3,576 bases of DNA, taken from sequence record LC710217.1. The stretch is one strand, 5' to 3'. Below are positions 1 through 3,576 of this stretch, one piece after another. This DNA comes from Escherichia phage MS2. Every line of letters starts with the position of its first letter. Positions within the stretch are counted from its first letter, which is position 1. A model generated the notes under the pieces. The model did no database searches. It was not told where the DNA came from and was given only the letters and a program-made list of their open reading frames with translations. The translations under genes were made by a program, and so were the position numbers.

Positions 1-48
1 GGCCGATTCTATTTTTCGCCGTTTACCTGCTTATCTTTTTCCTGCTCA

Positions 49-55
49 ACTTCCT
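49..55 (+). promoter_or_regulatory. Candidate upstream complementary sequence (UCS) that can pair with the maturation-gene Shine-Dalgarno
   Basis: acttcct (49..55) can pair with aggaggt (135..141) as 6 Watson-Crick pairs plus one G-U wobble. Levivirus maturation-gene translation is known to be controlled by SD sequestration in a long-range 5' UTR helix. The exact partner is assigned by inspection only. Confidence 0.4.
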
Positions 56-134
56 GTCGAGCTAATGCCATTTTTAATGTCTTTAGCGAGACGCTACCAT
101 GGCTATCGCTGTAGGTAGCCGGAATTCCATTCCT

Positions 135-141
135 AGGAGGT
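135..141 (+). promoter_or_regulatory. Shine-Dalgarno sequence of the maturation (A) protein gene
   Basis: aggaggt lies 7-8 nt upstream of the GTG at 149..151. This is a strong, near-consensus SD. Confidence 0.85.
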
Positions 142-148
142 TTGACCT

Positions 149-1330
149 GTGCGAGCTTTTAGTACCCTTGATAGGGAGAACGAGACCTTCGTCCCCTCCG
201 TTCGCGTTTACGCGGACGGTGAGACTGAAGATAACTCATTCTCTTTAAAATATCGTTCGAACTGGACTCCCCGTCGTTTTAACTCGACTGGGGCCAAAAC
301 GAAACAGTGGCACTACCCCTCTCCGTATTCACGGGGGGCGTTAAGTGTCACATCGATAGATCAAGGTGCCTACAAGCGAAGTGGGTCATCGTGGGGTCGC
401 CCGTACGAGGAGAAAGCCGGTTTCGGCTTCTCCCTCGACGCACGCTCCTGCTACAGCCTCTTCCCTGTAAGCCAAAACTTGACTTACATCGAAGTGCCGC
501 AGAACGTTGCGAACCGGGCGTCGACCGAAGTCCTGCAAAAGGTCACCCAGGGTAATTTTAACCTTGGTGTTGCTTTAGCAGAGGCTAGGTCGACAGCCTC
601 ACAACTCGCGACGCAAACCATTGCGCTCGTGAAGGCGTACACTGCCGCTCGTCGCGGTAATTGGCGCCAGGCGCTCCGCTACCTTGCCCTAAACGAAGAT
701 CGAAAGTTTCGATCAAAACACGTGGCCGGCAGGTGGTTGGAGTTGCAGTTCGGTTGGTTACCACTAATGAGTGATATCCAGGGTGCATATGAGATGCTTA
801 CGAAGGTTCACCTTCAAGAGTTTCTTCCTATGAGAGCCGTACGTCAGGTCGGTACTAACATCAAGTTAGATGGCCGTCTGGTGTATCCAGCTGCAAACTT
901 CCAGACAACGTGCAACATATCGCGACGTATCGTGATATGGTTTTACATAAACGATGCACGTTTGGCATGGTTGTCGTCTCTAGGTATCTTGAACCCACTA
1001 GGTATAGTGTGGGAAAAGGTGCCTTTCTCATTCGTTGTCGACTGGCTCCTACCTGTAGGTAACATGCTCGAGGGCCTTACGGCCCCCGTGGGATGCTCCT
1101 ACATGTCAGGAACAGTTACTGACGTAATAACGGGTGAGTCCATCATAAGCGTTGACGCTCCCTACGGGTGGACTGTGGAGAGACAGGGCACTGCTAAGGC
1201 CCAAATCTCAGCCATGCATCGAGGGGTACAATCCGTATGGCCAACAACTGGCGCGTACGTAAAGTCTCCTTTCTCGATGGTCCATACCTTAGATGCGTTA
1301 GCATTAATCAGGCAACGGCTCTCTAGATAG
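149..1330 (+). CDS. mat: Maturation protein (A protein / assembly protein), GUG-initiated, 393 aa
   Basis: ORF of 393 codons starting GTG at 149 and ending TAG at 1328..1330. The translation (MRAFSTLDRENETFVPSVRVYADGETEDNSF...LDALALIRQRLSR) matches my recollection of the MS2 A protein. A GUG start with a strong upstream SD is the known arrangement. First gene in canonical levivirus order. Confidence 0.96.
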   Translation: MRAFSTLDRENETFVPSVRVYADGETEDNSFSLKYRSNWTPRRFNSTGAKTKQWHYPSPYSRGALSVTSIDQGAYKRSGSSWGRPYEEKAGFGFSLDARSCYSLFPVSQNLTYIEVPQNVANRASTEVLQKVTQGNFNLGVALAEARSTASQLATQTIALVKAYTAARRGNWRQALRYLALNEDRKFRSKHVAGRWLELQFGWLPLMSDIQGAYEMLTKVHLQEFLPMRAVRQVGTNIKLDGRLVYPAANFQTTCNISRRIVIWFYINDARLAWLSSLGILNPLGIVWEKVPFSFVVDWLLPVGNMLEGLTAPVGCSYMSGTVTDVITGESIISVDAPYGWTVERQGTAKAQISAMHRGVQSVWPTTGAYVKSPFSMVHTLDALALIRQRLSR

Positions 1331-1343
1331 AGCCCTCAACCGG

Positions 1344-1366
1344 AGTTTGAAGCATGGCTTCTAACT
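1344..1366 (+). promoter_or_regulatory. Coat-gene initiator hairpin with the AUG in the loop, preceded by SD ggag (1342..1345)
   Basis: agtt (1344..1347) pairs with aact (1363..1366) and gaagc (1349..1353) pairs with gcttc (1357..1361), leaving atg 1354..1356 as the loop. GGAG sits about 8 nt upstream of the ATG. This matches the well-studied MS2 coat initiator hairpin whose stability tunes coat translation. Confidence 0.7.
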
Positions 1367-1746
1367 TTACTCAGTTCGTTCTCGTCGACAATGGCGGAAC
1401 TGGCGACGTGACTGTCGCCCCAAGCAACTTCGCTAACGGGGTCGCTGAATGGATCAGCTCTAACTCGCGTTCACAGGCTTACAAAGTAACCTGTAGCGTT
1501 CGTCAGAGCTCTGCGCAGAATCGCAAATACACCATCAAAGTCGAGGTGCCTAAAGTGGCAACCCAGACTGTTGGTGGTGTAGAGCTTCCTGTAGCCGCAT
1601 GGCGTTCGTACTTAAATATGGAACTAACCATTCCAATTTTCGCTACGAATTCCGACTGCGAGCTTATTGTTAAGGCAATGCAAGGTCTCCTAAAAGATGG
1701 AAACCCGATTCCCTCAGCAATCGCAGCAAACTCCGGCATCTACTAA
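1354..1746 (+). CDS. cp: Major coat (capsid) protein, 130 aa including the initiator Met
   Basis: ORF from ATG 1354 to TAA 1744..1746, immediately followed by an in-frame TAG 1747..1749 (tandem stops). The translation MASNFTQFVLVDNGGTGDVTVAPSNFANGVAEWISSNSRSQAYKVTCSVRQSSAQNRKYTIKVEVPKVATQTVGGVELPVAAWRSYLNMELTIPIFATNSDCELIVKAMQGLLKDGNPIPSAIAANSGIY matches the MS2 coat protein as I recall it. Confidence 0.98.
   Translation: MASNFTQFVLVDNGGTGDVTVAPSNFANGVAEWISSNSRSQAYKVTCSVRQSSAQNRKYTIKVEVPKVATQTVGGVELPVAAWRSYLNMELTIPIFATNSDCELIVKAMQGLLKDGNPIPSAIAANSGIY
1446..1452 (+). promoter_or_regulatory. Min Jou long-distance interaction, 5' partner (inside the coat gene)
   Basis: tgaatgg at 1446..1452 is the exact reverse complement of ccattca at 1757..1763, just upstream of the replicase start. 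The 7-bp helix does not extend on either side. It corresponds to the known MS2 interaction that represses replicase initiation until ribosomes translating the coat gene open it. Confidence 0.8.
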
Positions 1747-1924
1747 TAGACGCCGGCCATTCAAACATGAGGATAACCCATGTCGAAGACAACAAAGAAG
1801 TTCAACTCTTTATGTATTGATCTTCCTCGCGATCTTTCTCTCGAAATTTACCAATCAATTGCTTCTGTCGCTACTGGAAGCGGTGATCCGCACAGTGACG
1901 ACTTTACAGCAATTGCTTACTTAA
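1697..1924 (+). CDS. lys: Lysis protein L, 75 aa, in the +1 frame overlapping the coat 3' end and replicase 5' end
   Basis: ORF from ATG 1697 to TAA 1922..1924. The translation METRFPQQSQQTPASTNRRRPFKHEDNPCRRQQRSSTLYVLIFLAIFLSKFTNQLLLSLLEAVIRTVTTLQQLLT has the hydrophobic C-terminal segment typical of MS2 L. It matches my recollection of MS2 L except N at residue 27, where I recall Y. There is no strong SD, consistent with the known coupling of L translation to coat-gene termination. Confidence 0.93.
   Translation: METRFPQQSQQTPASTNRRRPFKHEDNPCRRQQRSSTLYVLIFLAIFLSKFTNQLLLSLLEAVIRTVTTLQQLLT
1757..1763 (+). promoter_or_regulatory. Min Jou long-distance interaction, 3' partner (upstream of the replicase start)
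   Basis: ccattca is the reverse complement of 1446..1452 (tgaatgg). Confidence 0.8.
1765..1783 (+). promoter_or_regulatory. Translational operator (TR) hairpin: coat-protein binding site and packaging signal covering the replicase SD and AUG; loop variant with A at -5
   Basis: acatgaggataacccatgt. Stems acat/atgt and gg/cc, bulged A at 1770 (-10), 4-nt loop 1773..1776 (ataa), replicase ATG at 1780..1782, SD gagga at 1769..1773. The canonical MS2 operator as I recall it is ACAUGAGGAUUACCCAUGU with loop AUUA. Here position 1775 (-5) is A, not U. Confidence 0.9.
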
Positions 1925-3417
1925 GGGACGAATTGCTCACAAAGCATCCGACCTTAGGTTCTGGTAATGACGAGGCGACCCGTCGTACCTTAGCTATCGC
2001 TAAGTTACGGGAGGCGAATGATCGGTGCGGTCAGATAAATAGAGAAGGTTTCTTACATGACAAATCCTTGTCATGGGATCCGGATGTTTTACAAACCAGC
2101 ATCCGTAGCCTTATTGGCAACCTCCTCTCTGGCTACCGATCGTCGTTGTTTGGGCAATGCACGTTCTCCAACGGTGCCTCTATGGGGCACAAGTTGCAGG
2201 ATGCAGCGCCTTACAAGAAGTTCGCTGAACAAGCAACCGTTACCCCCCGCGCTCTGAGAGCGGCTCTATTGGTCCGAGACCAATGTGCGCCGTGGATCAG
2301 ACACGCGGTCCGCTATAACGAGTCATATGAATTTAGGCTCGTTGTAGGGAACGGAGTGTTTACAGTTCCGAAGAATAATAAAATAGATCGGGCTGCCTGT
2401 AAGGAGCCTGATATGAATATGTACCTCCAGAAAGGGGTCGGTGCCTTTATCAGACGCCGGCTCAAATCCGTTGGTATAGACCTGAATGATCAATCGATCA
2501 ACCAGCGTCTGGCTCAGCAGGGCAGCGTAGATGGTTCGCTTGCGACGATAGACTTATCGTCTGCATCCGATTCCATCTCCGATCGCCTGGTGTGGTGTTT
2601 TCTCCCACCTGAGCTATATTCATATCTCGATCGTATCCGCTCACACTACGGAATCGTAGATGGCGAGACGATACGATGGGAACTATTTTCCACAATGGGA
2701 AATGGGTTCACATTTGAGCTAGAGTCCATGATATTCTGGGCAATAGTCAAAGCGACCCAAATCCATTTTGGTAACGCCGGAACCATAGGCATCTACGGGG
2801 ACGATATTATATGTCCCAGTGAGATTGCACCCCGTGTGCTAGAGGCACTTGCCTACTACGGTTTTAAACCGAATCTTCGTAAAACGTTCGTGTCCGGGCT
2901 CTTTCGCGAGAGCTGCGGCGCGCACTTTTACCGTGGTGTCGATGTCAAACCGTTTTACATCAAGAAACCTGTTGACAATCTCTTCGCCCTGATGCTGATA
3001 TTAAATCGGCTACGGGGTTGGGGAGTTGTCGGAGGTATGTCAGATCCACGCCTCTACAAGGTGTGGGTACGGCTCTCCTCCCAGGTGCCTTCGATGTTCT
3101 TCGGTGGGACGGACCTCGCTGCCGACTACTACGTAGTCAGCCCGCCTACGGCAGTCTCGGTATACACCAAGACTCCGTACGGGCGGCTGCTCGCGGATAC
3201 CCGTACCTCGGGTTTCCGTCTTGCTCGTATCGCTCGAGAACGCAAGTTCTTCAGCGAAAAGCACGACAGTGGTCGCTACATAGCGTGGTTCCATACTGGA
3301 GGTGAAATCACCGACAGTATGAAGTCCGCCGGCGTGCGCGTTATACGCACTTCGGAGTGGCTAACGCCGGTTCCCACATTCCCTCAGGAGTGTGGGCCAG
3401 CGAGCTCTCCTCGGTAG
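1780..3417 (+). CDS. rep: RNA-directed RNA polymerase (replicase beta subunit), 545 aa
   Basis: ORF from ATG 1780 to TAG 3415..3417. The translation begins MSKTTKKFNSLCIDLPRDLSLEIYQ and ends TFPQECGPASSPR, and contains the polymerase motif IGIYGDDIICPS. Last gene in canonical levivirus order, with its start embedded in the operator hairpin. Confidence 0.97.
   Translation: MSKTTKKFNSLCIDLPRDLSLEIYQSIASVATGSGDPHSDDFTAIAYLRDELLTKHPTLGSGNDEATRRTLAIAKLREANDRCGQINREGFLHDKSLSWDPDVLQTSIRSLIGNLLSGYRSSLFGQCTFSNGASMGHKLQDAAPYKKFAEQATVTPRALRAALLVRDQCAPWIRHAVRYNESYEFRLVVGNGVFTVPKNNKIDRAACKEPDMNMYLQKGVGAFIRRRLKSVGIDLNDQSINQRLAQQGSVDGSLATIDLSSASDSISDRLVWCFLPPELYSYLDRIRSHYGIVDGETIRWELFSTMGNGFTFELESMIFWAIVKATQIHFGNAGTIGIYGDDIICPSEIAPRVLEALAYYGFKPNLRKTFVSGLFRESCGAHFYRGVDVKPFYIKKPVDNLFALMLILNRLRGWGVVGGMSDPRLYKVWVRLSSQVPSMFFGGTDLAADYYVVSPPTAVSVYTKTPYGRLLADTRTSGFRLARIARERKFFSEKHDSGRYIAWFHTGGEITDSMKSAGVRVIRTSEWLTPVPTFPQECGPASSPR
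2794..2805 (+). other. Catalytic YGDD motif (RdRp motif C) within the replicase
   Basis: Codons tac ggg gac gat in the rep frame encode Y-G-D-D within IGIYGDDII. This is the conserved active-site motif of levivirus replicases. Confidence 0.9.
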
Positions 3418-3576
3418 CTGACCGAGGGACCCCCGTAAACGGGGTGGGTGTGCTCGAAAGAGCACGGGTCCGCGAAAGCGGTGGCTCCACCGAAAGGTGG
3501 GCGGGCTTCGGCCCAGGGACCTCCCCCTAAAGAGAGGACCCGGGATTCTCCCGATTTGGTAACTAGCTGCTTGGCG
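3418..3576 (+). other. 3' untranslated region with a series of stable stem-loops; the terminal hairpin is truncated
   Basis: GC-rich noncoding tail after the rep stop. Hairpins read by eye: 3431..3444 (ccccg-UAAA-cgggg), 3450..3465 (gtgctc-GAAA-gagcac), 3470..3481 (ccgc-GAAA-gcgg), 3487..3500 (ccacc-GAAA-ggtgg), 3503..3514 (gggc-UUCG-gccc) and 3541..3553 (cggga...tcccg). The 5' arm of the terminal hairpin (ggtaactagc, 3558..3567) and its loop (tgcttg, 3568..3573) are present, but the 3' arm and terminal CCCA are missing. Confidence 0.8.

Follow-up and report, generated by a model that had tools for sequence, protein, structure and literature searches.

The record LC710217.1, filed under Escherichia phage MS2, comprises 3,576 nucleotides (the whole stretch of DNA analysed here, termed the window), and its length raises the question of whether it represents a complete phage genome and, if not, what stands at its ends and how it came there. 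The original prediction had taken positions 1-3576 as a cDNA-sense copy of an MS2-type ssRNA coliphage genome and not a cellular locus. Megablast aligned window 40-3575 with nt 21-3556 of MS2 NC_001417.2/V00642.1 at 99.4% identity over 3536 nt, so the outcome that would have spoken against an MS2 origin, no similarity to MS2 on alignment, did not occur, and the near-identity anticipated for about 41..3575 was right to within one base. Identity to GQ153927.1 was 99.6% over the 3536 nt of window 40-3575, and MK213795.1 had 8 differences over window 64-3539; LC710218.1 matched window 45-3555 at 100.0% by megablast, with a single substitution, at window 2596, by direct alignment. By ungapped comparison, the identities to other phages were 96.7% (R17), 92.8% (M12) and 92.3% (FrHenna). 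The alignments, four Pfam families and a match to RF02359 agree in identifying window 40-3575 as coliphage MS2 (Emesvirus zinderi), + strand. The exclusion of a cellular locus therefore stands for 99% of the window but fails for bases 1-39, which are E. coli agaD, and the proposed extent likewise holds for 40-3575 but not for these non-MS2 bases or for position 3576, a mismatch. The features of the window, all on the + strand, are as follows.

1..39, + strand: E. coli agaD fragment (K-12 MG1655 agaD nt 398-436), replacing MS2 nt 1-20; blastn and direct read
40..45, + strand: junction microhomology TCCTGC, agaD nt 437-442 and equally MS2 nt 21-26; direct comparison
40..3575, + strand: MS2 + strand, genome nt 21-3556; megablast and direct alignment
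149..1330, + strand: mat (A or maturation protein), GTG start, 393 aa; ORF and Pfam PF03863 Phage_mat-A, 683.7 bits
1354..1746, + strand: cp (coat protein), 130 aa; ORF and Pfam PF01819 Levi_coat, 229.2 bits
1446..1452, + strand: Min Jou 5′ arm, within cp; complementary to 1757-1763
1697..1924, + strand: lys (lysis protein L), 75 aa, beginning within the last part of cp and running into rep; ORF and PF11125 Phage_MS2_lysis, 133 bits
1757..1763, + strand: Min Jou 3′ arm, directly upstream of the operator hairpin; complementary to 1446-1452
1765..1783, + strand: replicase translational operator or TR packaging hairpin, ACAUGAGGAUAACCCAUGU; Rfam RF02359 and predicted fold
1780..3417, + strand: rep (RNA replicase beta subunit), 545 aa; ORF and PF03431 RNA_replicase_B, 709 bits
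3418..3575, + strand: 3′ UTR, ending within the terminal hairpin loop; alignment and folding
3576..3576, + strand: single terminal G, mismatching MS2 nt 3557 (T); alignment

All four genes are intact, with Pfam scores far above the cut-offs, and the gene content that had been claimed, namely the order mat, cp, lys and rep, a GUG-started A gene and an embedded +1-frame lysis gene, was recovered in full by ORF and Pfam analysis. The arrangement is that of MS2, mat-cp-rep with lys lying across cp/rep; judged by start coordinates modulo 3, rep shares the frame of cp, and lys is +1 relative to both. Compared with NC_001417.2, the coat protein is identical in sequence, mat carries G42R and S245V, and the L protein carries Y27N, while rep S273C is private to the window. 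Searches for identical proteins, with rep and with mat in both its V- and its M-initiated form, gave no record. On the minus strand, the largest entry in the window ORF list reaches 84 aa, and none of these ORFs found support.

The RNA elements on which replicase expression depends in MS2 were found as well. The operator hairpin that had been claimed matches Rfam RF02359 at 1748-1783, scoring 56.4 bits where the gathering score is 40 (E 7.5e-12); the rep AUG occupies 1780-1782, the bulged A is base 1770 and the loop spans 1773-1776. Nothing is changed in its stem, its bulged A, A-7 or A-4, and the one difference lies in the loop, which reads AUAA where the wild type has AUUA; this substitution, U(-5)A, falls at window 1775 (MS2 nt 1756) and also produces the Y27N change of the L protein, and folding predicts the wild-type structure at the wild-type energy (-5.3 kcal/mol). 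The claimed Min Jou pairing is likewise present, its arms (window 1446-1453, MS2 1427-1434, and window 1757-1764) showing no change from the reference and 1446-1452 forming 7 contiguous Watson-Crick pairs with 1757-1763, within an extended duplex of -12.8 kcal/mol. Going by the literature on MS2, this pairing presumably functions as it does there. Expression would begin with the GUG-initiated maturation protein, followed by the coat protein, with L translated in the +1 frame over the boundary between cp and rep; the Min Jou pairing would keep replicase translation shut until ribosomes pass through cp, and a coat-protein dimer bound to the operator hairpin carrying the rep AUG would later repress the replicase.

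MS2 nt 1756 has been named the -5 position (bioRxiv 10.1101/2021.08.10.455819), which is normally U in MS2, binding being tighter with C and other bases somewhat disfavoured (PMC12803234). The operators of the related Emesvirus phages GA and fr are built like that of the window: the stem has a bulged purine, the loop is 4 nt long and the rep AUG lies in the 3′ arm. GA (Emesvirus japonicum, a different species) also has A at -5, in a loop AAAA, whereas fr keeps U at -5 in a loop AAUA and so differs from the window. In the crystallographic work of Grahn et al. from 2001, purines at -5 reportedly gave weaker binding. It is a lesser possibility that U(-5)A represents an adaptive loosening of the coat-protein repression of replicase, and the substitution could also act through L Y27N.

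A separate candidate was a 15-bp inverted repeat pairing 1694-1708 with 3208-3222, considered as an undescribed long-range helix. It is unchanged in R17, M12 and FrHenna, 7 of its 15 positions are pairable in fr, and about 0.7 such matches would turn up by chance in each shuffled window; we judged it a chance occurrence.

Among MS2 records, the closest relative of the window is LC710218.1 (MS2 GI_B), which comes from wastewater in Yamanashi, Japan; the same study also yielded a Q-beta record, LC710219. Across window 45-3555 the two sequences are one base apart, T in the window against A in GI_B at 2596 (rep S273C in the window). Both have the mat substitutions G42R and S245V and, together with U(-5)A in the operator, L Y27N; C567T, C1986T, T3038C and C3299T, all synonymous, are shared too. 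The GI_B record gives the reverse complement, with an MS2 insert of about nt 29-3537; it keeps Illumina adapter remnants at both ends and has no agaD fragment. NC_001417.2/V00642.1 (Fiers et al. 1976) and MK213795.1 (ATCC 15597-B1-type) encode the same four genes, whose coordinates agree once an offset of +19 is allowed for, and the coat protein, Min Jou arms and operator stem of NC_001417.2 are all as in the window; they differ from it in possessing nt 1-20 and 3557-3569, and relative to reference-type MS2 the window carries G253C, C567T, T862G together with C863T, T1756A, C1986T, A2577T and C3299T. Several further apparent differences from NC_001417.2, at MS2 2002-2007, 2159-2160, 2426/2429, 2591 and 3450-3463, recur in all 5 other MS2 records compared, so that it is the old reference that is peculiar there. 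The 1976 reference departs from the GI_B lineage partly through its own old errors.

Some of the changes in the window have arisen elsewhere. Of the laboratory-evolved MS2 clones FJ799651-FJ799712, 24 carry the same AUAA operator loop (T1756A), and FJ799674.1 (‘clone L3.G50.15’, host E. coli TOP 10 F′) also has G253C and mat G42R as in the window, indicating that such changes as T1756A and G253C recur under laboratory passage. These clones differ from the window in lacking mat S245V, C567T, C1986T, A2577T and C3299T and in having private substitutions of their own.

Neither authentic genome end, the 5′ GGGUGGGACCCCUUUCGGGG... hairpin or the 3′ ...UAGUUACCACCCA, was found in the full window. 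By alignment and sequence search, MS2 nt 1-20, which make up most of the 5′-terminal hairpin, occur nowhere in it, and neither do nt 3557-3569 (TAGTTACCACCCA), which comprise the 3′ arm of the terminal hairpin plus ACCACCCA. As both genome termini are missing, the window is neither a full-length nor a replicable genome. Its length, which had been noted as close to the ~3.57 kb of MS2, does agree numerically (3576 versus 3569 nt) but is no sign of completeness, and the match is a coincidence because the window is composed of 39 foreign bases, 3536 MS2 bases and 1 mismatched base. For initiation the replicase needs the GGG of the 5′ end and, on the minus strand, its complement at the 3′ end, so a genome without nt 1-20 could not propagate. 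MS2 nt 1-28 fold as one hairpin of -24.1 kcal/mol (RNAfold), and the ends of the window are most probably not biological, reverse transcription or sequence coverage having failed within the two very stable terminal hairpins.

The 39 bases that stand where the 5′ terminus is missing are of host origin. Window 1-45 matches nt 398-442 of MG1655 agaD with 0 mismatches, and by blastn window 1-44 matched 5277 of 5426 complete E. coli genomes, many at 100%, in the gene annotated agaD. The segment lies in the sense orientation of the agaD CDS, whose product is the PTS galactosamine transporter subunit IID; the gene is annotated as cryptic in K-12, where it is probably poorly transcribed. Another phage or a vector as the source was rejected, phage records giving weak partial matches and nothing comparable to agaD, and the full-length matches in PLSDB being agaD on chromosome-sized records; a rearranged or inverted piece of MS2 was rejected too, with no repeat tying 1-39 to the rest of the window. 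The shared hexamer at the junction sits within the 3′ arm of the MS2 5′-terminal hairpin. A 33-nt junction sequence gave 0 exact matches in IMG/VR viral and JGI metagenome contigs, neither of which would be expected to hold the source library, and alignment showed the junction to be missing from the closest sibling record, LC710218.1.

Taken as a whole, the window is very probably a contig or record assembled from MS2 cDNA, of a lineage nearly identical to GI_B, that has lost its termini and acquired its host tag, probably by template switching. The nascent cDNA would most probably have switched template at the MS2 5′ side through the 6-nt microhomology (UCCUGC), the acceptor being an E. coli agaD transcript, or a host DNA strand of the same sense, that came along from the propagation host; this would have put 39 host bases where MS2 nt 1-20 stood. 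The arrangement at the join is that of such a switch, sense agaD running into sense MS2 across the shared bases and inside the very hairpin that folds so stably. The probability of at least 6 ambiguous bases in a random blunt join would be about 7/4^6 = 0.002, which argues for copy-choice and not ligation. In addition, the MS2 insert of LC710218.1 begins where this 5′ hairpin has its foot, at nt 29, so that short-read cDNA of this lineage stops there, and by alignment and folding the 3′ end of the window likewise lies within a terminal hairpin. With agaD cryptic and probably poorly transcribed, an mRNA acceptor is not obvious, and contaminating host DNA may have served. We infer an in vitro origin of the join, at the stage of library construction, and the host tag is most likely a sequencing-library artefact.

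The same geometry, sense to sense across a 6-nt microhomology, would be produced if MS2 replicase in the infected cell, making the minus strand and moving towards the 5′ end of its + strand template, had stalled at the base of the 5′-terminal hairpin and switched at UCCUGC onto host agaD mRNA (copy-choice recombination), and levivirus replicases do recombine with host RNAs, as in the Q-beta RQ RNAs with host-derived segments. We nevertheless consider this improbable. A product without MS2 nt 1-20 would give a complement without the replicase initiation site, a non-amplifiable dead end too rare to dominate a consensus, and the ends needed for replicase recognition and initiation are indeed not kept, 20 nt being missing at the 5′ end and 13 nt at the 3′ end. 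Independent recovery of the junction, which a recombinant formed in vivo might show, was obtained neither from the two contig collections nor from LC710218.1, the sister contig merely ending at the foot of the hairpin, and the cryptic annotation of agaD in K-12 also speaks against its mRNA as the acceptor.

An artefact later than reverse transcription, whether ligation of cDNA fragments, a PCR-mediated chimera or an assembler misjoin, gains some credit from the poorly trimmed, adapter-bearing ends of LC710218.1 in the same series, which point to low end quality in the data set, but is very improbable in our view: blunt ligation would yield 6 shared nt only at the low chance rate given above and the sense-sense orientation in just 50% of cases, PCR jumping normally needs longer homology, and 6 shared bases are far under any assembler k-mer, so that a physical chimeric molecule must have existed. 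That the sequence is given as DNA and begins with chromosomal E. coli sequence might also suggest a DNA locus, either MS2 cDNA cloned into a vector or cDNA that had integrated into the E. coli chromosome within agaD. This is effectively refuted, as MS2 sequence was found in 0 of 5,426 complete E. coli genomes and 0 of 72,556 plasmid records (PLSDB), the full-length PLSDB matches of the 5′ segment are only agaD on very large records and no vector, and the 3′ end of the window bears no host or vector sequence; we know of no mechanism for levivirus cDNA integration.

Template switching during reverse transcription thus remains our preferred origin of the join, and its consequences are mainly ones of curation. 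The first 39 bases are host contamination to be trimmed, and the record is not to be handled as a complete or infectious genome, for a host tag left on a ‘viral’ record could pass for horizontal transfer or a novel 5′ UTR. Had the event occurred in the cell, it would be a natural levivirus-host RNA recombination caught in a near-genome-length molecule. The ends and host tag aside, the sequence is already known, an ordinary near-full-length copy of a textbook RNA phage, and the view that it belongs to one of the best-characterised genomes and holds no undescribed system is borne out by matches to MS2 at the nucleotide, Pfam and Rfam levels. The scientific weight is slight, all the elements present being those of textbook MS2, whose genome was the first to be sequenced. 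The U(-5)A change, found again in laboratory lines and in the wastewater lineage, is of practical note as a small polymorphism occurring naturally in the MS2 hairpin, which with MCP forms the RNA-protein tethering pair in widest use.

A megablast search of 50,697 phage records returned 300 matches, all to levivirus-type phages and 286 with the organism prefix Escherichia; among the matches listed, every row was phage MS2. Window 40-3575 aligned gap-free with nt 21-3556 of the MS2 reference NC_001417.2/V00642.1 at 99.4% identity, as anticipated by the original prediction of an MS2-type genome nearly identical to MS2 across ~41..3575. GQ153927.1 ('MS2_ancestral') was 99.6% identical, and LC710218.1, a Yamanashi (Japan) wastewater phage recorded as 'Escherichia phage MS2 GI_B', was 100.0% identical over window 45-3555, a global alignment placing its sole substitution at window 2596 (T versus A, rep S273C). 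Other Emesvirus zinderi strains were further from the window (R17 96.7%, M12 92.8%, FrHenna 92.3%), a divergence in line with expectation, and by each sequence criterion tested the window is assigned to Emesvirus zinderi. The only respect in which it falls short is that of a 'complete genome with authentic termini'. The following features were identified.

Window 149-1330, + strand: maturation protein (mat) ORF, GTG start, 393 aa; Pfam Phage_mat-A, 683.7 bits
Window 1354-1746, + strand: coat protein (cp) ORF, 130 aa; Pfam Levi_coat, 229.2 bits
Window 1697-1924, + strand: L lysis protein (lys) ORF, 75 aa; Pfam Phage_MS2_lysis, 133 bits
Window 1780-3417, + strand: RNA replicase beta subunit (rep) ORF, 545 aa; Pfam RNA_replicase_B, 709 bits
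Window 1748-1783: MS2 operator hairpin; Rfam RF02359 'Bacteriophage MS2 operator hairpin', 56.4 bits, E 7.5e-12
Window 1446-1453 and 1757-1764 (MS2 1427-1434 and 1738-1745): Min Jou arms, same as the reference

These four + strand ORFs, from an ORF listing of the entire window, and their four Pfam families agreed with the predicted order mat-cp-lys-rep, the GTG-started mat and the +1-frame lys: by start coordinates modulo 3, cp and rep share one frame and lys, which overlaps the cp end and the rep start, lies +1 to both. The predicted operator hairpin and Min Jou pairing were likewise both present, the former as the sole Rfam family matched in the window (gathering score 40) and the latter as 7 contiguous Watson-Crick pairs. 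The coat protein sequence was unchanged from that of NC_001417.2. A 15-bp perfect inverted complementarity (window 1694-1708 with 3208-3222; 14 Watson-Crick pairs and one G-U) was also observed, connecting the lys start-codon region with the rep coding region. MS2, R17, M12 and FrHenna all share it without variation, but it is probably fortuitous, because pairing is possible at just 7/15 positions in fr and each shuffled window would yield about 0.7 such matches by chance.

Compared with MK213795.1 (ATCC 15597-type) over window 64-3539, eight differences were found, in MS2 coordinates G253C (mat G42R), C567T, T862G+C863T (mat S245V), T1756A, C1986T, A2577T and C3299T. The mat G42R change (window 272) is also carried by the laboratory-evolved clone FJ799674.1, a sharing which suggests a recurrent change. 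Two neighbouring substitutions occupy mat codon 245 (window 881-882), which encodes Val in the window and GI_B, Ser in NC_001417.2 and Pro in GQ153927.1, i.e. three residues among near-identical MS2 records. The rep S273C change was private to the window among six records compared, and may reflect either real variation or an error in the consensus. Further differences from NC_001417.2 (MS2 2002-2007, 2159-2160, 2426/2429, 2591 and 3450-3463) are peculiarities of this old RefSeq/1976 reference, because the window base was common to 5/5 other MS2 records compared; these discrepancies, compensating indels and base swaps that affect replicase residues 81-83 and 134, look like legacy sequencing errors.

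The MS2 match extends from window 40 to 3575 and no further. Window 1-45 corresponds at 100% identity to the agaD gene of E. coli (PTS galactosamine transporter subunit IID), sense strand, oriented as the agaD CDS and with zero mismatches to nt 398-442 of K-12 MG1655 agaD, and window 1-44 was matched in 5277/5426 complete E. coli genomes. Only past base 45 do the two diverge, E. coli reading GCGTCGG... and the window the MS2 TCAACTT..., and therefore TCCTGC (40-45) belongs to both parents as a 6-nt microhomology. Neither MS2 nt 1-20 (GGGTGGGACCCCTTTCGGGG) nor nt 3557-3569 (TAGTTACCACCCA) was found anywhere in the window, and its final base G mismatches MS2. The length, predicted near ~3.57 kb, was indeed close (3576 versus 3569), but accidentally so, as 3576 = 39 + 3536 + 1. 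The agaD frame runs over the junction into MS2 for 20 codons and then stops (window 3-65; PILFFAVYLLIFFLLNFLSS); as the fragment has no start codon, this frame is of no evident significance. LC710218.1, like the window, lacks true MS2 termini. Its MS2 insert starts at nt 29, the exact foot of the 5′ hairpin, and both its ends (1-48 and 3560-3605) carry Illumina adapter remnants (…GTGTGCTCTTCCGATCT and GATCGGAAGAGCACACGTCTGAACTCCAGTCAC…). Labelled 'MS2 GI_B, complete genome', it was deposited reverse-complemented with respect to the + strand, despite which its misc_feature coordinates agree with the forward orientation.

MS2 nt 1-28 fold into one hairpin (−24.1 kcal/mol, RNAfold) with the junction within its 3′ arm, and at the 3′ side the sequence breaks off in the terminal hairpin's loop. 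Reverse-transcriptase template switching during cDNA synthesis is the most likely origin of the join: the enzyme, at the strong pause site in the MS2 5′ hairpin, would have switched via the 6-nt microhomology onto nucleic acid of the propagation host. The sense-to-sense join, the 6-nt sharing (chance at a blunt join about 0.002 by our own calculation), the strong pause site and the available propagation-strain nucleic acid form its signature. An assembler misjoin was rejected, six shared bases being far too few, so the chimera must have existed as a physical molecule. None of the 5426 complete E. coli genomes and no PLSDB plasmid contained MS2 sequence, which excludes a DNA copy, whether integrated or cloned. 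A recombinant truly formed in the cell, by replicase copy-choice between MS2 RNA and a host transcript, would have the same geometry as the template switch, but is very improbable, as such a chimera would lack initiation sequences and hence not be amplifiable. Neither IMG/VR nor JGI metagenome contigs contained the junction 33-mer. The 5′ tag, being of host origin, should preferably be regarded as contamination and trimmed off.

The operator loop reads AUAA versus the usual AUUA, through a change at window 1775 (MS2 nt 1756), named the −5 position (bioRxiv 10.1101/2021.08.10.455819). This U(−5)A change leaves the predicted hairpin and energy the same, and also turns L protein Tyr27 into Asn (Y27N). 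The operator-region 57-mer was matched exactly by 25 of the 288 public records covering the region, namely 24 clones of one laboratory passage series (FJ799651-FJ799712, e.g. 'clone L3.G50.15') and LC710218.1. In phage GA the −5 base is naturally A (loop AAAA); fr retains U. Grahn and colleagues reportedly found in 2001 weaker binding, in an unchanged mode, with purines at −5. In a recent mutational scan, this loop position showed a strong preference for C, with every other base 'slightly disfavored' (PMC12803234). U(−5)A is thus a known and tolerated polymorphism, apparently recurrent and perhaps adaptive; a plausible effect, which we infer, is slightly weaker repression of replicase by the coat protein. 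The window functions exactly like MS2 and brings no new biology.

What the first reader, a model, noticed from the sequence alone, without database searches (positions are those of the whole stretch)
1..40. Non-canonical 5' terminus: first ~40 nt do not look like a levivirus 5' end
Levivirus plus strands begin with 5' GGG followed by a very stable GC-rich terminal hairpin needed by the replicase. In MS2 I recall GGGUGGGACCCCUUUCGGGGUCC. Here the MS2-like sequence (cctgctcaacttcctgtcgagctaatgcc...) only starts near position 41. Upstream is a T-rich stretch (ggccgattctatttttcgccgtttacctgcttatcttttt) that is about 19 nt longer than the segment it replaces and has no obvious potential to form the terminal hairpin. 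Possible explanations are vector, adapter or primer-derived sequence, a chimeric read or misassembled terminus, or a deliberately engineered leader. A genome with this 5' end would be expected to be replication-defective as RNA.
Basis: partly seen in the sequence, partly recalled or inferred. Interest (0 to 1): 0.55.

Follow-up and report, generated by a model that had tools for sequence, protein, structure and literature searches.

The report
Host gene fragment fused to MS2
The odd first 40 bases of this phage MS2 genome are a piece of the E. coli host gene agaD joined on in place of the true viral 5' end, almost certainly a sequencing-library artefact and not a feature of the virus.

Summary
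Window 40..3575 is phage MS2 nt 21..3556 (99.4-99.6% identical), and the authentic first 20 nt (GGGUGGGACCCCUUUCGGGG) are missing.

The replacement sequence has an identified origin. Window 1..45 matches the sense strand of the E. coli agaD coding sequence 45/45 (nt 398-442 of the gene). It is present in 5266 of 5426 complete E. coli genomes, and among species representatives it occurs only in Escherichia/Shigella.

The host and viral parents overlap by 6 nt (TCCTGC, window 40..45). Random end-joining gives an overlap this long about 0.13% of the time. The crossover lies in the 3' arm of the very stable MS2 5' hairpin. That combination is the signature of a polymerase stalling at the hairpin and switching template. 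Most likely this was reverse transcriptase during cDNA synthesis, and the chimeric read then extended the contig.

Related records support an artefact. One that differs from the window by one base across the viral sequence they share (LC710218.1) carries Illumina adapters at both ends. The Qbeta record of the same series lacks its first 10 nt. The window also lacks the last 13 nt of MS2.

The junction occurs in no other public sequence searched. I rate it an artefact of low interest, useful mainly for database hygiene.

The parts
1..39 (+). Host-only segment: E. coli agaD coding sequence, sense strand (MG1655 NC_000913.3 3285875..3285913; agaD nt 398-436). It replaces MS2 nt 1-20.
   Evidence: 45/45 identity over window 1..45 to agaD in 5266 of 5426 E. 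coli genomes, E = 6e-14. Orientation and gene from the annotation. Exact match length of 45 checked directly. No phage match.
40..45 (+). Crossover zone: TCCTGC, identical in agaD (nt 437-442) and in MS2 (nt 21-26). This is a 6-nt microhomology within the 3' arm of the MS2 5'-terminal hairpin.
   Evidence: Three-way alignment. Megablast places the start of MS2 similarity at window 40. Random junctions reach an overlap of 6 nt or more with P = 0.0013. The predicted hairpin covers MS2 nt 1-28.
46..3575 (+). MS2-only body: MS2 nt 27..3556, with intact mat (149..1330), cp (1354..1746), lys (1697..1924) and rep (1780..3417) genes.
   Evidence: 99.6% identity to GQ153927.1 and 99.4% to NC_001417.2 over window 40..3575. 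ORF lengths of 393/130/75/545 aa equal those of the reference. 14 differences from GQ153927 in total, 13 of them inside 46..3575 and the 14th at base 3576.
1748..1783 (+). Coat-protein operator hairpin. It is not part of the artefact and is listed as a landmark showing that the body is a normal MS2 genome.
   Evidence: Rfam RF02359, 56.4 bits against a gathering score of 40.
3576..3576 (+). Terminal base G, mismatched to MS2 nt 3557 (T). The contig stops here, 13 nt short of the MS2 3' end (...TAGTTACCACCCA is missing).
   Evidence: Alignment of the 3' ends and the variant list.

Best explanation
The window is a shotgun-assembled MS2 genome whose 5' end comes from a chimeric cDNA.

Proposed mechanism: during first-strand synthesis the reverse transcriptase copied the MS2 plus strand 3'->5'. 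It entered the very stable 5'-terminal hairpin and stalled after copying nt 26-21, just before the four-G:C core of the stem. The nascent cDNA end (complement of UCCUGC) re-paired with the same hexamer in a host nucleic acid, either agaD mRNA in sense orientation or the equivalent strand of contaminating genomic DNA. Synthesis then continued on the host template.

Authentic reads over nt 1-20 are scarce for the same structural reason. The assembler therefore extended the contig with the chimeric read, adding 39 host nt in place of 20 viral nt.

What is shown: the identity of both parents, their polarity, the 6-nt microhomology, and the position of the crossover in the hairpin. What is inferred: that the switching enzyme was RT in vitro, and that the extension rests on one or a few reads.
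For: Parents identified:
- Window 1..45 equals agaD sense strand, 45/45.
- Window 40..3575 equals MS2 nt 21..3556.

Signature of a template switch:
- A 6-nt overlap is far too short for a k-mer assembler to mis-join, so the junction must exist in a read. It is also much longer than blunt ligation gives (P = 0.0013).
- The crossover sits in the 3' arm of a -23 kcal/mol hairpin.
- The acceptor stretch is U-rich and unstructured (-4.2 kcal/mol, z = -0.56).
- RT template switching at GC-rich structure, with microhomology at the breakpoints, is a documented in vitro artefact (PMC2927423).

The record series lacks true termini:
- LC710218.1 differs from the window at one base over window 45..3555, the viral stretch the two share. 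Its viral insert starts at MS2 nt ~27, directly after a 34-nt exact Illumina adapter.
- LC710219.1 (Qbeta) starts at nt 11 of complete Qbeta genomes.
- The window itself lacks the last 13 nt of MS2.

The junction is unique:
- The junction 30-mer is absent from IMG/VR, the JGI metagenomes and the GTDB genomes.
- No phage record carries the leader.

In vivo evidence:
- Direct RNA sequencing of MS2-infected E. coli found no virus-host recombinants (PMC13077995).
Against: No raw reads were available. I could not check the read support for the junction or confirm that an RT step was used.

The MS2 replicase also travels 3'->5' on the plus strand, so a replicase switch in vivo would leave the same sequence signature.

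agaD is annotated as cryptic in K-12. Its mRNA should therefore be rare, which makes an mRNA acceptor a little surprising. Contaminating host DNA as acceptor would remove that difficulty.
Confidence: 0.8

Rival explanations
1. An in vivo copy-choice recombinant. During minus-strand synthesis in an infected cell, the MS2 replicase left the plus strand at the 5' hairpin and continued on agaD mRNA. This produced a dead-end chimeric RNA that was then sequenced.
For: It predicts the same polarity, microhomology and hairpin position as the RT model. The sense orientation of agaD fits an mRNA acceptor. From my own knowledge, levivirus replicases can recombine RNAs in vitro: the Qbeta replicase RQ RNAs contain host-derived segments. 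Intramolecular MS2 hybrids were seen by direct RNA sequencing.
Against: The same direct-RNA study saw no virus-host junctions in vivo. The product would be a minus strand, which is not packaged, or a plus strand lacking the 5' GGG and hairpin, so it could not amplify to assembly-level abundance. The junction appears in no other dataset. The related records show generic end artefacts.
Confidence: 0.07
2. A library or assembly chimera formed without a template switch, by blunt ligation of a host fragment to a viral cDNA fragment, PCR jumping, or an assembler mis-join.
For: Host nucleic acid is expected in phage lysates. The same series of records shows poor end clean-up, with adapters left in LC710218.1.
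Against: Blunt ligation gives 6 nt or more of shared sequence only 0.13% of the time. A 6-nt overlap cannot seed a de Bruijn or overlap join, and it is too short for annealing at PCR temperatures (established knowledge). Neither route explains why the break lies in the 5' hairpin.
Confidence: 0.1
3. A genuine, heritable 5' leader of a viable MS2 variant, or a deliberately engineered or vector-derived leader.
For: The sequence appears to be presented as a near full-length genome. All four genes are intact.
Against: The 5' GGG and the terminal hairpin are lost. Both are needed so that the minus strand ends in the CCC that the replicase initiates on (established levivirus biology). No other phage record has the leader. 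There is no vector or adapter match. An internal coding fragment of agaD has no design rationale. The nearest relative shows no sign of the leader, although its contig stops at nt ~27.
Confidence: 0.02

Closest known systems
RT template-switch artefacts ('RT-facts') in cDNA and RNA-seq libraries
   Same: The donor site lies at a strong GC-rich secondary structure. There is short microhomology (6 nt) at the breakpoint. Both parents have the same polarity relative to the polymerase. The junction is a singleton not seen elsewhere (PMC2927423).
   Different: The documented example is intramolecular and produces deletions. Here the switch is intermolecular, from a viral template to a host one. The enzyme responsible could not be established without the raw data.
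Host or adapter contamination at contig ends of deposited viral 'complete genomes'
   Same: Non-viral sequence is confined to the extreme terminus, and the true terminus is missing. The sister record LC710218.1 carries Illumina adapters at both ends, and LC710219.1 is truncated.
   Different: The contaminant here is a host chromosomal gene fragment joined through microhomology, not a synthetic oligonucleotide.
Natural virus-host RNA recombinants (for example host inserts in cytopathogenic BVDV, or Qbeta replicase RQ RNAs with host-derived segments)
   Same: A host RNA segment is joined to viral RNA, plausibly by copy choice.
   Different: Those recombinants are replication-competent and recur or are selected. 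This junction removes an essential cis-element, is unique, and no such MS2-host recombinants were seen in vivo. The resemblance to the BVDV and RQ RNA cases rests on my own knowledge plus the titles listed.

Membership tests
Authentic MS2/levivirus 5' terminus | Starts with 5' GGG and matches nt 1-20 of MS2 | tested here: not met
   The window starts GGCCGATT... MS2 similarity begins only at window 40, which is MS2 nt 21.
Authentic MS2/levivirus 5' terminus | Stable GC-rich terminal hairpin | tested here: not met
   Window 1..45 folds at -4.2 kcal/mol, z = -0.56. MS2 nt 1..41 fold at -23.2 kcal/mol, z = -4.2. In the 150-nt fold the leader stays essentially unpaired (compared).
Escherichia phage MS2 (Emesvirus zinderi) genome, body of the window | Near-identity to MS2 across the genome, with the four genes intact and the operator hairpin present | tested here: met
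   99.4-99.6% identity over 3536 nt. ORFs of 393/130/75/545 aa. RF02359 at 56.4 bits.
E. coli agaD coding sequence (window 1..45) | Exact match to annotated agaD, restricted in taxonomic range | tested here: met
   45/45 identity, E = 6e-14, in 5266 of 5426 genomes, on the sense strand of agaD. The exact 45-mer occurs only in E. coli, S. flexneri and E. albertii among the representatives of 185,579 species.
Copy-choice (template-switch) chimera | Two collinear parents, same polarity, microhomology at the junction beyond chance | tested here: met
   TCCTGC is shared by both parents. P(6 nt or more) = 0.0013 for random joins.
Copy-choice (template-switch) chimera | Donor site at a polymerase pause site or strong structure | tested here: met
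   The crossover at MS2 nt 21-26 lies in the 3' arm of the predicted nt 1-28 hairpin, next to the G17-G20: C9-C12 core.
Copy-choice (template-switch) chimera | Identity of the switching polymerase (RT in vitro or replicase in vivo) | not testable with these tools
   This needs raw reads, the library protocol, 5' RACE or direct RNA sequencing.
Adapter / vector contamination | Match to a synthetic adapter or cloning vector | tested here: not met
The full-length plasmid-collection hits are all agaD on E. coli replicons. UniVec itself was not available.
Heritable virus-host recombinant | Junction recurs in independent isolates or datasets | tested here: not met
   The junction 30-mer has 0 hits in viral, metagenome and genome collections. 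No phage record has the leader.

The most novel reading that the evidence does not exclude
The junction could be a real molecule made in an infected cell. In that reading the MS2 replicase stalled at the 5' hairpin and switched to a host agaD mRNA. That would be a natural levivirus-host RNA recombinant captured by sequencing, and a direct view of how host sequence could enter an RNA phage genome.
Probability: 0.06. Interest if true: 0.5.

Novelty: not a real feature. Interest (0 to 1): 0.1.

Why it matters
The main value is data quality.
- A sequence that reads as a nearly complete MS2 genome carries 39 nt of E. coli chromosome at its 5' end.
- It lacks the true first 20 nt and the last 13 nt.
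- Analyses of levivirus UTR structure, terminus conservation, primer design or host-gene capture would be misled if it were taken at face value.
- The case shows that the very stable levivirus 5' hairpin is a predictable place for cDNA truncation and chimera formation. Termini of shotgun-assembled ssRNA phage genomes therefore need RACE-level confirmation.

If the chimera were instead formed in vivo, it would be a rare documented host-levivirus RNA recombination event. Nothing here favours that reading.

Tried and rejected
- Adapter origin. I first saw loose resemblances between window 1..40 and the Illumina P7 tail (GCCGT...CTGCTT), and between window 1..40 and the MS2 3' region (GATTCT...CTGCTT). 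Both were dropped once the 45/45 agaD match appeared. The adapter word check was negative.
- Phage origin of the leader. Only chance-level hits were found.
- Plasmid or vector origin. Only agaD on E. coli replicons and weak 30-nt hits at 87% identity were found.
- Recurrence of the junction. Three collection scans gave 0 hits.
- Provenance through exact protein look-ups of the maturation protein and the replicase. Neither is on record.
- Literature search for the accession and for the source study. Nothing was found. One search failed on syntax.
- Neighbouring accessions. LC710217, LC710216 and LC710220 are not in the collection. LC710217 may be the window itself, which is inference only.
- Rfam. 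There is no family over window 1..45.

Full report
**What the window is.** The 3576-nt window is a genome of Escherichia phage MS2.
- Megablast against 50,697 phage records aligns window 40..3575 to nt 21..3556 of complete 3569-nt MS2 genomes. Identity is 99.6% to GQ153927.1 and 99.4% to NC_001417.2.
- The four genes are intact and have the reference lengths: mat 149..1330, cp 1354..1746, lys 1697..1924, rep 1780..3417.
- Rfam finds the coat-protein operator hairpin at 1748..1783 and nothing else.

**Checking the observation.**
- The reference begins GGGTGGGACCCCTTTCGGGGTCCTGCTCAAC..., and the window begins GGCCGATTCTATTTTTCGCCGTTTACCTGCTTATCTTTTTCCTGCTCAAC....
- The offset between the two is +19 nt.
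- No phage record matches window 1..39 beyond chance. The best hits have E of 0.8 or worse and cover 20-31 nt.
- MS2 nt 1..41 fold into a 12-bp terminal hairpin at -23.2 kcal/mol (z = -4.2, 0 of 200 shuffles as good).
- Window 1..45 reaches only -4.2 kcal/mol (z = -0.56). In the 150-nt fold it stays essentially unpaired, while the downstream MS2 structure is unchanged.

**Where the 40 nt come from.**
- A blastn search of window 1..45 against 5,426 complete E. coli genomes gives a 45/45 match (E = 6e-14). It covers at least 80% of the query in 5266 genomes, and every listed hit is annotated agaD, the PTS galactosamine transporter subunit IID.
- In MG1655 the match is NC_000913.3 3285875..3285919, on the coding strand of agaD (b3140), at nt 398-442 of the gene. 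An O157:H7 genome gives the same orientation.
- Among representatives of 185,579 bacterial and archaeal species, the exact 45-mer is found only in E. coli, Shigella flexneri and Escherichia albertii.
- The plasmid collection gives only agaD on E. coli replicons, three of them chromosome-sized.
- The leader is therefore host chromosomal sequence. It is not an adapter, a vector or an engineered element.

**Anatomy of the junction.** The host match runs to window 45 and the MS2 match starts at window 40, so TCCTGC (40..45) belongs to both parents.
- In a simulation of 2 million random host-MS2 joins, an ambiguous overlap of 6 nt or more occurred with P = 0.0013.
- Six nucleotides are far too few for a k-mer or overlap assembler to join two sequences. 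The junction must therefore exist in at least one read.
- The same overlap is far more than blunt ligation would give. This points to a copy-choice event.
- The crossover corresponds to MS2 nt 21-26. These lie in the 3' arm of the predicted nt 1-28 hairpin, immediately before its G17-G20: C9-C12 core.
- Any polymerase copying the plus strand 3'->5' meets this stem last. Both parents have the polarity expected for a switch from MS2 plus strand to agaD sense strand.

**Most likely mechanism.** Reverse transcriptase stalled in the hairpin. The nascent cDNA end re-paired with UCCUGC in an unstructured, U-rich stretch of host nucleic acid, and synthesis continued there.
- RT template switching promoted by GC-rich structure, with microhomology at the breakpoints, is a documented in vitro artefact (PMC2927423).
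- True reads over nt 1-20 are depleted for the same structural reason. A single chimeric read can therefore extend the contig. This last step is inferred.

**Supporting context from related records.**
- LC710218.1 ('MS2 GI_B', wastewater, Yamanashi, host E. coli) differs from the window at one base over window 45..3555 (window 2596, rep S273C).
- Its viral insert begins at MS2 nt ~27, directly after a 34-nt exact Illumina index-adapter sequence. The same adapter is present as an inverted copy at the other end.
- That record is deposited as the reverse complement of the plus strand, with features placed as if it were forward.
- LC710219.1 ('Qbeta GIII_C', same series) begins at nt 11 of complete Qbeta genomes.
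- The window also stops 13 nt short of the MS2 3' end, and its last base is mismatched.
- The termini in this series are therefore those of shotgun contigs and were not experimentally determined. LC710217 is missing from the collection and may be the window itself. That is inference only.

**Rival explanations.**
- *Replicase copy choice in vivo.* An MS2 replicase switch in an infected cell would leave the same signature, and sequence alone cannot exclude it. It is disfavoured for three reasons. Direct RNA sequencing of infected cells found intramolecular MS2 hybrids but no virus-host recombinants (PMC13077995). The product lacks the 5' GGG and hairpin, so it could not amplify (established levivirus biology). 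The junction 30-mer is absent from IMG/VR, the JGI metagenomes and the GTDB genomes.
- *Ligation, PCR jumping or an assembler mis-join.* These are disfavoured by the microhomology statistics and by the position of the break in the hairpin.
- *A heritable or engineered leader.* This is essentially excluded.
- *A point against the favoured model.* agaD is annotated as cryptic in K-12, so its mRNA should be rare. Contaminating host DNA may have been the acceptor instead, in which case the sense orientation is a 50:50 coincidence.

**Verdict.** The feature is an artefact of host origin, and its interest is low apart from database hygiene. Window 1..39 should be trimmed, and the sequence should be regarded as MS2 nt 21-3556.

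Noticed in passing
window 1775 (MS2 nt 1756), within the operator hairpin 1748..1783: A T>A change turns the operator loop AUUA into AUAA (U at -5 to A) and causes Y27N in the lysis protein. The same 61-mer is present in 25 of 291 MS2 records: LC710218.1 and 24 FJ7996xx/FJ7997xx isolates grown on TOP10 F'. It is therefore a recurrent variant in the coat-protein binding site.
   Followed up: partly
window 3557..3576: The contig ends inside the last 3' hairpin of MS2, 13 nt short of ...TAGTTACCACCCA. Its final base is G where MS2 has T. One base is too little to say whether this is a second junction or a read-end error.
   Followed up: partly
L001 (LC710218.1) 1..50 and 3556..3605: This deposited 'complete genome', one base different from the window over the shared viral region, carries the Illumina TruSeq index adapter (index CTATCGCT) as inverted copies at both ends, 48 of 50 positions matching. 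It is deposited as the reverse complement, with gene features placed as if it were forward.
   Followed up: yes
L006 (LC710219.1) 1..150: The Qbeta record of the same series starts at nt 11 of complete Qbeta genomes. By my recollection of the Qbeta 5' end, that is inside the 5' hairpin. Loss of the 5' end at the terminal hairpin therefore recurs across the three records examined.
   Followed up: partly
window 2596; 881..882; 272: rep S273C is the only difference from LC710218.1 over the shared viral region. Relative to other MS2 genomes the maturation protein carries G42R and, through two adjacent substitutions, V245.
   Followed up: no
window 2021..2026 and 3470..3482 (MS2 nt 2002-2007, 3451-3463): The clustered differences from NC_001417.2/V00642 are not shared by GQ153927.1, which agrees with the window at these positions. 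They look like peculiarities of the old reference sequence and not variants of this genome.
   Followed up: partly

Follow-up and report, generated by a model that had tools for sequence, protein, structure and literature searches.

An adenine at position -5 of the MS2 replicase operator loop, probably recurrent in culture and possibly weakening coat-protein control

The coat protein of phage MS2 and the operator hairpin at the start of the replicase gene are a textbook example of an RNA-protein switch and serve widely as a molecular tool, although the fitness value of the interaction is less clear than its biochemistry. When bound to the hairpin, the coat protein keeps ribosomes from entering at the start of replicase (PMC9894550). 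The loop base U-5 stacks on Tyr85 of the coat protein, and C-5 binds more tightly (bioRxiv 10.1101/2021.08.10.455819; PMC1635273) by means of an extra intramolecular hydrogen bond (bioRxiv 10.1101/2021.08.10.455819). The loop with A at this position, GAGGAUAACCC, is among those analyzed in human cells in a 2026 preprint, in which AUAA bound the coat protein less readily than AUUA (PMC12803234). Binding was detected for AUAA only at a predicted stem dG below -10 kcal/mol and for AUUA at about -5 kcal/mol, and on stable stems the fraction bound by AUAA was reduced by only about 5-10% (PMC12803234).

The stretch of DNA analyzed here (the window, 3576 bases) is a near-complete MS2 (Emesvirus zinderi) genome whose list of open reading frames contains the four usual genes. 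Its nucleotide sequence is 99.4% identical to that of NC_001417 (window 40-3575) and 99.8% identical to that of MK213795, an ATCC-type stock (window 40-3545), whereas natural strains are 92-97% identical to it, that is, 3-8% different. The identity of at least 99% to the reference and ATCC-type sequences and the gene order mat-coat-L-rep place it in laboratory-lineage MS2. Window coordinates equal NC_001417 coordinates plus 19; substitutions such as T1756A are named by the reference coordinate. The features concerned are, in window coordinates:

149-1330: maturation protein gene, from the open reading frame list.
1354-1746, plus strand: coat protein gene, encoding the trans-acting repressor; the protein is that of reference MS2.
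1697-1924, plus strand: lysis gene L, 75 amino acids, overlapping the coat gene end, the operator and the replicase start.
1748-1783, plus strand: match to Rfam RF02359, 'Bacteriophage MS2 operator hairpin', consisting of a 17-nt single-stranded leader and the hairpin.
1765-1783, plus strand: translational operator (TR) hairpin of the replicase gene, from sequence, fold and Rfam RF02359.
1769-1773, plus strand: GAGGA, the replicase Shine-Dalgarno region, in the 5' strand of the hairpin.
1775, plus strand: the variant base, A against T/U in the reference (T1756A); operator position -5 and first base of L codon 27.
1780-3417, plus strand: replicase gene (RNA-dependent RNA polymerase beta subunit), 545 amino acids, from the open reading frame list and the NC_001417 annotation.

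The operator (window 1765-1783) reads ACATGAGGATAACCCATGT. It has a 7-bp stem, a bulged A at 1770 (-10) and the loop AUAA at 1773-1776. The minimum free energy structure, (((((.((....))))))), lies at -5.3 kcal/mol (z = -3.0 against shuffled sequences) and is the same for AUUA and AUCA loops; the mean pair probability of the helix is 0.78 in a 61-nt local fold and 0.94-0.96 in longer contexts. The full-length match to RF02359 scores 56.4 bits against a gathering score of 40, and of the conserved consensus bases only the one at loop position -5 is not matched. Both the Shine-Dalgarno sequence and the replicase start codon fall within the hairpin, the ATG at 1780-1782 lying in the 3' strand of the stem. 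Numbered from this ATG, base 1775 is position -5. It is A in the window and T in NC_001417 (T1756), in the 'ancestral' stock GQ153927 and in MK213795; thus the U(-5)A change, giving a loop AUAA in place of AUUA, that an earlier note had read from the letters alone is confirmed by alignment. The adenines at -7 (1773), -4 (1776) and -10 (1770) are all present. The MS2 coat consensus loop, A-N-Y-A, has a pyrimidine at -5; since 1775 is A, the hairpin is an operator by position and descent rather than a consensus high-affinity site.

Three described operators are close to this one. That of wild-type MS2/R17 shares its position, stem, bulged A(-10), A(-7), A(-4), Shine-Dalgarno sequence, AUG and predicted fold and energy, and differs in the conserved U at -5. 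The AUCA variant, the high-affinity C(-5) form used in MS2 tagging, is likewise a single substitution at -5 with an unchanged fold, but it strengthens coat binding, whereas the A of the window is disfavoured. The third is the operator of the sister species GA (Emesvirus japonicum, group II), which has the same architecture and naturally carries the loop AAAA; an operator can thus work with A at -5. GA, however, also has A at -6 and has its own coat protein, which reportedly tolerates a purine at -5 and has Ser at the site of MS2 Asn87. The window, with its AUAA loop and an MS2 coat protein with Asn87, does not have a GA-type operator/coat pair. Its coat protein is identical to the reference MS2 coat and, in a PDB search, to solved or crystallised MS2 coat chains; Tyr85 and Asn87 are kept, and a search of the window for a compensating coat change (e.g., at Asn87) found none.

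The substitution had no effect on predicted energy, pair probability or accessibility of the start site and Shine-Dalgarno sequence in 19-, 61-, 154-, 381- and 547-nt contexts. Because predicted folding is unchanged, an effect at the RNA level must come through the reader of the loop. The earlier note expected a purine at -5 to weaken coat binding, in agreement with the published data, in which binding is weaker but not abolished (bioRxiv 10.1101/2021.08.10.455819; PMC12803234). As the native operator stem reaches only -5.3 kcal/mol, the binding loss of AUAA may be appreciable in the phage. By analogy with AUAA hairpins that bind in cells on more stable stems, the hairpin of the window is a candidate replicase repressor site for the coat-protein dimer.

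Adenine at -5 was found in 26 of the 289 phage records covering the stretch. The carriers are LC710218.1, a sister record of the window, and 25 line-3 (L3) clones of the MS2 experimental-evolution series FJ799467-FJ799712 (Betancourt 2009, Genetics 181:1535; host E. coli TOP10 F'). The ancestor clone of the L3 experiment has T (U) at 1756, and the 61-nt context around T1756A is identical between the L3 clones and the window. With generation counts derived from clone names and sequential accession order, A(-5) was present in 1/11 L3 clones at generation 40, in none at generation 45, in 3/17 at generation 50, in 12/21 at generation 60 and in 9/15 at generation 70, when it was still unfixed. The two fully sequenced A(-5) clones have just two changes relative to the L3 background (253C, 1697G), T1756A and C3056T; the latter is synonymous in replicase (Leu432) and completely linked to T1756A in L3. 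Since the window has T1756A without C3056T, T1756A is the more likely driver in the L3 haplotype. One late A(-5) clone, L3.G70.15, has a synonymous AAT to AAC change in the coat Asn87 codon (window 1615-1617); Asn87 contacts the -5 base, and the change is probably a coincidence.

The variant is not seen everywhere that MS2 has been passaged. No record assignable to line L2 (about FJ799544-607) is one of the 26 carriers, and the variant is likewise absent from the other laboratory-passage sets HQ332xxx, JF7197xx, GQ1539xx and JQ9663xx; T1756A is therefore not a general laboratory adaptation. Text searches of the literature found no paper that names U1756A or T1756A. Public databases have contained the substitution since 2009, and the -5 loop position has been a subject of biochemical study for decades, so the variant is to be regarded as already known and, apart from the points discussed below, offers nothing new in kind.

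In nature, U at -5 is conserved. It is present in R17, M12, J20, DL1, Hu-Sh-YMS, FrSaffron and JP501 and in about 11 'ATTCC-type' records. A scan of JGI/ENA metagenome contigs and IMG/VR with ACATGAGGATNACCCATGT gave two genuine MS2 contigs (one from IMG/VR and one from ENA), both with U; 24 other metagenome hits were rejected as chance matches in unrelated contigs of about 1-78 kb. None of the natural group I strains checked has A at -5. The reference or relatives carrying A together with Asn27 of L, which the earlier note had named as the counterexample to its interpretation, are thus not to be found among them, and the combination is limited to the evolved clones and LC710218.1. This confinement of the A variant to culture-derived material suggests that it carries a cost outside the laboratory.

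How the window and L3 came to share the variant can be judged from their remaining differences. The L3 T1756A clones resemble the window in having the identical substitution and a second shared change, G253C:

272, plus strand: G253C, maturation protein Gly42Arg; G in the ancestor, C in line-2 and line-3 clones.

Unlike the window, they carry A1697G and C3056T and the ancestor markers at window 1644, 1704, 2752 and 3057. The window has neither these background markers of the evolution laboratory nor 1716G and 3075T of L3, and its descent from the L3 line was rejected on this ground. The derived bases common to the window and L3 clones are 272C (G253C), 1775A (T1756A) and 3318T (C3299T), the last being synonymous, found in one generation-70 L3 clone and natural in R17 too. 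At position 253, C is present in 161 of 237 records, and all 60 among the matches listed are FJ799xxx clones; every clone that could be assigned to a line is from L2 or L3, and the change is absent from the ancestor and from every reference stock. G253C is strongly recurrent in culture and is possibly tied to pilus binding or host entry.

With about 8 private changes in the window lineage and about 10 derived site-and-base states in L3, in a genome of 3.5 kb, the chance of a two- or three-change overlap is below 1e-4 by our own rough estimate. The overlap is therefore reasonably read as the result of recurrent selection, or at the least of a mutation that recurs strongly, and it points to parallel selection in culture and not to shared descent. 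Because the change arose independently in two lineages, it was most likely favoured or at least tolerated. That the U(-5)A operator variant is genuine and recurrent in culture can be held with high confidence. The earlier note had offered adaptive or laboratory-selected mutation as one of its options, and this option is supported: the variant base increased in frequency in an independent evolution line and is seen again on another background.

The overall best explanation, to which we give a probability of roughly 0.5, is a weakened operator that was favoured or tolerated in culture. U-5A places a purine, the disfavoured class, at the loop position in contact with Tyr85 of the coat protein by stacking, and the affinity for the unchanged coat-protein dimer would be moderately lowered. 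More coat protein would then be needed before replicase translation stops, and shut-off would come later; the margin by which the operator hairpin, the strongest packaging signal, leads the others would also shrink. The change is viable, and serial passage in culture most likely favoured it or at any rate tolerated it; Tyr27Asn in the dispensable domain of L would probably be a passenger. For weaker coat-protein binding as the source of a selective value, we would put the odds at even or slightly lower.

A viable lineage with a weakened loop, seen twice independently, implies that a suboptimal operator is tolerated in culture and may even profit the phage. Operator binding was found in older reports not to be strictly essential, which fits a tolerated weak operator. 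Another change in the operator hairpin that rises in laboratory passage and alters L is the Delta-1764 'cheater' deletion (Meir et al., 2020; PMC7442481). Unlike T1756A, which leaves all genes intact, this deletion causes a frameshift that destroys replicase, so that a helper virus is needed, and it reportedly binds the coat protein more tightly (PMC7442481).

Two further substitutions in the L3 clones lie close to the operator. G1737T (window 1756, where the window itself has the wild-type G) is 19 nt 5' of the variant base 1775. It is carried by all L3 clones without A(-5) by generation 70, linked to A1875G (replicase Ser39Gly), and it increased from 3/21 clones at generation 60 to 6/15 at generation 70; G1737T and T1756A never occur together in L3. 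Two generation-20 clones of line L2 also have G1737T. The change is silent in L and lies outside every other gene, so that any selection on it would work at the RNA level. T1764C, a change in the stem of the operator that likewise leaves L unaltered, occurs in one generation-60 L3 clone. That three changes fall within 30 nt of the start of replicase points to this control region as a target of selection in culture.

Fold prediction places base 1756 next to a long-range helix with the following strands:

1446-1452, plus strand: UGAAUGG, 5' strand of the long-range helix, inside the coat gene (fold prediction).
1757-1763, plus strand: CCAUUCA, 3' strand of the long-range helix, adjoining 1756 (fold prediction).

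In the 381-nt fold, six of the seven pairs have P = 0.99 and the outermost 0.27; in the 547-nt fold the helix is not formed. This long-range helix couples replicase translation to coat translation (PMC9894550) and restrains the former. In the 381-nt fold, G1737U adds an eighth pair (P = 0.88), and in a 154-nt fold it weakens the local structure by about 2 kcal/mol. If the predicted extra pair is real, G1737T would act in the direction opposite to derepression, and for this reason it is ambiguous whether T1756A and G1737T are two routes to one phenotype. The proposal that T1756A, G1737T and T1764C are alternative adaptive changes, T1756A retuning the time at which the coat protein shuts off replicase, is a tentative one that we consider rather doubtful. 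If it were true, the wild-type operator would have an affinity tuned to natural conditions and less than optimal for rapid growth in culture, and the variant would provide a single-base handle on how much coat-operator repression contributes to MS2 fitness.

The best-surviving alternative to a weakened operator favoured or tolerated in culture is that a neutral or slightly harmful change was fixed by drift or hitchhiking, through plaque-purification bottlenecks or linkage. Stocks of RNA phages fix mutations at each bottleneck, the window lineage has accumulated only its few private changes, several of which are synonymous, and the variant is missing from most laboratory-evolution data sets. 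In L3 it was fully linked to C3056T and never became fixed. Against this, an identical transversion at one site arose in two independent lineages that also share G253C, and in L3 it increased steadily for 20-30 generations, accompanied by a synonymous change alone. The strict natural conservation of U, moreover, argues that the site is not neutral in general. We consider drift or hitchhiking unlikely.

A slightly less probable alternative places the selection on the lysis protein: Tyr27Asn would shift the timing of lysis (e.g., to an earlier time, favoured under rapid transfer), the operator change being a tolerated side effect. As base 1775 lies downstream of the coat stop and upstream of the replicase ATG at 1780, L is the only reading frame affected. 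Both statements of the earlier note on coding hold here: the replicase frame is untouched, and codon 27 of L (1775-1777) changes from TAC (Tyr) to AAC (Asn). The window sequence ...KHEDNPCRR... corresponds to ...HEDYPCRR... in MS2, R17, M12, J20, DL1, Hu-Sh-YMS and FrSaffron. With 75 amino acids, Leu48-Ser49 and a +1 frame across the coat-replicase junction, the product is recognizable as MS2 L; its C-terminal membrane domain is intact, residues 28-75 are those of R17, and residue 27 is the sole difference from reference MS2. Exact-sequence look-ups in public assemblies returned no record of the Tyr27Asn L protein or of the maturation protein of the window.

The variant is thus non-synonymous in L, which speaks for this alternative. 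In vivo, lysis is faster with N-terminally truncated L, and both oligomerisation and insertion into the membrane are modulated by the soluble domain (PMC10688784), so a modulatory effect of Tyr27Asn is conceivable; A1697G, recurrent in the same experiment, gives Gln7Arg in the same domain of L. On the other hand, this N-terminal soluble domain is dispensable for lysis, the lytic activity residing in the C-terminal 35 residues (PMC10688784). DnaJ binding is retained in L truncations up to residue 32 (PMC10688784); residue 27 is therefore not needed for it. G1737T and T1764C, which compete with the variant in L3 and lie within the 30 nt concerned, are silent in L. Tyr27 is kept in all natural group I strains checked, but this conservation is not separable from that of the operator loop, and Asn at residue 27 requires A at -5. 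A1697G (window 1716), which is silent in the coat gene, recurs in both L2 and L3 and also among the HQ332xxx laboratory populations; in the window this base is still the wild-type A.

The sister record LC710218.1 (MS2 'GI_B') bears on a further alternative, that A at -5 is a natural polymorphism of wild group I wastewater phages. Its source field reads wastewater, Yamanashi, Japan. Within window 45-3555 it differs from the window by one base, and it has every private change of the window, A at -5 included. Its ends carry an Illumina TruSeq adapter and index (1-48, 3560-3605), whereas the end of the window carries E. coli agaD; as the ends differ, LC710218.1 was assembled separately, from what is essentially the same stock. 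In spite of the wastewater label, the 99.8% identity to MK213795 contrasts with the 3-8% by which natural isolates in the collection deviate, G253C is typical of culture-evolved lines, and A at -5 is found in no other natural strain. A wild origin of the variant is accordingly improbable. Together, the variant and G253C mark the genome as culture-passaged laboratory MS2, not a wild isolate, as we infer despite the label of the sister record. For users who take 'GI_B'-type records as environmental references, this laboratory origin matters.

A sequencing or assembly error in the window contig, the remaining option of the earlier note, would be in keeping with the careless assembly of the contig (a 5' agaD stretch, true termini absent, a sister record with Illumina adapters), but it is effectively excluded: LC710218.1, assembled separately, and 25 clones of an unrelated laboratory have the same base, and the contig interior otherwise matches laboratory MS2 at 99.8%.

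The ends of the window are artificial. Because its first 44 bases match E. coli agaD (PTS galactosamine transporter subunit IID) at 100%, as in thousands of E. coli genomes, the 5' end is a host-phage chimera, formed by template switching or in assembly. MS2 homology starts at base 40, giving a 5-nt overlap (TCCTG) with the agaD stretch, and the genuine MS2 5' terminus (20 nt, GGGTGGGACCCCTTTCGGGG) is absent. A Nanopore adapter remnant at 1-39 was considered and rejected, the best adapter alignment being weak and the agaD match perfect. At the other end (3563-3576), the window ends 13 nt before the terminus of MS2, so that TAGTTACCACCCA is absent, and its final base is G where the reference has T.

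LC710218.1 was deposited reverse-complemented, with its gene features placed as for the forward orientation. The sole genome-internal difference between the two records is at window 2596, T in the window and A in GI_B, giving replicase Ser273Cys; T at this position was absent from all other sequences compared. An adjacent double substitution, TC to GT at window 881-882, changes codon 245 of the maturation protein from Ser (TCG in the reference) to Val (GTG). In GQ153927 the same codon is CCG (Pro), indicating that this residue varies among laboratory stocks.

What the first reader, a model, noticed from the sequence alone, without database searches (positions are those of the whole stretch)
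3558..3576. 3' terminus truncated inside the terminal hairpin; CCCA-3' end absent
The 5' arm (ggtaactagc) and loop (tgcttg) of the 3'-terminal hairpin are present, but the window ends ...gcttggcg. The complementary arm and the terminal ...ACCACCCA that I recall from MS2 are missing, and the last base g does not fit the expected arm sequence (gctagttacc). The 3' CCCA is where minus-strand synthesis starts, and the 3' terminal structure is also contacted by the maturation protein in virions. The molecule as written is therefore incomplete at the 3' end, most likely through loss during cDNA synthesis or assembly rather than biology.
Basis: partly seen in the sequence, partly recalled or inferred. 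Interest (0 to 1): 0.45.

Follow-up and report, generated by a model that had tools for sequence, protein, structure and literature searches.

The report
Truncated, chimeric ends of MS2 assembly
The window is an ordinary phage MS2 genome whose last 13 bases (half of the terminal hairpin plus the CCCA replication start) are missing, and whose first 20 bases are replaced by a piece of an E. coli gene; both are sequencing or assembly artefacts, not biology.

Summary
Window 40..3575 is MS2 nt 21..3556 at 99.4-99.6% identity. The window stops three bases into the 3' arm of the 3'-terminal hairpin. It adds one G where every full-length relative has U3557, and it lacks the final 13 nt, TAGTTACCACCCA.

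- MS2, R17, ST4, fr, GA and Qbeta all keep a stable, covarying terminal hairpin followed by CCCA-3'. No database record ends at 3556/3557.
- The sister record LC710218.1 is 100% identical over 3511 nt. It ends elsewhere (about ref 27 and 3536) and runs straight into Illumina adapters.
- The window's own 5' end is also artefactual. Bases 1..45 are 100% E. coli agaD, joined to MS2 nt 21 through a 6-nt microhomology inside the 5'-terminal hairpin.
- The stray terminal G implies an rU-dC mismatch at primer position 1. That is a documented common class of random-hexamer mispriming.

Verdict: an assembly or library end artefact in an otherwise ordinary MS2 sequence. Interest is low, apart from database hygiene.

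The parts
1..39 (+). Foreign 5' segment: the sense strand of E. coli agaD (PTS galactosamine transporter subunit IID). It replaces MS2 nt 1-20.
   Evidence: Window 1..44 is 100% identical in 3870+ E. coli records, under the annotated agaD CDS. The match runs 45 nt. MS2 references do not align before window 40.
40..45 (+). Junction microhomology TCCTGC, shared by agaD and MS2 nt 21-26. It lies in the 3' arm of the MS2 5'-terminal hairpin.
   Evidence: overlap of the two matches. Chance of >=6 nt of microhomology at a random junction is about 0.0013. The reference 5' hairpin (nt 1-28) folds at -23.2 kcal/mol.
40..3575 (+). MS2 (Emesvirus zinderi) genome, nt 21-3556. Genes: mat 149-1330, cp 1354-1746, lys 1697-1924, rep 1780-3417. 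Operator hairpin at 1748-1783.
   Evidence: 99.4-99.6% identity to NC_001417.2/GQ153927.1. ORFs match the reference annotation shifted by +19. Rfam RF02359 scores 56.4 bits.
3557..3568 (+). Complete 5' arm of the 3'-terminal hairpin (ref 3538-3549).
   Evidence: Fold of the reference 3' end; alignment.
3569..3572 (+). Loop GCUU of the 3'-terminal hairpin (ref 3550-3553).
3573..3575 (+). First 3 nt (GGC) of the 3' arm. The remaining 9 nt of the arm and the CCCA-3' tail (ref 3557-3569) are absent.
3576..3576 (+). Non-templated or mismatched terminal G (ref U3557). Most likely the 5' base of a misprimed random hexamer (rU-dC).
   Evidence: Mismatch shown. All full-length relatives have T here. 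The mispriming class is documented in PMC3875578. The assignment to mispriming is inference.

Best explanation
The window is a de novo assembly of shotgun (random-primed) cDNA reads from an MS2 isolate grown on E. coli. It is not an end-to-end copy of the virion RNA.

3' end. First-strand primers must anneal on the template, so the extreme 3' nucleotides are never covered. Here that region is also locked in a 12-bp hairpin. The right-most read started with a hexamer lying on ref 3552-3557, and its 5' base mispaired (dC opposite rU3557). That leaves ...UUGGC+G as the contig end and loses TAGTTACCACCCA.

5' end. Reverse transcriptase stalled as it entered the 3' arm of the very stable 5'-terminal hairpin. 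It switched template to a host agaD mRNA through 6 nt of complementarity (UCCUGC). That chimeric read extended the contig by 39 nt of host sequence in place of MS2 nt 1-20.

The underlying phage must have carried normal termini. The hairpin plus CCCA-3' is where the replicase initiates minus-strand synthesis, and a plaque-forming isolate cannot lack it.

Shown: the truncation, the mismatch, the host identity of the 5' segment, the microhomology, conservation of the true termini, and library-specific ends in sister records. Inferred: random-hexamer mispriming and RT template switching as the exact molecular events. The confidence of 0.9 is for 'technical, non-biological ends'. The specific molecular events are each about 0.5-0.6.
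For: (1) The window aligns to MS2 only over 40..3575 = ref 21..3556. The final G mismatches T3557 and 13 nt are missing.
(2) Eight full-length MS2-group records, fr and GA all continue GGC-UAG...ACC-ACCCA, except MT830620, whose last base is G. Qbeta has the same hairpin + CCCA design.
(3) The helix is 96% paired across MS2/R17/ST4/fr/GA, with 2 compensatory A-U to G-C pairs. Slid controls give 6-52% pairing and no compensatory pairs. The sample is small: 30/500 shuffles did as well.
(4) No record among the 90 matching the 3' UTR ends at 3556/3557. Incomplete records end at many method-dependent positions: 3552, 3551, 3546, 3534, 3528, 3526, 3498, 3481 and others.
(5) LC710218.1 (wastewater, Yamanashi; host E. 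coli) is 100% identical over window 45..3555. Its MS2 part ends at about ref 27 and 3536, directly abutting TruSeq adapter and index sequence. Same genome, different ends.
(6) LC710219.1 (Qbeta, same series, 'complete genome') lacks about 10 nt at the 5' end and about 25 nt at the 3' end. It stops in the 5' arm of its own 3' hairpin.
(7) Window 1..45 is 100% E. coli agaD sense strand. There is a 6-nt junction microhomology (P about 0.0013), and it sits in the 3' arm of the -23.2 kcal/mol 5' hairpin.
(8) rU-dC at read position 1 is among the commonest first-strand random-hexamer mispriming errors (PMC3875578).
(9) Replication initiates at the penultimate C of CCA-3', and changing or deleting the terminal A strongly reduces replication (PMC10610835).
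Against: No reads, library protocol or publication for this sequence could be retrieved, so random priming and template switching are inferred, not seen. A single terminal base cannot be attributed with certainty. A 6-nt microhomology could also arise in PCR-mediated chimerism, and ligation chimeras cannot be excluded. The window's end coordinate (ref 3557) coincides with the 5' end of one published MS2 RT primer, so a primer-defined end is conceivable, although the base is wrong. That the window is GenBank LC710217.1 is a guess, resting only on its absence from the collection.
Confidence: 0.9

Rival explanations
1. The 3' end is primer-defined. The genome was reverse-transcribed or amplified with a gene-specific primer whose 5' end lies at ref 3557, so the sequence stops there by design.
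For: A published MS2 primer AGCCAAGCAGCTAGTTACCAAATC spans ref 3557-3534 (PMC3366922). Many database MS2 records do end at primer-defined positions such as 3481/3480/3476.
Against: That primer would give T, not G, at the last base. No other database record ends at 3556/3557. The 5' end is a host-gene chimera, and the sister record carries Illumina adapters at non-primer positions. Both are typical of shotgun libraries rather than amplicons.
Confidence: 0.04
2. The truncation, and perhaps the agaD fusion, is biological. On this reading the sample contained 3'-nibbled or defective/recombinant MS2 RNAs, for example replicase template-switch products with host mRNA, and the assembly reports them faithfully.
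For: From general knowledge, levivirus replicases can generate recombinant RNAs containing host sequence (Qbeta RQ RNAs). The agaD segment is in sense orientation, as expected for an RNA-RNA event. Neither point distinguishes in vivo from in vitro switching.
Against: An RNA lacking the CCCA-3' tail and the 5' GGG terminus has no initiation sites for either strand (PMC10610835). It could not be the propagating genome of a plaque isolate. Both termini are strictly conserved in all relatives. An identical-sequence sister library has different ends. Both junctions sit exactly where RT priming and processivity fail.
Confidence: 0.04
3. The terminal G is a genuine U3557G polymorphism of this strain, and only the last 12 nt were lost.
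For: The strain has other private substitutions relative to the references, such as window 272, 586, 881-882 and 1775.
Against: U3557 pairs with A3546 in the terminal helix, and G would create an A.G mismatch. All nine full-length Emesvirus zinderi records, and GA, have U at this position. A mismatch confined to the very last base of a contig is the expected signature of a primer or read-end error (PMC3875578).
Confidence: 0.03

Closest known systems
Escherichia phage MS2 (Emesvirus zinderi) genomic RNA, NC_001417.2 / GQ153927.1
   Same: 99.4-99.6% nucleotide identity over ref 21-3556. Same four genes in the same positions, and the same operator hairpin.
   Different: Lacks ref 1-20 (replaced by 39 nt of E. 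coli agaD) and ref 3557-3569 (replaced by one G). About 14 internal point differences from GQ153927.
Levivirus 3'-terminal hairpin + CCCA-3' (minus-strand initiation site; 3'-proximal stem-loop contacted by the maturation protein)
   Same: The 5' arm, the loop and the first 3 nt of the 3' arm are identical to MS2.
   Different: The 3' arm and the single-stranded CCCA tail are absent, so the element as written cannot fold and could not serve as an initiation site.
LC710218.1 (MS2 GI_B) and LC710219.1 (Qbeta GIII_C), wastewater isolates from Yamanashi, deposited as 'complete genome'
   Same: LC710218.1 is 100% identical to the window over 3511 nt. Both records are terminally incomplete raw assemblies.
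   Different: LC710218.1 ends at about ref 27/3536 and retains TruSeq adapters, where the window has a host chimera. It is also deposited in reverse complement. LC710219.1 is simply truncated.
Random-hexamer mispriming and RT template-switch chimeras in RNA-seq libraries (van Gurp et al. 2013, PMC3875578)
   Same: A mismatch confined to the position corresponding to the primer's 5' base, of the rU-dC type. A chimeric junction with short microhomology at a strong secondary structure.
   Different: Here the artefacts survive only as the two ends of a consensus contig. Read-level confirmation is not available.

Membership tests
Emesvirus zinderi (MS2) genome | Near-identical nucleotide sequence and mat-cp-lys-rep gene order | tested here: met
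   99.4-99.6% identity over 3536 nt. ORFs at ref + 19.
Emesvirus zinderi (MS2) genome | Coat-protein operator hairpin at the replicase start | tested here: met
   Rfam RF02359, 56.4 bits against a gathering score of 40, window 1748-1783. The loop carries U(-5)A.
Emesvirus zinderi (MS2) genome | Authentic 5' terminus GGGUGGGACCCC... forming the 5'-terminal hairpin | tested here: not met
   Window 1-39 is E. coli agaD. MS2 begins at nt 21.
Emesvirus zinderi (MS2) genome | Authentic 3' terminus ...GCUAGUUACCACCCA-3' | tested here: not met
   The window ends ...GGC+G at ref 3556/3557, and 13 nt are missing.
Levivirus 3'-terminal hairpin + CCCA initiation element | Two complementary arms forming a stable terminal helix, conserved with covariation | tested here: not met
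   In relatives the helix is 12 bp, 96% paired, with 2 compensatory pairs (small sample, 30/500 shuffles as good) and folds at -17.9 kcal/mol. In the window only the 5' arm, the loop and 3 nt of the 3' arm exist.
Levivirus 3'-terminal hairpin + CCCA initiation element | Unpaired CCCA-3' tail | tested here: not met
   Absent from the window. Present in MS2, R17, ST4, DL1, fr, GA and Qbeta.
Shotgun-assembly end artefact (random-primed cDNA) | Contig ends fall a few to a few tens of nt short of the true termini, and differ between libraries of the same genome | tested here: met
   Window: ref 21 and 3556. LC710218.1 (100% identical): about ref 27 and 3536, with adapters. Qbeta sister record: -10 and -25 nt.
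Shotgun-assembly end artefact (random-primed cDNA) | A terminal mismatch of a known mispriming type at primer position 1 | tested here: inconclusive
   G opposite U3557 implies rU-dC, a commonest class in PMC3875578. It is a single base and no reads are available.
Shotgun-assembly end artefact (random-primed cDNA) | Read-level evidence: coverage decay toward the ends, few reads supporting the terminal base and the chimera | not testable with these tools
RT template-switch chimera (5' end) | The foreign segment is identical to a nucleic acid present in the sample (the host) | tested here: met
   100% identity to agaD in thousands of E. coli genomes. The sister record's host is E. coli.
RT template-switch chimera (5' end) | Microhomology at the junction, next to a polymerase-stalling structure | tested here: met
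   6 nt, TCCTGC, P about 0.0013 by chance. It lies inside the 3' arm of the -23.2 kcal/mol hairpin.

The most novel reading that the evidence does not exclude
The agaD-MS2 junction and the truncated 3' end could report a real population of defective or recombinant MS2 RNAs. These would be made in infected cells by replicase template switching onto a host mRNA, abundant enough to be assembled in place of the canonical termini.
Probability: 0.03. Interest if true: 0.45.

Novelty: not a real feature. Interest (0 to 1): 0.06.

Why it matters
Biologically it does not matter. The isolate almost certainly has normal MS2 termini, and the 3' hairpin/CCCA element is textbook. The practical value is curation. 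A sequence of this kind (its sister records are titled 'complete genome') lacks both replication-critical termini and carries 39 nt of E. coli agaD at its 5' end. It should not be used to design infectious clones or terminal primers, in analyses of UTR structure or conservation, or as evidence for host-phage recombination. It also shows that the ends of levivirus contigs from shotgun data need RACE before being called complete.

Tried and rejected
- I searched for a publication or methods for the LC7102xx series, by accession and by topic. Nothing was found, so the library protocol remains unknown.
- I tried to fetch LC710216, LC710217 and LC710220. They are not in the collection. LC710217 may be the window itself, but this is unverified.
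- I looked for Illumina or Nextera adapter remnants in the window. There are none beyond an 8-mer chance match, so the terminal G is not the start of a TruSeq (A...) or Nextera (C...) adapter.
- I tested whether the 5' 40 nt could be a rearranged piece of MS2. The best local match is only 10-14 nt with mismatches, so this was rejected in favour of the exact agaD match.
- I checked whether agaD sequence upstream of the match continues the window's 3' end, which would indicate a circular or concatemer artefact. It does not.
- I searched the 5' 60 nt against phages and plasmids. Only chance hits came up, apart from E. coli chromosome-like records.
- An Rfam scan found no curated family for the 3' UTR. 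The only hit was the operator hairpin.
- The primer-site hypothesis: one published primer starts at ref 3557, but its base does not fit the window.

Full report
**What the window is.**
The 3576-nt window encodes the four MS2 genes in the canonical order: mat 149-1330, cp 1354-1746, lys 1697-1924 and rep 1780-3417. It matches Escherichia phage MS2 records at 99.4-99.6% identity. Against every full-length (3569-nt) reference the match covers only window 40..3575, which is reference 21..3556. Rfam finds only the MS2 operator hairpin, RF02359, at 56.4 bits over 1748-1783.

**Checking the observation (3' end).**
- In register (window = ref + 19), the window reads ...GGTAACTAGCTGCTTGGC and then G. 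NC_001417.2 reads ...GGTAACTAGCTGCTTGGC-TAGTTACCACCCA.
- The last base (G3576) mismatches T3557, and 13 nt are missing.
- The reference 3' 40-mer folds into a 12-bp hairpin: ref 3538-3549 with 3554-3565, loop GCUU, then CCCA single-stranded. The energy is -17.9 kcal/mol, z = -5.2, and 0 of 200 shuffles fold as well.
- The window's tail cannot form this hairpin (-2.1 kcal/mol, z = +1.3).

**Do authentic genomes end here?**
No.
- In an alignment with NC_001417, GQ153927, DL1, MT830620, GQ153925, R17, ST4 and fr, every full-length record continues GGC-TAG...ACC and ends ACCCA. The one exception is MT830620, whose last deposited base is G.
- GA (Emesvirus japonicum) has the same design with changed arm sequence (GGUGACUAG/CUAGUCACC + ACCCA). 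Qbeta has a different hairpin followed by UCCCA.
- Across MS2, R17, ST4, fr and GA the 12 pairs are 96% paired, with two A-U to G-C compensatory changes. Partner-slid controls give 6-52% pairing and no compensatory pair. The sample is small: 30/500 column shuffles did as well.
- Of the 90 records matching the MS2 3' UTR, none ends at 3556/3557. Incomplete ones end at many method-dependent positions, including 3552, 3551, 3546, 3534, 3528, 3526, 3498, 3481, 3480 and 3476.

**Evidence that the ends are technical.**
1. LC710218.1 ('MS2 GI_B', wastewater, Yamanashi, host E. coli, titled complete genome) is 100.0% identical to the window over 45..3555. Its MS2 portion stops at about ref 27 and 3536. 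On both sides it runs directly into Illumina TruSeq adapter plus index sequence (GATCGGAAGAGCACACGTCTGAACTCCAGTCAC...). Two libraries of the same genome therefore gave different ends.
2. LC710219.1 ('Qbeta GIII_C', same series) aligns to 4217-4221-nt Qbeta records from their nt 11-12 to 4192-4196. It lacks about 10 nt at the 5' end and about 25 nt at the 3' end, and stops in the 5' arm of the Qbeta terminal hairpin.
3. The neighbouring accession LC710217.1 is missing from the collection. It may be the window's own record, but that is only a guess.

**The 5' end: a host chimera.**
- Window 1..44 is 100% identical to the chromosomal gene agaD (PTS galactosamine transporter subunit IID) in thousands of E. 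coli genomes. The match is on the coding strand and extends to window 45.
- MS2 identity begins at window 40 (ref 21). The two sources therefore overlap by 6 nt, TCCTGC.
- A random junction would show >=6 nt of microhomology with P about 0.0013, both analytically and by simulation.
- The reference 5' end folds into a 12-bp hairpin, nt 1-12 with 17-28, at -23.2 kcal/mol. The junction (nt 21-26) lies in the 3' arm, the first part of the stem that a reverse transcriptase moving toward the 5' end would meet.
- MS2 nt 1-20 are absent.
- Six nucleotides is far too short for a k-mer assembler to join two sequences. At least one genuinely chimeric read must therefore have existed.

I infer RT template switching from MS2 RNA to host agaD mRNA at the stall site. 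PCR or ligation chimerism cannot be excluded.

**The single terminal G.**
- A "+"-sense G opposite template U3557 means the first-strand cDNA began with dC opposite rU.
- On ERCC spike-ins, van Gurp et al. showed that first-strand reads have high mismatch rates in the first seven bases. [quoted passage not shown]
- A hexamer 5'-CGCCAA-3' lying on ref 3552-3557 with a mismatched 5' base explains both the base and the coordinate.
- The G is not the first base of a TruSeq (A) or Nextera (C) adapter, and no adapter remnant is present in the window.
- As a real polymorphism it would break the A3546-U3557 pair, and it is seen in no relative.

This attribution is an inference from one base.

**The primer-site idea.**
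A literature search for the reverse complement of the window's end found one paper. Its MS2 primer AGCCAAGCAGCTAGTTACCAAATC spans ref 3557-3534 (PMC3366922). The coordinate coincides, but that primer would give T rather than G. The host chimera and the adapter-bearing sister record also point to shotgun libraries, not amplicons. I keep this as a low-probability rival.

**Functional context.**
A recent review states that replication initiates at the 3' UTR with the CCA-3' placed in the active site. It starts at the penultimate C, and mutating or deleting the terminal A strongly reduces replication (PMC10610835). The same review says MS2 stem-loop 40, the last of the numbered stem-loops, interacts with Mat, and that the 3' end lies toward the Mat pole. 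That this stem-loop is the 3'-terminal hairpin itself is my recollection of Dai et al. 2017 and was not verified here. An RNA with the window's termini would lack the initiation sites for both strands, so it cannot be the replicating genome of a plaque-forming isolate.

**Verdict.**
The feature is a library or assembly end artefact laid over a well-known RNA element. The most useful new information is that the 5' end is also artefactual, as a host agaD chimera. Novelty: not a real biological feature. Interest is low at 0.06. The only non-trivial reading left open, genuine in vivo MS2-host recombinant or defective RNAs, has about 3% probability on present evidence.

Noticed in passing
window 1-45: The first 39-45 nt are not MS2. 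They are 100% E. coli agaD (sense strand), fused to MS2 nt 21 via the 6-nt microhomology TCCTGC inside the 5'-terminal hairpin. MS2 nt 1-20 are missing.
   Followed up: yes
window 1775 (ref 1756), within the operator hairpin 1748-1783: The coat-protein operator loop reads AUAA instead of AUUA (U-5 to A). The same 61-nt stretch is found in 25 of 288 MS2 records, many from TOP10 F' experimental-evolution lines, so it is a recurrent variant. Its effect on coat-protein binding and replicase repression was not evaluated.
   Followed up: partly
L002 (LC710218.1) 1-46 and 3558-3605: The GenBank 'complete genome' of MS2 GI_B retains Illumina TruSeq adapter and index sequence at both ends and is deposited as the reverse complement of the genome. 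Its misc_feature coordinates are nevertheless laid out as if it were the sense strand.
   Followed up: partly
L012 (LC710219.1) 1-20 and 4170-4189: The Qbeta GIII_C record from the same series, also titled complete genome, lacks about 10 nt at the 5' end and about 25 nt at the 3' end relative to 4217-4221-nt Qbeta records. It stops in the 5' arm of the Qbeta 3'-terminal hairpin.
   Followed up: yes
window 2021-2026 and 3470-3482: There are clustered differences from NC_001417.2/V00642.1 at ref 2002-2007 and 3451-3463. They are absent when the window is compared with GQ153927.1. They probably reflect discrepancies in the 1970s reference sequence rather than strain variation. The window's version forms a clean CCGC-GAAA-GCGG hairpin in the 3' UTR.
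   Followed up: partly
window 881-882 and 272: Maturation-protein substitutions relative to the references. The codon at 880-882 is GTG (Val), against TCG (Ser) in NC_001417 and CCG (Pro) in GQ153927. Position 272 is C against G (Gly to Arg). Both are shared with LC710218.1.
   Followed up: no
window 3576 (ref 3557): A published MS2 RT primer (PMC3366922) has its 5' end at exactly ref 3557, the coordinate of the window's last base. Its first base (A, giving + sense T) does not match the window's G, so this is probably a coincidence.
   Followed up: yes

Follow-up and report, generated by a model that had tools for sequence, protein, structure and literature searches.

A conserved array of GC-rich tetraloop hairpins in the 3′ untranslated region of Escherichia phage MS2, with a probably architectural role

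The stretch of DNA analysed here (sequence record LC710217.1; 3,576 nucleotides of one strand, hereafter the window) comes from Escherichia phage MS2. In megablast comparisons against phage records, window positions 40-3575 were aligned with MS2 21-3556 at 99.4-99.6% identity (GQ153927, V00642/NC_001417), and the wastewater isolate LC710218 was 100% identical to the window over 45-3555; an MS2 position is obtained by subtracting 19 from the window position. The open reading frame list places the maturation, coat, lysis and replicase genes in the MS2 order, and the replicase frame ends at 3417 with the stop codon UAG (3415-3417; plus strand, as are all features described below). The hairpin array that is the subject of this study occupies 3431-3514, corresponding to MS2 3412-3495, and because it lies downstream of the replicase stop codon it belongs to the 3′ untranslated region (UTR). 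Its location directly 3′ of the replicase stop, in a genome collinear with MS2, is that of the MS2-type (Emesvirus zinderi) 3′-terminal domain. At its two ends the window departs from the reference: bases 1-39 have no match to MS2, and the sequence stops 13 nt short of the genome 3′ end, its last base being G where MS2 has U. Without these last 13 nt, neither the terminal hairpin nor the helix that closes the domain can form in the window.

In an exhaustive scan for 4-nt loops closed by perfect Watson-Crick stems of 4 bp or longer, the array was resolved into five consecutive hairpins, which folding also returned. H1, CCCCG[UAAA]CGGGG (3431-3444), was recovered by the scan and in the fold of the 84 nt, whereas H2, GUGCUC[GAAA]GAGCAC (3450-3465), H3, CCGC[GAAA]GCGG (3470-3481), H4, GC-U-CCACC[GAAA]GGUGG-GC (3484-3502, core 3487-3500), and H5, GGGC[UUCG]GCCC (3503-3514), were recovered by the scan and in the folds generally. 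All five stems are perfectly Watson-Crick paired and all loops are 4 nt long; in H4, a 2-bp extension (3484/3485-3501/3502) continues the helix beyond a bulged U. Three loops have the GNRA form (GAAA at 3456-3459, 3474-3477 and 3492-3495), each closed by a C-G pair, and H5 has a UNCG loop, UUCG, likewise closed by C-G. The earlier note on this DNA had described five consecutive hairpins at 3431-3514, three capped by GAAA, one by UUCG and one by UAAA, and both direct reading and the exhaustive scan match that description exactly. With three G-N-R-A loops, one U-N-C-G loop with C-G closure and GC-rich Watson-Crick stems, the array resembles the GNRA and UNCG tetraloop classes, although those classes are defined by three-dimensional loop geometry and the loops of the array are known from sequence alone.

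This array is the long-known hairpin cluster of the MS2 3′ UTR, and as such is not new: the cluster has featured in secondary-structure models of the genome since it was sequenced. The 1976 model of Fiers reportedly already shows these hairpins, and the 1990 study by Adhin, Alblas and van Duin of the 3′ regions of RNA coliphages is said to show them as well. A reading of the letters had in this case recovered a genuine RNA structure, and one that is selected, as the comparisons below indicate.

Folding supports the hairpins as local elements. The minimum free energy (MFE) structure of the 84 nt consists of exactly the five hairpins (-44.2 kcal/mol, z = -3.68), and none of 200 shuffles was as stable. 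In a partition function calculated on the last 900 nt, with the termini repaired with MS2 reference bases, H2-H5 had pair probabilities of 0.91-1.0 (H2, 0.96-1.0; H3, 0.91-0.97; H4, 0.94-0.99; H5, 0.98), and H1 was weaker (0.41-0.71). The MFE fold of the whole genome (3,569 nt) kept H2-H5 and swapped H1 for an alternative local pairing; of its 33 tetraloops only five are of the GNRA or UNCG type, four of which lie in the array. The GAAA loops were unpaired in all folds. Pairing with distant partners, which the earlier note had named as the outcome that would speak against local hairpins, was not observed in the 84-nt, 900-nt or whole-genome folds. The 159-nt UTR in the window, 13 nt short of the genome end, is unexceptional in stability when taken as a whole (z = -1.37). 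The reverse complement of the array folds as a mirror array (-41.6 kcal/mol, z = -4.5), and the hairpins are therefore available on both plus and minus strands; the special loops (GNRA and UUCG), unlike the stems, are found on the plus strand only. The hairpins are thus local, autonomous and very stable, and they are so on both strands.

The surroundings of the array agree with the published description of the 3′ ends of these phages. According to Rumnieks and Tars, who summarise the models of the van Duin laboratory (PMC3561173), a long-distance interaction, ld IX, pairs the extreme 3′ terminus with an upstream stretch and so forms a 3′-terminal domain in all of these phages; the domain includes hairpin U1, whose UGCUU loop is conserved, hairpin U2, and hairpin V, which has an A-rich loop and is a probable maturation-protein site, and in MS2 the domain is closed by ld IX and contains seven hairpins (PMC3561173). 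In the window, the 5′ arm of ld IX is UGGGUG at 3445-3450, whose partner, the genome 3′-terminal CACCCA, is missing from the window; complete MS2, fr and GA records do contain the complementary 3′ end. All nine lineages compared have UGGGU without variation, and it extends to UGGGUG in eight of them and to UGGGUC in the metagenomic lineage L069. In complete MS2 records ld IX is possible, but RNAfold favours an alternative GGGU at 3466-3469 (P ~0.74), which is not conserved in group II phages. Because thermodynamic folding in this way puts ld IX after H2 and not before it, the exact domain boundary rests on conservation rather than on energy. H1 directly precedes the ld IX arm, between the last replicase hairpin and UGGGUG, and so is not part of the closed 3′ domain, of which H2 is the first hairpin. 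The last replicase hairpin, of the R1 type, is CCUCGGU/ACCGAGG at 3409-3427 (pair probabilities 0.93-1.0 in the 900-nt fold); as a feature of the flanking context outside the array, the replicase stop codon falls in and beside its loop.

On its 3′ side the array is followed by hairpin V (3516-3541), GGG.CCUC / GAGG.CCC with an A-rich loop, as described in PMC3561173; its pair probability is 0.70-0.84 (900 nt), and three of its pairs are compensatory relative to fr. It is succeeded by a short U2-type hairpin, GGGA[UUC]UCCC (3542-3552; pair probability 0.75-0.99, 900 nt), and by U1 (3558-3576), of which the window holds only the 5′ arm and the UGCUU loop (3558-3573), the 3′ arm lying beyond the window end; in complete records the pair probability of U1 is 1.0. 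H2, H3, H4, H5, V, the U2-type hairpin and U1 together make up seven hairpins, in agreement with PMC3561173. The assignment of the region to a structured 3′ domain of a levivirus 3′ UTR, as made in the earlier note, is accordingly borne out by the local folds and by the domain described in that paper. As regards other known elements, no Rfam family was matched in the 3′ UTR at E values up to 1, the sole match in the window being the operator RF02359 at 1748-1783, and ARAGORN found no tRNA or tmRNA fold in the window that, with no Rfam match in the 3′ UTR either, would point to a tRNA-like 3′ structure.

Among MS2-like isolates, the array hardly varies. The 3′ UTR of MT830620 has 0/158 differences from the window, against 7.6-9.0% in the three large genes (binomial P = 7e-7), and no differences were found in the array relative to modern MS2 and R17 isolates. 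The array of FrBlood differs at 1 of 84 positions, a C-G pair becoming a U.G wobble; this C to U change is in the H4 stem and is shared with FrHenna. In isolate J20 the H3 loop has changed from GAAA to GUAA, which is still GNRA, so that both natural changes seen in the array among MS2-like isolates preserve structure or motif. Phage fr, ~21% diverged from MS2 in the replicase gene, retains the loops GAAA, GAAA, GAAA and UUCG, and its H1 loop is UAAG. Its H3 is identical to that of the window; its H4, GCUCAUCA[GAAA]UGGUGGGU, carries two C-G to A-U double changes around an unchanged loop; and its H5, GAGGG[UUCG]CCCUC, combines the same loop with a different stem, in which the closing pair is flipped to G-C. 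The latter two hairpins were read from single-sequence folds and not from RNAalifold on MS2 and fr; as MAFFT mis-registers fr at indels, RNAalifold scores the true compensatory changes of H4 and H5 as broken pairs. For V and U1, RNAalifold reports compensatory pairs between MS2 and fr. The group I F-specific coliphages (MS2, R17, f2, fr) thus have the same element in the same order: H1, UGGGUG, four tetraloop hairpins, V, the U2-type hairpin and U1. The window differs from the group I reference in being cut 13 nt before the end, so that U1 and ld IX are not closable within it, and the 1976 reference (V00642/NC_001417) reads H3 as GGGUGCGAAAGCGGUCCGG, unlike the window. These comparisons indicate strong purifying selection on the array, together with covariation in its stems.

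To these were added the group II phages GA, KU1 and BZ13 (Emesvirus japonicum), JS strain DL54 and two metagenomic sequences, L069 and L065, for a total of about nine lineages. H1 is kept in DL54 as CCCCG[UAAU]CGGGG, in GA, KU1 and BZ13 as CCCC[GNAU]GGGG and, with compensatory changes, in L069 as CAUCG[UAAC]CGAUG; it is thermodynamically less secure than the other hairpins, yet its counterparts in relatives argue for it. H2 is GNRA-capped in eight of the nine lineages, on five different stems (GUGCUC, GCCGC, GUGACC, GGGACC and CUGUUC), the non-GNRA loop being the AUUU of L065. Group II and DL54 share with MS2 the H1 hairpin, UGGGUG, a first domain hairpin with GAAA or GUAA, and U1 with a ACCACCCA end. 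Unlike MS2, however, group II has only three hairpins plus U1 inside the domain and lacks the UUCG hairpin (H5), V and the U2-type hairpin; the loops of its second and third hairpins are of 4 to 6 nt and of other sequence, and DL54 has a different set of three hairpins. L069, with 49% replicase identity, has an array of its own with six tetraloop hairpins. The 3′ domain of Qbeta and SP is like that of MS2 in that the 3′ end is sequestered by ld IX and the U1 loop is UGCUU (PMC3561173), and unlike it in that it numbers about three hairpins only, without a tetraloop array. The long-range pseudoknot formed by the U1 loop, which is essential for replication, has been demonstrated experimentally for Qbeta only (PMC3561173). 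Across the family, then, the pattern appears to be a variable number of small stable hairpins on a conserved frame. In this comparison of levivirus 3′ UTRs, which the earlier note had proposed, the compensatory stems and retained loops fit the hairpins.

The metagenomic sequences came from a scan with a replicase alignment that gave 18 loci, mostly without a complete 3′ end or ending in sequencing adapter; only two of these could be used, L069 and L065, each of them truncated. Pattern scans of IMG/VR were also run. The pattern GGGGTGGGTGTGNNNCGAAAG gave no matches; GGACCNCCCN{5,6}GGGGTGGGTG gave 48, among which the only levivirus, as judged by tblastn with the replicase, was GA itself; and TGCTTGGCTAGNNACCACC gave GA and one unrelated match. 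As to whether the array arose by tandem duplication, Tandem Repeats Finder reported nothing, and the sole trace, agreement at 9 of 11 positions in the 5′ halves of hairpins H2 and H3, is within chance.

Could so dense a cluster have arisen simply from base composition? The region has a G+C content of 69%, compared with 52% for the genome, and a chance product of this high regional G+C, with no selected structure, would on that count be conceivable. However, when the 84 nt were shuffled 20,000 times with the dinucleotide content preserved, a shuffled sequence held on average 0.39 non-overlapping hairpins and at most 4 (none had at least 5; observed, 5), and on average 0.033 GNRA- or UNCG-capped hairpins and at most 2 (observed, 4). 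The observed counts were matched in 0/20,000 of these shuffles, as the earlier note had anticipated in calling such a concentration of tetraloops unlikely by chance. Of the 40 perfect tetraloop hairpins in the whole window, only five are capped by GNRA or UNCG and four of these are within 3450-3514; the densest 84-nt window of the genome begins exactly at 3431. The compensatory changes in relatives and the strong purifying selection argue in the same direction, and the array as a by-product of G+C, refuted by the shuffle test and the covariation, has a negligible probability. A contribution of the hairpins to packaging has more to be said for it. Tetraloops are the commonest format of packaging signals in MS2, and in a 2026 molecular-dynamics preprint the stem-loops 3454-3458 and 3466-3476 (H3 and H4) were 'tightly bound' to coat protein during simulated genome extraction, a weak form of evidence; the hairpins might accordingly be coat-protein contacts, or secondary packaging signals, by which the 3′ tail would be held at the capsid beside the maturation protein. 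Yet the 3.6 A cryo-EM structure shows 15 stem-loops bound to coat dimers (PMC9023274), and the array hairpins are absent from this set: none of the 15 is in MS2 3412-3495, and the nearest is at 3359-3372. The MS2 operator and packaging stem-loops (RF02359) are, like the array, short tetraloop hairpins of the same genome; unlike them, the array loops do not have the A-N-Y-A pattern and the stems have no bulged purine. Coat-protein recognition requires an A at -4, a pyrimidine at -5 and a bulged purine in the stem. This motif is absent from the array because GAAA has a purine at -5, UUCG lacks the -4 adenine and the stems have no bulged purine; neither the GAAA, UUCG and UAAA loops nor the perfect stems correspond to an operator or packaging signal, and RF02359 has no match in the array. 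We therefore regard coat contacts as quite improbable.

As for the maturation protein, to which the earlier note had also linked the array, the mapped sites (window 3529-3551) lie just 3′ of it, and that claim is unsupported for the array itself. The biochemically mapped 3′ site is MS2 3510-3527, or window 3529-3546 (Koning et al., PMC5007439), and according to the 2026 simulation preprint, built on the cryo-EM model, the beta domain of the protein holds the stem-loop MS2 3524-3532, or window 3543-3551 (10.64898/2026.05.27.727985). The first of these overlaps the 3′ half of hairpin V, which adjoins the array, and the second falls in the short U2-type hairpin (3542-3552). The main texts of the footprinting preprint and of the CLIP-Seq paper contain neither the labels 3U1-3U6 nor a mention of '3 UTR'. 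The array itself is probably not a binding site for either the maturation or the coat protein.

Two further alternatives assign the function to the loops. Three GAAA loops within 45 nt, where the rest of the genome has one other GNRA-capped hairpin, all unpaired in every fold and belonging to a genome with a defined three-dimensional fold in the virion (PMC5007439), could dock in helical receptors elsewhere in the genome, thereby building a compact tertiary fold of the 3′ domain or tying it to another domain. There is no canonical 11-nt GAAA receptor on the plus strand, however, because its half-site CCUAAG is absent (a single match is on the minus strand); the other half, UAUGG, is no more frequent than chance; and the structural reports found make no mention of GNRA contacts. 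Such docking therefore seems very doubtful. Somewhat better placed, but still unlikely, is the proposal that the loops are recognition elements: a GNRA-capped GC hairpin beside the CCCA-3′ end would be recognised by the replicase holoenzyme or by one of its host subunits, and the stacked tetraloops would offer a sequence-specific platform for minus-strand initiation. The loops are kept where stems change (H4 and H5 of fr, the GNRA loop of H2 in eight of nine lineages, GUAA in J20), the UTR is invariant at 8.5% genome divergence, and in MS2 and fr a GC hairpin with a GAAA cap, followed by CACCC, likewise stands at the end of the minus strand, so that both templates offer a similar motif near the initiation site. 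Against this, no experiment found in the literature shows replicase contact with the array, and in a cell-free system both MS2 UTRs together were insufficient for minus-strand synthesis from engineered plus strands, with internal elements probably needed as well (Weise et al., PMC6847885); the same result leaves the role in replicase recognition that the earlier note had ascribed to the array without support. Group II phages, moreover, lack H5 and cap their second and third hairpins with penta- and hexaloops that are not GNRA, and L065 carries AUUU on H2. GNRA and UUCG are also simply the most stable caps, and thermodynamic selection alone can therefore explain the retention of the loops.

The best explanation, and one that we hold to be right with better than even confidence, is that the MS2 3′ UTR hairpin cluster acts architecturally; here the structure is known and the function is what we infer. 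The four or five GC-rich, GNRA- or UUCG-capped hairpins would serve as autonomous, fast-folding and very stable architectural modules. With them, hardly any RNA of the tail would stay single-stranded, which would limit nuclease attack. Since the mirror hairpins of the minus strand fold just as well, the modules may re-form locally on both template and product, and could in this way help to prevent the two strands from annealing in the wake of the replicase. They would also keep the neighbouring maturation-protein-binding hairpins, and the 3′ end that ld IX sequesters, in a constant geometry. Such a role agrees with the principle, reportedly set out by Olsthoorn and van Duin and by Arora et al., that unstructured RNA is selected against in these genomes.

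Near-absolute conservation and the exact loops in fr nevertheless exceed what such an architecture needs, since any stable loop would serve, and this hints at sequence-specific recognition. The retention of loops despite stem change is not fully accounted for by the architectural reading and leaves limited room for such recognition, whose likelihood we would put as low. If the loops were specific recognition elements, they would help to define the template requirements of the MS2 replicase on the plus strand, which are poorly understood and which matter for building MS2-based self-replicating RNA systems. A more specific proposal, to which we give a low probability, is that a GNRA-capped GC hairpin beside CCCA-3′ on both templates is a shared initiation determinant of the MS2 replicase, which the additional GAAA- and UUCG-capped hairpins found in group I would reinforce or present. 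The motif in question consists of ld IX and H2 on the plus strand; its minus-strand counterpart in MS2 and fr, GGACCCC[GAAA]GGGGUCC-CACCC, is complementary to the 5′ hairpin.

The third hairpin of the tetraloop array in the 3' UTR (H3, 3470-3481) is affected by a discrepancy between the window and the 1976 MS2 reference. Positions 3451-3463 of the reference (NC_001417.2) read GGGUGCGAAAGCGGUCCGG, whereas the corresponding window segment (3470-3482) reads GGGUCCGCGAAAGCGGUGG, a reading common to the window, R17, fr and every modern MS2 isolate that was compared. Only GGGUCCGCGAAAGCGGUGG forms the 4-bp hairpin CCGC(GAAA)GCGG, which the 1976 reading does not. On this comparison of sequences, GGGUGCGAAAGCGGUCCGG in NC_001417.2 is likely to be an old sequencing error.

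Sequence conservation is much stronger in the two UTRs than in the genes between them. Relative to the MS2-like isolate MT830620, the 3' UTR (3418-3575) is identical over all 158 positions and the 5' UTR (40-148) differs at 2 of 109, whereas the coding regions differ by 7.6-9.0%. A 57-codon open reading frame with a GTG start (3357-3530) covers the end of the replicase gene together with the hairpin array; the high G+C content of the UTR produces it mechanically, and it shows no sign of being a gene.

The two ends of the window depart from MS2. Bases 1-39 (GGCCGATTCTATTTTTCGCCGTTTACCTGCTTATCTTTTT) stand where MS2 has its conserved 5'-terminal hairpin GGGUGGGACCCCUUUCGGGGUCC. They have no match on either strand, whether in MS2 or elsewhere in the window, and fold only weakly (-4.2 kcal/mol); they are probably an artefact of assembly or end repair. 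At the other end (3563-3576), the window stops within the 3'-terminal hairpin U1, 13 nt before the MS2 3' end, and therefore lacks the 3' arm of U1 as well as the terminal CACCCA, which forms one arm of ld IX, the long-distance pairing with UGGGUG at 3445-3450. The final base of the window is G, where MS2 has U.

A comparable arrangement is found on the complementary strand. In MS2 (positions 1-25 of NC_001417.2) and in fr, the 3' end of the minus strand consists of GGACCCC(GAAA)GGGGUCC followed by CACCC. This GC hairpin with a GAAA cap, adjoining the initiation end, resembles the plus-strand arrangement of ld IX and the GAAA-capped hairpin H2, and hairpin H1 of the array (GGGACCCCC...GGGGU) is similar to the 5' hairpin.

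Among the metagenomic loci with replicase alignments, the relative Ga0255252_1001044 (replicase identity 49%) also carries six successive tetraloop hairpins in its 3' UTR (3211-3318), with the loops UGAA, UAAU, UAAC, GAAA, UAAU and GAAA, and a UGGGU element precedes the first of its GAAA hairpins; the 3' end of this contig is truncated. Because about 1.5 kb of unrelated sequence (1326-2804) follows the replicase-like segment of OGVK01000944.1, that contig may be chimeric. A third locus, L067, ends in the sequencing adapter AGATCGGAAGAGC, preceded by CUGGGAAAC, and the latter sequence also terminates loci L065 and L066.

Upstream, at window position 1775 (U1756 in MS2), the loop of the coat-protein operator hairpin reads AUAA instead of AUUA, which places a purine at -5; the published operator motif has a pyrimidine at this position. 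The hairpin with the AUAA loop still scores 56 bits in Rfam, and the same change is present in the wastewater isolate LC710218.1, the closest relative of the window. The GenBank record of this isolate contains Illumina adapter at its two ends (1-46 and 3558-3605). Its sequence is deposited as the reverse complement of MS2, yet the annotated features carry plus-strand coordinates like those of MS2.
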